64,000 bases of DNA from an uncultured delta proteobacterium (lineage in GTDB: Bacteria; Desulfobacterota; Desulfobaccia; Desulfobaccales; 0-14-0-80-60-11): the NCBI GenBank assembly GCA_963812655.1, contig CAWEWX010000077.1, positions 18,660 to 82,659 on the forward strand, written 5' to 3'. A program made the position numbers and the translations under genes. Below the pieces are notes generated by a model. That model did no database searches. It worked only from the letters and a program-made list of their open reading frames with translations, and was not told where the DNA came from. Shown in pieces: positions 1 to 64,000 of this stretch. Each line of letters opens with the position of its first letter. Positions within the stretch are counted from its first letter, which is position 1.

Positions 1-1
1 C

Positions 2-241
2 GAGCTTTACGACCTGGAGTTTGACGCGGTCTTCGGCGCCTGGCGGGGCATCCACCTGGAGGTGGAAACCGACACGGTGCACGTCACCTGGGAGACCATG
101 TATGCCGGACCGCCCCTGATGATTTCCATCTCCCGGAGCAGCGGCGCCATCAGAATGGACTTTCCCCGGGAGGAATTTCTGGAACTGGAGGAGGCGGAAA
201 TCGAGCGGCTCCGCCAGCAGCCGCCGAAGCGCCGGAGGTAA
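2..241 (+). CDS. 3' end of an unidentified protein-coding gene (partial, runs off left edge)
   Basis: Open frame from nt 2 to TAA at 239-241 (ELYDLEFDAVFGAWRGIHLEVETD...RLRQQPPKRRR*). G/C-rich third positions match neighbouring genes. Absent from the ORF track because there is no start in the window. No family recognised. Confidence 0.4.
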   Translation, partial: ELYDLEFDAVFGAWRGIHLEVETDTVHVTWETMYAGPPLMISISRSSGAIRMDFPREEFLELEEAEIERLRQQPPKRRR

Positions 242-333
242 GGGCGGAGGTCGGGAAACATAATCACTTTAGCCCGCAAGCTGTGAGACCTCTGCGGAAA
301 TTAATGGAAGCCCCAGGGAAAGGAGAGCTACCG

Positions 334-1197
334 ATGGATTGGGGAATGCAAAATCGCTTGGGCCAGCTTATGCCCAACGGCAAATGTTTTTTTATGCCGA
401 TTGACCATGGCTATTTTCAAGGGCCGACCCGGGGTCTGGAGAGGCCGGGAGAGACGGTAAAACCGCTGCTTCCTTATGTGGACGCCATCTTTTGCACCCG
501 GGGGGCCTTGCGTGCGGCCATCGATCCTCTGAACAGCAAACCGATTGTCCTGAGGGTGTCCGGATGCACCAGCATGGTGGGAGAGGATTTGGCCAACGAG
601 GAACTCACCACCTCCATCGAGGAGATTATTCGCTTGAACGTGGCTGCCGTGGGTCTCTCGGTCTTTATCGGCAGTCATTATGAAAAGGAAAGCCTGAAGA
701 ATCTGACCGACATGGTCAATGTCTGCGAGGATTTTGGCATCCCGGTGATGGCGGTTACCGCCGTGGGCCGGGAATTGGAGAAACGGGAGGCGCGTTACCT
801 GTCGCTAAGCTGTCGCGTGGCTGCGGAACTGGGCGCCAGGGTGGTTAAGACCTATTGGTGTAAAGATTTTGATAAGGTGGTTTACGGCTGTCCGGTTCCG
901 GTCATTATGGCCGGTGGGCCTAAGTGTGAGACGGAACTGGAGGTCCTGGAATTTGTTCATGATGGCATCACGAAGGGAGCGGTGGGGATCAACCTGGGCA
1001 GAAACGTCTGGCAGAGCCCTCATCCGGTGGCGATGGCCAAGGCCTTAAGGGCCATTGTTCATGACAAGGCTTCCGTCAAGCAAGCTCACGAAATCTTAAA
1101 GACAGAGCAAAGAAAAAAGAGCCGCCGTCAAGGCGTAAGATATCTATCAGGCAGAACCGCCGGGCGCGGCGGTCACCTGGTCATCTTGAGCGATTGA
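334..1197 (+). CDS. DeoC/LacD-family class I aldolase, LsrF-like
   Basis: MDWGMQNRLGQL...FMPIDHGYFQGPTRGLE parallels E. coli LsrF (LDWGMQSRLSRIF...AFDHGYFQGPTTGLE). GGAGAG lies before ATG 334; the track start GTG 283 is also possible. The last ~27 aa (Arg/Gly-rich) extend past where LsrF ends. Confidence 0.8.
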   Translation: MDWGMQNRLGQLMPNGKCFFMPIDHGYFQGPTRGLERPGETVKPLLPYVDAIFCTRGALRAAIDPLNSKPIVLRVSGCTSMVGEDLANEELTTSIEEIIRLNVAAVGLSVFIGSHYEKESLKNLTDMVNVCEDFGIPVMAVTAVGRELEKREARYLSLSCRVAAELGARVVKTYWCKDFDKVVYGCPVPVIMAGGPKCETELEVLEFVHDGITKGAVGINLGRNVWQSPHPVAMAKALRAIVHDKASVKQAHEILKTEQRKKSRRQGVRYLSGRTAGRGGHLVILSD

Positions 1198-1210
1198 CCT
1201 TCGGGCCCTG

Positions 1211-2234
1211 TTGGTTCGCCCCGATGACCTGTCTTCGTTCCGGGCTCGCATATGCTGGTCAGCCAGATACTACAACAATAACGATATCCGTCTGGAGGAA
1301 CTCCCCATCCCGAAGATCGGGCCGGGGGAGATTTTGGTAAAGGTGCGCGCCAGCGGCATTTGCGGCACCGATGTCATGGAATGGTACCGGATTAAAAAGG
1401 GTCCCCGGATTTTGGGCCATGAGATCGCCGGGGAGATCGTCGAGTCAAAATCCCGCCGCTACCAAAAAGGCCAGAGGGTCTTTGTCAGCCATCACGTGCC
1501 GTGCAATCAGTGCAAATACTGTCGGGCGGGAAACCATACGGCGTGCGATACCCTGCACCGGGGCAATTATGATCCCGGCGGCTATAGCGAATTTGTCCGG
1601 GCGCCCAAGATTAACGTCGATTACGGGGTGTATGTCTTGCCGGATCAGGTTTCCTATGCCGAAGGAACCATGATCGAACCGTTGGCCTGCGGGATACGAG
1701 GACTGAAGCTGCTCGATCTCCGGGAAGGCCACACCGTTCTGATTCTGGGCTGCGGGATCTCCGGCATCCTGAATATTCAATTGGCCAGAGTTAACCGGCG
1801 CCAGGGTGGTGGCCACCGATGTTAATGAGTATCGCTTAAGGAAGGCCAAAGAGTTTGGCGCCGATGAGGTGAGGCACGCCGATCAGGATCTAAATATTAA
1901 GGCGGAGAGGGTGATCGTCTGTACCGGAGCCTCCCGGGCGGTGGAGCAAGCCTTCCATTGTCTGGATAAGAAGGGGATTATTCTCCTCTTTGCCATCCCG
2001 AACCGGGATATTGCCCTTCCCATACCGGACTTTTGGAGAAATGAATTTACCGTGACCTCATCTTACGGCGCCGCCCCGGTCGATCTGGAAGAAGCGTTGC
2101 AATTCATTGCCGATAAGAAGATCAATGTCAAAGACACCATAACCCAGAAGCTGCCGTTGGCACGGATTCAGGAGGCCTTCAAGATTGTCAGCGAGGCCCA
2201 GGAATCCTTAAAGGTGGTGCTGGAGCTTAAGTAA
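1211..2234 (+). pseudogene. Zn-dependent MDR alcohol/threonine-type dehydrogenase, split by a +1 frameshift near 1787-1800
   Basis: ORF 1211-1825 carries the GroES-like/zinc part (GICGTDV, GHEIAGEIV, CNQCKYCRAGNHTAC) and the start of the Rossmann fold (LILGCGISG). ORF 1806-2234 continues in another frame with GARVVATDVNEYRLRKAKEFGAD. No in-frame ATG lies near the expected N-terminus. Confidence 0.7.
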
Positions 2235-2471
2235 ACCGAGCCGGCTCCTACGGACCATCGCACGTATTTCCCAAATTAAGCCCAATGCGGGGTTGGGTGC
2301 GGGCCGTCCTCATACACCTCGTAGGCCGCGGCCACTCATCCCGCCGTAGGGGCGGACCCAGGTGTGCGCCCCGACAAGACAGTCCATGCCACCCCCCCAA
2401 AGGCCCTTTCCCCTCGCAGGGGAGAAGGTGTTTGGAGCCGGTAGTCCCGGGCCTTTCCCCCCCTGATTTTT

Positions 2472-3644
2472 TTAGGCGGTGTGCTCTTTCTTGTAGAGGG
2501 GCGACATATCTCGCAGGGTCTGAACGATGCCCGGCATGACCTCCAGCACCCGCTCGATGTCGGCTGGGGTGGTCTCCCGGCCCAAGGTGAAGACCAGGGT
2601 GCCCTGGGCCAGGGCGAAGTCGAGGCCGGTGCCGATAAGGACGTGGGAGGCCCGGAGCGACCCCGAGGCGCAGGCGGAGCGGGTATTGACGATGATGCCC
2701 TCTTCTTCCAACATCATCATCAGGCTCTCACCTTCGACGTATGGCACCGAAACGGACAGGAGGTGGGGCAGGCAGCGGTCGGGATGGCCGTTGATCTTGA
2801 TCTCCGGGATGGTGGCCGCCAGTCCCTGGCGCAGGCGCTCTTTCAGGGCTTGCAGCCGGGGCAGGCGTTCCGGCATTTCCCTGGCCGCCAGTTCGGCGGC
2901 GGCGCCCAGGCCGACGATGCCCATCAGGTTTTCGGCGCCGGCCCGGCGCTTGTTCTCCTGGAGGCCGCCGTCCAGCAAGGGCCAGATGGGGGTGCCTTTG
3001 CGGATAAAGAGGGCCCCGACCCCGGGGGGACCGTAAAACGGGTTAGCCGCCAGACTCAGGAGGTTGACCCCCAGTTCCTGGACATCCACCGGGATGACGC
3101 CCACCGCGGCCACTGCGTCGGTGTGCAAGGCCACCTTGTGCTTCTTGGCGATCCCGGCGATCTCGGCGATGGGCTCGATAGTGCCGATCTCGTTGTTGGC
3201 CAACATGACGCTGATGAGGATGGTCTCGGGGGTGATGGCCTTTTCCACCGCCGCCGGGTCCACCAGGCCGTATCGGTCCACGTCCAGGGAGGTCACCCGG
3301 TAGTCCAGGAGGCGCAGGGTACGCAAGGAATTGAGCACGGATTTATGCTCGATATTGGAGGTGATCAGGTGGCGGCCCTTCTCCCGGAGGCCGATGGCCA
3401 CGCCCTTGATGGCGTGGTTGTTGGCCTCGGTGCCGCCGGAGGTGAAGACCACCTCCTTGGGGTCGGCGTTGATCAGCGCCGCTACCTGTCCCCGGGCCTT
3501 TTCCAGCGCCGCGGCGGCCGGCTGCCCCACCTGATTGTCCGTGGCAGGGTTGCCGAACACGGTCTCCAGGTGCCGGAGCATCGCCTCTTTGACCTGGGGA
3601 TGGATGGGCGCCGCGGACAGATAGTCCAGGTAGGTCAAGGACAT
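2472..3644 (-). CDS. NifS/IscS-family cysteine desulfurase homolog lacking the PLP-binding lysine
   Basis: Full-length class V aminotransferase/NifS similarity (FTSGGTEANN, TSNIEHKSV, catalytic loop RSACASGS). The canonical S-x-H-K site reads SLAANPFYGPPG and the DAxQ motif reads DAVAAVG. Checked directly on the DNA (GCG GCT AAC). Confidence 0.85.
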   Translation of the reverse strand: MSLTYLDYLSAAPIHPQVKEAMLRHLETVFGNPATDNQVGQPAAAALEKARGQVAALINADPKEVVFTSGGTEANNHAIKGVAIGLREKGRHLITSNIEHKSVLNSLRTLRLLDYRVTSLDVDRYGLVDPAAVEKAITPETILISVMLANNEIGTIEPIAEIAGIAKKHKVALHTDAVAAVGVIPVDVQELGVNLLSLAANPFYGPPGVGALFIRKGTPIWPLLDGGLQENKRRAGAENLMGIVGLGAAAELAAREMPERLPRLQALKERLRQGLAATIPEIKINGHPDRCLPHLLSVSVPYVEGESLMMMLEEEGIIVNTRSACASGSLRASHVLIGTGLDFALAQGTLVFTLGRETTPADIERVLEVMPGIVQTLRDMSPLYKKEHTA

Positions 3645-3674
3645 GATTTTAAAAAACCTCCCTCCCGCGGCCGG

Positions 3675-4193
3675 TTAATGATCGTGTTCGTGGGGCAGCT
3701 CCTGCCCGCAGGACATGCAGAAATGGGCCTCATCGTCCACCTTCATCTCGCAGTAGGGGCAGTAGCACTGGCCGGTGCCCTTGTGGTGCGGCTCCCGTTC
3801 GGCTTCGCCGCCCGCCGGCTTGCCGGCCAGGCGGTCCCGGTAGTTCCTGATGGCGGAGTGCAGGGCGTCGGCCCCCAGGTTGGAGCAGTGCAGCTTGTTG
3901 GGCGGCAGGCCGCCCAGGGCCGCGGCCACGTCGGCGTTGGTGATCTTCATGGCCTCTTCCAGGGTCTTGCCCTTGGCCATGGAGGTGATCATGCTGGAAA
4001 CCGCGATGGCCGCGCCGCAGCCGAAGGTCTTGAACTTGATGTCCTCGATGCGGTTGTCCGCCACCTTGATATAGACGTTCATTATGTCGCCGCACACCGG
4101 GTTGCCGACTTCGCCGATGCCATCGGCATCCAGGATTTCTCCGACATTGCGGGGATTCTTGAAATGTTCCAAAACTACGGGGGAATAAGCCAT
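3675..4193 (-). CDS. iscU: IscU/NifU-N-like Fe-S scaffold with C-terminal zinc-ribbon extension
   Basis: MAYSPVVLEHFKNPRNVG, GNPVCGD, FKTFGCGAAIA and LPPNKLHCSNL carry the three scaffold Cys. The tail has CPYCEMKVDDEAHFCMSCG (CxxC-x10-CxxC). GGAG lies 9 nt before ATG 4193. Sits immediately upstream of the nifS-like gene. Confidence 0.85.
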   Translation of the reverse strand: MAYSPVVLEHFKNPRNVGEILDADGIGEVGNPVCGDIMNVYIKVADNRIEDIKFKTFGCGAAIAVSSMITSMAKGKTLEEAMKITNADVAAALGGLPPNKLHCSNLGADALHSAIRNYRDRLAGKPAGGEAEREPHHKGTGQCYCPYCEMKVDDEAHFCMSCGQELPHEHDH

Positions 4194-4236
4194 GAGGCGC
4201 GACTCCAAATTTTTGATTAAACCAAATTTCTAATTA

Positions 4237-4265
4237 AATATAAGATTTGCCCGAAGATAAATCAA
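4237..4265 (-). promoter_or_regulatory. candidate sigma70-type promoter for iscU-nifS
   Basis: Minus strand reads TTGATT, a 17 nt spacer, then TATATT in the AT-rich divergent region. It is followed by two AATTTGG direct repeats before the RBS. Confidence 0.45.
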
Positions 4266-4539
4266 GGATAAGCCAAAGTAATCCGGCCAGTTATGAACCA
4301 AAGTTACTTTGGGCGGGGAATAATTCCCAGGGTTTGCCCAGTGGGAATCGCTGATAACACCTCGGCGAGCTCGCCGCGGCCGCCCCAGCCAAATTTTTTT
4401 AACCTTCCCAAGATTCTCAGAGAGCCCCGGCGTGGTATGATGATGGTTAAGGTAAATCCGGCATCCGGTAGCGAATGGGGGCGAGGGCCGGCAGCGCCCG
4501 CCGCGGTGGGCCGGGGCCGCCGGATAATGAGGAGGAAGG

Positions 4540-5058
4540 ATGCATTTTGACTGTCCCCTGGTGCTGGCGGATTTTCCGGCGGCAAAGCTTAGGCTGCAGA
4601 ACCGGGAGCCAGCCCGGCTAATTTGGGATGAACACGGGGGCACCTTCGTGCTGCGGGTGGAGGGCCTGGAGGTTTTGGAGCGCCCGGAACTCCAAGGGGA
4701 GGCGGGTATCTGGCTGGAGGCCGTCCTGCCCCCGCCCTCGTCCCTGGCCGGCCTGATCGAGGGTTTCGCCGCCCGGCACGAGCTGCGCCTGGAGCCGGCG
4801 CCGGCCGCGGCCGAACTCCTGGAGACCCCAATTCTGGCCGCCTGCCACCTTCCCGGCCAAAACCTCTTTATCTTTTGCGAAGCACCCCGGCTCACGGCAC
4901 GGCGCCCCAGCCCCCAGCGCCTGGAACTGCGGGTCAGCGGCGCCTTCCAGACCCGGCGGCTCCCAAGCCGGGAAGTGGACCTGGTCATCCACCTGACCAG
5001 GGCGTCCAGCTCCCGGCTGCTGGCAAGTCTGCTGGCTTGGAGCCGGAATGGGGGATAG
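4540..5058 (+). CDS. hypothetical protein (172 aa)
   Basis: Strong RBS (GAGGAGGAAGG) directly before ATG 4540. Balanced amino-acid composition and genome-like GC3. No family recognised. The overlapping minus-strand 295-aa ORF is Arg/Ser/Pro-rich and judged spurious. Confidence 0.55.
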   Translation: MHFDCPLVLADFPAAKLRLQNREPARLIWDEHGGTFVLRVEGLEVLERPELQGEAGIWLEAVLPPPSSLAGLIEGFAARHELRLEPAPAAAELLETPILAACHLPGQNLFIFCEAPRLTARRPSPQRLELRVSGAFQTRRLPSREVDLVIHLTRASSSRLLASLLAWSRNGG

Positions 5059-5186
5059 CAAATGGGCCCGCTTAAGGAAAGGGGCGGGGGGTCTCCAGGT
5101 GAGCCCGCGGAGGGCACGGGCGAAAAATAGTTTTCTCTGAAAATTCAATATTTGCTGAAGGAATTCCGGAGCCGTACTTTTCTTAG

Positions 5187-5256
5187 GGGTCAGGGATCAG
5201 AAAAAAACTGATCCCCACCCCCTAATCCCTTACTGCTTACTGCTCCCTGCTTACTG
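5187..5256 (-). repeat. phase-locked heptanucleotide array with embedded hairpin
   Basis: Minus strand, one nt after the thioesterase stop: CAGTAAG CAGGGAG CAGTAAG CAGTAAG GGATTAG GGGGTGG GGATCAG TTTTTTT CTGATCC CTGACCC. These are ten in-phase 7-mers. GGGATCAG/CTGATCCC form an 8 bp stem around a T7/A7 loop (5193-5215). Confidence 0.8.
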
Positions 5257-5257
5257 C

Positions 5258-5689
5258 TCACTTCTTAGCAAGGTGGATGTAAGTGCACATGGCCTTGGCC
5301 ACCAGGCGCTCCCCCTGGCGCACCTCCACTTCCCCCAGGGAGATGGTGCGGCCCCGCTTGGTGATGCGGGCCACCGCCTCCACTTCCCCCTCCTTCACCG
5401 CGGCCAGGAAATTGATCTTCATTTCCACGGTGTTGATGGTCTCCCCTGCCGGCACCAGGCTGTAGAGGGCGAAGGCCACCGTCTCGTCCGCCAGGGCGGC
5501 GATCATGCCGCCCTGCAACAGGCCGATGGAATTGGCCAGCTCCGGCTTGAAGGGTAAGAGGAAGCGGGCGTAGCCCCGCCCCAATTGCGGCGCCCGGATG
5601 CCCGCGAAGCGGATGAAGGGGTTGGCGGCCAGACGGGTGCGCAGCGCGGCTTCCACCTCCGGCGCCAGGGGTTCGATTTCGCTTGGCAT
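5258..5689 (-). CDS. PaaI-family hotdog-fold thioesterase
   Basis: 143 aa with the typical PaaI/4HBT pattern (FIRFAGIR..., GLLQGGMIAALADE, C-terminal beta-sheet region). Confidence 0.85.
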   Translation of the reverse strand: MPSEIEPLAPEVEAALRTRLAANPFIRFAGIRAPQLGRGYARFLLPFKPELANSIGLLQGGMIAALADETVAFALYSLVPAGETINTVEMKINFLAAVKEGEVEAVARITKRGRTISLGEVEVRQGERLVAKAMCTYIHLAKK

Positions 5690-5805
5690 AAGATTCTCCG
5701 CAAAAAATCTTTAACGCAGACACCCGGAGGGGCAGGTCGGTTTCTGGTTTTCCGTTGTCCGTTTTTTATTAGAAACTCGCCCAGGAGCGATAGGCGGCAC
5801 AACAT

Positions 5806-5995
5806 TGCGTGAAGAAACTAAACATCTCCAGGTTAAATCAGCATTGTAATTTCAACGATATCAACATATTATACCGATGTAACCAAATCTCTCCCCACGG
5901 GAGAGGAAAAAACTGTAAATTCCACGAATGATAGCTATTGGGCATGCCTAAGTCAAACATATCTCACAAAAGCAAAAACCTTGCCGGACACAATG
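5806..5995. repeat. dispersed intergenic repeat, family A, short copy
   Basis: Shares both flanks with 46630-46912: TGAAGAAACT(T)AAAC(T)ATCTC...CATTGTAATTTCAACGATATCAA...CCAAATC...GGGCATGCCTAAGT(C)CAAACATATCTC...AGCAAAAACCTT(G/T)CCGGACAC. The core is a single small hairpin CTCTCC-n5-GGAGAG. Confidence 0.8.
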
Positions 5996-6094
5996 GCCCA
6001 GCGGCCCAAACAAAAAAAACGAAACACGAATATCCGGGTCTCTATGGTAAAATATCTATAATCCAGGAAAATAACTAGCCACGGGAGATTATAC

Positions 6095-6859
6095 ATGAAA
6101 ATTGCCATCAGCGGCAAAGGCGGGGTGGGCAAGACCACCCTGGCGGCCCTGCTCATCAAATATTTTCAGGACCAGGGCAAAAAGGTGCTGGCGGTGGACG
6201 CCGACCCGGACGCCAATCTGGCCATGGCCCTGGGGGTCCCCGATCCGGAGAGCATCGTGCCCCTGAGCCAGATGAAAGAGATGGTGGCGGAGCGCACCGA
6301 ATCCCAGCCCGGCAAGATGGGGGGCTTCTTCAAGCTGAACCCCAAGGTGGATGACATCCCCGAGAAGTATGCCCGGCAACTGGACGGCGTCAAGCTCATC
6401 GTCATGGGCGGGGTGAAGAAGGGCGGCAGCGGCTGCATCTGCCCGGAGAGCGTGCTGCTGCGCACCCTGGTGACCCACATGGTGCTCCTCCGGGATGAAG
6501 TGGTGGTCATGGACATGGAGGCGGGGATCGAGCACCTGGGGCGGGCCACCGCCAAGGGGGTGGACTGGCTCATCGTGGTGGTGGAGCCGGGCCGCCGCAG
6601 CGTCGAGACGGCCGGGCACGTGCGGCGGCTGGCCGGAGACCTGGGACTGCACCGGGTGGCGGTGGTGGGCAATAAAATCCGCGGGGAGGCGGACGAAGCC
6701 TTCTTACGAAAACACCTGCCGGACCTCCCCTTCCTGGGCTTCATTCCCTTTGACGAAAGGATCATCGAAGCCGACCTGAAGGGCATCCCCCCCTATGAGG
6801 CCATCCCGGAGCTGTTGGAGGTGGCCGCGGCCATCGCCGGCAAGCTGAGCGCCGGGTAA
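6095..6859 (+). CDS. cooC: CooC-type Ni-insertion accessory ATPase (MinD/ParA superfamily)
   Basis: MKIAISGKGGVGKTT P-loop, CxC metal motif (GSGCICPE), about 254 aa. GGGAG RBS lies 8 nt before ATG 6095. No CODH gene is adjacent in the window. Confidence 0.85.
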   Translation: MKIAISGKGGVGKTTLAALLIKYFQDQGKKVLAVDADPDANLAMALGVPDPESIVPLSQMKEMVAERTESQPGKMGGFFKLNPKVDDIPEKYARQLDGVKLIVMGGVKKGGSGCICPESVLLRTLVTHMVLLRDEVVVMDMEAGIEHLGRATAKGVDWLIVVVEPGRRSVETAGHVRRLAGDLGLHRVAVVGNKIRGEADEAFLRKHLPDLPFLGFIPFDERIIEADLKGIPPYEAIPELLEVAAAIAGKLSAG

Positions 6860-7018
6860 GTGGTTGGGGAGGGGGGTAAGGGGGACCTCCCGAAGCGGGA
6901 CGCAGGCGCCACCGGCCCGCTTACCATCCACCCCCAAGGCCCGCGATCCCCGGATGGCGACCCGCCGGGTTGCCCTGGCTTTTACCGTGAAAACTTCAAA
7001 TCCTCTAAATCCAATACG

Positions 7019-7186
7019 GTTCACTTAAGCGGTTCTTTTCTAAGGAATTGGTGGGCAGTGCCCACCCTACATTTTTTGTCATGCATCGCTTCGCGACGCA
7101 TCTCGTATTTTGAGATTCTTCGGTCGCCTCCGGCTCCCTCAGAATGACAAGAAATAACCTCGTATCATCTTGGTGCTTAAGTGAAC
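7019..7186. mobile_element. MITE-like element bounded by perfect 12 bp inverted repeats
   Basis: GTTCACTTAAGC (7019-7030) and GCTTAAGTGAAC (7175-7186) are exact reverse complements. The interior holds a GGTGGGCAGTGCCCACC hairpin (7050-7066) and a GTCAT...CTCAGAATGAC long palindrome (7078-7148). No ORF and no clear target-site duplication. Confidence 0.55.
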
Positions 7187-7369
7187 AGCATTACCCCTAA
7201 ATCCCCCTTTTCCAAAGGGGGACTTTGAACCCCCCTTTGACAAAGGGGGGCAGGGGGGATTTTTCACCGCCGGGTGTGAGGCAGTAGTTATTAATGAACG
7301 TTTAGCTGATTAACCAAGTGTGAAAAAAGGCTCGACTTTCTTCCTGCCAGCTTCTAAGTTAATTCCGAG

Positions 7370-8638
7370 ATGCCTCAGGAATCCCCCCCCCAACTCTCCG
7401 GCCGCTTGAAGATGCTGGTGGTCTTCGTGCTCTATTTCGCCGAAGGAGTGCCCTTCGGCTTCGTCTACACCACCCTGTCCTACTACCTCCGCAGCCGGGG
7501 GGTGCCCCTGGAGCAGATCGGCATCCTGAGCCTGATGGGCCTGGCCTGGAGCCTCAAGGTCCTGTGGAGCCCCCTGGCGGACCGCTTCGGCTCCCGGGCC
7601 GCCTGGCTGGTGCCGGCCCAGGTGGCGGTGATCCTCAGCCTGCTGGGGCTGGCCTGGCTGGCCGAAGCGCCGGTGGGCCCGGCCTTCTGGGTCCTGGTGG
7701 GGCTCCTCTGCCTGGCCTCGGCCACCCAGGACCTGGCCGTGGACGCCTACACCATCGACCTCCTGGACACCCGGGAGCTGGGGATGGCCAACGGCATCCG
7801 CATCGGCGCCTACCGGGTGGGCCTCATCGCCGCCGGGGGCGGGGTCCTGATACTCAGCGACCTGGTGGGCTGGAGCCCCACCTTCGTGGGGGTGGGCCTG
7901 ATCATGGCGGCCCTGGTGGTCACCGTCCTGGCCTGCCGGCCCTTTCATCTGCCCCGGCCGGAGCCGGCCCGGGCCGGTTCGGGATCGAGGCGCCCCAGCC
8001 AGATCAAGGAGTCTCTTAAGGGGCTGATGAGCCATACCAATATGGGGGTGATCATCGTCTTTATCCTGGCCTATAAGGCCGGCGACGCCATGTTGGGGGC
8101 CATGGTGAGCGCCTTCTGGCGGGACCTGGGGTTCAGCGGCACCCAGTTCGGGGTGGCCTCCATCACCCTGGGCAAACTGCCCGCCATCCTGGGCGGTTTT
8201 CTGGGGGGGGTGCTCACGGCCCGCTGGGGCATCAGCCGGGCCCTCTGGGTCTTGGGTATTTTTCAGGCGGTGTCGATCTTGGGATACTGGATGGCGGCGC
8301 TCCCGGGGGCCTGGCATTACACCATCTATCTGGCCACCCTGGGGGATAACCTGGCCGGCCAGATGGGCTCCGCGGCCTTCATGGCCTTCCTGATGTGCCT
8401 GTGCGACAAACGCTTCAGCGCCTCCCACTACGCCTTCCTGTCCATGCTCTTCGGCCTCAGCGGCCGCTTGTGCGGCTACCTGGGGGCCTGGCTGGCGGCC
8501 TCTTTGGGCTACGCCACCTTCTTCTTCCTGAGCTTCCTGGCCGCCTGGCCCGCCTTCGCCCTGCTCCCCTGGGTGCTGCCCACGGTGCGGCGGATCGAGG
8601 CAGGGAGCCGCGAGCAGTCAGCAGTCAACCGTGGCTAA
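7370..8638 (+). CDS. MFS transporter, AmpG-like
   Basis: 422 aa with about 12 predicted hydrophobic segments. The N-terminal motif YFAEGVPFGF...LKVLWSPLADRFG is typical of AmpG/muropeptide permease-type MFS proteins. Confidence 0.75.
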   Translation: MPQESPPQLSGRLKMLVVFVLYFAEGVPFGFVYTTLSYYLRSRGVPLEQIGILSLMGLAWSLKVLWSPLADRFGSRAAWLVPAQVAVILSLLGLAWLAEAPVGPAFWVLVGLLCLASATQDLAVDAYTIDLLDTRELGMANGIRIGAYRVGLIAAGGGVLILSDLVGWSPTFVGVGLIMAALVVTVLACRPFHLPRPEPARAGSGSRRPSQIKESLKGLMSHTNMGVIIVFILAYKAGDAMLGAMVSAFWRDLGFSGTQFGVASITLGKLPAILGGFLGGVLTARWGISRALWVLGIFQAVSILGYWMAALPGAWHYTIYLATLGDNLAGQMGSAAFMAFLMCLCDKRFSASHYAFLSMLFGLSGRLCGYLGAWLAASLGYATFFFLSFLAAWPAFALLPWVLPTVRRIEAGSREQSAVNRG

Positions 8639-8682
8639 GGAGGCCCGCTGGTTAATGGGAAAAGATGGGCTGCCGGAATTGG

Positions 8683-9489
8683 TTAGCCAAGCTCGTAAAG
8701 GTCGGGCCGGCGATCAGCCAATACCTTCATCTTGCTTCTGACCTCCTCCACCAGATCCAGATCGATGGCGACGGTGAGGAGCGCTTCCTCCGTTTCGCTG
8801 GCCTCCACCACGGTCCTCCCCCAGGGGTCGATGATTACCGAATCGCCGCAGTAGGTCACCAGATTACCCGGACCGAAGTCTTCCCTGCCTACCTGGTTGG
8901 TTCCAACCACAAACATCTGGTTCTCAATGGCCCGGGCCCGCACCAGAATTTTCCAATGCTCCAGTCTCGGATAAGGAAAGGCCATGGGAGAGAACACTAT
9001 CCTAACGCCCTTGAGAGCATAAGTCCGAAAAAGCTCCGGGAAGCGAATGTCGTAGCAAACCGACAACCCGGTCAGACCCCAGGGGGTCTCTGCCAGGCCG
9101 AGGGTTTTCCCGGCCGCCATATGCTTTTCTTCGCCAAGCAGGCTGAAGAGGTGCGTTTTGCGGTAGGTTGCGGTTCTCTCTCCCTTGGGGTTGAATAAGA
9201 TGGAGGTATTGGAGATTTTCCCATCTTCGTTGAGGGCGGCCATGGATCCGTTGATCCAGATACCGTGGCCTTTTGCCATACCGGCGATTCGATCCAGGGT
9301 CTTTTCGTGTTCGGCCGCCAGCCGTTCGTTGTTGGCCCAGTTAAAGCCCGTGGTCCACATCTCCGGAAAACAAACCACCTCACTTCCCCTGCGGGCAGCC
9401 TCGGCAATCAAGAGCTCGCCTTTGCGAAGGTTCACTTCCGGCTGCGAATTTGCCACCTCAATCTGGGCCAGGGATACTGTGAGTTTCAT
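8683..9489 (-). CDS. carbon-nitrogen hydrolase (nitrilase superfamily)
   Basis: Glu-Lys-Cys triad context is present: VVCFPEMW, YRKTHLF, LSVCYDIRFPE. 268 aa. Confidence 0.85.
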   Translation of the reverse strand: MKLTVSLAQIEVANSQPEVNLRKGELLIAEAARRGSEVVCFPEMWTTGFNWANNERLAAEHEKTLDRIAGMAKGHGIWINGSMAALNEDGKISNTSILFNPKGERTATYRKTHLFSLLGEEKHMAAGKTLGLAETPWGLTGLSVCYDIRFPELFRTYALKGVRIVFSPMAFPYPRLEHWKILVRARAIENQMFVVGTNQVGREDFGPGNLVTYCGDSVIIDPWGRTVVEASETEEALLTVAIDLDLVEEVRSKMKVLADRRPDLYELG

Positions 9490-9574
9490 CTGGAGTCTCC
9501 GGGTAAACTGCCAGGAGGGAGCGGCTCAGGGTGCCTCTGGCGCCATAATCGGTGCATTGGACGCATCTAAGAAG

Positions 9575-10216
9575 TCAACGGCCTGCCTGATACTTTTCTC
9601 TCAGACGCCGCAGCTTCTCCACCTCGGAGGCTGACAAAGGCGACACCGGTCCCTGCAGCCGCGCCGCCAGGATCACCCGTGCGGTGTGTTCCAGCTTTTC
9701 CATTTTATTGTAAGCGTCCATCACCTCCCGCCCCACGGTCATGGCGCCGTGCCGGGATAAGAGGATGGCGTCAAATTCCTGGATAAAATCCCGGATGGCC
9801 TTTGGAACTTCTTCGGTGCCCGGGGTGGCATAGGCCGCGGTGGGAATCCCCTTTAGGGTAATCACCACCTCCGGCAAGATGGGTTCCAACAAGGAGATCC
9901 CCGCCAGGGTACAGGCAGTGGCATAGGGTAGATGGGCATGCACCACGGCCCCCACATCCGGTCGCAACTCATAGACCAGCAGGTGCATGCGGAGTTCCGA
10001 AGTGGGCCGGCCCGTCCCGGCCAGCAACCGGCCTTCCAGGTCCACGGTGATCACCTGATCCTCCTCCAGCATTCCCTTATTCACCCCGCTGGGGGTGAGG
10101 AGGACCTGGTCCCCCAGACGCACACTGACATTGCCGTCGGTGGCCGCGAGGTAATTTTTCTGGTGCAACATCCGGCAGACCCGGACAATTTCCTGCCTTA
10201 GCTGAGCTTGGCGCAT
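9575..10216 (-). CDS. class II aldolase/adducin-family protein (fuculose-phosphate aldolase / MtnB-like)
   Basis: ATDGNVSVR, LLTPSGVNKG, VVHAHLPYATA, LLSRHGAMTVG; 213 aa. Confidence 0.85.
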   Translation of the reverse strand: MRQAQLRQEIVRVCRMLHQKNYLAATDGNVSVRLGDQVLLTPSGVNKGMLEEDQVITVDLEGRLLAGTGRPTSELRMHLLVYELRPDVGAVVHAHLPYATACTLAGISLLEPILPEVVITLKGIPTAAYATPGTEEVPKAIRDFIQEFDAILLSRHGAMTVGREVMDAYNKMEKLEHTARVILAARLQGPVSPLSASEVEKLRRLREKYQAGR

Positions 10217-10240
10217 CGTGGTCAGTCCTGTCCGGAAAAA

Positions 10241-11107
10241 TTAAGCCGGCCCCGAGAGGACTCTCTCGATCTTGGCCAGATTGGCCCGGGCCTCATCGGG
10301 CCGGGCCTGCTGCAGCAAGGTGGCCAGGCTGTCGATGATGGAGATTTGGCTGGGAAAGGCGGCCAGGCCGTCCGGAGCCGTGGTCATCTCCCGGCCCGCG
10401 GTCACCAGCACCAGATCCGCCATCCGGGACAGGGGAGCCAAAGGGTTGCTGGTGATGGCCAGGACCCGGGCCCCGCTGTCTTTAGCCACCCGGGCCGGGG
10501 CCAGGATTCCCTGGTTACTGCCCGAGTGGGAGATGGCCAGCAGGACGTCTTCCGTCCCCAGGAGGGCCGCGCTGATGACCATCTGATAGGTCTCGGTAAA
10601 GCAGCGGAGGTCCAGCCCCAGGGGGGCGAAGCGAATGGCGGCATATTGCGCCGCCAGCCCCGAGCCTCGCAAACCGCCAATGATCAGCCGCCGGCAATTT
10701 CCCATGACTTGCCCGGTCTGGAGCAACTGCCGCATCTCCAAAACTTCCAGGGTTTCCTCCAGGGCGGCGAGGTTGGCTTTGAAGATCCACCGCACCAGGG
10801 TGGCGGGACCCGCATCTTCCGGCAGCCGCGGTGGCGGCGCCACCAGTTCCCGGGCCAGGCCGATCTTGAAATCTTGAAAACCCTTAAAACCCAGGGTGCG
10901 GCAACAGCGCATGACGGTGGCCTCGCTAACCCCGGCGGCCGCCGCCACTTCATTGACCGAGGCATAGATGGCCATCTCCGGCTGCGCCAGGATCAGGCTC
11001 GCCACTTTCTGCAAGGCCGCTTTCAGGGAAGGATAAATCCCTCGCAGGCGGATCAAGGCGCCGCTCTGAAGGTCCCGGCCCCTATCCTCCGGATTGGGCC
11101 TTTCCAT
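10241..11107 (-). CDS. MurR/RpiR-family transcriptional regulator (HTH + SIS)
   Basis: N-terminal HTH_6-like segment (VNEVAAAAGVSEATVMRCCRTLGFKGF) and C-terminal SIS domain (LLAISHSGSNQG). Confidence 0.85.
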   Translation of the reverse strand: MERPNPEDRGRDLQSGALIRLRGIYPSLKAALQKVASLILAQPEMAIYASVNEVAAAAGVSEATVMRCCRTLGFKGFQDFKIGLARELVAPPPRLPEDAGPATLVRWIFKANLAALEETLEVLEMRQLLQTGQVMGNCRRLIIGGLRGSGLAAQYAAIRFAPLGLDLRCFTETYQMVISAALLGTEDVLLAISHSGSNQGILAPARVAKDSGARVLAITSNPLAPLSRMADLVLVTAGREMTTAPDGLAAFPSQISIIDSLATLLQQARPDEARANLAKIERVLSGPA

Positions 11108-11245
11108 GGGCAGATCTCCTTTGGGAATTTAGATAATAATATATATTTTGCTAATAAAAATATAATAGAAAATATTTTATATCCATTAATCTTTTTCGCG
11201 GAAACCTTCCCCCGCGCCGCGAAGTTTTCCCGCGGCGGCCTCTCC

Positions 11246-12715
11246 CTACTCCAGCAAGCGGCGCACCAGCCTGAGGGCCTCTTCCCGGGTGCGCACCATT
11301 CCTTCCCACTGGGCCTCCTGCACCGCGGTCAACAGGTGTCGAAAGCGAGGCCCGGGGTCCAGGTGAAATTCCCGGATCAGGTCGTCGCCGCTGAGCAGTC
11401 GGGGCAGAGATTCCTGGGGCTCCAGCTTCTCCTTCAGGAAACGCAGGGCCTCATCCGCCAGTTCGGCCAACACTGCCTCGGAATCCGCGGGTTTCATGGG
11501 CCCCTGACCTGCCAGGCTGTCGGCCATGGCCAGGGCAAAGAGGCCGGGCAGCTCAGGCCGCGCGGCCCGCACCATCCGTCCCAGGGCCCGGAAACTCAGT
11601 TCCCGCTGCCGAAAGGCGGGCAGCAGCAGAAAGGGGCGCATATGCAGTCGGATAAGGGTGGTCACCGCCTTGGCTTCCGCCGCGCTCAGACGCAACCTCT
11701 GGACCACCCCGGCAAAGATCTCTATCCCCAGTTTCTCATGAAAATAAAAGGTATAGCGGTCCGGATCGCGGCGCCGCTCCCGGACCCTGGGTTTACCGGC
11801 GTCATGGAACAGGGCCGCCAGCTTGACCAGGGCCGGCCAGGGCGGCGCCCCCGCCGCGGCCACTGCCGCAGCCATTTCCCCAAAGTACCGCCGGGGCTCC
11901 GCCAGCACCTCCTCCAGGTGCAACACCGCGGCCAGGGAGTGTTGAAACACGTCTAGATGGTGATAACCATTCTGATCCACCCCCTTCAGCTCTTCGAGCT
12001 CTGGAAGGATCCGGGTGAGGAGGCCGACTCGATCCATCCGGGCCAGGATGGGGGCGGCCCGGGGCGCTCCCAGCAGGAGAAACAACTCCTGGTGGACCCG
12101 CTCCCCGGCTACCCGGGAGAATTCCCGGGCCAGTCCGGCGATGGCGGCCTCGGTCTCCGGCGTCAGCTCCAGGCCGTGGGTGGCGGCAAACCGGTAAGCC
12201 CGCAGCAGCCGCAACGGATCCGCAGCCAGATTCTGCGCCGCCACCATCCGGATCAACCCCCGGGACAAATCCTCCAGACCTCCCAGGGGATCGAGGACCA
12301 GGAGAGGCGCCAGACCCAGGATGGCGTCCAGGTCCAGGGCCACCGCATTGATGGTGAAATCCCGGCCCCGCAGATCCCCTTCCAGTCCGGGGCCCCGGAA
12401 CTCGGCCAGGTCCAGGATCTCTCCCCGGCAGGCTACCCGGGCGGTGCGCTCCCCTTCGTCCAGGAGCACGAAGGTGCCTTCCAGGGCGGCGGCCAGCTCC
12501 CGGGCCAGTTCCAGGGTTTGCCCCGAGACCGCCAGGTCCTGGTCCGGCGCGGTCCGCCCCAGGGCCAACTCCCGCACCGAGCCCCCCACCAGGTAGACCT
12601 TGGCCTTCCGGGCCGCGGCCAGCTCCTGCAACACTCGGAAAGAACGCCGCCCCGCCAGCCTGGCGGCGCCCGCCAGAAGCTCTTTCCGAAGGGCATTGAC
12701 GGTCATCTCGGACAT
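11246..12715 (-). CDS. CCA-adding enzyme / poly(A) polymerase-family nucleotidyltransferase with HD domain
   Basis: VYLVGGSVRELALGRTAPDQDLAV (pol-beta NTase head), RDFTINA, HD motif LFHDAGK. Start chosen at ATG 12715 (MSEMTVNAL); the track start 12820 adds an unlikely leader. Confidence 0.8.
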   Translation of the reverse strand: MSEMTVNALRKELLAGAARLAGRRSFRVLQELAAARKAKVYLVGGSVRELALGRTAPDQDLAVSGQTLELARELAAALEGTFVLLDEGERTARVACRGEILDLAEFRGPGLEGDLRGRDFTINAVALDLDAILGLAPLLVLDPLGGLEDLSRGLIRMVAAQNLAADPLRLLRAYRFAATHGLELTPETEAAIAGLAREFSRVAGERVHQELFLLLGAPRAAPILARMDRVGLLTRILPELEELKGVDQNGYHHLDVFQHSLAAVLHLEEVLAEPRRYFGEMAAAVAAAGAPPWPALVKLAALFHDAGKPRVRERRRDPDRYTFYFHEKLGIEIFAGVVQRLRLSAAEAKAVTTLIRLHMRPFLLLPAFRQRELSFRALGRMVRAARPELPGLFALAMADSLAGQGPMKPADSEAVLAELADEALRFLKEKLEPQESLPRLLSGDDLIREFHLDPGPRFRHLLTAVQEAQWEGMVRTREEALRLVRRLLE

Positions 12716-13269
12716 CCCCAACCCAAATCCCCTTTGGCAGAGAGATGAGACACGGCGGTGCAAAAATCCGGGCGCCGGCCGGGACTTCGCTAGCCGGCCC
12801 CATCCTGTTTTTTTTACCACATATTCAGGATAATTATTTCATTATCCCGGCCGCCGCGCAAATTAGGTTAATCGATTATCCCTTAAACCCGGCAAACAAC
12901 GAATTACTATCTTGACATTGTAGTAGTTGAAATGTAATCACCGCTCATTCGCAATGGGGGCCTGACTTAACTCCCTCCCCCTGGAGGGGGGAGGGTTGGG
13001 GAGGGGGTGGCGTGATCTTGGCTGTATGTCAGATACTCGCCACCCTCCCCCTAACCCCCTCTCCTCAAGGGAGGGGGAATTTTATACTTCGGTCTGCAAT
13101 CGTTTGCTTTCACTCTGCACCGTTATCAATCGTTGGGAGGTCGAAACCAGGGTAATACAAATTAGGTTATACTTATACTGTGGCGTTCCACTGTCAGGTT
13201 TTGGTGGGCCGCGCCCACCCCACATTCAGGCTCACCGGGCCTTGGCTCGAGATATCTTTGGAGTATCTC

Positions 13270-14310
13270 ATGGAAGAGCAGGTACGACGCACTTTGAAGC
13301 TCATCTCAGGAGAGGACCTGGCCGCCAGCGTCCCTCCCGGCACTCAGGCCGGCCCCGGGGAGGGCTCGGACCTGGAACTCCTGGACGCCTACTCCCGGGC
13401 CATCGTCAAGGTGGTGGAGGAGGTGGGTCCCGCGGTGGTGGGCATCACCACCGGCAGCCCGTCGCCCCGGCAGGCGGCGGAGCAGGCCGGGGCCGGCTCG
13501 GGGGTCCTCATCGCCCCGGATGGCTATATCCTCACCAACGACCACGTGGTGGCCCAGGCCCGGCTCCTCCAGGCCACCCTGGAAGACGGCCGCACCCTGG
13601 CCGGCGAGATCGTCGGCACCGACCCCGCCACCGACCTGGCGGTGATTCGGGTAAACGCCGCGGGCCTGCCTTTTGCCAGCCTGGGGGACTCCGCGGCCCT
13701 GCGGGTGGGCCAGGTGGTCATCGCCATCGGCAACCCCTTCGGCTTCCAGTCCACTGTCTCCACCGGGGTGGTGAGCGCCCTGGGCCGGGCCTTGCGGAGC
13801 CGCGCCGGCCGCCTCATCGAGAATATCATCCAGCACTCCGCCCCCCTCAACCCGGGCAACTCCGGGGGGCCGTTGGTCGATTCCCGGGGCCGGGTGGTGG
13901 GGGTCAACACCGCCATCATCATGATGGCCCAGGGCATCGGGTTCGCCATCCCGGCCAATACCGCCAAGTGGGTGGTGTCCCAACTGCTTACCCACGGCCG
14001 GGTGCGCCGGGGCTACCTGGGACTGGTGGCCCGGCAGCGGCCCCTGGAGCGCCGGCTGGTGCGCTTTCACCGCCTGAGCGCCGAATCGGCAGTGGAGGCC
14101 ATCTCGGTGGACCCCCAGGGACCGGCGGCCCAGGCCGGTTTCCGGGAGGGCGACCTCGTCGTCTCCATCAACGGCCAACCTTTGCTCAGCGTGGACGACC
14201 TGCACCGTTTCCTGGCCGAGTGGCCCATCGGCGAGCCGGTGACCCTCACCGTCATCCGGGGCCTGGAACGCCAGGACCTGCGGGTGCGCCCCCGGGAGGC
14301 CAAAGCCTAG
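13270..14310 (+). CDS. S1C (HtrA/DegP-like) serine protease with PDZ domain, no signal peptide, copy 1
   Basis: Triad contexts TNDHVV, DLAVIRV and GNSGGPL, with a C-terminal PDZ-like region (GDLVVSINGQP). GGAG lies 6 nt before ATG 13270. The N-terminus MEEQVRRTLKLISGEDLAAS has no hydrophobic segment. Confidence 0.85.
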   Translation: MEEQVRRTLKLISGEDLAASVPPGTQAGPGEGSDLELLDAYSRAIVKVVEEVGPAVVGITTGSPSPRQAAEQAGAGSGVLIAPDGYILTNDHVVAQARLLQATLEDGRTLAGEIVGTDPATDLAVIRVNAAGLPFASLGDSAALRVGQVVIAIGNPFGFQSTVSTGVVSALGRALRSRAGRLIENIIQHSAPLNPGNSGGPLVDSRGRVVGVNTAIIMMAQGIGFAIPANTAKWVVSQLLTHGRVRRGYLGLVARQRPLERRLVRFHRLSAESAVEAISVDPQGPAAQAGFREGDLVVSINGQPLLSVDDLHRFLAEWPIGEPVTLTVIRGLERQDLRVRPREAKA

Positions 14311-14314
14311 AATA

Positions 14315-14363
14315 CAGGGGTCAGGGGCCAGGGGCCAGGGATTAGGGATTAGGGATTAGGGTC
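14315..14363 (+). repeat. heptanucleotide array / G-quadruplex-capable tract
   Basis: CAGGGGT CAGGGGC CAGGGGC CAGGGAT TAGGGAT TAGGGAT TAGGGTC. Seven in-phase 7-mers give seven G3-4 runs separated by 3-4 nt. Starts 4 nt after the protease-1 stop and is absent from the equivalent spacer of copy 2. Confidence 0.85.
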
Positions 14364-14437
14364 TCTGCCCTGCGGGAACGGGGATGTCTCCAAGGTGGGG
14401 CCGGCCCGCCCTGCCGGGGCAGCTTTAAGGTTTCTCA

Positions 14438-14480
14438 TTGTCTTTTGCGCCGCAGTTCAAGTAAGATCAAACAAGATCTT
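14438..14480 (+). promoter_or_regulatory. candidate radA promoter plus palindrome (copy 1)
   Basis: TTGTCT, 18 nt spacer, TAAGAT (14438-14467), overlapped by the inverted repeat AAGATC-n6-GATCTT (14463-14480). Conserved in copy 2 while the upstream spacer is not. Confidence 0.4.
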
Positions 14481-14526
14481 TTGTTGGGCATCACCAATCT
14501 CAGCTCTCCAAGGACGCCTAGCCCCC

Positions 14527-15987
14527 ATGTCCCGGGCCGGAAGACCGGTGTTTGTCTGCCAGCAGTGCGGCTACCAGGCGGCCAAATGGCTGGGGCGTTG
14601 CCCCGAATGCGGCGCCTGGAGCTCCATGGCCGAAGAGGAAATAGCCCCCGTGGCCCCCGGCCTGGCGCAATTGCCTCCCCGGCGCGGCCAGCCCCTGCCC
14701 CTGCTTAGCCTGCAGGCGGCCCCGGAGGTGCGCCGGATCTCCGGCATCCAGGAGTTCGACCGCACCCTGGGAGGCGCGGTGATCCAGGGTTCCGTGGTGC
14801 TGCTGGGCGGCGACCCGGGGATCGGCAAATCGACCCTCATCCTCCAGGTCCTGGACCGGCTCAGCCGGGGAGGCCTGGTCGGCCTCTACATTTCCGGGGA
14901 GGAGTCCGAAGCCCAGCTCAAACTCCGGGCCAATCGCCTGGGCCTCACCTCCGGCGACCTGCTGGTGGCCACCGAGACCTGCCTGGAAAACATCCTCAAG
15001 ATAGTGGAAGAGGTCCGGCCCGCCTTCCTGGCCCTCGATTCCATCCAGACCATGTACACCGCCACTATTCCTGCGGCCCCCGGCTCCCTGAACCAGGTCA
15101 GGGAGACGGCCTTTCGGCTGGTGCAGCAGGCCAAACTCACCGGGGTCGCCACCTTTCTCATCGGCCATGTCACCAAGGAAGGCGCCATCGCCGGCCCCAT
15201 GACCCTGGAACACCTGGTGGACACGGTCCTCTACCTGGAAGGGGACCGCAGCCACGCCTTCCGGCTGCTGCGCACCGTGAAGAACCGCTTCGGCCCCACC
15301 CAGGAACTGGGGGTCTTTGAGATGCAGGAGGCCGGCCTCCTGGAGGTGGACAACCCCTCGGGCCTTTTCATGGCGGAGCGGTCCCTGGAGGTCCCCGGCG
15401 CCGCGGTGGTCCCCAGCCTTGAGGGCTCCCGCCCCATCCTGGTGGAGGTCCAGGCCCTGGTGTCCCCCTCCTCCCTGGCCCTGCCCCGCCGCCAAAGCAT
15501 GGGAGTGGACCCGGGAAGGGTGTCGCTGCTGGTGGCCATCCTGGAAAAGCGGGTGGGACTGGGCCTGAGCGGCCAGGATCTCTTTGTCAACGTGGCCGGC
15601 GGGGTCCGCCTCACCGAACCGGCCGCGGACCTGGGGATCTCCCTGGCCGTGGCCTCCTCCTTTCTGGAGCGGGCGCTGCCCGCGGACACCCTGATCTTCG
15701 GAGAAGTGGGCCTCACCGGCGAGATCCGGGCGGTGAGCGCCCCGGAAGTACGCCTCAAGGAAGGGCATAAGCTGGGGTTCCGCCGGGCCCTCCTGGCCCT
15801 GCGCCAAAAAGAGCGCCTGGGGGACTTCCCCGGGCTAATGTTAAAAATAATAATTATTATATATACTGTGGCGGTCAGCTGTCAGGTTTTGGTGGGCAGC
15901 GCCACCTACATTAAGACTCACCGGGCCTTGGCTCGATGGATATATCTTTGGAGTATCTCATGGAAGAGCAGGTGCGACGCACTTTGA
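14527..15987 (+). CDS. radA: DNA repair protein RadA/Sms, copy 1, with a chimeric 49-aa C-terminal tail
   Basis: Zn finger CQQCGYQ...CPECG, Walker A GGDPGIGKST, KNRFG motif, Lon-like C domain. After ...RLGDFPGL the frame runs into the duplication junction (MLKIIIIIYTVAVSCQ...). The terminal 18 aa seen in copy 2 are missing. Confidence 0.8.
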   Translation: MSRAGRPVFVCQQCGYQAAKWLGRCPECGAWSSMAEEEIAPVAPGLAQLPPRRGQPLPLLSLQAAPEVRRISGIQEFDRTLGGAVIQGSVVLLGGDPGIGKSTLILQVLDRLSRGGLVGLYISGEESEAQLKLRANRLGLTSGDLLVATETCLENILKIVEEVRPAFLALDSIQTMYTATIPAAPGSLNQVRETAFRLVQQAKLTGVATFLIGHVTKEGAIAGPMTLEHLVDTVLYLEGDRSHAFRLLRTVKNRFGPTQELGVFEMQEAGLLEVDNPSGLFMAERSLEVPGAAVVPSLEGSRPILVEVQALVSPSSLALPRRQSMGVDPGRVSLLVAILEKRVGLGLSGQDLFVNVAGGVRLTEPAADLGISLAVASSFLERALPADTLIFGEVGLTGEIRAVSAPEVRLKEGHKLGFRRALLALRQKERLGDFPGLMLKIIIIIYTVAVSCQVLVGSATYIKTHRALARWIYLWSISWKSRCDAL

Positions 15988-17000
15988 ACCTCATCTCAGG
16001 CGAGGACCTGGCCGCCAGCGTCCCTCCCGGCACTCAGGCCGGCCCCGGGGAGGGCTCGGACCTGGAACTCCTGGACGCCTACTCCCGGGCCATCGTCAAG
16101 GTGGTGGAGGAGGTGGGTCCCGCGGTGGTGGGCATCACCACCGGCAGCCCGTCGCCCCGGCAGGCGGCGGAGCAGGCCGGGGCCGGCTCGGGGGTCCTCA
16201 TCGCCCCGGATGGCTATATCCTCACCAACGACCACGTGGTGGCCCAGGCCCGGCTCCTCCAGGCCACCCTGGAAGACGGCCGCACCCTGGCCGGCGAGAT
16301 CGTCGGCGCCGACCCCGCCACCGACCTGGCGGTGATTCGGGTAAACGCCGCGGGCCTGCCTTTTGCCAGCCTGGGGGACTCCGCGGCCCTGCGGGTGGGC
16401 CAGGTGGTCATCGCCATCGGCAACCCCTTCGGCTTCCAGTCCACTGTCTCCACCGGGGTGGTGAGCGCCCTGGGCCGGGCCTTGCGGAGCCGCGGCGGCC
16501 GCCTCATCGAGAATATCATCCAGCACTCCGCCCCCCTCAACCCGGGCAACTCCGGGGGGCCGTTGGTGGATTCTCGGGGCCGGGTGGTGGGGATCAACAC
16601 CGCCATCATCATGATGGCCCAGGGCATCGGGTTCGCCATCCCGGCCAACACCGGCAAGTGGGTGGTGTCCCAACTGCTCACCCAAGGCCGGGTGCGCCGG
16701 GGCTACCTGGGACTGGTGGCCCGGCAGCGGCCCCTGGAGCGCCGGCTGGTGCGCTTTCACCGCCTGAGCGCCGAATCCGCAGTGGAGGCCATCTCGGTGG
16801 ACCCCCAGGGACCGGCGGCCCAGGCCGGTTTCCGGGAAGGCGACCTCGTCGTCTCCATCGACGGCCAACCTTTGCTCAGCGTGGATGACCTGCACCGTTT
16901 CCTGGCCGAGTGGCCCATCGGCGAGCCGGTGACCCTCACCGTCATCCGGGGCCTGGAACGCCTGGACCTGCGGGTGCGGCCCCGGGAGGCCAAGGCCTGA
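15960..17000 (+). CDS. S1C (HtrA/DegP-like) serine protease with PDZ domain, no signal peptide, copy 2
   Basis: Differs from copy 1 at about 20 nt by eye, giving 8 aa changes (K/N, T/A, A/G, V/I, A/G, H/Q, N/D, Q/L); the remainder are synonymous. Stop is TGA instead of TAG. Same RBS and intact triad. Confidence 0.85.
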   Translation: MEEQVRRTLNLISGEDLAASVPPGTQAGPGEGSDLELLDAYSRAIVKVVEEVGPAVVGITTGSPSPRQAAEQAGAGSGVLIAPDGYILTNDHVVAQARLLQATLEDGRTLAGEIVGADPATDLAVIRVNAAGLPFASLGDSAALRVGQVVIAIGNPFGFQSTVSTGVVSALGRALRSRGGRLIENIIQHSAPLNPGNSGGPLVDSRGRVVGINTAIIMMAQGIGFAIPANTGKWVVSQLLTQGRVRRGYLGLVARQRPLERRLVRFHRLSAESAVEAISVDPQGPAAQAGFREGDLVVSIDGQPLLSVDDLHRFLAEWPIGEPVTLTVIRGLERLDLRVRPREAKA

Positions 17001-17134
17001 GGATGTTGAACCGCTCCGCCCGCGGCGGTTCATTCCCCCGCAGCCTGACCATCTCCCCCAGGCGGGAGCAGGGATAGCTTTAAGGCGGGGGGGGCCACCG
17101 GGCCGCCCTGCGCCAGCAGGTCCAAGGTTTCTCA

Positions 17135-17177
17135 TTGTCTTTTGCGCCGCAGATCAAGTAAGATCAAAAAAGATCTT
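17135..17177 (+). promoter_or_regulatory. candidate radA promoter plus palindrome (copy 2)
   Basis: TTGTCT, 18 nt spacer, TAAGAT, then AAGATC-AAAAAA-GATCTT. Homologous to 14438-14480. Confidence 0.4.
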
Positions 17178-17223
17178 TTGTTGGGCATCGCCAATCTCAG
17201 CTCTCCAAGGACGCCATCACCCC

Positions 17224-18591
17224 ATGTCCCGAGCCGGAAGACCGGTGTTTGTCTGCCAGCAGTGCGGCCACCAGGCGGCCAAATGGCTGGGGCGCTGCCC
17301 CGAGTGCGGCGCCTGGAGTTCCATGGCCGAAGAGGATATGACCCCCGTGGCCCCGGGCCTGGCACAACTGCCTCCCCGGCGCGGCCAGCCCCTGCCCCTG
17401 CTTAACATGCAGGCGGCCCCGGAGGTGCGCCGGACCTCTGGCATCCAGGAGTTCGACCGCACCCTGGGAGGCGCGGTGGTCCAGGGTTCCGTGGTGCTGC
17501 TGGGCGGCGACCCGGGGATCGGAAAATCGACCCTCATCCTCCAGGTCCTGGATCGGCTCAGTCGGGGAGGCCTGGTCGGCCTCTACATTTCCGGGGAAGA
17601 GTCCGAAGCCCAGCTCAAACTCCGGGCCAATCGCCTGGGCCTCACCTCGAGCGACCTGCTGGTGGCCACCGAGACCTGCCTGGAAAACATCCTCAAGATA
17701 GTGGAAGAGGTCCGGCCCGCCTTCCTGGCCCTGGATTCCATCCAGACCATGTACACCGCCACTATCCCCGCGGCCCCCGGCTCCCTGAACCAGGTAAGAG
17801 AGACGGCCTTTCGGCTGGTGCAGCAGGCCAAACTCACCGGGGTCGCCACCTTTCTCATCGGCCATGTCACCAAGGAAGGCGCCATCGCCGGCCCCATGAC
17901 CCTGGAACACCTGGTGGACACGGTCCTCTACCTGGAAGGGGACCGCAGCCACGCCTTCCGGCTGCTGCGCACCGTGAAGAACCGCTTCGGCCCCACCCAG
18001 GAACTGGGGGTCTTTGAGATGCAGGAGGCCGGCCTCCTGGAGGTGGACAACCCCTCGGGCCTTTTCATGGCGGAACGTTCCCTGGAGGTCCCCGGCGCCG
18101 CGGTGGTCCCCAACCTGGAAGGCTCCCGCCCCATCCTGGTGGAGGTCCAGGCCCTGGTGTCCCCCTCCTCCCTGGCCCTGCCCCGCCGCCAGAGCATGGG
18201 GGTGGACCCGGGGAGGGTGTCGCTGCTGGTAGCCATCCTGGAAAAGCGGGTGGGCCTGGCCCTGAGCGGCCAAGATCTCTTCGTCAACGTGGCGGGCGGG
18301 GTCCGCCTCACCGAACCGGCCGCGGACCTGGGGGTCTCCCTGGCCGTGGCCTCCTCCTTCCTGGAGCGGGCGCTGCCCGCGGACACCCTGGTCTTCGGAG
18401 AAGTGGGCCTCACCGGCGAGATCCGGGCGGTGAGCGCCCCGGAAGTGCGCCTCAAGGAAGGCGCCAAACTGGGGTTCCGCCGGGCCCTCCTGGCCCTGCG
18501 CCAAAAAGAGCGCCTGGGGGACTACCCCGGGCTGGAACTCCTGGGGGTGGAAACCCTGGCCGCGGCCATAAGGAGCTTGTTCCCGAAATGA
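17224..18591 (+). CDS. radA: DNA repair protein RadA/Sms, copy 2 (full length)
   Basis: 455 aa with all RadA motifs and a normal C-terminus (...GDYPGLELLGVETLAAAIRSLFPK). About 15 aa differences from copy 1 over the 437 shared residues. Confidence 0.9.
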   Translation: MSRAGRPVFVCQQCGHQAAKWLGRCPECGAWSSMAEEDMTPVAPGLAQLPPRRGQPLPLLNMQAAPEVRRTSGIQEFDRTLGGAVVQGSVVLLGGDPGIGKSTLILQVLDRLSRGGLVGLYISGEESEAQLKLRANRLGLTSSDLLVATETCLENILKIVEEVRPAFLALDSIQTMYTATIPAAPGSLNQVRETAFRLVQQAKLTGVATFLIGHVTKEGAIAGPMTLEHLVDTVLYLEGDRSHAFRLLRTVKNRFGPTQELGVFEMQEAGLLEVDNPSGLFMAERSLEVPGAAVVPNLEGSRPILVEVQALVSPSSLALPRRQSMGVDPGRVSLLVAILEKRVGLALSGQDLFVNVAGGVRLTEPAADLGVSLAVASSFLERALPADTLVFGEVGLTGEIRAVSAPEVRLKEGAKLGFRRALLALRQKERLGDYPGLELLGVETLAAAIRSLFPK

Positions 18592-18621
18592 TTTTTGAAT
18601 AAAATTTTAACGGAGGTCACT

Positions 18622-18975
18622 ATGGGATATCGTGGAGAAAAGATTTATATTAAAGTTTATTATAAGTTGATTAAAATTGCAGAAAAAGGTGAAACTATAA
18701 ATTATGGTAAAATTGGTGATATGATGAGTTTGCCACAAGGACAATATATGGGTCAACAAGTGGGTATTATATGCGATGAAATTAATAATGATGAACATAT
18801 TAATGGGAGGCCAATGCTTAGTGCAGTTGTGATCAGAAAAGATTGGGAAATGCCTGGAGATGGTTTTTTTGAATGTGCAAAAAGTTTAAGAAAGTTTGAT
18901 GGAAATACCGAAAGGGAAAAAAGAATATTTTGGCAAAATGAAATTAAAAAGGTTTATAAAGAGTGGCAAGATTGA
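18622..18975 (+). CDS. hypothetical protein encoded by a strongly AT-rich islet (117 aa)
   Basis: GGAGG lies 5 nt before ATG 18622. Codons are overwhelmingly A/T-ending, in sharp contrast to the flanks. The segment INYGKIGDMM...GRPMLSAVVIRKDWEMPGDGFF loosely resembles MGMT/ATL-type winged-helix DNA-binding domains, without the active Cys. That similarity is a weak impression only. Confidence 0.6.
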   Translation: MGYRGEKIYIKVYYKLIKIAEKGETINYGKIGDMMSLPQGQYMGQQVGIICDEINNDEHINGRPMLSAVVIRKDWEMPGDGFFECAKSLRKFDGNTEREKRIFWQNEIKKVYKEWQD

Positions 18976-19084
18976 TTATATTTCTGAGGACATTTTGCAA
19001 AATATAAAACGCGCTCGATAACTTTTCCTGCAACCCTTGACTTTGGTGCCCGGCGACCAAAATAAATATCGAGGAGCGATAGCC

Positions 19085-19330
19085 ATGACCGATATGAAAA
19101 GCGAAATTCAGAAGGCCTTTGATATGGTGGACCGGCGGCAGAACGACGCCGCCTTGCAGGTCATCGAAGCAATCCTGGCCGATCTTTCGCCGCCCAACCG
19201 GGTGGAGATTCCCCCGGCCCGGCCCACCATCTACGACTGGCTGCAAAAAGCCAGGCGGAGCCTAGCCGGAGAACCCGAAATCGTGCCCCCCAAGGCCGCG
19301 CTGAGGAGCGCCCTGGCCCTGGTGCATTAA
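19085..19330 (+). CDS. small hypothetical protein (81 aa)
   Basis: GAGGAG lies 8 nt before ATG 19085, with genome-typical GC3 (MTDMKSEIQKAFDMVDRRQNDAALQVIEAIL...). No family recognised. Confidence 0.45.
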   Translation: MTDMKSEIQKAFDMVDRRQNDAALQVIEAILADLSPPNRVEIPPARPTIYDWLQKARRSLAGEPEIVPPKAALRSALALVH

Positions 19331-19437
19331 GCGTAGGGTGCGCACCGCGCACCATTTACCCGAAAGATAGGTAGGGCGGCCGTCCCTGGCCGCCCATGAG
19401 AATGGTGGGCACGGAGGCCCGCCCCACCAAATTATTT

Positions 19438-20619
19438 TCATTCCGGATACAGCAGAAACTCCCGCCGCGTCTCCATGAACCCGGCCAGGTCTCCCTGCCA
19501 GGAATTTTCCAGCTCCGCCGCGCTCAGGCCCCGCTCCAGCCCCAGGCGGATGGCGGCGTCCCCGGTGAGCAGGTCGATGGGCAGCCGCGCAGTCTCGTAT
19601 TCATAGGGCGGCAGGCGCCAGGCGAACCGCTCCGGGTAGAGCTCCCGGATCGCCGCCAACAGGGCCAGGGTGGTGAAATAGGGCTTGAAACTCCCCCGGT
19701 CGCTGACGTGCAGTTGGAAGCCGCAGCACCTCTCGCCGCTCCACTTGTGGAAGGTGGGCTCAAAGCAGGCCTCGCGCAGGATCACTCCCGGCAGTTTCGG
19801 CATTTTTTGTAAGTGGGCCTTCAGCCGCGCCGGCTCCAGGAACGGCGCCCCGCAGAGTTCGAAGGGTTTGGTGGTGCCCCGCCCCTCCGAGAGATTGGTG
19901 CCCTCCAGGAGGACCTGGCCCGGATAGACCAGGGCTCCTTCCAGGGTGGGCAGATTGGGAGACGGCATTACCCAGGGCAGGCCGCTGGCGTCGAAATAGT
20001 CGCGCCGCCGCCAGCCGGCCAGGGGAATTACCTCCAGGTCGCAGTCGATCTTCTGGGTGACCTGGTAGTAGCGGGCCAGCTCCCCCAGGGTAAAGCCATG
20101 GCGCATGGGCAGAGGATAAGGCCCCACCAGGGAGGCCCATTCCGGCCGCAGGATATTACCCTCCACCGCCGCGCCGCCGATGGGGTTGGGGCGGTCCAGG
20201 ACCACCACCTTTTTGCCCAGGGGAGCCGCAGCCTCCATCACCTTGGCCAGGGTGGCGGCAAAGGTGTACACCCGGGCGCCCACGTCCTGCAGGTCCACCA
20301 GGACGGCGTCCACCTCCGCCAGGGCCTCGGCGGGGGGGGCCATCCGAGGGCCATAAAGGCTCACCACCGGCAGCTTCAGGAGCGGGTCTACGAAGTCAGC
20401 GGAGGGGATCATATTGTCTTGCTTCTCCCCCCACAGGCCGTGCTGCGGACTGAACAGCACCTTCAGTTGCCCGGGAAAGCGGGCCGCCAGGAGTTCCCGG
20501 GCGGCGGTCAGATCCGCGGCCACCGCGGCCGGGTGGCTCAGCAGCCCCAGCCGGCTCCGGGCCGCCCAGGCAGGCGGGTCTTGCAGGAAGCCTTCCACCC
20601 CGGTAATTACCCGCCTCAT
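19438..20619 (-). CDS. DUF1343 family protein (exo-beta-N-acetylmuramidase NamZ-like)
   Basis: SPQHGLWGEKQD, PVVSLYG, VLVDLQDVGARVYTF, VVVLDRPNPIGG and PMRHGFTLGELA are hallmark DUF1343 blocks. Confidence 0.85.
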   Translation of the reverse strand: MRRVITGVEGFLQDPPAWAARSRLGLLSHPAAVAADLTAARELLAARFPGQLKVLFSPQHGLWGEKQDNMIPSADFVDPLLKLPVVSLYGPRMAPPAEALAEVDAVLVDLQDVGARVYTFAATLAKVMEAAAPLGKKVVVLDRPNPIGGAAVEGNILRPEWASLVGPYPLPMRHGFTLGELARYYQVTQKIDCDLEVIPLAGWRRRDYFDASGLPWVMPSPNLPTLEGALVYPGQVLLEGTNLSEGRGTTKPFELCGAPFLEPARLKAHLQKMPKLPGVILREACFEPTFHKWSGERCCGFQLHVSDRGSFKPYFTTLALLAAIRELYPERFAWRLPPYEYETARLPIDLLTGDAAIRLGLERGLSAAELENSWQGDLAGFMETRREFLLYPE

Positions 20620-20671
20620 GAGTTTCTCTCCCTCAATAAAAACCTAACCGCTCCCAGCCCGGCCCTGGATG

Positions 20672-20698
20672 AAAAGGGGCGGGTTTAATACCCGCCCC
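20672..20698 (-). terminator. intrinsic terminator after the GNAT gene
   Basis: GGGGCGGGT-TTAAT-ACCCGCCCC forms a 9 bp GC stem, followed on the minus strand by TTTT. Lies 30 nt downstream of the stop at 20728. Confidence 0.6.
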
Positions 20699-20727
20699 GG
20701 TCTTACCGCCAGCCCATGGCGCCGCGG

Positions 20728-21297
20728 TTAAAATTCCGCTTCTTCTCGTTTCATGACCGGGCGCATCATCAACACCACGTCGTGGGTCACCCCATCCCGG
20801 CGGATAAAATACTCGTCCAGCACCGCCTTATGTTCAAAACCATGGGTCCTGAAGCCCTTGATCACCTTTTTGAGGTCGGCGACGATCTCCGCCTTCAGCC
20901 ACTGGAGATTCTCCTTAAAGGCCAGGTTGATCATCTCCTCCAGCATCAGGGAGCCCAGTCCCAGGTTCCGGTAGCTGCGGGACACAAAAATCCGGATCTC
21001 CCCGATGTGGTTGGCCGAGTGTTTACCCCGGTGCAGGGTGGCGTCCGCCACAATCTGATTGGTTTCCAAGTCCATCGCCAGCAGGGGCAAGACCTTGTGG
21101 TAGTTGATGTTATCCATCCAGAGGTTGACCAACTTGGGATCTTTGACATTCTGCTTGAGAAACCGGATGTCCTCTTCGGGAGCCTCTTGAAACAACTGGA
21201 GCAAGCCCTGGCGATCCTCCTCGTTGAGGAAGCGAAACATCATCCGTTTGCCGTTGCGCAGGGTGATGAACTTGCGGTAAGCGGGATAATTGATCAT
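20728..21297 (-). CDS. GNAT-family N-acetyltransferase
   Basis: Acetyl-CoA motif region RIFVSRSYRNLGLGSLMLEEMINLA. Start set at ATG 21297 (MINYPAYRKF). The 62-codon upstream extension in the track is Gly/Ala/Arg-rich and unlikely to be coding. Confidence 0.8.
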   Translation of the reverse strand: MINYPAYRKFITLRNGKRMMFRFLNEEDRQGLLQLFQEAPEEDIRFLKQNVKDPKLVNLWMDNINYHKVLPLLAMDLETNQIVADATLHRGKHSANHIGEIRIFVSRSYRNLGLGSLMLEEMINLAFKENLQWLKAEIVADLKKVIKGFRTHGFEHKAVLDEYFIRRDGVTHDVVLMMRPVMKREEAEF

Positions 21298-21482
21298 GGC
21301 CGGCCTCAAAAGATTTTTGGAAATATTGAGCAATGATATAACCGAGCGGTGAAATTTGTCAAGGGAAGTGGAGGCTAACGCCGGCCAGGACCCCGGCGCC
21401 CTGCCGCGGCTGGCAGCGAACCTCAGACCTGAGAGGCGTCCCGCCTGGCCGGCGCCCCCATGATCCCCGGCCAGGGCCGTCA

Positions 21483-21579
21483 TCTGGATAACTTATGGAT
21501 ATTGCTAATTAATATATTTTAGAGGGATTTTCCATATGCATGTAGCAGGGATACCGAATTTTGCAGCTGATTATCCTTT
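21483..21579. promoter_or_regulatory. weak DnaA-box-like cluster and AT-rich tract upstream of dnaA
   Basis: TCTGGATAA (21483-91, 8/9 to TGTGGATAA), TATGGATAT (21494-502, 7/9), TTATCCTTT (21571-79, 6/9). AT-rich ATTGCTAATTAATATATTTTAG lies in between. Too few and too degenerate to call oriC. Confidence 0.3.
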
Positions 21580-21877
21580 ACCCTTATGAAAATCGTTGGA
21601 AACGATAGGAAACGCGAGATGAGCTCAAACCATAAAGGGCCGCCGGGGACCCTGGCAAACCCCTCGGGCCGATGCTTCTTGCTTAAATCATCTTGATTTT
21701 GCAGGATATTTTGTCATTTGGGACAGCCCGCATCACCATTGCGCCATGGCCTCTTAACCCTTCCCCCTGGCTGCCGGCAGCGTGGTCGGGCTAAGGTTCA
21801 TTTCGGTCCATCTCCTTTGACCGGGATGGCCCCAAAGGTTAGTATCGGTTCAGCAAACGCAAAGCGATCGGGGGAAT

Positions 21878-23254
21878 ATGACAAACATTTGGGAAGCGGT
21901 CAAAGAGGTAATCAAGGACGAAATACCCTCCTCCACCTACCACCTGTGGATCGAGCCCCTCCAGGTGGAAAACGGTCCCGGAGGCGAACTGCTGCTGGCC
22001 TGCCCCAATCCTTTTTCCCTGAGATGGGTCCAGGGCCATTATCTGCCGCTAATCCGGCAGGCCCTGGCAAACCTGGGACAGACGCCGGCCGCGGTGGCTT
22101 TGAAGTTGCTCAACCCCCCTCCCCGACCGCAGGCGTTGCCGCGGCCGACCCAGCCGGCCTTCCCCCAGATAGCGCCGCCAACCCTCCGGAGCGGTCTTAA
22201 TCAGGCCTTCACCTTTGATAAATTCGTGGTCGGGGCCTCCAACCGCCTGGCCTATCAGGCTTCCCGGGCCCTGGCCAGGAATGACACCTTTTATAACCAT
22301 CTCCTGTTCATCACCTCCAGCCCTGGTCTGGGCAAGAGCCATCTGTCCCAGGCCATGGGCAACTTTATCAGCCAGACGGCCGGTGGCGGCAGGGTCATGT
22401 ATCTCACCGCGGAGAGTTTCACCAACCAAATGGTAAGGGCCTTGAAAAGCGGGCAGATGGCCGATTTCAAGGAGCGCTTCCGCCGCGACTGCGACATTCT
22501 GCTCCTGGAAGAGGTCCAGTTTTTAAGCGGCAAAGAGAAGATTCAGGCGGAAGTGTGCTACACCCTGGACACCCTCCTGAGCCGCCGCAAACGGCTGGTC
22601 TTCACCAGTTGTTATCTCCCGGGGGAGATCAGCCACCTCTCCCAAGAACTCCGCTCCCGGCTCACCGGCGGGGTCATTACCCCCATCGGCCCTCCGGACT
22701 TCCCCACCCGGGTGAATATCCTGGCCAAAAAGGCCGAGAGCCGTGGAGTGCAAGTCTCGGTGAAGATCCTGGAATACCTGGCGGAATACGTCAGCGGCGA
22801 CGTGCGCCGCCTGGAGAGCGCCCTGGACTGCCTGCTGGCCCGGGCGTCCTTGCTCAATCAGACCTTCAACCCGTCCATGGCCCGGGAGGTCCTCCAGGAC
22901 TTGCAGGCGGTGGCCCGCCGTCTGAACATTCCGGAGATCCAAAAGATTGTCTGCGACTATTATGGGGTAAGCCTGGCGGAACTCTTGGGGCGTTCCCGCC
23001 AGAAGCGGCTGGTGCGGGCCCGGCAGCTAGGTTTTTATTTCGGCCGCCTCTATACGGAAAAGACGCTGGCGGAGTTGGGGCTCCTCTTTCAGAGGACCCA
23101 CGCCACCGTGGTGCACGCCTTGCAAACCCTGGAGCGGGAACGCAAGACCAATCAACGCCTGGCCCAGGAAGTGCAGCTACTGGAGCAAAAGTTGGCCCAG
23201 GCCCAAGTCAGGTGGGGGTCGAAGCCAGCATCCACTCTTCGCACTGATGCTTGA
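21878..23254 (+). CDS. dnaA: chromosomal replication initiator DnaA
   Basis: N-terminal MTNIWEAVKEVIKDEI...LWIEPL, AAA+ Walker A SSPGLGKSHL, LLLEEVQFL, C-terminal DNA-binding helix (RARQLGFYF...THATVVHA). Confidence 0.95.
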   Translation: MTNIWEAVKEVIKDEIPSSTYHLWIEPLQVENGPGGELLLACPNPFSLRWVQGHYLPLIRQALANLGQTPAAVALKLLNPPPRPQALPRPTQPAFPQIAPPTLRSGLNQAFTFDKFVVGASNRLAYQASRALARNDTFYNHLLFITSSPGLGKSHLSQAMGNFISQTAGGGRVMYLTAESFTNQMVRALKSGQMADFKERFRRDCDILLLEEVQFLSGKEKIQAEVCYTLDTLLSRRKRLVFTSCYLPGEISHLSQELRSRLTGGVITPIGPPDFPTRVNILAKKAESRGVQVSVKILEYLAEYVSGDVRRLESALDCLLARASLLNQTFNPSMAREVLQDLQAVARRLNIPEIQKIVCDYYGVSLAELLGRSRQKRLVRARQLGFYFGRLYTEKTLAELGLLFQRTHATVVHALQTLERERKTNQRLAQEVQLLEQKLAQAQVRWGSKPASTLRTDA

Positions 23255-23912
23255 TAACCCTGCCTTCCACGATGAAGACGATGTCTTCGGCGATGTTGGT
23301 GGCCAGGTCGGCGATGCGCTCCAAATTCCGGACAACGATGAGAAAATGGTGCAGCCGCGTTACCCAGCGCGACTCCTGGACCATGCACGCCAGAATCTTC
23401 TGGACATACTCATCGTCCAACAGGTCCACTTCCACATCCCGCTGACACACCTTGATGGCCAGCTTGGGGTCCTGGTGCACGAAGGCGTCGATGCTGCTGG
23501 TCACCATGCCCAGGGCCATGTCGGCCATGACCTTGAGATCGATGGGGACCGGCAGGGGCTCGCTGCTGTTGAGTTCCAAGGCCCGTTCGGCGATGTTCAC
23601 CGCCTGATCGCCAATGCGCTCCAGTTCAGTGGCGATGCGCATGGCCGCGGTGGTCAGTCTCAGGTCCGTGGCTAGGGGCTGGCGCAAGGCCAGCAGCCTG
23701 AAGGCCTGTTCTTCAATGGCCAATTCCATGCGGTTCAGGGTAATGTCATCGATGATCACGTCCCGGGCCAGGTCGGAGTTACGGGTAGTCACCGAGATTA
23801 TACTCTTGTCCACGGCGGTTTCGGCCAGGCTCCCCAGTTGCAGCAGATCATGTTTGATCTGCTCCAGTTCCTGATCGAATTGCCGCGCCATCTTCATGGG
23901 GGTCGCCATCAT
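23208..23912 (-). CDS. phoU: phosphate signalling regulator PhoU
   Basis: Two PhoU repeats (QFDQELEQIKHDLLQLG..., ELERIGDQAVNIAE / NLERIADLATNIAE). Start chosen at ATG 23912. The 3' end overlaps the dnaA 3' end by 47 nt. Confidence 0.85.
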   Translation of the reverse strand: MMATPMKMARQFDQELEQIKHDLLQLGSLAETAVDKSIISVTTRNSDLARDVIIDDITLNRMELAIEEQAFRLLALRQPLATDLRLTTAAMRIATELERIGDQAVNIAERALELNSSEPLPVPIDLKVMADMALGMVTSSIDAFVHQDPKLAIKVCQRDVEVDLLDDEYVQKILACMVQESRWVTRLHHFLIVVRNLERIADLATNIAEDIVFIVEGRVIKHQCEEWMLASTPT

Positions 23913-24076
23913 CAATCCCTTCTTCTGCTGGAAGCGTAACAAATTTTACTATAAATCGTGCAAAAGATAAATATGCTAGAAGAGATATCTGTGCGGAGAC
24001 CTAAAATCTTTTTCTGGTGAGTGGCCTCGGTTACGAAAAGCACGAAAAGTTCCTCAGGCGGCCTGGGGCCGCCGGA

Positions 24077-25018
24077 ATGGAAATCATGAAAATCGCCATC
24101 ATCGGACCCGGAGCCCTGGGTGGTTTGCTGGGGGCTTTGCTATTTGAGGCCGGGGAGGAGGTTACCCTGGTGGATTATCTCCCCGAGCGGGCGGCGCGGC
24201 TGCGGCGGCAGGGCCTCAGGTTGCGCACCCCGGCAGGCGGAGAGCGGAAGATCCCGGTGCCCATCGGCCTGCCAGGGGAAGCAGGCCCGGCGGAGCTGGT
24301 CATCGTGGCCGTAAAGGCTCACCAGACCGGGGCGGCGGCCCTGAGTCTCAGGCCCTTGATGGCGGAGAACGGCCTGGCCCTCAGCTTGCAAAACGGTCTG
24401 GGCAACTTAGAGACGCTGGCGGCGGTGGTGGGACCGCAACGCCTGCTGGCGGGGGTGGCCATGCTGGGCGTGACCAGGATGGCGGCGGGGGAGATTATCC
24501 TGGCCGGTGAGGGGCCGATAATCATCGGAGTCCCCACCGGCTCTCAGGTTTCCCCGGAGGAACTGGCCCGGGTGGCGGCGGCCCTGCGCCGGGCCGGCCT
24601 GGACTGCCGCGAGCAGCCGGACATCGAGGTGGTTTTGTGGGAAAAACTATTGGTCAACGTCGGCCTCAATCCCCTGACCGCCCTGTTGCGGGTGCCCAAC
24701 GGGGCGCTGCCGCAGCTGCCCGAGGCCTGGGAGATGGCGTTGGCCGCGGCCCGGGAGGCCCAGCGGGTGGCACGGGCCATGGGGCTCGCCCTGGACCTGG
24801 ACCCGGAGGAACACCTGCGCCAGGTGTGCCAGGCCACCGCGGCCAATCGCTCCTCCATGCTCCAGGACGTCCTGGCGGGCCGGTCCACGGAAATCGACGC
24901 CCTCAACGGCCAGGTGGCCTCCCGGGGGCAGGCCCTGGGGGTCCCCACCCCGGTAAACCGGTTCCTCACCCAACTTCTCCGATCTTGGGGGCATGCGGCC
25001 CAGTTTCGGGTGAGTTAA
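24077..25018 (+). CDS. panE: 2-dehydropantoate 2-reductase (PanE/ApbA family)
   Basis: MKIAIIGPGALGG Rossmann start and a C-terminal ApbA domain (SSMLQDVLAGRSTEIDALNG). The start could be ATG 24077 or 24086. Confidence 0.8.
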   Translation: MEIMKIAIIGPGALGGLLGALLFEAGEEVTLVDYLPERAARLRRQGLRLRTPAGGERKIPVPIGLPGEAGPAELVIVAVKAHQTGAAALSLRPLMAENGLALSLQNGLGNLETLAAVVGPQRLLAGVAMLGVTRMAAGEIILAGEGPIIIGVPTGSQVSPEELARVAAALRRAGLDCREQPDIEVVLWEKLLVNVGLNPLTALLRVPNGALPQLPEAWEMALAAAREAQRVARAMGLALDLDPEEHLRQVCQATAANRSSMLQDVLAGRSTEIDALNGQVASRGQALGVPTPVNRFLTQLLRSWGHAAQFRVS

Positions 25019-25031
25019 GGCGGACCTCGCT

Positions 25032-25164
25032 AGAAACTATTGCAAAACCCCGGTCTGCCCTAAAATGTCATTCTGAGCGAAGCGAAGAATCTCGTATTTT
25101 TAGTGACTTGAGATCCTTCACTTCGTTCAGGATGACAATGGAATCAGGTTTTGCAATAGCTTCT
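25032..25164. repeat. compound palindromic element (nested inverted repeats)
   Basis: Outer inverted repeat: AGAAACTATTGCAAAACC (25032-49) with GGTTTTGCAATAGCTTCT (25147-64), 17/18. Inner inverted repeat: GTCATTCTGAGCGAAGCGAAGAATCTC ... GAGATCCTTCACTTCGTTCAGGATGAC (25067-25136). Confidence 0.75.
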
Positions 25165-25328
25165 ATTGTGATGCCCCACGATTACCTTAACAAAAGATTT
25201 GAGATAACACCCCCTCCCTTGAGGGGATGGGGTTGGGGGGAGGGTGGCAACATATAGTAAAGGAAAGAAAAATTACCACCCCCACCCTGACCCTCCCCCC
25301 TCAAGGGGGAGGGAAATAAGCAAAGCAT

Positions 25329-26090
25329 TTATGCAACATTTCCTTGGGACGCAATACTAGTTACCCTGCCTCTGGTCCGGCGGACCCACCAGGGGCACGA
25401 AGCGCACCCGCAAGCGCTCTCCTCCTTAAGCTCCCCCCGCACCTTGCGTAGCCGCACCAGGGTTTGGTCCCAGCCCCCCTCCCCCAGGGGGACAACCAGG
25501 CGGCCCCCCTCCTTGAGCTGTTCGCTCAGGGCCGGCGGCACCCAGGGAGCCGCGGCGGTGACCAGGATGGCGTCGAAGGGGGCTGCCTCGGGCCATCCCT
25601 TCCAGCCGTCCCCGGTTTTTACCCGAACCTGGCGATAGCCCAGCTCCTGCAGACGGACCGCGGCGGTCCGGGCCAGCTCCGGCCTGATCTCCACGCTGAA
25701 GACCTGAGCGGCGAGTTCCCCCAGGACCGCGGCCTGGTAGCCCGAACCGGTCCCCACCTCCAAAACTTTATCGCCGGGGCGCACCGCGGCCCATTGGCTC
25801 ATCAGGGCGACGATGTAAGGCTGGGAGATGGTCTGGTCCTGGCCGATGGGGAGGGGGTGGTCCCCGTACGCCTGGGAGTCCAGGGCCGGCGGTACAAAGA
25901 GGTGCCGCGGCACCTTACCCATGGCCGCCAACACCCGGGGGTCGGTAATCCCCCGGCTCAGAAGCTGCCGGGCCACCATGGCGCGGCGAGCCTCGTCCTG
26001 GTCCGGGAGGCCCTGGCAGGCCCCGGGAAGCAGCCCCGCCGCCAGCAGCGCCAGGGAGAACCAGCAGATCAGGACCAGCTTCCGGCTCAT
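25329..26090 (-). CDS. pcm: protein-L-isoaspartate O-methyltransferase paralog with N-terminal signal/anchor peptide; 3' end apparently frameshifted
   Basis: [25 protein letters not shown] is followed by the canonical Pcm core ([26 protein letters not shown]). The canonical C-terminus [10 protein letters not shown] is encoded in another frame from about 25413-25427, stopping at 25357. Confidence 0.8.
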
Positions 26091-27175
26091 GGCCGGGACT
26101 CGGTGACGAGAGGGGCCGCGGGCTGGCCCCGGGAGGTCGCCACCCGCCCGGCGGGGGGCTCTCCGGCCGCAGCCACCTTAACCGCAGGCAGCCCGAACTC
26201 GGCCCGTTCCCCCAGCATTTTCCGGTAGATCGCCCGGGCCAGCAACCGGTGCCCCTGGCTCTGCAAGTGGCTGCTGTCGGAGAAATAGGAGGGGCCAGCC
26301 TCTCCTTTGAATACTTCACTCATGGAAAGGTGGTATACCCCGGGACCGGTCAGGGCGGCGCACATGGCGTCCAGGCCGTCGTCGCTCAGGCGCGGGGGCT
26401 GGCCGGCGTCCCTTTCTACCCGGCACTGGGAGATCAACAGCAGGGGAATCCGAAGGCGGCGCACCATGGCCACGTTCTCCACCAATTTCTCCCGGGCCAG
26501 GCGGATGCGGGCGGCAATCTCCTCCGGGTCCCGGGAAGCGGCCACCTCGGCGTCGGCGTCGCTCACCGCGCATTTCAGGCGGACCTCCTCCGGCACCAGG
26601 GGCCAGAAGACCTTCTCTAAATTGGCCTCATAGAGGCGCCGGAAGATGAAGACCTTCATCAGCCAGTGGCGCGGGTGCCAGCCCTGGAACTCCTGGCTGC
26701 GGCGCCACTCCCGTTCGTCCTCCCACTTGTTGCTGTCGTCGACGTGCAAGATGATGAGGCTGGGTTCGAACTCCAGGACCTTCTTGAGGACCACCTGGCA
26801 GCGGCGGGCTCCATAGCCCGGTAACGCCATGTTGAAAGATTCCGCCTGGATGCCCTGCCGCCGCAGATCCTCCCCCAGCACCCAGGGGTAGGCCGCTTGG
26901 AAGCTGGGTCCCCGGGGGACGGAGTCCCCCACCACGAAGATGCGGTAGCTGCCCGGGGGGCGATGCCTCTGGAAAGATTGAGGATGGAAGCGGCGGCCGC
27001 CGGCCCGGAAGAGTTTCACCGTGCCGTCCGGATGCTCGGCGAATCCCGCTTGGGGATCATAGCCATAGGCGAACCGTCCATCGATATCCTTGGCGAAAAA
27101 GATGCGGGCGCTGATCTCGGAGAGAGCCAGCAGCGCCAACACCATCAGGAAAGCCGGAGTAAGGAGTCTTTTCAT
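26087..27175 (-). CDS. SGNH/GDSL-like hydrolase (AlgX/AlgJ/DltD-type partner of MBOAT), secreted or anchored
   Basis: N-terminal hydrophobic segment [21 protein letters not shown] motif [11 protein letters not shown], late SDSSHL. ATG 27173-75 overlaps the MBOAT stop by 1 nt, and its own stop overlaps the pcm ATG (ATGA). Confidence 0.6.
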
Positions 27176-28761
27176 CAAAATTGAAAGTAGATGAATTCCT
27201 TGTCCTGCTCGCTGGAGGAGACCACCAGGAGCAGGAGCAGCAGATAGACCGCCCCCTTCACCGGCCAGGACAGGCTCCGGACGCGGGTTTCGTCGTGAAA
27301 TTTAAGGGTCAGGAGCTGGAGCAGGATCAGGGGCCCGGTATGCATCAGCAGCCAGAGGCAGGAAGACTGCCAGGGGAGGGCCAGGGATGACTGCCAGTGG
27401 CCCAGGGCGCCAAACCAGGCCCCCAGTTGGGCCAGGTTGGCGCTGCGGAAGATCGCCCATCCCGCCAGGATGAAAACCCACATGAGGGGCACCGCCAGCA
27501 GCGAGCCCCAGGAGAATCGGTCCTTTGCCGGGGATTTGCCGGCCAGCAGATTCAGGGGCGGGAAGTGGTACAGGATGAGGAGGACCCCCTGGTAGGCGCC
27601 CCAGAGCACGAAGATCCACGAGGCCCCGTGCCAGAGCCCCACCAGGAGCATGGTCACCCCCAGGTTGCGCAGGGTCTGCCAGCGGCCGCCGCGGTTGCCC
27701 CCCAGGGGGATGTAGAGATAATCCCGGAACCAGTTGGAGAGGGAGATATGCCACCTGGACCAGAAGTCCGAGGGATTTTTGGCCAGATAGGGGAAGCGGA
27801 AGTTCTCCACCAGGTCGACGCCCAGGAGCTTGGCGGAACCCCGGGCGATATCGGTGTAACCGGAGAAATCCCCGTAGATCTGAAAGGCGAAGGCGACCAC
27901 CCCCAGGACCGCCCAATAGCCGTCCAGGCGGGTGGCGGGGTCGAAGGCGTAGTTGGCCAGGACGGCGCAGTTGTCGGCCACGAAGATCTTTTTAAAAAAG
28001 CCCACCAGGATCATGCTGAGGCCGTCTTGAAGGTAGGCGGGCTGAAAAGCCCGGTCGGCCTCCAGTTGGGGGAGGAGCTGATGGCCCCGCTCGATGGGCC
28101 CGGAGATCATTTGCGGGAAAAAGGCGTCAAAGGCCGCGAAGGTGACCAGGCTGCGGCAGGACGAGGTCAGCCCCCGGTAAACGTCGAAGACGTAGCCCAG
28201 GGATTGGAAGGTGTAAAAGGAGATACCCACCGGCAGGATGATCTTGAGGAGCACCGGATCGGTCCTCAGACCCGCGGTTTCCAGGAACGTCCGGGCCGAT
28301 TGGACAAAGAAGCCGAAATATTTGAAAAATCCGAGGATGGTGAGACAGAAGCAGACGCTGAGGATGAGGAAATAGCGGCGCCGCCGCGGCCCGGCCCAGG
28401 CCCACAGCAGCTCGTGGGCCGCAAACAACAAGAGCCCCAGGCCCGCGGCCAGGCCCACGACCCCGGGGGAGATGCCGCTGCCCGGCAGGAACAGGTGGCA
28501 CACCGCGGTCCAGGCGGCGGGCGCCAGGGCCAGCAGCAGTACCTTGCGGGGTGGAGTCTTTTCCCCGTCGATACTCAGGCCGCAGAGGAAATCGATGACG
28601 GTGGTAGCCATCACCAGCGCCAGGAAGCGCACGTCCCAGCCGGCGTAAAAGAGATAACTGGCCGCCAGCAGCAGCAATAGCCGCTTTTTGCCGGAGAGCC
28701 TCCAATAAAGGAGGAAGACGATGGGCAGAAAAATGAGATATTGCCAGGAAATGAACGACAT
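27175..28761 (-). CDS. MBOAT-family membrane O-acyltransferase (AlgI/DltB-like)
   Basis: 528 aa, polytopic. Signature block FWSRWHISLSNWFRDYLYIPLGGNRGG and LWHGASW with the conserved His. Confidence 0.9.
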   Translation of the reverse strand: MSFISWQYLIFLPIVFLLYWRLSGKKRLLLLLAASYLFYAGWDVRFLALVMATTVIDFLCGLSIDGEKTPPRKVLLLALAPAAWTAVCHLFLPGSGISPGVVGLAAGLGLLLFAAHELLWAWAGPRRRRYFLILSVCFCLTILGFFKYFGFFVQSARTFLETAGLRTDPVLLKIILPVGISFYTFQSLGYVFDVYRGLTSSCRSLVTFAAFDAFFPQMISGPIERGHQLLPQLEADRAFQPAYLQDGLSMILVGFFKKIFVADNCAVLANYAFDPATRLDGYWAVLGVVAFAFQIYGDFSGYTDIARGSAKLLGVDLVENFRFPYLAKNPSDFWSRWHISLSNWFRDYLYIPLGGNRGGRWQTLRNLGVTMLLVGLWHGASWIFVLWGAYQGVLLILYHFPPLNLLAGKSPAKDRFSWGSLLAVPLMWVFILAGWAIFRSANLAQLGAWFGALGHWQSSLALPWQSSCLWLLMHTGPLILLQLLTLKFHDETRVRSLSWPVKGAVYLLLLLLVVSSSEQDKEFIYFQF

Positions 28762-28854
28762 ATGATCCAGGAGGTCTATGGCGCTTGGGCGTCTCAGTCC
28801 GCGCCCATAATCTCATTCATTATACATAAAATGAGACCTCTGAGAAAACGCTTT

Positions 28855-28882
28855 CAGCCATCAGCTAGCAGCAGTCAGCCAA
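28855..28882 (+). repeat. heptanucleotide array
   Basis: CAGCCAT CAGCTAG CAGCAGT CAGCCAA, four in-phase CAGnnnn units. Confidence 0.7.
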
Positions 28883-28923
28883 AAACCATCGGACCCTACT
28901 GCCCCTGCCTCCCTTAAGTCAAC

Positions 28924-28971
28924 GTAGGGCGCGTCTTACGCGCCTTATTGGGTGCGTGAGACGCACCCTAC
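28924..28971. repeat. paired REP-like hairpins
   Basis: GTAG-GGCGCG-TCTTA-CGCGCC ... GGGTGCG-TGAGA-CGCACCC-TAC. Related GTAGGGTGCGCACC-type hairpins occur at 19332-19355, 56265-56290 and 57598-57618. Confidence 0.7.
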
Positions 28972-28988
28972 GCTCACTTACGGCCAGA

Positions 28989-29663
28989 TTAGGGCTGCCG
29001 GGAGCTCACCGCCAGGCGGGGCTCGCCGCTCAGCGGCAGCCGGTAAGGCTTAAGTTCAAGGGGACCCAGGCCCAGGAGCCGGCCCGCCACGGCCGCGGCT
29101 TCCAGTTCGCCTCCGGCCAGGTGCGGCCCCTTGAGGGCCAGCGCCAGGCCTCCGGGCAGCAGCAGGGGGGCGGCCAGCTCCAGGAAACGCCGTAGGGGAA
29201 AGGTGGCCCGGGAGACCACCGCCTGGAAACGGGGGCCCCACTCCCGGGCTTGCGCCGGGGTCAGATGGGTGCGGGCCACCTGAACGCCCGGCAGCTTGAG
29301 ACAGGAAACCAGGTATTCCAGAAAGGCCGCCTTCTTTTGCCGGGCCTCCACCAGGGTTAGCTGGAGCTCGGGCCGGACCAGCTTCAGGGCCAGTCCGGGA
29401 AACCCCGGGCCGCTGCCCAGGTCCGCCAGGGAGCGGCAGCCTGCCAGGAAGGGCAGGACCGCCAGGGAATCGAGGAAATGTTTGACCACCATGTCCCGGT
29501 CGCTCTTTAAGCCGGTGAGGTTGACCCGGGCGTTCCACAGTTTAAGCTGGGTCAGGTAAAAGCGGAACTGCCCCAGCGTGGCCGGGGGCAACTCCAGCCC
29601 CAGGGCCGCGGCCCCTTCCTGCAGCAAGTCCATAGGGTCGCCGGGGAGGTCAGGGGGAGTCAT
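28989..29663 (-). CDS. rsmG: 16S rRNA (guanine527-N7)-methyltransferase RsmG (GidB)
   Basis: WNARVNLTG, HFLDSL, SAM motif DLGSGPGFPGL. Located downstream of mnmE, as is typical. Confidence 0.9.
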   Translation of the reverse strand: MTPPDLPGDPMDLLQEGAAALGLELPPATLGQFRFYLTQLKLWNARVNLTGLKSDRDMVVKHFLDSLAVLPFLAGCRSLADLGSGPGFPGLALKLVRPELQLTLVEARQKKAAFLEYLVSCLKLPGVQVARTHLTPAQAREWGPRFQAVVSRATFPLRRFLELAAPLLLPGGLALALKGPHLAGGELEAAAVAGRLLGLGPLELKPYRLPLSGEPRLAVSSRQP

Positions 29664-29740
29664 CTCGTTAATTTCAATCGCCTCTAAGGTCTGTAAGCCT
29701 TCTCACCCGCGTTGATATCAGGCACCGGACCAAGAAGCCG

Positions 29741-29940
29741 GTTTCATAAATCCGGGAACGTATTTATTAACCGCGGGAGCAAGTGGTTAATTCCCCCTCA
29801 CCCTAACCCTCTCCCCCATCGGGGGAGAGGGGATAAAGAGCCACCGCTTGGAAAGCTCCCTCTCCCCCCGCCGGGGGGAGAGGGCTGGGGTGAGGGGTGG
29901 CAACAAGAAAGGTTACCATACTTAAGAAATCAAATACTAA
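29741..29940. repeat. dispersed composite hairpin repeat, family B, copy 1
   Basis: About 200 nt aligning with 56327-56529 in the same orientation (roughly 85-90% by eye). Structure: TTTCATAAATCCGG...AACCGCGGGAGCAAGTG.TTAATT, then CCCCTCACCCTAACCCTCTCCCCC-n4-GGGGGAGAGGGG ... CTCTCCCCCC-n4-GGGGGGAGAGGGCTGGGGTGAGGGG, then ...TTAAGAAATCAA.TACTAA. Confidence 0.85.
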
Positions 29941-30066
29941 AGGTTGGGGACCAGGGGCCTTCATTAACCCTGTTATAGGGCTGGGCGGATCGCCAGCGGC
30001 TTCCACATACTCACAGGCGGGGACGCCTGTGCCACTGCCCCCCCTTGACTTACTCCCCAAAAAATC

Positions 30067-31467
30067 CTATTTCCCCAGACAAAATTCCCCGAAGATGCGC
30101 TCCAGGACCTCGTCTCCCATCTCCTGGCCGGTGATGGCCCCCAGCTCCCGGATGGCCTCTTGGAGCTCCAGGCCCACGAGTTCCCAAGGCGGGGCCTGGG
30201 AGTATTGGGGTAAAAGGTAAGCCGCCAGCAGTTCCCGGGCCCGGGCCAGACAACCCAGACACCCCTTTAGATGCCGGTGATGCCGGGCCAGGGTGACCAT
30301 CTCGCCGTTGAGCCGCAGGCCGCCCTCCAGGGCCTGGGCTATCATGGCCTCCTTCAATGCTTCGATCCCCTGGCCGGTGAGGGCGGAAATCGACAGCACC
30401 GGGAAGGAGGTGGCCGCCTGCACCTCGGTTTCGCCAAGCGTCCGGGGCAGATCCGCCTTGTTGATCACCGCCAGGCCCCGGCGGCCGCTCATCTCCCGCA
30501 AGGTCTGCCGGTCCGCCGCGGCCAGGGGCAGACTGCCGTCCAGGAGATAGAGGACCAGATCGGCCTGGGCCAGGCGTTCCCGGGTGCGCTTCATGCCCAG
30601 CTCTTCCAGGCGGTCCCTGGCCGGGCCCAGCCCGGCGGTGTCGCTGAGGCGCACCGGGATGGATCCCAGGGTGATGGTCTCCTCGATAAGGTCCCGGGTA
30701 GTGCCGGGAATCTCGGTGACAATGGCCCGGTCCAGGTTAAGCAGGCGGTTCAGGAGGCTGGATTTGCCGGCATTGGTCCGGCCGGCGATGACCGCCAGCA
30801 GGCCCTCTCGCAATAAGCGGCCTTGCCGGTAGCTGGCGGTGAGGCGCGCCAGGGTTTCCATCCGGGGCGCCAGGGCCTCCTCCAGAAGCGCCGGGGCCAA
30901 TTCTTCGGCTTCCTCGGGAAAATCCAGGGCCGCTTCCACCCGGGCCAGCAGGTCCAGGAGGTCCTCCCGCAGCCGGGCCAGGCCGCGCCCCAGGCCGCCC
31001 TGGAGATGGCCGGCGGCCACCTGCAGCGCCGCTTCGCTACGGGCCCGGATCACTTCCAGGACCGCCTCCGACTGGGTCAGGTCGACCCTCCCCGAGAGAA
31101 AGGCCCGCAGGGTAAACTCGCCGGGCTGGGCCAAACGAGCCCCCCGCTCCAGAGCCAGGGATAAGAGGCGCTCCAGCACCCGGTAGCCGGAGTGGCAGTT
31201 GATCTCCACCACGTCTTCCCGGGTATAGGTGTGGGGGGCTCGCATCCAGGTGAGCAGCACTTCGTCGATGATTTCTCCCTGGGAACCGACGATCTCTCCC
31301 AGGTAGAGCTGGTGGGAGCGCCACTGGCGGCGGGGGCGGCGGGGACGAAAGATCTCCCGGGCGATCTCCCGGGAGCGGGGGCCGCTGAGACGGACGATAC
31401 CTATGCCCGCCTCACCTAAGGGAGTGGAAATAGCGGCGATGGTATCTGCCGGATCAGGCTGGGTCAT
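30067..31467 (-). CDS. mnmE: tRNA modification GTPase MnmE (TrmE)
   Basis: DTIAAISTP, G1 GRTNAGKSSLLN, DTAG, NKADL, C-terminal FCLGK. Confidence 0.95.
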   Translation of the reverse strand: MTQPDPADTIAAISTPLGEAGIGIVRLSGPRSREIAREIFRPRRPRRQWRSHQLYLGEIVGSQGEIIDEVLLTWMRAPHTYTREDVVEINCHSGYRVLERLLSLALERGARLAQPGEFTLRAFLSGRVDLTQSEAVLEVIRARSEAALQVAAGHLQGGLGRGLARLREDLLDLLARVEAALDFPEEAEELAPALLEEALAPRMETLARLTASYRQGRLLREGLLAVIAGRTNAGKSSLLNRLLNLDRAIVTEIPGTTRDLIEETITLGSIPVRLSDTAGLGPARDRLEELGMKRTRERLAQADLVLYLLDGSLPLAAADRQTLREMSGRRGLAVINKADLPRTLGETEVQAATSFPVLSISALTGQGIEALKEAMIAQALEGGLRLNGEMVTLARHHRHLKGCLGCLARARELLAAYLLPQYSQAPPWELVGLELQEAIRELGAITGQEMGDEVLERIFGEFCLGK

Positions 31468-31524
31468 GTTTTCGTAAGGGGTAATCGTGGTGCGTCAGGG
31501 GTAATGAACGGAACCCTTCACCCA

Positions 31525-32205
31525 TTACTCCTCACCCACTACCGTCTTTTCCGGGGCATCCTCCTGGCCTTCCTTCTTTTTGGCGGGGGATATGATCACC
31601 TTCTTGTACAGCCCTTCCCCCCGGCTGCTGGTCTTCAGATCCCTGTCCTCCTGAAGGGCCAGATGGACGATGCGGCGGTCATAGGGGTTCATGGGATTCA
31701 AGGTGATGGGCTTACCGCTCTTTTTCACCCTCTCCCCATAGTCCTGGGCCAGGTGCGCCAGGGCCTCGTCGTGCCGGGCCCGGTAGGCCTCCACGTCGAT
31801 GGAGATCCTCACCTTGCGTTGGCTCCGCTTGGCCAGCATCTTGGTGACCAGATATTGCAAGGCGTCCAGGGTCTGGCCCTGCTTGCCGATGAGCAGACCG
31901 GCGCCCGCGCTTTCGATGCGCAGGCTGATACGGTCATCCTCCTGGTGCACGCTAACCTTGGCCTCCTCCTGCATCTTCGCCAGGAGGTTCTCCAGAATCT
32001 CCTGGGCCTCGGTCAGCAGGTTTTCTTCCAACTCATCCCGGTGAGCGGCCCTAACCTTCGCCTTCCGGCCACCCAGGCCAAAGAGGCCCGGGGAGCCCAC
32101 CGATAAGATCTCGATCTCCAACTGCTCCGAGGACACCTGAAAATGGGCACAAGCCGCCTCAATGGCGTTTTCGGTGCTCTTGCCTTCAAACTCCTTAAAC
32201 TCCAT
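31525..32205 (-). CDS. jag: Jag/KhpB RNA-binding protein (KH + R3H)
   Basis: MEFKEFEGKSTENAIEAAC (Jag_N), LLIGKQGQTLDALQYL (KH), NPMNPYDRRIVHLAL (R3H). ATG 32205 lies 18 nt after the yidC stop. Confidence 0.9.
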   Translation of the reverse strand: MEFKEFEGKSTENAIEAACAHFQVSSEQLEIEILSVGSPGLFGLGGRKAKVRAAHRDELEENLLTEAQEILENLLAKMQEEAKVSVHQEDDRISLRIESAGAGLLIGKQGQTLDALQYLVTKMLAKRSQRKVRISIDVEAYRARHDEALAHLAQDYGERVKKSGKPITLNPMNPYDRRIVHLALQEDRDLKTSSRGEGLYKKVIISPAKKKEGQEDAPEKTVVGEE

Positions 32206-32222
32206 CAACGCTTCCTCTAAAA

Positions 32223-33932
32223 CTAGGTGAGGTACTTGTTGGTATAGTATTGTTGGATGATGGAAAGCACATTGTTCACCAGCCAATAGATCACCAGGCC
32301 GGAGGCGAAGTTCAGAAACATGAAGGTGAAAATTAAGGGGAGAAACATCATCATTTTGGCCTGGGCGGGGTCCCCCGGGGAGGGGGTCATCTTCTGCTGC
32401 AGGAACATAGTGCCCCCCATGACCAGGGGGGTGATGAGCAGGGGGTCCTTGGTGGACAGGTCCGCCAGCCAGACGATATTGCTAAACGGCAGGGTGGGGA
32501 TGAAGGAGGCGTGGCGCAGCTCGATGGCAGACCCCAGAACCCTGTACAGGGCAATGAATACCGGCAGTTGTATCACCATGGGCAGGCAGCCGGCCAGGGG
32601 GTTGACCTTGAAGGTCCGGTACAGGCCCATCAGCTCCTTGTTCATCGCCTCCTTGTCGTCTTTGTATTTCTCCCGGATCTTGGCCACCTTGGGCTGGAGC
32701 TTCTGCATCGCCTTCATGGACTTGTAGCTTTTGTGGTTGGGATAGAAGAAGAGGATGCGGATCACAAAGGTGAGGATGACGATGGCCCAGCCGTAATTAA
32801 GGGAATAGCGATCAAAAAACCTCAGGGCGGAGAGCAGGGGATGGCCCAGGAAATCGAACCAGCCGAAGTTGACGGCCCGCTCCAGGCCCAGGCTTTTAAG
32901 GTCCTTCAGGTCCTTGGGCCCGAAATAAAGACCATAAGAAAACTGGGCCTCCCGGCCGGCGGCCAGATTTTCCACCGGGGTCCTGAGGCTGGCCACCATG
33001 GGTCCCAGAGGGGTCTCCGTAAGCAGCACCAGGGCCTTGGGGGCCGCCTGGGGCACCATGGCCATCAAGAAATAACCCTCGTCCAGCCCGGCCCAGTCGA
33101 TCTTGCCGGTAAAGGTCCGGGGGTCCTTGAGGCCGCCGCTCTTGATCTCTTGCCAGCTATTATTGACGAAGCCGTTGAACCCCAGAAAGTTGTAACGGGA
33201 GGCCACCTCCCCGGCAAACCGCTCCCTGAGGTCGAGGTCCAACTGCCCATCCAGGGTTTGGCCGGTTTGGTTCACCACCTTCACCCCCAGGTCGAAGGCA
33301 TAGCTGTCCCCCTTAAAGGTGAAGGTCTTGATGAAGGTGAGGCCAGAGCTGCTGCGGCCGGTGAATTGCAGGGTACCCTTATCCGCCCCACTGAGGGTAA
33401 GGCGCGGCTGGGACGCCACCCAGGATATGGTCCCGTCAGCCCCGGAGAGGCTGCGGCCCTGCCAGCCCAGGTCCAGGGGGTAATCCTGGCCAGGGCCGAA
33501 ATTCACCAGTTCTTTGGCCTGGGCCAGGGAATTCTCCGGACTGTGGTAGCGCTCTAATTCGAAAGAGACCGGCCCCAATTTAAACTGGGAGATGGGGGTA
33601 AAGGGCAGGGTCTCCAGGTATTTTTTTAACTGGAAGCTTTTCAGGCGGCCACCCGCATCGGTGAATACCGCCCGAAACAGCGGGGTCTCCACCACCAGGT
33701 CCCGACCCGGCCTGGCCGTGACCGCAGCCGGGGCCAGCGGCGGTTGGACCGCCGGGCTGGCGGGAGCCGGGGCCAGCGGCTCTTGGGCCTTTTGGGTTTG
33801 CTGGGCTTGGGTGGTTTGCTGGCCTTCCTGGGTTGGGGGAACCTGCCCCACCCGAGACCGCTGCCCGACATACATGAACACCACAAAGACCGCCATACTC
33901 AAGGCGAGGGCAATCATAGCCCGTTTTTCCAT
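32223..33932 (-). CDS. yidC: membrane protein insertase YidC
   Basis: 569 aa with an N-terminal TM segment, a large periplasmic domain, and the 60 kDa-IMP core (NYGWAIVILTFVIR...CLPMVIQLPVFIALY...). Confidence 0.95.
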   Translation of the reverse strand: MEKRAMIALALSMAVFVVFMYVGQRSRVGQVPPTQEGQQTTQAQQTQKAQEPLAPAPASPAVQPPLAPAAVTARPGRDLVVETPLFRAVFTDAGGRLKSFQLKKYLETLPFTPISQFKLGPVSFELERYHSPENSLAQAKELVNFGPGQDYPLDLGWQGRSLSGADGTISWVASQPRLTLSGADKGTLQFTGRSSSGLTFIKTFTFKGDSYAFDLGVKVVNQTGQTLDGQLDLDLRERFAGEVASRYNFLGFNGFVNNSWQEIKSGGLKDPRTFTGKIDWAGLDEGYFLMAMVPQAAPKALVLLTETPLGPMVASLRTPVENLAAGREAQFSYGLYFGPKDLKDLKSLGLERAVNFGWFDFLGHPLLSALRFFDRYSLNYGWAIVILTFVIRILFFYPNHKSYKSMKAMQKLQPKVAKIREKYKDDKEAMNKELMGLYRTFKVNPLAGCLPMVIQLPVFIALYRVLGSAIELRHASFIPTLPFSNIVWLADLSTKDPLLITPLVMGGTMFLQQKMTPSPGDPAQAKMMMFLPLIFTFMFLNFASGLVIYWLVNNVLSIIQQYYTNKYLT

Positions 33933-33941
33933 GCGTGACTC

Positions 33942-34151
33942 CTAGGGCACCGGGTCCCAACCCCCGGGGTGAAAAGGATGGCAGCGCAACAGGCGCCGCA
34001 GGCTCAGATAGAAGCCCCGCCGGAAGCCGTGGCGGGCCATGGCCTCGGCGGCGTAATGGGAGCAACTGGGGGCGAACCGGCAGCACGTGGGAAACAGGGG
34101 AGCAATCAGCAACTGGTAGGCCCGGATGGACCAGAGGGCCAATCTAATCAT
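33942..34151 (-). CDS. yidD: membrane protein insertion efficiency factor YidD
   Basis: 69 aa; AYQLLIAPLFPTCCRFAPSCSHYAAEA...CHPFHPGGWDPVP. Confidence 0.9.
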   Translation of the reverse strand: MIRLALWSIRAYQLLIAPLFPTCCRFAPSCSHYAAEAMARHGFRRGFYLSLRRLLRCHPFHPGGWDPVP

Positions 34152-34566
34152 GGACCACCCCCGGGGCCTTCGCCAACAACAGGCCCCCCAACTCTTCCGC
34201 CACCTGCCAATAATTCAGGGCCTCCGCCCCCTGTTTGGCCATGATCACCAGGTCCCTGGGGGGCAAAAGCGCCTTATGCCGCCGGAAAAATTCCCGCAGC
34301 AGCCGCTTCATGCGGTTGCGCTTGGCCGCCTTGCCGAAGCGCCGGGTCACCACCAACCCCAGCCGGGGGGCGGGGGTCTCGGGGGGCGCCAGGGTGATCC
34401 CGAAATGGCGCGAATGCAGCCGCCTCCCCTGGGCCTGGACCCGGAGATAATCGCGACGGCGGCGGAGCCGATCCGCCTTGGTGAAACTAACGATCCCCTT
34501 GATGGTTGGGGTCGGGGCGGGGGTGGGGCGCCGGTCGACGGAATTGGGGGGTGGGCTCAGGATCAC
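34144..34566 (-). CDS. rnpA: ribonuclease P protein component RnpA
   Basis: LGLVVTRRFGKAAKRNRMKRLLREFFR (RNR motif). Sits between rpmH and yidD. The start (GTG 34566) is uncertain and the N-terminal ~25 aa may not be translated. Confidence 0.8.
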   Translation of the reverse strand: MILSPPPNSVDRRPTPAPTPTIKGIVSFTKADRLRRRRDYLRVQAQGRRLHSRHFGITLAPPETPAPRLGLVVTRRFGKAAKRNRMKRLLREFFRRHKALLPPRDLVIMAKQGAEALNYWQVAEELGGLLLAKAPGVVHD

Positions 34567-34576
34567 TCCGCCGGCG

Positions 34577-34714
34577 CTAAACCGTCAAGCGTTTCCGACC
34601 CTTGGCCCGGCGGCGGTTGATGACCTGGCGGCCACCCCGGGTGCTCATCCGCTCCAGGAAGCCGTGGGTTCTGGACCGACGCAGATTATGGGGTTGATAG
34701 GTGCGCTTGGACAT
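34577..34714 (-). CDS. rpmH: 50S ribosomal protein L34
   Basis: Not in the ORF track (45 aa). My translation of the minus strand gives [45 protein letters not shown]. Confidence 0.95.
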
Positions 34715-34749
34715 TTGCTCATCCTTATCACGGAACGTTTTCCAACCAT

Positions 34750-34780
34750 TTTATAAACCATTTATAGGTCTTTTTGTCAA
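34750..34780 (-). promoter_or_regulatory. candidate rpmH promoter
   Basis: Minus strand has TTGACA (34775-80), then an 18-19 nt spacer, then TTATAA/TATAAA, about 35 nt upstream of the rpmH ATG. Confidence 0.35.
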
Positions 34781-35084
34781 GGGACCGCCCAGATTTTCTC
34801 CGGTTCCCGGCCCCTTGACTTATCCGGGTACCTGTGTCAACCAGGAGAGGCGGTGGCCGCCTGTCCTGTCCAGGCCATGGTCCCCAAGGCCCGGACATCC
34901 TGGAAAGTCAAGGGCCGTTCCAGCAACCACCAATTTTTAAGTTGGATTTTATAGACGAAATAACATAGAATTAAAAAGCTAGAGCTATATTAACCATTTC
35001 TCGACTCTATGGACCGGGTGCCTTTGGGCCCTCTGGCCGGCTCATACCCCACTGGACCTCAAGCAGTGTTTCCACGAAGATTAA

Positions 35085-36125
<1,041 letters not shown>

Positions 36126-36130
36126 GGCAG

Positions 36131-36970
36131 TTGGCTTTGCGCCCTAACTTGCACTACCGCACTCCGTTGATCGTGGCCCTGGCTCTCTTGCTGTTTTTCT
36201 CCGTCCTTTCCCTCAGCCTGAAGCAATCACCGGTCCTGAAGGAGGTGGAAGGGTTGGTGGTTTCCGCCACTGCCCCCGGATTGCAGGCCCTGGAATCTTT
36301 GGGCCGCCGCGGCAGGGGCCTCTGGCAGGGCTACATCGACCTGGTGGGGGCCCGACAGGAGAACGTCCAACTGCACCGGAGCCTGGAGGAATACCAGCAG
36401 AAGGAAATCCGTTTTCAGGAAGCCCAGCAGGCCCTGATTCGCCTGGAAGCGCTCTTGGACCTGAAGAGACAGGTGGCCCTGCCGGTGATTGGCGCCCGGG
36501 TCATCGCCTACGACCCGTCCCTGTGGTCCCGCAGCGCCCTCATCGATCAGGGGAAGGCCCAGGGGGTGAAGATCGGGCTGCCGGTGCTGGGGCCGGAGGG
36601 TATCGTCGGGCGAGTCGTGGAGACCTATCCCCAGTACGCCAAGGTGATGCTCATCGTGGACCGCAAGAGCGGCGCCGACGCCATGGTGCAGCGCACCCGG
36701 GTGCGGGGCATCCTCCAAGGCCAGGGAGGCAACCGCTGCTCCCTGGATTTCGTCCCCAAGAGCGCCGACGTCCAGGTGGGGGACCTGGTCCTGGCAGCCG
36801 GCCTGGCCGGCATTTATCCCAAGGGCTTGGTCTTCGGCAAGGTCACCGCGGCCAACAAAAAGAGCCCCGGAGTCTTCCAGGAAATCGAAGTGACCCCCGC
36901 CGTGGACCTGTCGACCCTGGAAGAAGTCCTGGTAATCAAAGTCGCCAACCTCAGCCTGTCGGAACCATGA
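36131..36970 (+). CDS. mreC: rod shape-determining protein MreC
   Basis: N-terminal TM segment, a coiled-coil region (ENVQLHRSLEEYQQKEIRF) and a C-terminal beta domain (GLPVLGPEGIVGRV...GIYPKGL). Position is between mreB and mreD. TTG start. Confidence 0.85.
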   Translation: MALRPNLHYRTPLIVALALLLFFSVLSLSLKQSPVLKEVEGLVVSATAPGLQALESLGRRGRGLWQGYIDLVGARQENVQLHRSLEEYQQKEIRFQEAQQALIRLEALLDLKRQVALPVIGARVIAYDPSLWSRSALIDQGKAQGVKIGLPVLGPEGIVGRVVETYPQYAKVMLIVDRKSGADAMVQRTRVRGILQGQGGNRCSLDFVPKSADVQVGDLVLAAGLAGIYPKGLVFGKVTAANKKSPGVFQEIEVTPAVDLSTLEEVLVIKVANLSLSEP

Positions 36971-37494
36971 TCGCCGCCCTTCTCGGATACAGCTTCCTGG
37001 CCCTCGCCATTTTCTACCTGCAGAACCTGGCGTTCTTCCCGCAGATGCACCTGCGGCTGCTGGCCCTGCTGCTGTTCTACCTGGGTTTGCGGCCCTCTCT
37101 GGCCCTGGCCCTGGCCCTGGCGGTTGCCGTGGGAGTCTTGCAGGACAGCTTCGCCACCACTCCCTACGGGCTTCACCTGGGCGCGGCCCTGTTGCTGGTG
37201 GCGGCGGCCCGCTTCTTTTGCCAGCGTCTGCCCCAGCAGCGGTTCGGCCTCCAGGCGGTGGCCTGCCTGCTGGCCCTGGTCCTGCAAGAGGTCTTCCTGC
37301 AGGCGAGTCTCATCACCTTGGGCTACGCAGGCGGACTGGCCTGGGGGCAGATGTTTCATCACGCCGCGGAAATTCTGTTTACCGCGGCCCTGGGGCCTTT
37401 AATGTATTTACTGGTGCGTGGCCTGGAAAGATTTCTGGGCCGCTACGGCTGGCGTCCTACGAGCCAGCCCGGGCTTTACCGGCCTCTGGCGTAA
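36967..37494 (+). CDS. mreD: rod shape-determining protein MreD
   Basis: ATG 36967 overlaps the mreC stop (ATGA). 175 aa, strongly hydrophobic with 4-5 TM segments. The track ORF 36523-37494 contains it in frame with a spurious N-terminal extension. Confidence 0.7.
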   Translation: MIAALLGYSFLALAIFYLQNLAFFPQMHLRLLALLLFYLGLRPSLALALALAVAVGVLQDSFATTPYGLHLGAALLLVAAARFFCQRLPQQRFGLQAVACLLALVLQEVFLQASLITLGYAGGLAWGQMFHHAAEILFTAALGPLMYLLVRGLERFLGRYGWRPTSQPGLYRPLA

Positions 37495-37607
37495 TGGTGG
37501 GGCGGCGGTCTCCCTGGCCGCCTCTCAGGCGGACGGATTACTGCGGCCTGTCCCACCAAATGCTAGGACAAGACCTTACCGAGACGGGACCGTTGACTGA
37601 GAGCGCC

Positions 37608-39524
37608 ATGGCCCACCCCAAGCTGAATCTGGAAGAGAACCATTTTGGGGACTTTAAGTTCCTGGGAACTTCCACCGGCGGCGCCATGCCCCCGGATGAA
37701 CAGGAGCGGGTGCGGCGCAATTTTTCCGCGGTGGCCCTCATTGTCCTGATCCTCTTTGCCCTCCTGTTCCTGCGCCTCTGGTTTCTACAATTGGTGCAGG
37801 GTGAATACCTGCGCCAACGCTCGGAACAAAACCGCATCCACCTCATAGACCTGCCCCCCTGGCGGGGCAAGATTCTGGACCGCGACGGCCAGGTTCTGGT
37901 GGACAACCGGCCCAGCTATGAACTGATGGCGGTCTTGGAAGACGTGGGAGACATTGCGCTCCTGAGCCGCCGGCTGGCGGTTTTGCTCCATATGGATCAG
38001 AAGCAGATCGCCGCCCAGTTGGAAAACGCCCGGGCCAACGGCCTCTACCAGGTACGCCTCCGGGGAGACCTGAGCTGGGAAGACCTGGCCCAGGTGGCCA
38101 CTTATCAACCGGAGTTGCCCGGAGTCCTGGTGCAGGTCCAGCCCAAACGGGAGTACCGCCAAAATGGGCAGGCGGCCCATGTCCTGGGTTATCTGGGGGA
38201 GATTAGCGAAGCCCAGCTCAAGAACGGCAAGTTTGCCAATTACAAGGCGGGGGACTACGTGGGCCGTTGCGGCGTCGAACTGGCCTGGGATAACTATCTC
38301 ATGGGCGCCCGGGGCCACCGCCGCATCGAAGTGGACGCTTATGGCCGGGAATTCGGCCAAATGGACTCGATTTCCCCCACCCCCGGGGCCAACATCTACC
38401 TGACCCTGGATAGCCGCATGCAGCAGGAGGCCGAGGATTGCCTGGAAGGCAAGGCGGGAGCCATCGTCGCCCTGGATCCCCGGAACGGCAAGATTCTGGC
38501 CCTGGCCTCTTCCCCATCCTTTTCCCAGGAGGCCTTTGAGCGGGGGCTGGCGCCCCAGGAATGGCAACGGCTCAGCCAGGATAAGAGCCATCCCCTGGAA
38601 AACCGCGCCCTCCAGGGACAGTATCCCCCAGGTTCCACTTTCAAAATTATCATGGCGGTGGCCGGCCTGGAAGAGCAGGTCATCACCCCCGAAACCACCT
38701 TTAATTGCACCGGGTCCCTGGTCTGCGGCGACCACGTGTTCAAATGCTGGAAAAAGGGCGGCCACGGCAAGGTCGATCTCCATAGGGCCCTGGTGGAATC
38801 TTGCGACGTCTATTTTTATGAGCTGGGGGAGAGGCTGGGGATTGACCGCATTGCCAAGTGGAGCCGCCGCTTCGGCCTGGGACAACCCAGCGGCCTGCAT
38901 CTGGATAAAGAGATGCCCGGGCTGGTGGCCTCCAGCGAATGGAAAAGGGCCCGCTTCCACCAGGCCTGGCACGAAGGGGAGACCCTGTCGGTCGCCATTG
39001 GCCAGGGCTATAACCTGGTCACCCCGCTCCAGATGGCCCAGGTGGCCGCGGCCATAGCCAACGGCGGCCTGATCTATGAGCCGCAGTTAGTGGAAAAAGC
39101 GGAGAGTCCTACCGGAGAGGTTATTTTTCAGTCCCAGCCGCAGGTCAAGTATCGCCTGGGGGCCAGTCCGGCCACCATCGCCGCGGTGCAGCAGGGCCTG
39201 GAGGGGGTGGTGGCGGAGGAGGCCGGGACCGGCAAGACGGCCCGCCTGGCCCAGATCCAGGTGGCCGGCAAGACCGGCACCGCCCAGGTGGTGGCCACGG
39301 AGAGGCTGGAAGAGGAGAAAAAAGGCGGTACCCGCGAGAAGATCCTCAGGTATCAGAACCATGCCTGGTTCGTGGGTTACGCCCCGGCGGACACCCCCCG
39401 GGTGGCCGTGGCGGTGCTGGTGGAACACGGCGGCCACGGCGGCACGGATGCCGGGCCTCTGGCCCGGCGGGTCATCGCCGCGGCCTTCCGGGAGCACGAG
39501 CCCCGGGTGGCCCAATCGGAATAA
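37608..39524 (+). CDS. mrdA: penicillin-binding protein 2 (elongasome transpeptidase)
   Basis: TM anchor AVALIVLILFALLFL, PBP dimerisation domain, SxxK (GSTFK) and KTGTAQ. Start is ATG 37608 or 37560; the track start 37218 overlaps mreD and is rejected. Confidence 0.9.
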   Translation: MAHPKLNLEENHFGDFKFLGTSTGGAMPPDEQERVRRNFSAVALIVLILFALLFLRLWFLQLVQGEYLRQRSEQNRIHLIDLPPWRGKILDRDGQVLVDNRPSYELMAVLEDVGDIALLSRRLAVLLHMDQKQIAAQLENARANGLYQVRLRGDLSWEDLAQVATYQPELPGVLVQVQPKREYRQNGQAAHVLGYLGEISEAQLKNGKFANYKAGDYVGRCGVELAWDNYLMGARGHRRIEVDAYGREFGQMDSISPTPGANIYLTLDSRMQQEAEDCLEGKAGAIVALDPRNGKILALASSPSFSQEAFERGLAPQEWQRLSQDKSHPLENRALQGQYPPGSTFKIIMAVAGLEEQVITPETTFNCTGSLVCGDHVFKCWKKGGHGKVDLHRALVESCDVYFYELGERLGIDRIAKWSRRFGLGQPSGLHLDKEMPGLVASSEWKRARFHQAWHEGETLSVAIGQGYNLVTPLQMAQVAAAIANGGLIYEPQLVEKAESPTGEVIFQSQPQVKYRLGASPATIAAVQQGLEGVVAEEAGTGKTARLAQIQVAGKTGTAQVVATERLEEEKKGGTREKILRYQNHAWFVGYAPADTPRVAVAVLVEHGGHGGTDAGPLARRVIAAAFREHEPRVAQSE

Positions 39525-39526
39525 TA

Positions 39527-39545
39527 CGGTTTTCGGTTTTCGGTT
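39527..39545 (+). repeat. heptanucleotide array
   Basis: CGGTTTT CGGTTTT CGGTT, beginning 3 nt after the mrdA stop. A related CGGTTCT TTTCTTT CGGTTTT occurs at 63294-63314. Confidence 0.7.
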
Positions 39546-39574
39546 AAAAGAAAAATAAAACTGCCTTGCCCCCT

Positions 39575-40249
39575 TCAATCTGATCCGACCTCCACCTCCC
39601 CGCCGTCCCAGCCATATTTGCCGATAAGACGCACGAAGCGGCAGCCGCCGTGGTATTCGTACTGCAACCCCTCCCCGGTCTGGCGCACGCAGGTCAGGGT
39701 TTGGGTGAACCTGTCCCCCACCGGAATCACCAGCCGTCCCCCCACGGCCAGTTGCTCCACCAGGGGCCTGGGGACCTGCGGGGCCCCGGCGGTGACTATG
39801 ATGCCGTCGAAGGGGGCCTCCTCCGGCCAGCCCAGGGTGCCGTCCCCCACCCGGATGCGAATGTTCCGGTAACCCAAGGAATCCAAGATCGATTGGGCTT
39901 GATCCGCCAGGCCGCCCCTGCGGTCGATGCTGAAGACCGCGGCGGCCAACTCCGCCAGGACCGCCGCCTGGTAGCCGGAGCCGGTGCCCACCTCCAGGAC
40001 CCGGTCCGTCTCCTGGAGCCCCAGGATCTCGGTCATGAGGCCCACGATGTACGGCTGGGAGATGGTCTGGTCTTCCCCGATGGGCAGGGGATAGTCACCG
40101 TAGGCCTGGCTCCAGAGAGGCTCAGGGATAAAGCGGTGCCGGGGCACCTGGCGCAGCGCGGCCAGCACCCGGGGGTCGGCCACCCCCCGGGCCCGGATTT
40201 GCTCTGCCACCATGCGGTCCCGGACCGCGGCAAATTGATCCTCGGGCAT
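39575..40249 (-). CDS. pcm: protein-L-isoaspartate O-methyltransferase (cytoplasmic paralog)
   Basis: [34 protein letters not shown] and the canonical end CRFVRLIG. No signal peptide. Confidence 0.9.
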   Translation of the reverse strand: MPEDQFAAVRDRMVAEQIRARGVADPRVLAALRQVPRHRFIPEPLWSQAYGDYPLPIGEDQTISQPYIVGLMTEILGLQETDRVLEVGTGSGYQAAVLAELAAAVFSIDRRGGLADQAQSILDSLGYRNIRIRVGDGTLGWPEEAPFDGIIVTAGAPQVPRPLVEQLAVGGRLVIPVGDRFTQTLTCVRQTGEGLQYEYHGGCRFVRLIGKYGWDGGEVEVGSD

Positions 40250-40360
40250 GAAATATTCCTTTCAGGAACAGCTTCCAGCAGCAAGGCGCTCCGGCCTGCG
40301 GTCACCAGGTGCGACTCGCTGGGGCCCCTTATCCGGCCAGATCGTTAAAATAATATTCCC

Positions 40361-40391
40361 CCTCGTTCCCAAGTTCAACTTGGGAACGAGG
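40361..40391. repeat. perfect 14 bp-stem REP-like hairpin
   Basis: CCTCGTTCCCAAGT-TCA-ACTTGGGAACGAGG. A related GTTCCCCAACAGGAGCTTGGGAAC hairpin lies at 57560-57583. Confidence 0.8.
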
Positions 40392-40520
40392 ATTCAAGCA
40401 GGTTTTGGCAGGGGAAGCTGGAATATTTTTTTCTCAGGCTAATAATTTTCCGCGGCGGGGCAGGCGCCGGTGGGCGCCGGGACGATGGACCAATGGCTGA
40501 TTCTTTAATATAATTACCTT

Positions 40521-40727
40521 ATGGAAGCGATGGCCCGCTGCCGTTTTCACCCGGACCGGGAGGCCTGGGTCCAGTGCCAGAAACATGAAGTGGGATACTG
40601 CCGGGAGTGCTTGGACGCCTGCCGGGCCTGCACCGACCCCTGCCTCTACTGCAAGTTCCGCCCGGGCTGCGTCATCTGGGAGCTCTGCCGCAAGGAGGCC
40701 AAAAAACGCTGCAAGGAAAAGGGGTGA
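40521..40727 (+). CDS. small Cys-rich putative zinc-finger protein (68 aa), possibly leaderless
   Basis: 11 Cys and 2 His in CxxH/CxxC spacing (CRFH-x8-CQKH-x4-CREC-x3-CRAC-x3-CLYC). Genome-like GC3 and no SD sequence. TATAAT at 40509-14 ends 7 nt before the A of the ATG. Confidence 0.45.
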   Translation: MEAMARCRFHPDREAWVQCQKHEVGYCRECLDACRACTDPCLYCKFRPGCVIWELCRKEAKKRCKEKG

Positions 40728-40751
40728 GGCGCCAGCCGGGGTGCGCCTCTT

Positions 40752-42047
40752 TCACAGCTTCTTCTCCCACCGGAGCAAATCGGCCACCTGGGCCAGGGTG
40801 CGGCCTTCCTTGATCTCCTCCCGGATGCGATTCTCCTTTTCCAGGACGTCCATGGACCGGTTGGCGTATTCCACCGCCAGGTTCCGGGGCAGGACCACCA
40901 CCCCATCGTCATCCCCCAGGACCCAGTCGCCGCTCTCCACCTTGACGCCCCCCACCCGGATGGGCACCCCGATTTCTCCGAAGCCCTTGGGTTCTCCGGC
41001 GTTGGGCATCACCAGGCGGGAGAAGGCCGGAAAACCCAGCTTGGCGATGTCGCCCGAGTCTCTGATGGCGCCGTCGACCACCACCCCGTTTAGTCCTCGC
41101 TGCAGGGCCGAATTGGTGGCCAGTTCCCCCCAGATGGCAGGCCCCACCCCGCCGGCGTCGATGACCAGCACGTCCCCCGGCTGGGCCAGGTCGATGGCCT
41201 CTACCGGCTTGGCCCAATCCCCGGGATAGGTCCGCACCGTCAGGGCCGGGCCCACCAGGCGGATCCCGGGAAACAGGGGCCGCAGCCCCTCCAGAACCCC
41301 GCTCCGGTGCAGGGCGTCGGAGAGATTGGAGCTGGAGACCAACTCCAGCACCTCCCGGATCTCCTCCTCCCCCACCCGTTTGAACAGGGTGGTGGGAATC
41401 ACCGCGCCCTCATCCAGGGCCCGGCGGATCTCCCGGGTGGCCGCGGCCGGGTCCTTGGCCTTGGTGATGGCGCCCCCCACGATGACGTAGCCGGCCCCGT
41501 GGGCCACCGCCTGGGCGGCGGTCTCGGAGTTGATCCCTCCGGCCACTCCCACCGGCACCCGCACCGCCCCGCTGATCGCGGCCAACAGCGCAAAGGGGTC
41601 TTGTCCCCCGCCCCGCATCTGTTCGTCAATGGCCAGGTGTACCGAGATGTAGTCCGCCCCCAGCGCCTCCACCTGGCGGGCCCGGGCCAGTGGGTCGGCC
41701 ACCGCGATGAGGTCCACCGCAATCTTGGCCCCGTAATTCTTGCCGGCCTGGACACACTCGGCAATGGTGGCGTCGGTGGCGGCCCCCAGCACGTCGACGA
41801 TCTGGGCCCCGGCCTTGGCCGCGGTCTCCACCTCCACCCGCCCGGCATCCATGATCTTCATGTCCGCCACGATGACCTTGCCGGGGAAGAGGCGCCGCAA
41901 CTCCCGCACCGCATCGAGGCCTTCGCTCTTGATCAAGGGGGTGCCGGCCTCCACCCAATCCACCCCGGCGGGCACCGCCAACTCCGCCACCTGCACCGCC
42001 CGGTGCAGGTCCACAAAATCCAGCGCCAGTTGCAATATGGGAGGCAT
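40752..42047 (-). CDS. fusion protein: 3-hexulose-6-phosphate synthase (OMPdecase-family) + RraA-like domain
   Basis: N-terminal half ILQLALDFVDL...VADMKIMDAG...VGVAGGI (HPS/HumpS). C-terminal half with RraA/DlpA-type motifs (PGDVLVIDAGG...GELAT..., GDWVLGDDDGVVVLP). Confidence 0.8.
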   Translation of the reverse strand: MPPILQLALDFVDLHRAVQVAELAVPAGVDWVEAGTPLIKSEGLDAVRELRRLFPGKVIVADMKIMDAGRVEVETAAKAGAQIVDVLGAATDATIAECVQAGKNYGAKIAVDLIAVADPLARARQVEALGADYISVHLAIDEQMRGGGQDPFALLAAISGAVRVPVGVAGGINSETAAQAVAHGAGYVIVGGAITKAKDPAAATREIRRALDEGAVIPTTLFKRVGEEEIREVLELVSSSNLSDALHRSGVLEGLRPLFPGIRLVGPALTVRTYPGDWAKPVEAIDLAQPGDVLVIDAGGVGPAIWGELATNSALQRGLNGVVVDGAIRDSGDIAKLGFPAFSRLVMPNAGEPKGFGEIGVPIRVGGVKVESGDWVLGDDDGVVVLPRNLAVEYANRSMDVLEKENRIREEIKEGRTLAQVADLLRWEKKL

Positions 42048-42085
42048 GTGAATATCCTTGGGATTCTTTGCTGTGAAAGAAGAAT

Positions 42086-42167
42086 AAGTAGTCAGTAGTC
42101 AGTTACTATTTTTTGGAGGTTAAGCCAGCGGTTTTACTGGCAACTGGCTACTGACTACTGGCAACTG
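42086..42167. repeat. inverted pair of CAGT-heptad arrays
   Basis: Plus strand AAGTAGT CAGTAGT CAGTTAC (42086-106). Minus strand, 1 nt after the PHI stop: CAGTTGC CAGTAGT CAGTAGC CAGTTGC CAGTAAA (42167-42133). CAGTAGTCAGTAG can pair with CTACTGACTACTG (13 bp). Confidence 0.8.
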
Positions 42168-42168
42168 C

Positions 42169-42729
42169 CTACTCCAAATCGGCGTGGCGCTCCAGGATTC
42201 CTCCGTAGTCTTGGCCGGAGCACCTCCGGTAAAGGAGGAGGACCACCGCCTCCAGGAACAGAAAGGCGGCCTGTTCGAAGAGGCTGCCGGGGCATTGGAC
42301 CGAGGCGGTCTCCTGGGTCCGGGTCAGCTTGGTGGTGCCGGGGATGGTGATGACCACCTGGGCTTCCCGGCCGATGGTGGAGTCGGTATGGGCGGTGAGA
42401 CCCAGGGTGCGGGCCCCCACGGTGTTGGCCCGGCGCTGCATCTCCCGGGGCTGGGCCGTCTCCCCCGAGCCGGACATCACCACCAGCAAGTCACCCGGGC
42501 GGATGCGGGGAGTGGTAGTCTCTCCCACGAAATAGACGGCATACCCCAGGTGCATCAGCCGCATCAAGAAGCCCCGGAGGATAAAGCCGGAGCGGCCGCT
42601 GGCGCACCCGAAGATGCGGGGTGCGGCTGCAAGCTCCCTGATCAGGGTCTCGGGCATCTCCGGAGTAATCCGGGCCAGCACGTCGCCCAGCTCCTGGTGC
42701 ATATGCTCCAAGGCCGCGGAAAAATCCAT
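42169..42729 (-). CDS. 6-phospho-3-hexuloisomerase (SIS domain)
   Basis: IFGCASGRSGFILRGFLMRLMHLG and LLVVMSGSGET. Adjacent to the HPS fusion. Start at ATG 42729 gives 186 aa; upstream in-frame ATGs exist. Confidence 0.8.
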   Translation of the reverse strand: MDFSAALEHMHQELGDVLARITPEMPETLIRELAAAPRIFGCASGRSGFILRGFLMRLMHLGYAVYFVGETTTPRIRPGDLLVVMSGSGETAQPREMQRRANTVGARTLGLTAHTDSTIGREAQVVITIPGTTKLTRTQETASVQCPGSLFEQAAFLFLEAVVLLLYRRCSGQDYGGILERHADLE

Positions 42730-42994
42730 GTTCTCCGGGGATGGAGATAAAAAAGCCCCCCGCGGCTGTCCCGGAAGGCAATCCATCTTGTCCATCATTC
42801 CCTCCTTCAAGTCCCAGTCCACCGATCGGCCGGATCCAGGCTTCCAATTTTATGGAGGAATCTTAAACCAAAACTATCACAAGCTAGAAAAAATTACCAG
42901 GAATCTTCTCTGGTTCCACAGATTTGCCCAATTTTTTCTAAGATGCGGGCGTGGAACCTGGGCAGGCGGGGTGTTCAGGGCTCAACCGGCTCCT

Positions 42995-44257
42995 TCAGCC
43001 TTCAAACTTCTCGTCGAAGACCTTCATGGCGCAGAAGCGGCCGCACATGGTGCACTGGTCTTCCCGGGCCCGGCTCAGGTCCCGGTAGCGCCTGGCCTTG
43101 GGGGGATTGACCGAGAGCTGGATTTGCGTGTCCCAGTCCAGGGCCCGCCGGGCCTTGGACATGGCCAGGTCCCAATCGGCGGCGCCGGGCCGGCCCAAGG
43201 CGATATCCGCGGCGTGGGCCGCGATGCGGGAGGCCACCACCCCGTCGATAACGTCCTCCACCTCCGGCAGTTTCAAGTGTTCCGCGGGGGTGACGTAGCA
43301 CAGAAAGGACGCCCCTAGATAGGCGGCCAGGGCCCCGCCGATGGCCCCGGAGATGTGGTCGTAGCCCGAGGCCACATCGGTGACCAGGGGCCCCAGGACG
43401 TAAAAGGGGGCGTTGCTGCAATATTTCTGCTGCAGGCGGACATTTTTGCGAATGGCGTTCAGGGGTAGATGACCCGGGCCTTCCACCATCACCTGGACCC
43501 CCTTGGCCCAGGCTCGATGGGTGAGCTCACCCAGAACCTTCAGTTCGTGGAGTTGGGCCCGATCGGTGGCGTCGGCCAGGCATCCGGGCCGCAGCCCATC
43601 CCCCAGGGAGAGCGTGAGATCGTGCCTCTGGGCAATCCCCAGCAGTTCGTCATATCTCTCATAAAAAGGATTTTCCCGGCCGGAACGCCGCATCCAGGCG
43701 GTGAGGAAGGCCCCGCCCCGGGAAACCACCCCGGTGACCCGCCTGGCGAGCAGCGGCAGGGCGGCCCGGGTGACGCCGCAGTGCACCGTGACGAAGTCCA
43801 CCCCCTGGCGGCCGTGGTGGCGCACCATCTCCAGGAGATCGTCGCCCCGGACCTCTTCCAGACTCTTGGCCTGGCTCATGATCTGATAGATGGGCACGGT
43901 GCCGAAGGGCGCCGGGCATTGGGCCAGCAGGGCGGTGCGGATCTCGTCCACGTCGCCGCCGGTGGACAGGTCCATGACCGCGTCCGCCCCGAACTCCAAG
44001 GCCGCGGCCAGCTTGGCCTGCTCCTTTTCCAGGTCGCAGTCGTGGGGGGAAGTGCCGATATTGGCGTTGATCTTGACCCGCACCCCCTGGCCGATGGCCA
44101 GCGGCTTAAGCCCTGAATGCCTGGGATTGGCCGGCACCACCAGGGTGCCCCGGGCCAGACCCTGGCGAATCACCTCCGGGGCCAACCCTTCCCGTCCGGC
44201 CGCCTGCTTCATGGCCGGAGTAATCTTCCCTGCTAATGCCGCCTCCCGCTGAGTCAT
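42995..44257 (-). CDS. thiC: phosphomethylpyrimidine synthase ThiC (short form)
   Basis: VKINANIGTS, VPIYQ, VMVEGPGH, C-terminal Fe-S motif CTMCGRFCAMK. Confidence 0.95.
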   Translation of the reverse strand: MTQREAALAGKITPAMKQAAGREGLAPEVIRQGLARGTLVVPANPRHSGLKPLAIGQGVRVKINANIGTSPHDCDLEKEQAKLAAALEFGADAVMDLSTGGDVDEIRTALLAQCPAPFGTVPIYQIMSQAKSLEEVRGDDLLEMVRHHGRQGVDFVTVHCGVTRAALPLLARRVTGVVSRGGAFLTAWMRRSGRENPFYERYDELLGIAQRHDLTLSLGDGLRPGCLADATDRAQLHELKVLGELTHRAWAKGVQVMVEGPGHLPLNAIRKNVRLQQKYCSNAPFYVLGPLVTDVASGYDHISGAIGGALAAYLGASFLCYVTPAEHLKLPEVEDVIDGVVASRIAAHAADIALGRPGAADWDLAMSKARRALDWDTQIQLSVNPPKARRYRDLSRAREDQCTMCGRFCAMKVFDEKFEG

Positions 44258-44523
44258 AAAGAAATTTTATCTTAATGAGGGGAAAAAAGGAAGGGTTGAA
44301 GGGGGACGCCGGGGAGGGAGTATTTAGTGTCGTGTTTCAGAAATATCTTAAAAAAATATCTGGGGTTTATGTAGCCGCAGGCTTTAGCCTGCGCTTTCGT
44401 TTTTCCTAATTATTTCGCAAGCTAAAGTTTGCGGCTACATTTTAAATGCCTATGGAACCTAAAAGGATCAGGCTGGGGGTAAGGGCCGCCGGCCACTGAC
44501 AATCCCTCCCCCACTCATATTCC

Positions 44524-45144
44524 TCACTCCTCCCCGAAGAGAAGGCCGGCCAGGGCTGGCCAGTCCGCCACTTCCAAAAACGGGTGGGGCCGGCGGTTCC
44601 AGGGTTGGGCGAAGAGGATGGGAGTGATGCCATGGCCGGACAAAAGCAGGCAGGTTTCCAGGCGATCCTCCACGAAGAACCGGATCTTTTGGTCCCGGAG
44701 GTAATGGAGTTTGCTGTCGGGATCACCGGTGGCCACCACCCGGATATCCTGGGGCGGCACCTGAGGCAGGGTGCGCTGCAGCCAGGTCCGGATGGGCCCG
44801 GCCCGGTCGCGGGCGGTAACGAACAACAGGGGCGTCTCCCGGGCCAGGCGGGTGAGGACCGCGACTGCCTGGGGGAAGGGCTCCACCGCCAGTTGGTGGG
44901 GGCGGTCGATGAGTTCCCGGATCAGTTCGGCAATGATCCGGGGCTCCAGATCCAGACAGTCCTCCAGGGAAAACGTGGTGATGTGCTCATAGCGCAGGTG
45001 GTGGCCGCAATCGTAGCGCTCCCGAGCCAGGGTGAGGAAGGTGGTCATGATGTCGGCCACCACCCCGTCGATGTCGAAGGCCAGGGAGTCCAGGGGGATG
45101 CGGCGGCATCCTGGATTAGCAGACGGAGGCGCGATGACTTCCAT
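44524..45144 (-). CDS. HAD-superfamily hydrolase (nucleotidase-like)
   Basis: Motif I FDIDGVVAD, later VTARD and FVEDR. The ATG overlaps the upstream gene stop by 1 nt (TAATG). Confidence 0.7.
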   Translation of the reverse strand: MEVIAPPSANPGCRRIPLDSLAFDIDGVVADIMTTFLTLARERYDCGHHLRYEHITTFSLEDCLDLEPRIIAELIRELIDRPHQLAVEPFPQAVAVLTRLARETPLLFVTARDRAGPIRTWLQRTLPQVPPQDIRVVATGDPDSKLHYLRDQKIRFFVEDRLETCLLLSGHGITPILFAQPWNRRPHPFLEVADWPALAGLLFGEE

Positions 45145-45839
45145 TATTCTTGCGGTTCCAGGGAGGCCATGATCTCCAGCACTTCCTCGTCATCCAGATC
45201 ATACCAGTTCATATAGGCGTCGGCCACCGCGAAAGACCAGCCGCTGCGGACGTTGAGGCAGAGAAGTTCGTCCACCTCGGGCAGGAGGTCTTGCACGGTG
45301 CGCTCCGAGGCGGTGGGCACCGCCACCAGGATCTTGCCCGCGCCCCGGCGCTTCAGAAATTGCACCGCGGCCCGCATGGTAAAGCCGGAGGCCAGGCCGT
45401 CGTCGACGATGATGGCCGGCTCTCCCGCCAGCTCCGGGTAGGGCCGGCCGCCCCGCAGCCTCTGTTCCCGCCCGCGGCTGACCGCGGTGGCCTTGGCCAT
45501 CTGGGCGGCGATCTCCTCCTGGGTCAGGGGCTGCCGCCGGAGCAGCTCCTCATTGAAGATGGCTTCCCCTTCGGGGTCCAGGGCCCCGAAACCGGCCTCG
45601 GTGGTCCAGGGGAGCTGGATCTTGCGCACGATGAGCAGGTCCAGAGGGAGGGCCAGACCCCGGGCAATCTCCGCGGCCACCGGCACGCCGCCGGCGGGAA
45701 TGGCAAACAGGTGAAGCTTCCGGCCGCGCCGGGCCAGGAGGCGCTCCGCCAGCCGCCGGCCGGCGTCGGCCCGGTCCTCGAAGACCCGGAGACGATTCCT
45801 TAAATGGGGATCTTCACTGAGTCTGCCCATGGTCGGCAA
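45144..45839 (-). CDS. phosphoribosyltransferase-family protein
   Basis: FEDRADAGRRLAERL...AIPAGGVPVAAEIA...LLIVRKI and PRPP loop AIIVDDGLASGFTM. The start (45839 or 45830) lies inside the 3' end of the upstream gene. Confidence 0.8.
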   Translation of the reverse strand: MPTMGRLSEDPHLRNRLRVFEDRADAGRRLAERLLARRGRKLHLFAIPAGGVPVAAEIARGLALPLDLLIVRKIQLPWTTEAGFGALDPEGEAIFNEELLRRQPLTQEEIAAQMAKATAVSRGREQRLRGGRPYPELAGEPAIIVDDGLASGFTMRAAVQFLKRRGAGKILVAVPTASERTVQDLLPEVDELLCLNVRSGWSFAVADAYMNWYDLDDEEVLEIMASLEPQE

Positions 45840-46585
45840 AATTCCTCGGCCAGGGCAGCCACCCGCCGGAGAAACTCCGCCTGGCTGAGGCGGGCGCCGG
45901 TGAGGCCTCCCCTGAGGTTGATTTCCGAAAGATAAGTCTCACCGTCCATGCCGACCAGGAGGTCCAGGATGGCGTAAGGAAATTTTCCTCGGGCCATGAC
46001 CTGCCGGCAGAAAAGCAGAGGGGCCGGGGCCAGCGCCGCCGGCCGCGAGGCGCCGCCTTGATAAAGATTCTTGCGGAAGCTGTGGGGGTTGACCCGCTCA
46101 TAGGCTTCGGCATAGTCGGCCACCACCACCACCCGCAAATCTCTGGCCCCTTCCAGGAGGGGCTGCACCATCAGGGGATAGGGCAGCGGCTGGAGGCCCG
46201 CCAGGCTAGAGAGGGATTCCAGGGAAGGCCAGCAGCCCACCCCCAGCCCCAGGTGGCCCCGGTCCCGCTTACTGACCACCGCGCCTCGGTGCCGGCTGGC
46301 AAACCGGGAGAGATTGGCGGCCAGATCGCCGAGCCCGTAAGCCACGAAGGTGCCGGGCCCCATGAACTCCCCCAGCACCTCTGCCTGGGCGGCCTTGGAG
46401 CGGGCCAGGAGTTGGGCCAGGGCCGGGGGGAACAGGGCCACCCCCCGCTCCGCCAGGTCCAGCAGTTTGAACTCCTCGCCGGGCCGCAGGGCCAGGGGGC
46501 CGAGCACCGCGTCCCCGGCCCGCAGGTCACGATAACTCTCGCGAAATTCGACAATGCTCCGGATCAGACGCGATTCCCGGTCCAT
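45800..46585 (-). CDS. ATP-grasp (RimK-like) family protein
   Basis: 261 aa with ATP-grasp-like blocks (VVSKRDRGHLGLGV, LMVQPLL, DLRVVVV, YLSEINLRGG). The assignment is moderate; no exact subfamily recognised. Confidence 0.55.
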   Translation of the reverse strand: MDRESRLIRSIVEFRESYRDLRAGDAVLGPLALRPGEEFKLLDLAERGVALFPPALAQLLARSKAAQAEVLGEFMGPGTFVAYGLGDLAANLSRFASRHRGAVVSKRDRGHLGLGVGCWPSLESLSSLAGLQPLPYPLMVQPLLEGARDLRVVVVADYAEAYERVNPHSFRKNLYQGGASRPAALAPAPLLFCRQVMARGKFPYAILDLLVGMDGETYLSEINLRGGLTGARLSQAEFLRRVAALAEEFCRPWADSVKIPI

Positions 46586-46629
46586 TTTTCTTTGAGGGTG
46601 CTCAGGACAATAGCGTCCGGCAACAAAAT

Positions 46630-46912
46630 CGCATGAAGAAACTTAAACTATCTCGCAGGTTGAATCTATCCCATTGTAATTTCAACGATATCAAGATATT
46701 ACCCCGATCCAACCAAATCCCCTCTCCCCTGCGAGGGGACGACACCGGGTGAGGGGTGGCTTCATCGGCCGTTCCATACCCCCCTCACCCTGCCCTCTCC
46801 CCCCCAAGGGGGGAGAGGGAAATAGCTTGTAAAGTCCATGAATTGATTAGCTAGTGGGCATGCCTAAGTCCAAACATATCTCTACAATAGCAAAAACCTT
46901 TCCGGACACTAA
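46630..46912. repeat. dispersed intergenic repeat, family A, long copy with nested hairpin module
   Basis: Flanks match 5806-5995. The core is expanded by about 95 nt of CTCTCCCCTGCGAGGGGA / GGGTGAGGGGTGG ... CCCCCCTCACCCTGCCCTCTCCCCCCCAAGGGGGGAGAGGG, the same module type as family B. Confidence 0.8.
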
Positions 46913-47020
46913 TGTACTCAGGAGGCATTCGGGGCGAGGCCAGGCGCGGCCAGGCCAGCCCCGGTCAACCAGTCTGGCGGATCTGACGCCGGCAAAAGCC
47001 CGCGGCTGCCGATGCGAACC

Positions 47021-47055
47021 ATAAAAGAAGCCTGCCCCATTATAGGGCAGGCTTC
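47021..47055 (-). terminator. intrinsic terminator after the U32 peptidase gene
   Basis: GAAGCCTGCCC-CATTATA-GGGCAGGCTTC forms an 11 bp perfect stem (47027-55). On the minus strand it is followed by TTTTAT. Lies about 45 nt downstream of the stop. Confidence 0.7.
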
Positions 47056-47099
47056 CCCATGAAATAAACTAAAATTTCCAGGTTGGTTAACCTGATGGC

Positions 47100-48128
47100 T
47101 TACAGGCCGACAATATTCTGGTGCAGTTCCCTGGTCTTTTCCAGGCGGGCCTGATCCCGCTGCGCCACTAGGGCCGCCAAGCGGTCCTGGATGCGCAGGT
47201 AAAAGGTGCCATTGATATCTTCCCCACGGGCGTGGGCGTTGATGAGTTGGCGGTAGCAGCAGATCATCTTGGAGATCATGGAGACCGCATACTCCCGCCC
47301 CTGGACCTTGATGGTGGCCAGCCCCAGGTCGAGATAAGCCTTCAATTCGTCTCCCAGAATGGCGAAGGCCACGTTGGGCTGCAGCCGGACGCGGTCGTTG
47401 ATGGCCTCGATCTTCTCCGGGGGCTGCCCCCGCCGGGAAAGGATCTGGCGCCGCTGCTCTTCGCTGAGGAGACAGAGCCGGAAACAACTGCCGCTGCGGT
47501 CCGGCCAGCCTTCGTATTCCACGATCTCGTTGCCGTCTTCGTCGCGGTAGACCTTGCGGACATAGGAGTCGGCAATGAGTTCGTGGAACATGCAATTGCC
47601 CACCCCGCCGATGCAGCGGTTACCGTGGACCAGCACCTCGGTCTTTAATCCCAGTTCGTCCGCCTCTTGCTTGAACCGGGTCAGCTTCTCCACCGTATTG
47701 ATCTCGGTGGAGGCCACCAATTGGCTGGCTCCGTAAGATTTAAAGCGGGCCATCTCCTCCTGGGTCTGGATATTGCAGCCGACGCTGGCGTGGATGACCA
47801 GTTGCGGAAACTGCCGGCGCACCGCCTGCATCACCGCCGGGGTCTTGACGATCACCCCTTCGATACCGAAGTGGGCGTACTTTTCCACCTTTGCCACCAC
47901 CAGGGGAATTTTCTCCGCCGGGATTTCGGCGTTTAAAGCCACCCGCACCTTTCCCTGGTAGTTGGCGGCAATGCGCACCGCCTCAGCGATGTCGCTGTCT
48001 TCCAACTCCCATTGGCACTTGCGACGGCTGAAGCCTTTGGCCCCCACGTATACGGCGTCGGCGCCGTTCTTAAAGACCCCCTCCACCATTTCCAGGCTGC
48101 CGCCTGGAGCCAACAGTTCGTTAATCAT
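47100..48128 (-). CDS. peptidase U32 family protein
   Basis: [23 protein letters not shown]32 signature region [20 protein letters not shown]. Start at ATG 48128. Confidence 0.85.
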
Positions 48129-48325
48129 TACTCTCCCACACCTCCCTGAGCCTCTGCCAAAGGTTCCTAGGCTCTGCGACACCCTCAACGCCAGTGCCTC
48201 CGGTAACCCCCAGGAAATGGTGGGTTCCTGCTCCGCGCCTATTCCCGCCGGCCACTGGAACTTTACGCATGGCAGCGAGAATTCTCCCTAATATATGTTA
48301 AGTCGGTTAAAGATTAATTTCAATT

Positions 48326-48352
48326 ATTATTGTTAAAATATTATTGTTAAAA
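48326..48352. repeat. tandem 14-nt direct repeat in an AT-rich upstream region
   Basis: ATTATTGTTAAAA occurs at 48326-38 and again at 48340-52, inside the AT-rich stretch 48290-48365, about 200 nt upstream of the U32 gene. Confidence 0.6.
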
Positions 48353-48386
48353 ATCTAAGACATTTTACCGATGCCGATTTTGCCGT

Positions 48387-48554
48387 TCAGCCCCGCAGAT
48401 AGGCAATGGCCAAGGTGAAGCAGAGCCCGATTTCCACCGCCCAGCTAAGCAGGTAAATCGACAGCTCCATGCCGGAACCATAATCTTCCACCTGCAGGAT
48501 GCGATTCGGTTCCCGAAGGATGTCCCAGGAGCTGATCTTTTTGTCAGCCGCCAT
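48387..48554 (-). CDS. small putative membrane protein (55 aa)
   Basis: Not in the track. AAGGAG lies 10 nt before the ATG. Sequence: MAADKKISSWDILREPNRILQVEDYGSGMELSIYLLSWAVEIGLCFTLAIAYLRG*, with one C-terminal hydrophobic helix. The track ORF 48365-48814 is in another frame and looks spurious. Confidence 0.4.
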   Translation of the reverse strand: MAADKKISSWDILREPNRILQVEDYGSGMELSIYLLSWAVEIGLCFTLAIAYLRG

Positions 48555-48645
48555 GATGATTTATCTCCTTTCAGAAAAAGTCGGCCAGCAGCTCGCTGAG
48601 GGCGCTTCCTGGAAAATTTGGCATAAAGTTCCCCCCGGAGACTGC

Positions 48646-49500
48646 TCAGAAAAAGTCGGCTAAAAGCTCTTTTACCGGACGCTGCGGTTGTTGCCGCACC
48701 AGGGGGCCGGCCCCCAGGACCGGGTGGGTTTCCTCCAGCAAGGGGCGAGGCCGTTTGAAGATCACCCCGAGGGGAATTCTCTCCCCCCACTCCCTGCCTT
48801 TCTGGAAGGCCCAAATTTCGTTCTCCGGGTCATAGCCCGCCTCCTTCTCCACCTGGTAAACCCGAGCCTGGAACCATTGATAGGTGTTGATCCGGTTAAA
48901 GGTGACGCATGGCTGCAGCACCTCCAACAGGGCAAACCCCCGGTGGCTGAGGGCCTCTTTGTAGAGGCCGGTCAGATGCTCCGCCATGCCGGCGAAGCCC
49001 CGGCCCACCCAGGAGCAGTCCTGGCTCACCGCCAGGGCCAGGGCGTGCAGGGGCGGGTAGGCCACCCCATCCGGCTGCAGCAGGGTCTTGTAGCCCTGGT
49101 CGCTGGTGGGGGAGGCCTGGCCTTTGGTCAGGGCGTAAACCTGATTGTTGTGCACCACCAGGGTGAGATTGGGATTGCGCCGCAGGGTGGCCAGCAGGTG
49201 GTTGCCCCCCTCGCCGTAGCAGTCGCCATCGCCGGCTTCGGCTACCACCGCCAGCTCGTGGTTGGCCAGCCGCGCCCCGGTGGCCAGGGGCAGGGTGCGG
49301 CCGTGGATGCCGTTGAAGGTGTTGCACCTGAGGTAATGGGGAAATTTTCCCGACTGGCCGATCCCCGAGACCATGAGGAGGCCTTCCGGCTTGATCTCCA
49401 ATTCCGCCAGGGCCTGCTTGAAGGCCTGGAGCATGGCGAAGTTGCCGCAGCCCGGACACCAGGCCGCCGGAAGACCTTGATAGAGTTCCAGGGGCAGCAT
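48646..49500 (-). CDS. 2-oxoacid:ferredoxin oxidoreductase, beta (TPP-binding) subunit
   Basis: WCPGCGNF, GIHGRTLPLATG and GDGDCYGEGGNH are typical KorB/PorB blocks. Confidence 0.9.
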   Translation of the reverse strand: MLPLELYQGLPAAWCPGCGNFAMLQAFKQALAELEIKPEGLLMVSGIGQSGKFPHYLRCNTFNGIHGRTLPLATGARLANHELAVVAEAGDGDCYGEGGNHLLATLRRNPNLTLVVHNNQVYALTKGQASPTSDQGYKTLLQPDGVAYPPLHALALAVSQDCSWVGRGFAGMAEHLTGLYKEALSHRGFALLEVLQPCVTFNRINTYQWFQARVYQVEKEAGYDPENEIWAFQKGREWGERIPLGVIFKRPRPLLEETHPVLGAGPLVRQQPQRPVKELLADFF

Positions 49501-51209
49501 CAGGCGTGGCCCTCCAGACCCCGCAGGATATATTCCGGGGTAAAGGGAGCGCCGTCGTACCTGAGGACCAGATGATCGGCGGCGATCCCGGTCTCCTGGC
49601 GCAGCAGGCGGTCAGCCTGGCCGGTGGCGTTCATCTCCACCATCACCAGCTTGTGGGCGCCTTTTAAGGCCGTGGCCAGCGCCCTCGCCGGGAAGGGCCA
49701 CAGTTCGCTGAGGTGCACCATGCGGGCCGGGGCGCCGGCCTCATTCAGCCGGGCCACCGCTTCCGTCACCGGCCCCAGGCTGGAGCCCCAGCAGACCAGG
49801 GCCAGGGGGGCCGCCGCCGGGCCGGAGGTGGAGATGCCATTGAGCTCGCGCCCCAGTTTTTTCAATTTGCGCAGCCGCTTGTCGTGCATCTGCACCCGGA
49901 CCCGCAGGTCTTCGGTGAGGTGGCCGTCCGGGGTGTGCTCGTCGGAGTCGGCCACCACCAGTTCCGGCCCGAAACCCGGCAGGCGCCGGGGCGAAACGCC
50001 GTCGGCGGTGATGGCGTAGCGCTCGTAGACCGCCGCGGCCGGCCCCAGCTTCAGGGCTCGCTGGATCTCCACCTTCTCGGGAAAATCACCGGCCTCATGG
50101 GTGAAGTTGACGTCGGCAAGGTATTGATCGGTGAGGAGAAAGACCGGCAACTGATAGCGCTCCGCCAGATTGAAGGCCCGGGCCGCCAGGGCGAAGCTCT
50201 GGGCCGGAGTGCCCGGGGCCAGCACCGCCCGGGGAAAATCCCCCTGCCCGGCATAAAGGACGAAGCTCAGGTCACCCTGCTCGGTGCGGGTGGGCAACCC
50301 GGTGCTGGGGCCAGGGCGTTGGGCCTCCACGATGACCAGAGGCGTCTCGCTGCACCCCGCCAGTCCCAGGGTTTCAACCATCAGGGAAAAACCGCCCCCG
50401 GAGGAGCCGGTCATGGCCCGGACCCCGGCAAATGAGGCCCCCAGGGCCAGGTTAATGGCGGCGATTTCGTCTTCCGCCTGCTCCACCACCACCCCCCAGC
50501 GGGCGGCCCGTTGCCCCACGGCGTTGAGGACGCTGCTCCACGGGGTCATGGGATAGCCGCTGATAAATTGCAGGCCCGCGGCCAGGGCTCCCAGGGCCAG
50601 GGCCTCATGGCCGCTGATCAGGAGACGGGGCCCCGGCGGCGGGGTGATCCCCGCCAGGGAGTGGCCGGGGCCCAAGGCCGCCCCCAGCCTATAACCGGCG
50701 GCGGCGGCCCGGTGGTTCCAACCCACCACCTCGGCGCCCTTGCCGGCAAACGCCTCCAGGAGCAGACCCATCAGGGGCTCCAGGGGAACCTGGAACAGCC
50801 CCAGGATGGCGCCACCGGCGCCGGCGTTGACCGCGATCTCCGCGGCCTGTTTCTCCGCCAGCAGGGTGGCCGGCTCCAGGGGAAGCTTCAGCCCCCGGGC
50901 GGGCAAGTCCCGGACCTGGGAGGCATCATAGATGATGACCCCATCCGGGGCCAGTTCCCCCTGGTGCAGGTGGACGGTTTCCTGGTTCAAGGCCACCAGC
51001 AGGTCCACCCCTTCCCGGGAGGAGATCAGGGGCGCATCCGCCACCCGGATGCGGTTGAAGAGATGGCCGCCGCGGATGCGGGACTCATAGGACTGCACGA
51101 ACAGCACCTGACAGCCCTGGCGCACCAGGGTCTTGGCCAGGGGGGTAGTGATGGCATGCACCCCCTGCCCTGCCGCCCCACCGATCAAGATATTGAAATC
51201 AATGGCCAT
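49500..51209 (-). CDS. 2-oxoacid:ferredoxin oxidoreductase, fused gamma/alpha subunit
   Basis: N-terminal gamma-like domain (ILIGGAAGQGV, SYESRIRGG) followed by the alpha domain (GYPMTPWS, EDEIAAINLALGAS). The stop abuts the beta subunit start. Confidence 0.9.
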   Translation of the reverse strand: MAIDFNILIGGAAGQGVHAITTPLAKTLVRQGCQVLFVQSYESRIRGGHLFNRIRVADAPLISSREGVDLLVALNQETVHLHQGELAPDGVIIYDASQVRDLPARGLKLPLEPATLLAEKQAAEIAVNAGAGGAILGLFQVPLEPLMGLLLEAFAGKGAEVVGWNHRAAAAGYRLGAALGPGHSLAGITPPPGPRLLISGHEALALGALAAGLQFISGYPMTPWSSVLNAVGQRAARWGVVVEQAEDEIAAINLALGASFAGVRAMTGSSGGGFSLMVETLGLAGCSETPLVIVEAQRPGPSTGLPTRTEQGDLSFVLYAGQGDFPRAVLAPGTPAQSFALAARAFNLAERYQLPVFLLTDQYLADVNFTHEAGDFPEKVEIQRALKLGPAAAVYERYAITADGVSPRRLPGFGPELVVADSDEHTPDGHLTEDLRVRVQMHDKRLRKLKKLGRELNGISTSGPAAAPLALVCWGSSLGPVTEAVARLNEAGAPARMVHLSELWPFPARALATALKGAHKLVMVEMNATGQADRLLRQETGIAADHLVLRYDGAPFTPEYILRGLEGHA

Positions 51210-51329
51210 GCGCGCCCCTGGTCCGCACCGAGCCCTCTGATTGTGAATAATTACTCAAATAGGGACGCTTGTCAATAAGGAGTGCCACTTTTGCGGTAGG
51301 GGCGGCCCAGGTTTCCGCCCCTGGCGGAA

Positions 51330-52511
51330 TCACTTCGGTTTGTGTTCGGTAAAGGAGTGCCACAATTTATGGAGGAGCCCGTCTTCGTGGTCCTGGCCGG
51401 CGTTTCCCTGGGCCGCCCGGGCCTGGGCCTCCACCACTTCTTCCTCGGCCAGCTCTTCCAGCAGGTGCCGCTGCCGCGGCGTCAGGGTGTGGGGGACCAG
51501 CACCCGCACTTCCACCAGCAAGTCTCCCTTGCGGGAGCCTTTGGGATAGGGCACCCCTTCTCCCTTGAGACGGATGGTCTCACCGGGTTGGGTCCCCGGA
51601 GGGACCGCCAGCTCCCGGTGGTCTTTGAGGGTGGGGATGGTGAGGCGGGTCCCCAGGACTGCCTGGACAAAGGAGATGGGCACCTCCAGATGCAAGTCGT
51701 AGCCCTCCCGGCGAAAAAGCTCGTGGGGCCGGACCGACAGGACGATATAGAGGTCACCCGGCGGCCCGCCATAGGCGCCGTCGTTGCCCTCCCCGGGCAT
51801 CACCAGATGGGTGCCGCTGTCCATGCCCGGCGGGACCTTCACCTTGATCTTCTTCTTTTCCCGCAGCCGCCCTTCCCCGTTACAGGCGGGACAGGCTTCC
51901 GCGAAAAATTCCTTCATCCCCTGACAGCGGGGACAGGTGGTGGTGATCTGAAAGATACCGTGGCTGCGGGAAACCACCCCCCGGCCAGCGCACTGGGGAC
52001 AAGGGACGCGCCTGGTCCCCGGTTTGGCCCCGGAACCACCGCAGGTGCGGCAGTTCACTACCCGGGGGACCTCCACCGTCACTTCGCTGCCCAGGGTGGC
52101 GTCGAGAAAATCAAGGGTCAGATCGTAGCGCAGGTCGGTGCCGGGCTGGGGACGGGGGCCGCCGCCCATGCCGCCCATACGGCCCATGCCGCCGAAGCCC
52201 CCCATGCCGAACATGTCTTCGAAGATGTCGCCGAAGGACCGGAAGATGTCGCCGAAATCCCGGAAGCCGGTGAAGCCGGTGGACGAAACCCCTTCATGGC
52301 CATAGAGATCGTAGAGACGGCGCTTTTCCGGGTCGTGCAAGACCTCGTAAGCCTCAGCCGCCTCTTTGAACCGCTCTTCCGCGTCATGGTTCCCGGGATT
52401 GCGATCCGGGTGGTTCTTCAGGGCTATCTGCCGGTAGGACTTCTTGATATCGTCGATGGAGGCGTTGCGCGCCACTCCCAAAATGGTGTAGTAATCTTGT
52501 TTGGTCGCCAT
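51330..52511 (-). CDS. dnaJ: molecular chaperone DnaJ
   Basis: J domain with HPD (KNHPDRNP), G/F region, four CxxCxG motifs ([30 protein letters not shown]). Confidence 0.95.
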
Positions 52512-52518
52512 ATTACCT

Positions 52519-52824
52519 TTATTTCAGTCGCGCTCGAACGGATTTTTTCTTGTCGCCCAGGAAGACTTCTTTATCGCGGCGGTCGTCGATGGAGATGTGG
52601 GTCATCACCCGTTTGACTCCCTGTTTGAAGGGAAGTTCGTGCAGGGCCCGGGCCACTCGCAGCAACGTCTCCGGCTGGCCGTGCACCACGGTGCCCATGT
52701 CCGTGAGTTCATGGGGAATGTTTTCATCTTCCAGGTATTTCACCACTGCGGCGATGTACTCGCCCACGCTGGGTTGCCCCAGACCCAAAGGGACCACGCT
52801 GATCTCCATGATAGCCATGTCCAA
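52519..52824 (-). CDS. MTH1187/YkoF-like (DUF77) small ligand-binding protein
   Basis: EISVVPLG...[28 protein letters not shown]..., about 100 aa. Start could be any of three ATGs in MDMAIM. Confidence 0.7.
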
Positions 52825-52847
52825 CCTCCGGCAGGCGCTGTCGTGCT

Positions 52848-53198
52848 TCAGGAAGGCAGCGAGCGCCGCACCACAGCCTTGAGAAGATCCAGATCAGGGG
52901 ATTTTACCACAAAATCATCGGCGCCCCAAGTGGAAAGATCATGGGGAGGAAGGGCGTGGGAGTAGAGGATCACCCGGGTCTCCTTACGGCTGCCCTTGAT
53001 GATCCGTCCGGCCTCTAATCCGGACATATCCGGTAGCAGAACTTCCAGGATAACCACGTCTGGCTTGAAGGATTCTACCAGGCGCACCACGTCCCGGCCC
53101 TTGCCGGTCACCAGGACCTCATAGCCCTCATCCTGCAATTCCTCCTGGCAGAGCTGGCGGATGTGGGGTTCGCTGTCAGCAAATAAGATCCTGCCCAT
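52848..53198 (-). CDS. stand-alone receiver (CheY-like) domain with Glu at the phospho-acceptor position
   Basis: GGAGG lies 7 nt before ATG 53198. ILFADSEP...PDVVILEVLLPDMSG...VILYSH...FVVKSP align to D12/D13, D57 (here E), T87 (S) and K109 of CheY. Confidence 0.8.
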   Translation of the reverse strand: MGRILFADSEPHIRQLCQEELQDEGYEVLVTGKGRDVVRLVESFKPDVVILEVLLPDMSGLEAGRIIKGSRKETRVILYSHALPPHDLSTWGADDFVVKSPDLDLLKAVVRRSLPS

Positions 53199-53329
53199 GG
53201 TAGCACCTCCTTTGGACAAGAGTGTGCTCCCCCCTTTTCAAGTTGATTAAAAGATAGTTATGGCAAGCTCGTTTGTCCAGTTGGCGGCCGCGGTGGCCTC
53301 GTTTTTTCCTCCTAAAAACGGGGGTCTTA

Positions 53330-54661
53330 TTATTTTCGGGGTTCGTGGCCGCCCGGCGGTTCTTCCCCCCGTTTGCGGCAGGCCTGCCAGCGGGCCACCA
53401 GGTCCGGCTCCACCCCCTCCTGGCCAGCCTCATAGAACCGCGCCCCGGCCAGTTCTTCCGGCAAATATTCCTGGGGCACGAAATGGCCGGGGAAATCGTG
53501 GGGATAGAGATAGCCCTGGCCGTGGCCCAGAGACTTGCGGTCCCGGTGAGAGTCTTGCAAGGGAGCGGGCACCCGGGTGGCGCCCTTTTCCTCCAGGGCC
53601 GCCCGGGCCCGGAAATAGGCCTGGGTGGAGTTGCTCTTCGGGGCCAGGGCCAGATAGATGGTGGCCTGGGCCAGGTGGTACTGCGCTTCCGGCAGTCCCA
53701 CCCAGGCGAGGGCCTGGGAGGCCGCGGCCACCTGCACCAGGGCGTGGGGATCGGCCAGGCCGATGTCCTCCGAGGCCAGGATCAGCAGCCGCCGCATAAT
53801 GAAGCGCTCATCCTCACCCGCCTCCAACATGCGGGCCAGCCAGTAGAGGGCCGCGTCCACCTCGGAGCCCCGGACGCTCTTGATGAAGGCCGACACCGTG
53901 TCGTAGTGGGCCTCTCCCTGCCGGTCGTAGACCAGGTCCCGCCGGGGCAGACATTCCCGGGCCGCCTCCAGGTCCACCCGGATGACTCCGGGCTCATCCA
54001 CTTCGCTGCTCAGGACCGCCAGTTCCAGGGCGTTCAGGGCCCGCCGGGCGTCGCCTCCGGCCAGGCGGGCGAAATGGAGCAGGGCCTCTTCGGTCACCGT
54101 CAACGCCATGGCCCCTAATCCCTGTTCCTGGTCCGCCAGGGCCCGGCGCAGGAGGGCGAGAATCTCAACCTCCTGAAGGGGCTCAAAGATGAAGACCCGG
54201 GCCCGGGATAGCAGCGGCCCGATGATTTCGAAATAAGGATTCTCCGTAGTGGCGCCGATGAGGGTGAGAAGCCCCTCCTCCACGTGGGGCAGCAGGGCGT
54301 CCTGCTGGGCCTTATTGAAGCGGTGGATTTCGTCGATGAGGAGGATGGTGCGGCGGCCCCGCTCCTGCCAGCCGCGAGCCTCTTCCACCACCCGGCGCAG
54401 GTCTGCCACCCCGGCCATCACCGCGCTGAGGCTGGCGAACTGGGCGTCCAGGCTGCGGGCTATAACCATCGCCAGGGTGGTCTTGCCGCTTCCCGGCGGG
54501 CCCCAGAAAATCATGGAGGAGAAGAGGCGGCCGGCCTTCAGGGCCCGCCACAAAAGGCGCCCGGGTCCCACCAGATGCTGCTGGCCCACAAATTCCTCCA
54601 GGCCCCGGGGACGCAGGCGCATCGCCAGGGGCTGCGGCGGCGTGAATAAGGTGGCAGTCAT
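53330..54661 (-). CDS. rarA: replication-associated recombination protein RarA/MgsA (AAA+)
   Basis: [42 protein letters not shown]-terminal MgsA domain (YLYPHDFP). Confidence 0.95.
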
Positions 54662-54946
54662 AGCAGGATCCGGTGGTTAGTGGTTAGGGTCATGGCTCAG
54701 ATTTTCCTTTAATAAAAAATGTCCTTCATCTTTAGCCTTTAAAATCTAGCCCCAAGCTTCCGCTTGCGAAAATCCTTATTAAAATGAGCGCAGGCTAAAG
54801 CCTGCGGCTGCCAGAACCTGCCGATATTTTTAAAGGTAGCTCTGCAACCTGAGATTAGTTTATAAAACTCCTTGAGAAGACGGCCTTCCGGGTGCATCTA
54901 GCTGGTAACCACCGCGTTCCATTTTTTCCCGGGGTTTCTCCGGCCC

Positions 54947-54976
54947 TTGCCATTTAGGTTAATTTTTGCTTATAAT
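54947..54976 (+). promoter_or_regulatory. candidate sigma70 promoter for the tatA-like pair
   Basis: TTGCCA (54947-52), 18 nt spacer, perfect TATAAT (54971-76). Lies about 45 nt upstream of ATG 55020. Confidence 0.5.
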
Positions 54977-55019
54977 TAAATTAACTTCACTAAATATTTG
55001 GCTTCAGAGAGGCCGCCCC

Positions 55020-55292
55020 ATGTTCGGCTATAATTTTTCCACCCTGCTCATCGTCCTGGTCATCGCCCTCCTGCTTTTCGGCCCCAAGCGTTTACCGGAG
55101 CTGGGAGAAAGTATCGGCAAGGCCATCCGGAGTTTTAAGACGGCCCATGATGACCCCAATGCGGTGGCTCCCAAGAACGAGATTCCCGGCGGGCCCGCGG
55201 CGCCCGGCGCCACCTGTCCCCAATGCCACAAGGATATCCCGGGGGAGTTCGCCTTTTGTCCCCATTGCGGCAACCGCGTAACCAAAGCTTAA
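55020..55292 (+). CDS. tatA: TatA/E-family protein with C-terminal zinc ribbon
   Basis: MFGYNFSTLLIVLVIALLLFGPKRLPELGESIGKAIRSFK is a canonical TatA TM-hinge-amphipathic helix. The tail has CPQCHKDIPGEFAFCPHCG (CxxC-x10-CxxC). Confidence 0.8.
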   Translation: MFGYNFSTLLIVLVIALLLFGPKRLPELGESIGKAIRSFKTAHDDPNAVAPKNEIPGGPAAPGATCPQCHKDIPGEFAFCPHCGNRVTKA

Positions 55293-55307
55293 TTTTCCGG
55301 TAGCGTG

Positions 55308-55676
55308 ATGGGAATAGATTTTGAAACGCTGATCATCCTTTTGGTGTTGGCCTTCATCCTCTTCGGACCCCAAAAACTACCGGAATATGCCGCCAAACTG
55401 GGGTGCCTGATCGCCAAGTTGCGTGAGGCCAGCTCGGAGCTAAGCCGGCAGTGCCAGACCTCCTTTCCCGATCTCATCCCACCGCCGCCCCCGCCCGGCG
55501 CCAACCAGCCCGCTCCCTGGCAGCCGCCGCCGATTCCGCCAACCTTCCCCTGCCCCAAGTGCTCCCGGGACCTGGGGCCGGATTTCGCCTATTGTCCTCA
55601 TTGCGGCCACCACCTGCAGGAAGGAGGGGAGGCGCCGCCCCCGCCCCCGCCCCCGCCCCAGACCCCGGCCTCCTGA
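55308..55676 (+). CDS. TatB/TatA-like protein with Pro-rich linker and C-terminal zinc ribbon
   Basis: MGIDFETLIILLVLAFILFGPQKLPEYAAKLGCLIAKLREAS is TatB-like. It is followed by PPPPPP...PPPIPP, then CPKCSRDLGPDFAYCPHCG, then a poly-Pro tail. Start is ATG 55308 or GTG 55305. Confidence 0.75.
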   Translation: MGIDFETLIILLVLAFILFGPQKLPEYAAKLGCLIAKLREASSELSRQCQTSFPDLIPPPPPPGANQPAPWQPPPIPPTFPCPKCSRDLGPDFAYCPHCGHHLQEGGEAPPPPPPPPQTPAS

Positions 55677-55745
55677 AAAGGCTCCGCGCCCGGAAGCAGC
55701 CCCGCTTCGATAACTGCTGGCGCCCCGGCTCACCGGAGGTAATCC

Positions 55746-56261
55746 TTGATCCGCCCCTTGACCAATGATGAAGTTGGGGTCGCCCTGAAGATCATCAATG
55801 AGGCGGCCAGGGCTTATCAAGGAGTAATCCCCGAAGATTGCTGGCAGGAGCCGTACATGTCCGGGGACGAGCTGCAGGCGGAGATCGCCGCGGGGGTCGA
55901 TTTTTGGGCTTACCAAGGCTCAAGGGATCTCCTGGGGGTCATGGGACGCCAGCCCCTTACCGAGGTTACCCTGATCCGTCATGCTTATGTGCTCCCGCTG
56001 GCGCAGCAACAGGGCATCGGGGCCCAGCTATTGGACCACTTGCTCAAGGGGGTCAACGCCCCCGTCCTCGTGGGCACCTGGGCCGCGGCCTGGTGGGCCA
56101 TCCGCTTCTATGAAAAATACGGCTTCAGGCAGGTGGCCCCGGATGAAAAGGATCGGCTGCTGCGGCGCTACTGGACCATCTCGGACCGTCAAGTGGAAAC
56201 CTCGGTGGTCTTGGCGGATGGGAAGTGGTTCGCTTCTGGCGTCAAAAGGATTTTTTTGTAA
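55746..56261 (+). CDS. GNAT-family N-acetyltransferase
   Basis: GGAGG lies 6 nt before TTG 55746. VLPLAQQQGIGAQLLDHL and FYEKYGF motifs. Confidence 0.75.
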   Translation: MIRPLTNDEVGVALKIINEAARAYQGVIPEDCWQEPYMSGDELQAEIAAGVDFWAYQGSRDLLGVMGRQPLTEVTLIRHAYVLPLAQQQGIGAQLLDHLLKGVNAPVLVGTWAAAWWAIRFYEKYGFRQVAPDEKDRLLRRYWTISDRQVETSVVLADGKWFASGVKRIFL

Positions 56262-56326
56262 GGGCGCACACTTGGGTGCGCTCCTACAGTCGGCTTCTGC
56301 CTGAGAGCATAATCCCTGAGTACCCG

Positions 56327-56529
56327 ATTTCATAAATCCGGTAACGTATTATTAACCGCGGGAGCAAGTGATTAATTCCCCCTCACCCTAACCCTCTCCC
56401 CCTCGAGGGGGAGAGGGGATAAAGTGCCAAGGCTTAAAATGCTCCCTCTCCCCCCGGTGGGGGGAGAGGGCTGGGGTGAGGGGGGGGGGTGACAAGAAAC
56501 ATTACCATATTTAAGAAATCAAGTACTAA
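56327..56529. repeat. dispersed composite hairpin repeat, family B, copy 2
   Basis: Aligns with 29741-29940 in the same orientation. Contains a G9 run at about 56472-56480. Confidence 0.85.
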
Positions 56530-56651
56530 GCCCCCAAAACAGGAAAGCCACGAACCCTTTCCAGGTTTTAAAACCGGAAGCGGCCTTCGTGGCTTCTAGC
56601 GGAGTGTTCCGCCCGGATAACTTGCCGCGGCAGATCTGACCTGGAACCCCT

Positions 56652-57515
56652 TTAAGCTAAGTGGTATTCCCGGCGGCGCCAAGCCTTCAGGGCCGTAAGC
56701 AGCCGATAGCTGAGCCGCTCTTGGCCGGGCATGCTTCCCAGGACGATCTCCGGCTTGTTGTCCCCGTGGAAGTCGGAGCCCCCGCTGACCAGCAGCCCCA
56801 GCTCCCGGGCCAGCCGCAGGTAGAGGGCTTCCTGCTCCGGGGTGTGCTCCGCATAGATGGCCTCGATGCCGGCCAGGCCCATGGCCGTTAATTCCTCGAG
56901 GAGATTTTTCAGCGCCCGGGCGGAGCCCAACCCCAGGGTAAAGGGGTGGGCCAGGACCGGGACTCCCTGGACCTCCCGAATCATGGCGATGGCCTGCTCC
57001 GGGGGGAAGCGGAACTTGGGGACGTAGGCCTTGCCCTGGTAGCGCAGGTAGAGGTCGAAGGCCTCCTGGATGGACCTGACATAGCCGGCCTCCATCAGAG
57101 CCCGGGCGATGTGGGGCCGGCCCATCATACCCTGGCCGGAAATCTTCGCCACCTGCTCCAGGGTAATGGGGAGCCCCAGGGCGTTCAACTTGGCGATGAT
57201 CTGGGGATTGCGTTCGACCCGGGCCTGCTTCAGGACCGCCAGGCGTTGGTGCAGATGGCCGTTGCTGAAATCGAGGTCCAGACCCAGGATATGCATGGTG
57301 CCGCCGGGATAGCGGGCGCTCACTTCGACCCCGGGGATGACCTCCACCCCGTAGGCGGCGCCCGCGGCCACCGCCTCGGCCAGGCCGTCAATCGTGTCGT
57401 GGTCGGTGAGGGCCATGGCCTTGAGGCCCCCTTCCCTGGCCAGGCGCACCACCTCCGCCGGCGCAAAGGTGCCGTCGGAGGCGTTGGAGTGGACGTGCAG
57501 GTCGATTAATTCCAT
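56652..57515 (-). CDS. PHP-domain phosphoesterase (TrpH/YciV-like)
   Basis: MELIDLHVHSNASDG, ALTDHDT, GGSDFHG. Confidence 0.85.
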   Translation of the reverse strand: MELIDLHVHSNASDGTFAPAEVVRLAREGGLKAMALTDHDTIDGLAEAVAAGAAYGVEVIPGVEVSARYPGGTMHILGLDLDFSNGHLHQRLAVLKQARVERNPQIIAKLNALGLPITLEQVAKISGQGMMGRPHIARALMEAGYVRSIQEAFDLYLRYQGKAYVPKFRFPPEQAIAMIREVQGVPVLAHPFTLGLGSARALKNLLEELTAMGLAGIEAIYAEHTPEQEALYLRLARELGLLVSGGSDFHGDNKPEIVLGSMPGQERLSYRLLTALKAWRRREYHLA

Positions 57516-57550
57516 TTTTCTGACTTTCTAGCCAAAGCAGGAGCTTGGGG

Positions 57551-57745
57551 CAAATTCCCGTTCCCCAACAGGAGCTTGGGAACTAGAATAAAGTTATGGT
57601 GCGCAGTGCGCACCCTACATGAAGACTTTCCGGAACAGCTAATGTAGGTGGGCACTGCCCACCAATTCCTTAAAACCTCGCTTTGGGTCTTTTGCTTTAG
57701 CTGACATCTAATAGCTGCAGAGCGACCCAACGGGTCGCCCCTACC
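57551..57745. repeat. cluster of four or more unrelated REP-like hairpins
   Basis: GTTCCC..GGGAAC (57560-83), GGTGCGC-AGT-GCGCACC+CTAC (57598-618), GTAG+GGTGGGC-ACT-GCCCACC (57643-63; flanks match the reverse complement of 7041-7075), GCGACCC-AAC-GGGTCGC+CCCTAC (57722-44). Confidence 0.8.
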
Positions 57746-57763
57746 TGGCTGCCAGCTTCTGGA

Positions 57764-58480
57764 TCACCCTCCAATCAGAGCGATCATTTCCCGGACCGCC
57801 CGCTCGATCCCCACCAGCACGGCCCGGGCGATGATGGCGTGGCCGATGGAGTATTCGGCGAATTCCTCCCGGCCCCGGAAGGGTTTAATGTTCCGGTAGT
57901 TGAGGCCGTGGCCGCACTTCACCTTCAGGCCGAGGCTGCGGGCGTGACGGGCGGCGTTCACCAATTCCTGGAAGAGCCGGGTAGCCTCGGCCCGAGTGGG
58001 CGCCTCGGCGTAACTGCCGGTGTGCAACTCCACCCATTCGGCCCCCACTTCCTTGGCGGCCTGGATCTGCGGGTCCACCGGGTCCACGAACAGGCTGACC
58101 CGCAAGCCCGCCGCCTTTAAGGCCAGCAGATACTCCGCCAATGCCCCCCGGTTGCCCGCCACCTCCAGGCCCCCTTCGGTGGTGAGCTCCTGGCGCTTTT
58201 CCGGCACCAGGGTCACCAGGTCCGGCTGCACCTCCCGGGCGACCTCCAGCATCTCCTGGGTGGCGGCCATCTCCAGGTTGAGACGGGTTTTGAGCGTCTT
58301 TCTAAGCAGCCTCAAGTCACGGTCCTGGATATGGCGGCGGTCCTCCCGGAGGTGGACGATGATGCCATCGGCCCCGGCCAGCTCCGCCAGGGCGGCGGCG
58401 GTCACCGGGTCGGGCTCATCGATGAGGCGGGCCTGCCGCAGGGTCGCCACATGATCCACGTTCACTTCCAATCGAGGCAC
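57764..58480 (-). CDS. pdxJ: pyridoxine 5'-phosphate synthase PdxJ
   Basis: [34 protein letters not shown]. Confidence 0.95.
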
Positions 58481-58603
58481 GCCAAGTCCTCCTTGAGGTG
58501 CAGTTACCAGTTTCTGCCAGTTGCCAGGGTAGGCAGGGGTTCCTGGGAATTGTCAGCTATTACACCCAAGTTTCGCACCAAGTATGAATGGGAGTGGAAA
58601 AGA

Positions 58604-58660
58604 GATTAAATTCCCCCTCACCCTTGCCCTCTCCCCCTCGAGAGGGAGAGGGGATAAAGA
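58604..58660. repeat. half copy of family B repeat
   Basis: GATTAAATTCCCCCTCACCCTTGCCCTCTCCCCCTCGAGAGGGAGAGGGGATAAAGA matches only the left hairpin module of 56360-56425. Confidence 0.7.
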
Positions 58661-58776
58661 TGGAACCCCTTTCATGCTCCGGTTAATAACTGACTACACA
58701 GGCCAGAGGCCCAGGCCACCAAGTCCGGGCAGCCTAGGCGTCCCGCGCGTGTATTTTATTCAGGTGCGAAACTTGA

Positions 58777-59289
58777 CTATTTCAGTTGCCGATGGAGCAA
58801 CCCCATCAGCTCCCAGGTCTTGCGGGTCATGGCCGCCTCCTCCGGAGGTGTCCCATGGTCATAGCCCAGCAGGTGTAATATACCGTGAATCAGGAAAAAG
58901 TCGAAGAGTTCCTGCCAGGGCCAGCCATGTTGCCTGGCCTGGTTAATGGTGGTCTCCAGAGAGATGACCACCTCTCCCAGGGCCGTCGGCGGGCTTGAAC
59001 TGGAGGCGGAGCGCGGCCCGGGGCCCGGAGCGCCCCGATTTTCCCGGGCCAGCCCATCTCCGGCGAGGGCGAGGTGTGGGGCGTCCAGGGGGAAGGAAAT
59101 AACGTTGGTGGGACCCCGGCGCCCGAAGGTCTCACGGTTGAGGCGGGCCATGGCCCGGTCCCCCAGGATGGTGAGGCTCAGCTCCGCCTCAGACCAGCCC
59201 AAGGCGTTTAAGATCTTTCCGGCTCTTTTCTTGATTCTCTCCGGATTTAGCGCCATTTTTCTTTGGCGGTTGCTTATCCAAATCCTCAT
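58777..59289 (-). CDS. ybeY: rRNA maturation endoribonuclease YbeY, with a low-complexity insertion
   Basis: MRIWISNRQ..., TNVISFP, HGILHLLGYDH. About 25 extra Gly/Pro/Ser-rich residues lie between SFP and LGE compared with E. coli YbeY. ATG 59289 lies 101 nt inside the upstream ORF. Confidence 0.85.
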   Translation of the reverse strand: MRIWISNRQRKMALNPERIKKRAGKILNALGWSEAELSLTILGDRAMARLNRETFGRRGPTNVISFPLDAPHLALAGDGLARENRGAPGPGPRSASSSSPPTALGEVVISLETTINQARQHGWPWQELFDFFLIHGILHLLGYDHGTPPEEAAMTRKTWELMGLLHRQLK

Positions 59290-61633
59290 GGATTCTCTTC
59301 TTTTCGACGCTCTGGGGATAATTGATGCGATGGTGGAAGATGCCACCCAGGATCTTGTGAAAGCTCTTGGCGATGTGGTGCAAGTCCCTCAGGGTCAGCT
59401 CGCATTCGTCCAACTGGCCGTCCGCGAAGACATTGTTGACGATCTTCTGCACCATTCCCTGGATACGGGCGGGGGTGGGATCGCTGAGGGTCCGGGAGGC
59501 GGCCTCCGCCTGGTCCGCCAGGAGGACCAACCCGGCTTCCTTGGTTTGGGGCCGGGGGCCGGGATAGCGATAGTCCTCGGCTTTTACCGCCTGGGGGTTG
59601 GCCGCCTGGGCCTGGGCCTTATGGTAAAAATAGGTGATAAAGCTGGTGCCGTGATGCTGCTGGATGATGTCGGTAATGGCCTCTCCCAGTTGTTGTTTCC
59701 GGGCCAGGTCCACCCCGTCCTTGACGTGGGAGATGAGAATCAGGCTACTCAAGGAGGGAGCCAACTTTTCGTGCTTGTTTTCCCCGTCCATCTGGTTTTC
59801 CACGAAATAGAGGGGCTTTTTGATTTTACCGATGTCGTGGTAATAGGCCGCCGCCTTGGCCAGCATGGGACTGGCGCCGATGGTTTCGGCCGCCGCCTCC
59901 ACCATCTGGCCCACCACCAGGGAATGGTGATAGGTGCCCGGGGCCATCAGCATCAGATCCCGGAGCACCGGCTGATCCAGGTTCAAAAGTTCCAGCAGGC
60001 GGATGTTGGAGGAGAAGTGAAAGCCCACCTCCATAATCGGGGTGAGACCCAGGGCCAGGATGCCGGTGAGCAAGCCCCCGGAAAAGGCAAAGACCTCTCC
60101 GTTGAACAGGTCTTGGAAGCCGAAGGGGTATTCCAGCAGTTTGAAAGCGGCCAGGAGGGCCATATTGGCCAGGCTGATGGCCAGCCCCGCCTGGATCAAG
60201 GCGCTGCGGCGGCGGCAGTTCTTCACCCCCCAAACCGCCACCAGGCCGGCAATGACGAAGTAGAGGAACAGGGGAAAGGGCCGCTCCACCATCAGGGCGG
60301 TAAAGGTGGCGTTCAAAAAGGCCACTCCCACCCCGGTTTCCAGGCCCAGGAACATGGCGGCAAAGATGGCCGGCAACCCCAGGGGCAGCATAAACACCAG
60401 GTTTTGGCCCACCAGCGGCAGGCTCCAGGATAGATTCTCACCCAGGACCAGGAGAAATTTATTCAGCAGGGCGCTAACCAGCAGCAAGACCGCCAGGAAG
60501 CCCAGGTCCAGGAGGCGCTGGGAAAAGTTCCGCAGGGAGAGACTGGCCAACTGGTAAAAGACCGCCAGCAGTAGGGTCAGGGTGAGGAAAATGCCCAGGA
60601 ACACCACCACTGCCCGGCTGCGGGGATAGAGTTTGCTCTGGGCCTCCAATTGCGCCAGGTGTAGGGTGGTGATGGGCTCCCCTTCCCGCACCAGCATCTC
60701 ACCCCGTTTGACCTTGAAATAGACCGGCTGCAAGGAGCTTAGTTTGGCTCTTTGGCGCGCGCTGGTTTCGGCCAGGTTGGGGGAGACGTTGGGCACCAGC
60801 AGATGCTGGGCCAGATCGCATACCAGCAAGCGTTCCGTCGGCGAGAGCTCTGCCGCCACCTGCCCGCAATAGCCGGCGACGGATTTTCGGCCCTCATCCA
60901 TTTCCACAAAGGGAAAGGGAGCCTGCTGCAACTGTTCTTTTTGGGAAGGCAGACGCCGCACCAGGATCTCCTTGGGGGGCGGTTGCAGGACGGTGCGGCT
61001 GCTGATCACTCCTTGATTGAAAAACTGGCCCAGAACCTGGCTGGTCATGGCCTCCAGGTAGGGGGAGAAATCCGTCTTGACCAGCAGTGAGAAGGTGGAA
61101 TTGGGGATGGATACCCCCAGGAGCTGGTCGAACTCCGGCTTATGCTCTAGCAGCACTTTATAAGAGACGCCCCCCCGGGGCCGGGCCCGGCTGCCTGACG
61201 CCGGCCGCCCGCCGTTGGCAGCCGACGAGCTTTCCGGGGAAAGGCGGCGCAAATAATCCATGGCCTTCTGGAGGCGCTGCTGCACCTTATCGGCCATTTG
61301 CTCCTCCAGGTCGAAGACCGGCGGGATCTGGGCCAGCAATTCCCGCTGCCGTTGGGTGGTGGTCTCCACGTCCTCCACCAGAAACCCCCTGATGGCCTTG
61401 ACGTTCTCCCGGGCGATGTCCCCCACCTTATATTGCCTGGCGGTGGCGGGAGTCCGGGGCGACAGGATGAAGGCCAGCCCCAGGCTCAAAAACAGGAGCA
61501 GCGCCAGTTTGATGGCCCACTCCTCCCGCGGCAGCACCGGCAGCTTGCGGGACAGGGAGTGGGGCAGGCGGGAGCGCAGGCGCTCCAGCCCGAAGAGGTG
61601 CCGGATTTTGCCGGGCGGTTCTTTGTCAGGCAT
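59189..61633 (-). CDS. 7TM-receptor/HD-domain membrane phosphohydrolase (PgpH/YqfF-like)
   Basis: 814 aa with an extracellular N-domain, a 7TM block and HD/HDIG (YHHSLVVG, YHDIGKIKKP). In the conserved position between phoH and ybeY. Lys-rich ~40 aa tail. Confidence 0.9.
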   Translation of the reverse strand: MPDKEPPGKIRHLFGLERLRSRLPHSLSRKLPVLPREEWAIKLALLLFLSLGLAFILSPRTPATARQYKVGDIARENVKAIRGFLVEDVETTTQRQRELLAQIPPVFDLEEQMADKVQQRLQKAMDYLRRLSPESSSAANGGRPASGSRARPRGGVSYKVLLEHKPEFDQLLGVSIPNSTFSLLVKTDFSPYLEAMTSQVLGQFFNQGVISSRTVLQPPPKEILVRRLPSQKEQLQQAPFPFVEMDEGRKSVAGYCGQVAAELSPTERLLVCDLAQHLLVPNVSPNLAETSARQRAKLSSLQPVYFKVKRGEMLVREGEPITTLHLAQLEAQSKLYPRSRAVVVFLGIFLTLTLLLAVFYQLASLSLRNFSQRLLDLGFLAVLLLVSALLNKFLLVLGENLSWSLPLVGQNLVFMLPLGLPAIFAAMFLGLETGVGVAFLNATFTALMVERPFPLFLYFVIAGLVAVWGVKNCRRRSALIQAGLAISLANMALLAAFKLLEYPFGFQDLFNGEVFAFSGGLLTGILALGLTPIMEVGFHFSSNIRLLELLNLDQPVLRDLMLMAPGTYHHSLVVGQMVEAAAETIGASPMLAKAAAYYHDIGKIKKPLYFVENQMDGENKHEKLAPSLSSLILISHVKDGVDLARKQQLGEAITDIIQQHHGTSFITYFYHKAQAQAANPQAVKAEDYRYPGPRPQTKEAGLVLLADQAEAASRTLSDPTPARIQGMVQKIVNNVFADGQLDECELTLRDLHHIAKSFHKILGGIFHHRINYPQSVEKKRIHEDLDKQPPKKNGAKSGENQEKSRKDLKRLGLV

Positions 61634-61686
61634 GGTGACGGTCCGTTGGCGCCGGCGTCTCGCCGGCGCTTAATCTCTGGTCATGG

Positions 61687-62703
61687 TTAGGCAGGGGGGG
61701 GCTCTCCCGGGGCGGAACCCCGCCGCGGCCGACGGCTGTCATAGGCCCGGATAATATCTTGCACCAGGGGATGGCGCACCACGTCCCGCTCGCTGAAGTG
61801 CACCAGGGCGATGCCCTCCACCCCCTGCAGCAAGTCCCGAGCTTCCACCAGCCCGGAGGTCACCCCGGAAGGCAGGTCGACCTGGGTCACATCCCCGGTG
61901 ATCACCGCCTTGGACCCGAACCCCAGGCGGGTAAGGAACATCATCATCTGCTCGGAGGTAGTGTTTTGAGCCTCATCCAGGATGACAAAGGAGTCGTTCA
62001 GGGTCCGGCCCCGCATGAAGGCCAGGGGGGCCACCTCGATGATCCCCCGCTGCACCAAACGGCTGGCCTTCTCGAAATCCATCATGTCGTGCATGGCGTC
62101 GTACAGGGGCCGGAGGTAGGGGTTGACCTTTTCCGCCAGGTCCCCGGGCAGGAAACCCAGCTTTTCTCCGGCCTCTACTGCGGGACGGGTGAGGACGATG
62201 CGGGTGGACTCCTGGTTCATTAAGGCCGCCACCGCCATGGCCATGGCCAGGTAAGTCTTGCCGGTGCCCGCCGGCCCCACCCCGAAGACGATGTCGTGGG
62301 TGCGCATCGCCTCGATGTAGCGTTTCTGATTGAGGCTCTTCGGCGAGATGCGCCTCTTCATGGCAGAGATATACACCGTATCCAGGAAGATCTCCTTGAC
62401 CGAAGCGGTCTCCTTGTCCTGGAGAATCCTGATACTATACTGCACATCCTGGGGCAGAAGCGGGTACCCATGGCGCAGCAACTCGTAGAGCTCCAGGAGG
62501 ACCCGCTGGGCCAGACGAACCTCGGCCTCCGCACCTTCCAGGGTCACCTGGTTGCCCCGCACCGGCAGCTTGACCCCCAAGGTGCGGCTGATGATGCGCA
62601 AATGCTTGCCCTGTTCCCCGAACAGGGCCTGGGCCAAGGCGTTGTCTTCAAAGGTGAGTTGGGCGGTGGTCATGGTGTAGGTTTTGGGCGCGGCAGTCTT
62701 CAC
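61687..62703 (-). CDS. phoH: PhoH-like ATPase (PhoH/YbeZ)
   Basis: [36 protein letters not shown]. Start is GTG 62703 (GTGA overlap with the upstream stop) or ATG 62673. Confidence 0.9.
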
Positions 62704-63149
62704 CCGGTGGCTGGCTGTAGGCCCAGAACCTGGCCCTGAATCCGGCGCTGCCGGGGCCGGTTGTCAAAATCGAGTAAGACGATCTGCTGCCAGGCGCCCA
62801 ACTGGAGCCGCCCCTGGTCGATGGGGATGCTCAGCGAGGGTTTGAGGAAGGCCGCCCGGACATGTGCATAGCCGTTGCCGTCACCCCAGCGGCGGTCATG
62901 CCCATAGTCCAGGTCTTGGGGGAAAAGCCGCTCGATGGCGGCCTGCAAATCCTGCACCGCACCGCTCTCATATTCGATGGTGGTCAAAGCCGCGGTGGAA
63001 CCGGAAATGAATAGGGTTAGCAAGCCAGCGCTCACCCCGGCGTCCCGAACCTTTGCAGCCACCTGCTGGGTCAGGTCCAGAACGTCGGTGCCCGCCGTAG
63101 TTTCCGCCTCTATACTGAACGACTGCAAGGAGAACATCGAATAGGTCAA
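62700..63149 (-). CDS. YjbQ/UPF0047 family (secondary thiamine-phosphate synthase-type) protein
   Basis: [52 protein letters not shown]. Confidence 0.85.
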
Positions 63150-63447
63150 ATTCTCACCAGAGTCCGCAGCCGGTTGTCATTACTGCGGTGGCCTCAACGC
63201 CGGTTTTAATTTTCTCACAATCTGACTAATTAGCAATCCACCCTTGGGGATATTTTTTGTTATCGGCAAAAATTTTGAGCAGGTGAGGAATTCCGGTTCT
63301 TTTCTTTCGGTTTTCCTGGCTTGCCGCTTCTCGGGTCCTTAGCCGGCCGGGTCCATTAAGGCTTGACTACGGCCCCCAAATAATCTAAAAATTTGAAGTT
63401 TGAGAAAATTGGCGTATTGATATCTCTCCCGGGGAACAGGCTGAAGC

Positions 63448-64000
63448 TTGGCGCTATCCAACCAGATCAGAAATCAACGTCTGCAAAAGCTAAAGAAGCT
63501 GCGGGACCAGGGGGGCGTCCTCTATCCCAACAATTTCGCCCCCAGCCACAGCATCGCCCAGGTGATCAAGAAATTCGGTCCCCAGACCAAGACCGAATTG
63601 GAGGGCCTGAGTGAGAAGAGTTTTAAACTGGCCGGCCGCCTGATGCTCCTCCGGGATTTCGGCAAGGCCAGCTTCGGCCACCTCCAGGATGGCGGCAGCC
63701 GGCTGCAGATCTACCTCCAACGCCAGGTAGTGGGCGAGGAGCACTACGCCCGCTTCAAGGGCTTCATCGATCTGGGGGACATTATCGGGGTGGTCGGCAC
63801 CCTGTTCCGCACCCGGACCGATGAACTCACCCTGGCGGTTAAGAGTTTCGTACTCCTGACCAAATCCCTGCGACCCCTGCCGGAGAAATACCACGGCCTT
63901 AGCAATGTTGAGACCAGATATCGCCAACGCTATCTGGACCTGATGGTCAACCCCGAGGTGCACCAGGTCTTCGAGACCAGGACCAAAGTCATCCGAACAA
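63448..64000 (+). CDS. lysS: lysine--tRNA ligase, class II (5' part, runs off right edge)
   Basis: My translation from TTG 63448: MALSNQIRNQRLQKLKKLRDQGGVLYPNNF...GRLMLLRDFGKASFGHLQD...GDIIGVVGTLFRTRTDELTL...LPEKYHGLSNVETRYRQRYLDLMVNPE. Not in the track because there is no stop in the window. Confidence 0.9.
   Translation, partial: MALSNQIRNQRLQKLKKLRDQGGVLYPNNFAPSHSIAQVIKKFGPQTKTELEGLSEKSFKLAGRLMLLRDFGKASFGHLQDGGSRLQIYLQRQVVGEEHYARFKGFIDLGDIIGVVGTLFRTRTDELTLAVKSFVLLTKSLRPLPEKYHGLSNVETRYRQRYLDLMVNPEVHQVFETRTKVIRT

Follow-up and report, generated by a model that had tools for sequence, protein, structure and literature searches.

Gene content and structure of the repeat

The window, by which we mean the whole 64-kb stretch of DNA analysed here, contains a head-to-tail repeat in which an HtrA-like protease gene and a radA gene each occur twice. 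Self-BLAST and a repeat search of the window agree on a tandem unit of ~2.69 kb, as an earlier note on this DNA had described, and resolve it into two collinear direct-repeat blocks at 13154–14308 / 15846–16998 (96.7%, 1,159 nt) and 14401–15836 / 17098–18533 (95.5%, 1,438 nt). The protease ATGs lie at 13270 and 15960, 2,690 nt apart, and the radA ATGs at 14527 and 17224, 2,697 nt apart, exactly as that note had read them. At the left edge, the alignment to related loci, together with a short BLAST search across the junction, places firm homology from 13177 in the first copy and from 15865 in the second, where a 22-nt exact match to the leader of the related locus L003 (15865–15886) marks the start of homology; the AT-rich similarity at 13154–13177 is weak and doubtful as homology. 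Copy 1 of the unit (13177–15836, forward strand) comprises the leader, protease, spacer and radA nucleotides 1–1310, and copy 2 spans 15865–18533 on the same strand, with the right edge of the duplicated unit (15836 / 18533) falling within radA.

The two units are linked by 28 nt of filler (15837–15864, forward strand; ~10% GC), which joins radA nucleotide 1310 to the second protease leader and contains the 14-nt palindrome ATAATAATTATTAT at 15847–15860. This AT-rich filler occurs once in the window, has no match in 93 related loci and, in every relative, differs both from the natural radA continuation and from what naturally precedes the leader; it points to an illegitimate join. The join region is free of Ns and gaps. 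Neither window end is nearer than 13 kb to the duplication, and dnaA is ~3 kb away from it. With two head-to-tail copies and a novel junction, the arrangement is, as far as its sequence tells, a tandem segmental duplication. An assembly stutter, which the earlier note had argued against, can likewise be set aside in the form of a repeat of identical sequence, since the junction is distinct and its filler unique.

Both protease genes (13270–14310 and 15960–17000, forward strand) are whole and encode 346-aa S1C, HtrA-like proteins, identified by Pfam and a family alignment, with a trypsin-fold domain (Trypsin_2, PF13365, 1.6e-37) and one PDZ domain at residues 271–339 (PDZ_6, PF17820, 1.9e-14; PF13180, 4.6e-13). 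H92, D122 and S198 are invariant in an alignment of 19 family members. The copies had been estimated by eye to differ at about 20 nt; we count 19 coding nucleotides, 11 synonymous and 8 non-synonymous, with 8 amino acid differences and, as also seen earlier, different stop codons (TAG versus TGA). An alternative ATG of copy 2 at 15936 is made by a 4-nt insertion of the type found in the related loci L010 and L003.

In having a trypsin-fold His-Asp-Ser triad followed by one PDZ domain, these proteins resemble HtrA/DegP (MEROPS S1C; single-PDZ DegS and cyanobacterial HhoA), and their best PDB sequence matches are DegP, DegQ, HhoA, AlgW and DegS (E = 1e-46 to 1e-58). The curated NCBIfam cutoffs of all named HtrA equivalogs (DegP, DegQ, DegS and HhoA/HhoB/HtrA) are missed, the best results being 298/416 bits for the Do-family model TIGR02037, 267/450 for the HhoA family and 226/423 for DegS, and a PDB sequence search found no solved structure within the 343–378-aa family to which the protease belongs. 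Unlike HtrA/DegP, the window protease has no signal peptide, transmembrane segment or membrane anchor, an earlier claim that holds for any possible in-frame start, and both copies are probably cytoplasmic. To our knowledge, the characterised bacterial HtrA proteases are extracytoplasmic. The absence of a signal peptide is common to the whole widespread 343–378-aa family and is not special to the window: in 117 homologues of this length the N-terminus is not hydrophobic, the median maximum Kyte-Doolittle 15-aa window of the N-terminal segment being −0.03.

The second radA gene (17224–18591, forward strand) is full length and orthologous to the single radA of relatives, with 98.2% nucleotide identity to that of the same-species relative L006. 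Its 455-aa product matches TIGR00416 with 542 bits (cutoff 403) over profile positions 4–454, aligns end to end with RadA/Sms of S. pneumoniae (PDB 5LKM) and has the same features, namely a C4 zinc ribbon, a RecA-like ATPase with the Walker A motif GDPGIGKST, the KNRFG motif and a Lon-protease-like C-terminal domain. The first radA gene (14527–15987, forward strand) differs from this pattern: translation, TIGR00416 and homologues show that its 486-aa product consists of residues 1–437 followed by 49 unrelated codons, which take the place of the terminal conserved segment ELLGVETLAAAIRSLFPK of RadA/Sms. It scores 535 bits against TIGR00416 over profile positions 4–435 of 454 only, and its Lon-like C-terminal domain is incomplete. 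The 18 missing residues are near-invariant in 116 homologues and, by sequence alignment, fall within the solved 5LKM chain sequence. The new tail, partly hydrophobic, is a read-through of the 28-nt filler and the copy 2 leader, and 28 nt of the gene are shared with the beginning of protease copy 2. None of the best 120 RadA matches in a 5.8-billion-cluster protein collection covers the tail, and the only database protein that has it (P0257) is identical to the window open reading frame and stems from one 141,889-nt contig, which is taken as the window's own.

Over the 437 shared residues the two RadA proteins differ at 15 amino acids, matching the earlier estimate, and the motifs NDHVV, DLAVIRV, GNSGGP, GDPGIGKST and KNRFG are found in both copies. 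The description of two protease–RadA modules with all catalytic motifs intact therefore needs amending: the motifs are there and both proteases are whole, but radA is 3′-truncated in unit 1 and its product lacks the last 18 conserved residues. The truncated RadA is probably impaired.

The spacer between protease and radA had been called remodelled, and ~90 nt of it are indeed non-homologous between the copies (14309–14400 versus 16999–17097). The variant part of spacer 1 (14311–14400, forward strand) consists of G-rich (CAGGGGY)3 and then (ATTAGGG)3-like units, which stand where copy 2 and relatives have a hairpin after the protease stop; the G-rich repeat is unique within the window and related loci. 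The hairpin shows compensatory changes in L010, and the spacer folds no better than shuffled sequences. The protease–radA spacer is hypervariable, ranging from 136 to 525 nt in length, and a promoter-like motif resembling TTGTCT-N18-TAAGAT is conserved before radA. A consensus scan for promoters and terminators gave nothing above shuffled sequences, and an Rfam search of the window returned no RNA family.

Ancestry of the two copies

All relatives examined carry the locus once. One copy is present on more than 30 related contigs, among them the 191-kb contig of L001, those of seven GTDB species representatives (L006, with flanks 95.7–96.6% identical to the window, is one of these), 24 contigs with P0258 and L091–L093. 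The gene order of the ancestral, single-copy state runs from CCA/poly(A) polymerase (− strand) through protease, radA and an 81-aa open reading frame to NamZ (− strand). Searches of JGI metagenome contigs for the junction, by exact 24-mer and by a degenerate gapped pattern, gave 0 matches, and exact-protein look-ups of proteins encoded in the window gave none either. The short-read MAG contigs of L002 and L003 end inside the protease gene, which could mean that the duplication is more widespread than intact contigs suggest.

A site-pattern map, quartets and neighbour-joining bootstraps divide the window's array into parts of two ancestries. A contiguous inner tract of ~2.1 kb (13878–16001, forward strand), which holds the junction, has its ancestry on the L010/L003 side; it contains the 3′ part of protease copy 1, spacer 1, the truncated radA, the junction, and the leader and first 42 coding nucleotides of protease copy 2. 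The outer parts, like the flanks, are of L006 type: on one side, protease copy 1 up to nt 608 together with its leader, and on the other, protease copy 2 from nt 43 onward together with its spacer and the full-length radA. The deepest split in the species group separates the L010/L003 side from the L006 type. Between nucleotides 43 and 608 of the protease gene lies a middle tract of L006 type in copy 1 (13312–13877), with its partner in copy 2 at 16002–16567 (both forward strand), in which the copies show 2 differences in 566 nt (0.35%) and stand 1.2–1.6% from L006. Both differences (T117A and A179G) change the protein and occur in copy 2 only.

Quartet sites in the leader pair copy 1 with L006 and copy 2 with L010 (5:0), and from protease nt 609 through radA they pair copy 1 with L010 and copy 2 with L006 (28:2; Fisher p = 6.5e-5 for the quartet counts), while no site pattern outside the middle tract supports pairing the copies with each other. 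Neighbour-joining trees place copy 2 with L006 and copy 1 with L010, and two indels are common to the copy 2 leader and L010/L003. By raw distance, radA copy 1 is slightly nearer L006 (3.20%) than L010 (3.66%); it is placed with L010 by the four-point condition, by derived sites common to the two and by a bootstrap of 87%. Faster evolution of copy 1 after a recent in-situ duplication was considered and rejected, many of its alleles being common with L010 and outgroups and its outgroup distance not being raised.

Judged by these patterns, the copies are not sister sequences outside the 566-nt middle tract. Between them dN/dS comes to 0.28 in the protease and 0.16 in radA. Because the copies trace to different lineages, their 2–4% divergence and low dN/dS reflect divergence between lineages and not long maintenance. 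The mix of synonymous and conservative changes, in which the earlier note saw a sign of maintained paralogues, is thus ordinary between-lineage divergence that reached the locus via recombination or strain mixing.

Origin of the duplication

With a probability of roughly 0.58, we favour a recent, strain-specific tandem duplication of 2.69 kb in this Desulfobaccales chromosome that arose from between-lineage recombination, over a conserved or long-maintained module. Spontaneous tandem duplications in bacterial chromosomes are frequent and unstable, and form at short or absent homologies. The array resembles them in being head to tail, in ignoring gene boundaries, in having a junction without extended homology and in occurring in one strain only. 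A fresh in-situ duplication would, however, give identical copies, whereas those in the window are 2–4% apart over most of their length and track two lineages.

Insertion-duplication via ‘ends-in’ (Campbell-type) recombination of a circular or gapped fragment is familiar from mutagenesis of transformable bacteria and from integrative transformation of yeast; it leaves the homologous segment in tandem with the incoming DNA between the copies, and gap repair leaves an identical tract. The order found here, L006-type DNA, L010-type DNA with the junction and again L006-type DNA, together with the 566-nt shared tract, fits such an event, with the difference that there is no vector backbone and the insert is homologous DNA of a related lineage with the 28-nt filler. 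The steps that we infer, from sequence ancestry only, are as follows. A junction-bearing fragment would have arisen in a related lineage, either as a circle popped from a tandem duplication or as a self-joined fragment, and would have entered the recipient protease gene by ends-in homologous recombination. Repair of the gap from the recipient's own copy would then have produced the near-identical 566-nt tract. The outcome is two intact protease genes, one intact radA and one truncated radA with a hydrophobic nonsense tail. The donor lineage is hypothetical, since the nearest sampled genomes (L010, L003 and L091–L093) all lie 2.8–3.7% from the inner tract and none is close. That the event was recent is suggested by the middle tract, where the copies are nearer to each other than to L006.

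Possible, though on balance unlikely, is a strain-chimeric assembly or consensus in which two co-occurring populations ~4% apart at the locus were merged. A duplication-bearing population may have given the inner tract while the consensus for the outer parts and flanks followed a more abundant one; alternatively, the tandem arrangement may be spurious, a ‘heterotype’ duplication put together from two haplotypes. The copies do differ by as much as the lineages do, and the ancestry switches lie in near-identical tracts, where an assembler or polisher would change strains; in addition, the contig that holds the window is of MAG type, related populations are found together in the same sample series and the junction is absent from the other assemblies searched. 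Merging single-copy haplotypes, however, cannot make the join of radA codon 437, filler and leader, so that some real molecules must have it; moreover, the join is uninterrupted, and its distance from the window ends speaks against a contig-end overlap artefact.

The earlier note had proposed two maintained paralogous modules. Taken as an old in-situ tandem duplication whose two protease–RadA modules selection has preserved in working order, this view is now improbable. Low dN/dS and catalytic motifs present in both copies are what it would predict, and the two relatives' short-read contigs break inside the protease, as expected of a repeat. It is difficult to reconcile with diverged parts that are never sister, with a copy 2 leader whose derived sites and indels recur in the L010 and L003 leaders beside the left flank, with one copy on every relative's contig that spans the locus, with a radA copy 1 truncated in a near-invariant segment and with a 566-nt middle tract that is only 0.35% different. 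The copies are neither closest relatives nor members of two orthologous groups, and the relatives are single-copy. An ancient duplication followed by differential collapse was considered and rejected on the same derived sites and indels of the copy 2 leader.

The ancestry pattern itself points to duplicative integration of homologous DNA from a related lineage, or else to a MAG consensus in which strains were mixed.

Protease–radA adjacency and wider meaning

Throughout one narrow Desulfobaccales clade (protease identity at least 86%) the protease and radA lie side by side in the same orientation, and their adjacency is found only there. Because the whole neighbourhood is syntenic within this clade, the adjacency is to be scored as a single evolutionary event. 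Outside it, radA lay within 6 kb of the protease at 0 of 52 loci, each with at least 3 kb on both sides and a protease identity of at most 75%. When neighbouring ORFs from 80 loci were clustered, no recurrent neighbour of the protease family emerged; the largest cluster comprised 9 loci, and the neighbour clusters inspected, including that of radA, were all from close syntenic relatives.

These results do not sustain the proposal of the earlier note that the two genes are tightly linked and act as a unit, the adjacency being confined to a syntenic clade and radA being cut by the duplication. A functional pair amplified for dosage, in which the Lon-like domain of RadA would for example be a target or partner of the protease, is very improbable. 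Clade-wide adjacency and co-orientation would suit it, as would a protease predicted to be cytoplasmic like RadA, but it has to contend with the 52 distant loci, with a synteny that reduces the adjacency to one event, with a hypervariable spacer that has a hairpin after the protease and a promoter-like motif before radA, and with a duplication that breaks radA without regard to any module boundary. Scarcely credible is the further idea that the protease works with RadA, for instance by controlling how RadA or its Lon-like ring is turned over, and that the array is kept for a double protease dose and a new-tailed RadA; if true, the array would alter recombination or repair close to the replication origin in a way that selection could act on. 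On the best reading of the sequence, the protease and radA were co-duplicated as neighbours and not as working partners, and the window gives no support for a functional link between the protease and RadA.

The 343–378-aa S1C-PDZ family without an export signal is widespread and uncharacterised and may merit study, to which the window adds nothing specific. The main value of the locus is as a correction: low dN/dS between tandem copies is no evidence of maintenance when the copies trace to different lineages. It offers a natural example, in an uncultivated relative of sulfate reducers, of a duplication whose ancestry can be read stretch by stretch against single-copy relatives.

A head-to-tail repeat that ends inside radA

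Self-BLAST of the window resolves two collinear direct-repeat blocks, at 13154–14308 and 15846–16998 (96.7% identical) and at 14401–15836 and 17098–18533 (95.5% identical), while no other repeats of similar length occur in the rest of the 64-kb window. The upstream unit (copy 1) and the downstream unit (copy 2) each carry a 346-amino-acid protease ORF (13270–14310 and 15960–17000) followed by a radA ORF starting at 14527 and 17224, respectively. Pfam and NCBIfam assign the first gene to the HtrA/S1C type, with a trypsin fold plus a PDZ domain, and the second to RadA/Sms. An earlier note on this sequence had counted the differences between copies by eye, and its counts hold: the protease genes show 19 coding differences, 8 of them amino-acid-changing, with TAG and TGA as their stops, the RadA products differ at 15 of 437 shared residues, and all the motifs it named are found in both copies. 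The repeat itself therefore stands as described, with the correction that one radA is truncated, so that the locus does not hold two whole modules; the interpretation placed on it is supported in part.

The right end of the duplicated unit lies within radA, with the copies homologous only as far as 15836 and 18533. Copy 1 continues into a unique, AT-rich filler of 28 nt (15837–15864) that holds a 14-nt palindrome, and then into the leader of protease copy 2; its radA product consequently comprises residues 1–437 plus 49 unrelated, partly hydrophobic residues, and the ORF overlaps the start of protease copy 2. The 18 residues missing from it (ELLGVETLAAAIRSLFPK) are near-invariant in 116 homologues and, in a sequence alignment, correspond to the C terminus of the Streptococcus pneumoniae RadA chain whose structure is solved (5LKM). 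The TIGR00416 profile matches copy 2 end to end and copy 1 only to position 435 of 454. The filler indicates that the junction originated in an illegitimate join.

Single-copy relatives and mosaic ancestry

The closest proteins to those of the window come from Desulfobaccales MAGs, and the window keeps the gene order of its relatives: CCA/poly(A) polymerase (minus strand), protease, radA, an 81-amino-acid ORF, NamZ (minus), GNAT (minus) and dnaA. Given that dnaA (21878–23254) lies approximately 3.3 kb downstream of the duplication, with the same synteny in relatives, the locus may lie near the origin of replication. The duplication was found in none of these relatives, every related contig spanning the locus having one protease and one radA; those checked were the 191-kb contig L001, the GTDB species representatives L004–L010, 24 contigs with the close protease P0258, and loci L091–L093. 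Among the species representatives is the same-species relative L006, with flanks 95.7–96.6% identical to those of the window. Searches of JGI metagenome contigs for the junction, as an exact 24-mer or a degenerate gapped pattern, returned no match, and in a large protein collection the copy 1 RadA tail occurs only in P0257, a protein identical to the product of that ORF in the window and encoded on a single 141,889-nt contig, presumably the window's own.

Two independent short-read MAG contigs of close relatives, L002 (position 1) and L003 (position 5169), end inside the protease gene at approximately amino acids 93 and 251, as contigs would be expected to do at a repeat or a strain-variable site; this weakly hints at structural polymorphism, and repeat or strain heterogeneity may exist at the locus in those populations too. 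At L009 (6001–8770), the match to the protease stops at amino acid 316 and that to radA is limited to amino acids 238–455, which suggests frameshifts or a deletion, possibly caused by long-read consensus errors.

Bootstrapped neighbour-joining (NJ) trees of the protease and of radA, rooted with L001/L008, group copy 2 with L006 (87% for the protease, 78% for radA) and copy 1 with L010 (56% and 87%), a relative which, like L003, lies on the other side of the clade's deepest split. Neither the trees nor, for each gene, the 14 listed bootstrap splits of highest frequency contain a clade uniting the two copies. The copies are thus not each other's closest relatives, which is not as expected of duplication in place followed by divergence.

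A site-by-site map of informative sites, in copy 1 coordinates, divides the unit into three regions. Across the leader and protease nt 1–42 (13176–13311), copy 1 is of L006 type and copy 2 of L010/L003 type (5 sites to 0, and two indels of 4 and 2 nt). Across protease nt 43–608 (13312–13877), both copies are of L006 type and differ at 2 of 566 nt; both differences (T117A and A179G) are non-synonymous and unique to copy 2. From protease nt 609 through the conserved spacer and radA, copy 1 is of L010 type and copy 2 of L006 type (28 sites to 2). This reversal between the first and last regions is significant (Fisher's exact p = 6.5e-5), and no sites unite copies 1 and 2 outside the middle tract. 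The array is thus an L006-type backbone enclosing a contiguous inner tract of approximately 2.1 kb (about 13878–16001) that carries the junction and, by these sites, falls on the L010/L003 side of the clade. No close donor for it was found among the sampled genomes, the nearest being 2.8–3.7% away.

Along the array, sequence of recipient type gives way to donor-type sequence that holds the junction and then returns to recipient type, and the ends meet in a tract common to both copies. Integration of a circular, gapped fragment by the 'ends-in' route yields such a layout, and we infer this as the origin of the array. The incoming DNA would have been a circle of one unit, set free from a tandem duplication carried by another lineage, or else a fragment whose ends had joined; it would have recombined with the recipient's protease gene, the gap being filled from the recipient's own copy. 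The chief rival explanation is that the MAG consensus is a strain chimera: a population with a real duplication would have supplied the inner tract, and the consensus of the outer parts would follow a single-copy population of greater abundance. Collapse of two single-copy haplotypes alone, however, cannot make the junction, so some real molecules must carry it. An ancient duplication followed by differential collapse fits the radA pattern but fails on the leader, since the L010/L003 leaders adjoin the left flank and should resemble that of copy 1, yet resemble that of copy 2.

Only the middle tract (protease nt 43–608) can date the event. The copies differ there by 0.35%, against 1.2–1.6% to L006 over the same tract, which makes the event recent and is consistent with the single-copy state of L006. 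The dN/dS values between copies (0.28 for the protease, 0.16 for radA) mostly reflect purifying selection that acted while the sequences were still orthologues in two separate lineages, and are uninformative on maintenance after duplication; the earlier reading of the substitution pattern as a sign of maintained paralogues is not borne out.

Insertions at and around the locus

Immediately upstream of protease copy 1, a 299-nt insertion (12859–13169) is bordered on both sides by an exact 12-nt direct repeat, CAAATTAGGTTA (12859–12870 and 13158–13169), and holds 44-nt imperfect inverted repeats (12969–13012 and 13038–13081); it looks like a MITE with its target-site duplication. Among relatives, it is present in a shorter form in L006 only, and a partial copy (77%) lies on the minus strand at 25210–25320. 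Directly after the stop of radA copy 2, an AT-rich island (18592–19012; 30% GC versus 62.5% for the window) contains a 117-amino-acid ORF (18622–18975) that matches nothing in Pfam or NCBIfam. The island occurs in no related locus, these having only ~80–150 nt there, and is probably a small insertion of foreign origin.

The first 90 nt of the spacer of copy 1 are replaced by G-rich repeats including (ATTAGGG)-type units, and the hairpin found after the protease stop in copy 2 and in relatives is not at that position in copy 1. At 14320–14361, (CAGGGGY)3 precedes three ATTAGGG-like heptamers; this motif has no second occurrence in the window, is absent from 90 related loci and could fold into a coding-strand G-quadruplex. 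Unrelated insertions of 300–400 nt in the spacers of L010 (7038–7563) and of the related locus L005 (1785–2267) mark the protease–radA intergenic region as a clade-wide hot spot for insertions.

Elsewhere in the window, short dispersed repeats of 75–92% identity (29738–29940, 56324–56529 and 58600–58659; 5795–5995 and 46618–46914; 25695–25956 and 39929–40190) may represent additional MITE-like elements or segments of paralogous genes. ARAGORN called an 86-nt tRNA-Ile(TAT) at 50653–50738, which could be a spurious call or an atypical tRNA; no tRNA or other RNA family reached the Rfam gathering threshold anywhere in the window.

Protease and RadA as neighbours by descent

From their joint amplification, the protease and RadA had been proposed to act as a unit. 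In the 80 GTDB species loci surveyed, radA adjoins the protease only in the seven closest (protease identity at least 86%), which share the whole neighbourhood, so that adjacency is confined to one syntenic clade; radA lies within 6 kb in 0 of 52 loci with protease identity of at most 75% and at least 3 kb on both sides. Clustering of neighbouring ORFs gave no recurrent partner gene for the protease family, and the duplication cuts through radA, ignoring any module boundary. This evidence stands against a functional unit. Within the clade, the protease–radA spacer varies from 136 to 525 nt and gathers unrelated insertions, keeping a hairpin downstream of the protease gene and, upstream of radA, a conserved promoter-like motif, features that suggest separate transcription units.

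The protease has no signal peptide or transmembrane segment, as previously noted, and the in-frame upstream sequence holds no hydrophobic segment. An N-terminal hydrophobic segment is equally missing from 117 full-length homologues (343–378 amino acids, 66–97% identity) from Thermodesulfobacteriota, Nitrospirota, Poribacteria and others; the leaderless state is therefore not special to this locus. This family has an invariant triad and one PDZ domain and scores under every named HtrA equivalog in NCBIfam. Its closest solved structures are DegP, DegQ, HhoA and DegS, which are periplasmic, whereas the window's family has no export signal; from its sequences, it is probably a cytoplasmic branch of S1C, to our knowledge uncharacterised.

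The feature is either a tandem duplication that is specific to one strain and mosaic in ancestry or a consensus of such a duplication in which strains are mixed, and the two families that it duplicates are well known and are neighbours by descent in one clade.

Follow-up and report, generated by a model that had tools for sequence, protein, structure and literature searches.

Two adjacent genes in the 64-kb stretch of DNA analysed here (the window), which belongs to an uncultured peat or soil bacterium related to sulfate reducers (Desulfobaccales), encode small Tat-type proteins whose C-terminal tails carry a conserved four-cysteine ribbon. In our reading, to which we assign a probability of roughly 0.55, the pair represents the TatA- and TatB-type subunits of the organism's Tat system, with the disordered tail replaced by a tethered Cys4 ribbon that would serve as a cytoplasmic binding module. 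Participation of the pair in Tat transport is predicted from sequence, and the ribbons presumably have a binding role. The architecture is real, conserved and fairly common in databases and, provisionally, undescribed. Both TatA and TatB are commonly held to have unstructured, largely dispensable tails in the cytoplasm, and the recruitment of TatA to the TatBC receptor, along with the control of TatA oligomerisation, is a central open question of the Tat pathway. A folded metal-binding module on both small subunits, strictly conserved class-wide, would be a natural tool for probing what happens on the cytoplasmic side, and the case for the ribbon as such a tool is strengthened by its recurrence in other phyla and by its link, or fusion, to an acetyltransferase.

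The two genes, ORF1 and ORF2, lie on the same strand and are separated by 15 nt (Table 1); the positions that the earlier note had given for the ATG of ORF1 and the end of the ORF2 stop codon are exact. From N to C terminus, the ORF1 protein consists of MFGYNFSTLLIVLVIALLLFGPKRLPELGESIGKAIRSFKTAHDD, a Pro/Ala-rich stretch and TCPQCHKDIPGEFAFCPHCGNRVTKA, while that of ORF2 consists of MGIDFETLIILLVLAFILFGPQKLPEYAAKLGCLIAKLREASSELSRQ, a poly-Pro linker, PCPKCSRDLGPDFAYCPHCGHHL and a Pro-rich tail ending in QTPAS, which bears out the earlier placement of the second ribbon behind a poly-Pro linker. The motifs quoted in the earlier note are likewise found as written, the ribbon reading CPQC-x10-CPHC in ORF1 and CPKC-x10-CPHC in ORF2. 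A Shine-Dalgarno-like GAGAGG lies 8 nt 5' of the ORF1 start codon, and the promoter-like element farther upstream fits the consensus at 11 of 12 positions, with 0.9 such sites expected by chance in the region.

Table 1. Coordinates (in the window) of the paired genes, their ribbons and nearby features.
Feature	Position	Strand	Remarks
Sigma-70-like promoter	54947..54976	+	TTGCCA-18-TATAAT; pattern match; ~45 nt upstream of ORF1 start
ORF1, tatA-ZnR gene	55020..55292	+	90 aa; ATG start at 55020
Zinc ribbon of ORF1, TCPQCHKDIPGEFAFCPHCGNR	55212..55277	+	CPQC-x10-CPHC; PF13240 26.7 bits vs cut-off 25
ORF2, tatB-like-ZnR gene	55308..55676	+	122 aa; ATG 55308; alternative start GTG 55305
Zinc ribbon of ORF2, PCPKCSRDLGPDFAYCPHCGHHL	55548..55616	+	CPKC-x10-CPHC; four invariant Cys; AF2 pLDDT 83-86
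GNAT acetyltransferase gene, candidate third gene of the unit	55746..56261	+	Pfam Acetyltransf_10/7/1; TTG start, GGAGG Shine-Dalgarno
Long palindromic repeat downstream of GNAT gene	56376..56490	.	MFE -92 kcal/mol, z = -6.6

By curated cut-offs, ORF1 qualifies as a TatA/E family member. It scores 57.5 bits (E 8e-16) against Pfam TatA_B_E (PF02416, cut-off 21) and 62.3 bits against TIGR01411 tatAE (cut-off 53.9), and when its family profile was compared with PDB sequences the top matches were TatA chains (7b7o at 2e-11, 2lzr and 2mn7), with TatB far behind (2e-3). The AF2 model comprises a transmembrane (TM) helix at residues 6-20, an FGP hinge, an amphipathic helix at 24-44, a disordered linker at 47-62 and the ribbon at 65-86. 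A 24-sequence alignment shows complete or almost complete conservation of F20, G21, P22, F39 and K40, and an acidic DD motif (residues 44-45) follows the amphipathic helix; ORF1 retains residues known to be important in E. coli TatA, namely the FG hinge, F39, K40/41 and the acidic post-helix motif. The predicted protein resembles TatA/TatE (E. coli TatA, B. subtilis TatAd, chloroplast Tha4; PF02416, TIGR01411) in its N-out TM helix, FG(P) hinge and amphipathic helix with conserved Phe/Lys followed by an acidic motif, as well as in the size of the N-domain, which is equal. It differs in that its gene is unlinked from tatC and in that a tether leading to a conserved Cys4 ribbon makes up its tail, whereas the C-terminal tail of characterised TatA/TatE proteins is unstructured, acidic and dispensable. 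Some TatA-like relatives carry a second 'WGP' motif close to the N-terminus.

ORF2 also passes the TatA_B_E cut-off of 21 (35.2 bits, E 7e-9), so that the Tat-type N-termini described for both ORFs in the earlier note have held up against PF02416. Against TIGR01410 tatB, however, it scores 26.8, under the cut-off of 56.5. Its AF2 layout consists of a TM helix (5-19), a GP hinge, an amphipathic helix (24-52) that is longer than that of ORF1, a low-confidence Pro-rich linker, the C4 ribbon (81-103) and a Pro-rich tail that is disordered after the ribbon. The sequence carries GPQKLP and a TatB-style Glu at position 6; across a 26-sequence alignment of the family G20, P21, C82, C85, C96 and C99 are invariant, and E6 is kept in at least 90% of sequences. 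Solved TatA and TatB score about equally against the ORF2 profile, which also matches a 'putative regulatory protein' (PDB 9sfa, E 0.0015). Similarities to TatB (E. coli TatB, chloroplast Hcf106; TIGR01410) include the N-terminal Glu, the GP hinge, the longer amphipathic helix, the position of the gene immediately 3' of tatA and the alignment of solved TatB chains to residues 1-65. On the other hand, ORF2 is unlike TatB in missing the TIGR01410 cut-off, in belonging to a family with 1-3 ribbons and in the GNAT domain fused to it in one clade. Since the TatB traits are present but the cut-off is missed, the level of claim that these sequences bear is a TatA/B-family, 'TatB-like' protein, and ORF2 may have arisen when the TatA-ribbon gene was duplicated within this lineage, in which case it would not be orthologous to proteobacterial TatB.

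The two genes are paralogs whose products correspond to each other over their full length. BLASTP aligns the proteins colinearly from the first residue through the ribbon at 30% identity (E 3e-14), and hhalign of the two family profiles gives a probability of 99.75 (E 2.5e-27) over 89 columns, ribbon included. These alignments agree with the earlier view that both ORFs end in one and the same ribbon module, and extend it to colinear paralogy of the complete proteins. The simplest history would be that an ancestral TatA-ribbon gene was duplicated in tandem and that one copy then took on a TatB-like role, gaining the N-terminal Glu and the longer amphipathic helix on the way. An alternative would be the exchange of a ribbon between neighbouring genes.

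The distribution of the pair was scanned in one genome per GTDB species, requiring a full-length relative of ORF1. Such relatives were present in 74 species genomes, all of them Desulfobaccales/Desulfobaccia-type MAGs under various legacy labels, and the nearest named relatives are Desulfobaccales MAGs. Among the carriers of the pair are several MAGs under the label Desulfobacca acetoxidans, as well as one closed MAG chromosome of 3.45 Mb (OY969108.1), in which the pair falls inside positions 3,198,085-3,218,357 (L013). Together with 4 metagenome contigs, these genomes make up 78 Desulfobaccia-type loci, and in every one of them (78/78) a TatB-like-ribbon gene lies directly 3' of the TatA-ribbon gene. 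Metagenome runs containing the sequence come from peat, wetland and soil, and homologous 90%-identity clusters number 468 for ORF1 and 81 for ORF2. In most species the TatB-like protein bears a single ribbon; two species have a two-ribbon form and a ten-locus clade a three-ribbon form, and most one-ribbon forms share a conserved C-terminus, ...Q(P/S)LAS. As the three-ribbon form occurs in MAGs labelled Desulfobacca acetoxidans (L041, L073), a cultured relative may be available for tests. Some public copies are visibly frameshifted (P0168, P0175, P0185, P0195, P0200, L048 and L080).

Conservation within the family extends to the ribbons themselves. An intact CxxC-x(8-14)-CxxC ribbon is present in 58 of 59 TatA-like and 76 of 77 TatB-like sequences, the exceptions being evident frameshifts, and the spacer between the knuckles is exactly 10 residues in 153 of 156 ribbons (55/58 TatA-like, 98/98 TatB-like). 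The earlier note had named poor conservation of the Cys pairs among orthologs as grounds for doubt; all four cysteines are invariant in both the 24- and the 26-sequence alignments. In the TatA ribbon, invariance covers not only C66, C69, C80 and C83 but also Q68, H70, G75, F79, P81, H82 and G84, with K71 kept in at least 90% of the 24 sequences. Column conservation is 0.88 in the TM helix, 0.90 in the amphipathic helix and 0.77 in the ribbon, compared with 0.47 in the linker, and between hinge and ribbon there are 43 to 66 residues in TatA but 47 to 87 in its TatB-like partner. Anchor and ribbon are thus constrained, and the tether that joins them is free to vary in length and sequence. Pairwise dN/dS is 0.15 (TatA) and 0.26 (TatB-like) for the N-domains and about 0.23 (TatA) and 0.54 (first TatB-like) for the ribbons, ratios that are rough given that dS is near saturation; both N-domains and ribbons are under purifying selection. 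The possibility of an artefact (ORFs that arose by chance, two pseudogenes or a faulty assembly), for which the frameshifts in several public copies might speak, is negligible in the face of intact copies with invariant cysteines in 74 independent species genomes, significant HMM scores and RNA contigs over the genes, and we exclude it on the conservation across these genomes together with dN/dS below 1.

Structure prediction and comparison place the ribbons in a known fold class. AF2 predicts the ribbon strands in both proteins, with a pLDDT of 64-69 in ORF1. The ORF2 ribbon falls just under the model cut-offs (22.4 vs 25 for PF13240; 22.8 vs 27.3 for DZR), but is supported by its four invariant cysteines and the AF2 confidence given in Table 1. 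Foldseek of the ORF2 model against the PDB returned no significant match (best E 0.85). The 24-residue ORF2 ribbon can still be superposed, at 0.7-0.9 A but with non-significant Foldseek E-values (>=0.85), on small C4 ribbons of known structure that bind protein or RNA, among them RanBP2/NZF fingers, the Sulfolobus ArnA ribbon 8s05 and ribosomal bL32, a likeness that speaks to fold class only and not to homology or a shared partner. A sequence search of the PDB with the ribbon tail found only sub-threshold matches to bL32-type ribbons, and weak NCBIfam matches were to a 'rubrerythrin-like domain' (E 0.11) and to TcaA. The latter belongs to the single-pass membrane proteins with Zn_Ribbon_1/DZR domains (PF13240, PF12773; e.g. 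S. aureus TcaA), which share with ORF1 and ORF2 a short CxxC-x(10-12)-CPxCG ribbon that a single TM helix and a linker of low complexity keep on the cytoplasmic side. TcaA-type proteins have their ribbon at the N-terminus, with an extracellular domain beyond the TM helix, whereas in ORF1 and ORF2 the ribbon is C-terminal to a TatA-fold anchor. By their family matches the ribbons are assigned to the generic Zn_Ribbon_1/DZR class, and the metal in their Cys4 sites is probably zinc.

A different view of the metal site, which we regard as improbable, is that the Cys4 sites are redox- or iron-active in the manner of rubredoxin, rather than structural zinc, and that in these strict anaerobes they would act as a switch by which Tat assembly responds to oxidative or metal status. 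The CxxC-x10-CPxCG geometry resembles the Fe(Cys)4 domain of rubrerythrin, a resemblance echoed by the weak NCBIfam match, and the histidines beside the knuckles of the TatA ribbon (H70, H82) are invariant; moreover, the organism comes from an anaerobic sulfate-reducer lineage, and in another lineage one TatA-ribbon gene overlaps that of an AhpC/TSA redoxin. However, the best family matches are to generic zinc ribbons, the flanking histidines are not conserved in the TatB-like ribbons, and the same architecture is found in probably aerobic or microaerobic lineages such as the Vicinamibacterales.

The relationship of the pair to the rest of the Tat system was assessed through tatC and Tat substrates. 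Using as query the E. coli TatC sequence, which was compared by phmmer with all six-frame ORFs, we detected no TatC in the 64-kb window (phmmer --max, best E 2.1), as the earlier note had stated, and none within 10 kb of the pair in the 78 Desulfobaccia-type loci when the six-frame ORFs of 85 loci were searched. The same query matched only three outgroup loci (L081-L083), where tatC adjoins a ribbon-less tatA; the query is therefore effective, and the lack of linkage between the pair and tatC is genuine. As tatA/B genes are often unlinked from tatC, however, the lack of a neighbouring tatC carries little weight. A regular-expression screen for twin-arginine signal peptides, which covered the window plus some 1.4 Mb of related loci, turned up none in Desulfobaccia DNA, but with so crude a screen and so small a sample this result carries no weight. 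The missing tatC linkage and the score of ORF2 under the tatB cut-off count against the pair being Tat subunits, and the two proteins could instead be accessory copies; solitary TatA-ribbon genes in other lineages fit accessory paralogs equally well.

The candidate third gene of the unit provides the only clue to a functional association. A GNAT acetyltransferase gene lies directly 3' of the pair in 37 of the 78 related loci, and in 8 species among these loci it is fused in frame to the TatB-like gene, a form that also occurs in the metagenome clusters P0471, P0484 (85 members) and P0497. The GNAT protein is highly conserved, with at least 68% identity among its best 120 matches. Attempts to give it a more specific identity were unsuccessful: ArsN2 and RimI models scored far below their cut-offs, PDB matches had E-values of about 1e-3, and only generic GNAT models apply. 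Linkage and fusion argue for some process at the end of the TatB-like protein that faces the cytoplasm.

These same observations can be accommodated by the main rival reading, which we consider possible, though rather unlikely, and in which the pair are neo-functionalised TatA-fold paralogs whose N-terminus would serve only to anchor the ribbons, and through them GNAT or another partner, to the inner side of the membrane, while export is left to a separate canonical TatA(B)C. Such a role would fit the linkage of tatC to the pair in 0 of 78 loci, the in-frame fusions in 8 species and in abundant metagenome clusters, and the solitary ribbon-bearing TatA genes of other phyla with their unrelated neighbours (DedA/VTT, an AhpC-like redoxin, mobile-element-like ORFs). 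It would also fit the many bacterial proteins of unknown function in which Cys4 ribbons are tethered to a single TM helix, an arrangement that is common. A generic anchor is harder to reconcile with the strong constraint on the N-domains (column conservation 0.88-0.90, dN/dS 0.15-0.26), with the retention of residues specific to TatA function beyond hydrophobicity alone, with the placement of ORF1 above the curated TatA/E cut-off, and with the requirement of TatABC systems for just such a differentiated pair of TatA-type and TatB-type proteins. If the proteins were anchors nonetheless, the TatA fold would have been reused as a generic membrane anchor, and genome annotation would be affected, since such proteins are all automatically named 'TatA/E translocase subunit'.

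Evidence for expression comes from four peat metatranscriptome runs, in which assembled contigs from close relatives are 85-99% identical to the locus. Two of these contigs, matching 55229-55464 and 55072-55368, bridge the junction between the genes, and they thus support transcription of ORF1 and ORF2 as one unit, although contaminating DNA in the RNA contigs is possible. The earlier note had allowed that the ORFs might not be expressed; both the tatA-ZnR and tatB-like genes do appear in peat metatranscriptomes, with the same proviso of DNA carry-over. The contigs gave no coverage of the flanking rarA or GNAT gene. Upstream of the pair lies the divergent rarA/mgsA gene, followed farther out by genes for a response regulator, DnaJ and PFOR subunits, and downstream the GNAT gene is followed by a PHP-domain gene, pdxJ, a gene for a 7TM-HD protein and phoH. 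The left-hand gene order is syntenic in distant relatives, and a syntenic housekeeping neighbourhood (RarA, DnaJ, PFOR, PdxJ) is as expected for a core function. The long palindromic repeat downstream of the GNAT gene, whose arms recur at 29794-29897 and 58614-58637, may act as a bidirectional terminator, and its membership of the transcription unit is tentative. An RNA gene at a long hairpin was considered and rejected, as Rfam gave only sub-threshold matches to miRNA precursors.

On our preferred reading, ORF1 and ORF2 would be co-transcribed from their own promoter, and the gene for their TatC partner would lie at another site in the genome. In each protein a flexible Pro/Ala-rich tether of about 20-40 residues, ending in the Cys4 ribbon, would take the place of the unstructured tail, and since TatA and TatB have an N-out/C-in topology the ribbon would lie in the cytoplasm. 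There the ribbons would most likely be tethered protein-binding modules that raise local concentration or valency at the cytoplasmic face, through contacts between TatA and TatB ribbons during assembly, with a soluble partner such as the co-encoded GNAT, or both. Such a binding module is favoured by the presence of 1-3 ribbons in the TatB-like partner with GNAT adjacent or fused, and by the conserved non-Cys surface residues Q68, H70, K71, G75, F79, P81, H82 and G84; the modelled superposition on protein-binding C4 fingers, with its non-significant Foldseek E-values, would point the same way. The roles suggested in the earlier note, a coupling of translocase assembly to metal or redox status or the recruitment of cofactor-loaded substrates, gain no support from the computed results and are not contradicted by them either. 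A bolder version, which we hold to be doubtful, is that the ribbons are an unrecognised cytoplasmic control or assembly device of the Tat pathway: by binding each other or a soluble factor such as GNAT they might nucleate or gate the recruitment of TatA to TatBC, possibly in a thiol- or metal-dependent manner, and unrelated bacteria and archaea would repeatedly have evolved such a device.

To see whether the architecture recurs, the family profile was compared with 1.84 billion cluster representatives at 50% identity. Of the 150 best-scoring clusters, about 90 are proteins of 80-175 aa in which an N-domain of TatA type is followed by one or two CxxC...CxxC ribbons at the C-terminus. Anchors, linkers and ribbons differ strongly among the fusions from other lineages, some of which are acidic and haloarchaeal-like; of 30 clusters looked up, two carry organism names, candidate division NC10 and the Vicinamibacterales. 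With respect to the earlier concern that the architecture might be common and already annotated, the first part is true, as seen in the 90%-identity clusters (468 + 81) and these roughly 90 clusters elsewhere. Annotation, on the other hand, extends only to the automatic name 'TatA/E family', with the ribbon unremarked, and the fusions in other lineages are all auto-annotated as plain TatA. Full-text searches, conducted largely outside subscription journals and complicated by the collision of 'TatA' with 'TATA', returned no description of TatA or TatB with a zinc ribbon; no relevant paper was found that combines twin-arginine or TatB with such a ribbon, in line with the original impression that a ribbon on the small Tat subunits is not a described feature. 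The genes in other lineages stand alone among housekeeping genes, lie beside DedA/VTT, overlap an AhpC-like redoxin gene or neighbour mobile-element-like ORFs, and in the contexts examined none has tatC beside it. One haloarchaeal-like TatA-ribbon gene sits on a contig rich in small ORFs.

The TatB-like-ribbon gene is often linked to a GNAT acetyltransferase. In 37 loci, a stand-alone GNAT gene lies immediately 3' of it, and in-frame fusions of the TatB-like-ribbon protein with the downstream acetyltransferase were found in 8 other species genomes and also in abundant metagenome clusters. Most TatB-like proteins with a single ribbon terminate in a conserved Q(P/S)LAS-COOH motif (26-sequence alignment A2), and where the acetyltransferase is fused on, its domain begins shortly past this motif. 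This C-terminus is a candidate signal that might serve in docking or degradation.

Frameshifts are common among public copies of the TatA-like/TatB-like gene pair, where they fall in the G+C-rich, proline-codon linker regions and yield spurious "ribbon-less" or fused protein predictions. These look like assembly or sequencing artefacts, and such copies could distort counts of domain architectures.

Ribbons closely resembling this one also occur as repeats: some large proteins are built of 5 to 19 of them in tandem, with Pro-rich linkers in between. The Tat domain is absent from these multi-ribbon proteins, and therefore the ribbon-plus-linker unit is itself a mobile repeat module. A profile search of PDB sequences with the TatB-like ribbon matched the C-terminal residues 342-380 of 9sfa_A (E 0.0015), a 386-aa "putative regulatory protein" of solved structure which might serve as a precedent, in structure or function, for ribbons of this kind.

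TatA-ribbon genes are present in other lineages as well. An acidic, haloarchaeal-like example sits on a contig (L092) that carries many small ORFs and resembles a mobile element or virus.

Features of the ribbon proteins and the neighboring DNA
Feature	Locus or protein	Position	Remark
ORF2 C-terminus (ends QTPAS)	window	55662-55673	alignment A2
G/C-tract palindrome	window	56376-56490; 29794-29897; 58614-58637	intergenic
GNAT-fused TatB-like ORFs	L015, L026, L027, L028, L029, L031, L035, L039	start ~10280 (locus)	full-flank loci
GNAT-fused TatB-like-ribbon clusters	P0256, P0178, P0471, P0484, P0497		
Frameshifted copies	P0168, P0175, P0185, P0195, P0200, P0204-P0210; L048, L080		
Multi-ribbon large proteins	P0202 (1317 aa), P0208, P0213, P0215, P0216, P0220, P0232		
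TatA-ribbon gene	L092	5001-5309	
TatA-ribbon gene	L093	5001-5258	4-nt overlap with AhpC/TSA redoxin gene
TatA-ribbon genes (n=2)	L090/L091		adjoin DedA/VTT membrane-protein genes

A long G/C-tract palindrome, with arms formed by GGGGGAGAGGGCTGGGGTGAGGGG and the complementary sequence, is present in at least 3 copies in the window. The copy at 56376-56490 folds with an MFE of -92 kcal/mol (z -6.6). An Rfam search with the palindrome returned nothing above threshold, the only matches being sub-threshold ones to miRNA precursors. The palindrome is a REP/MITE-like element and possibly acts as a bidirectional terminator.
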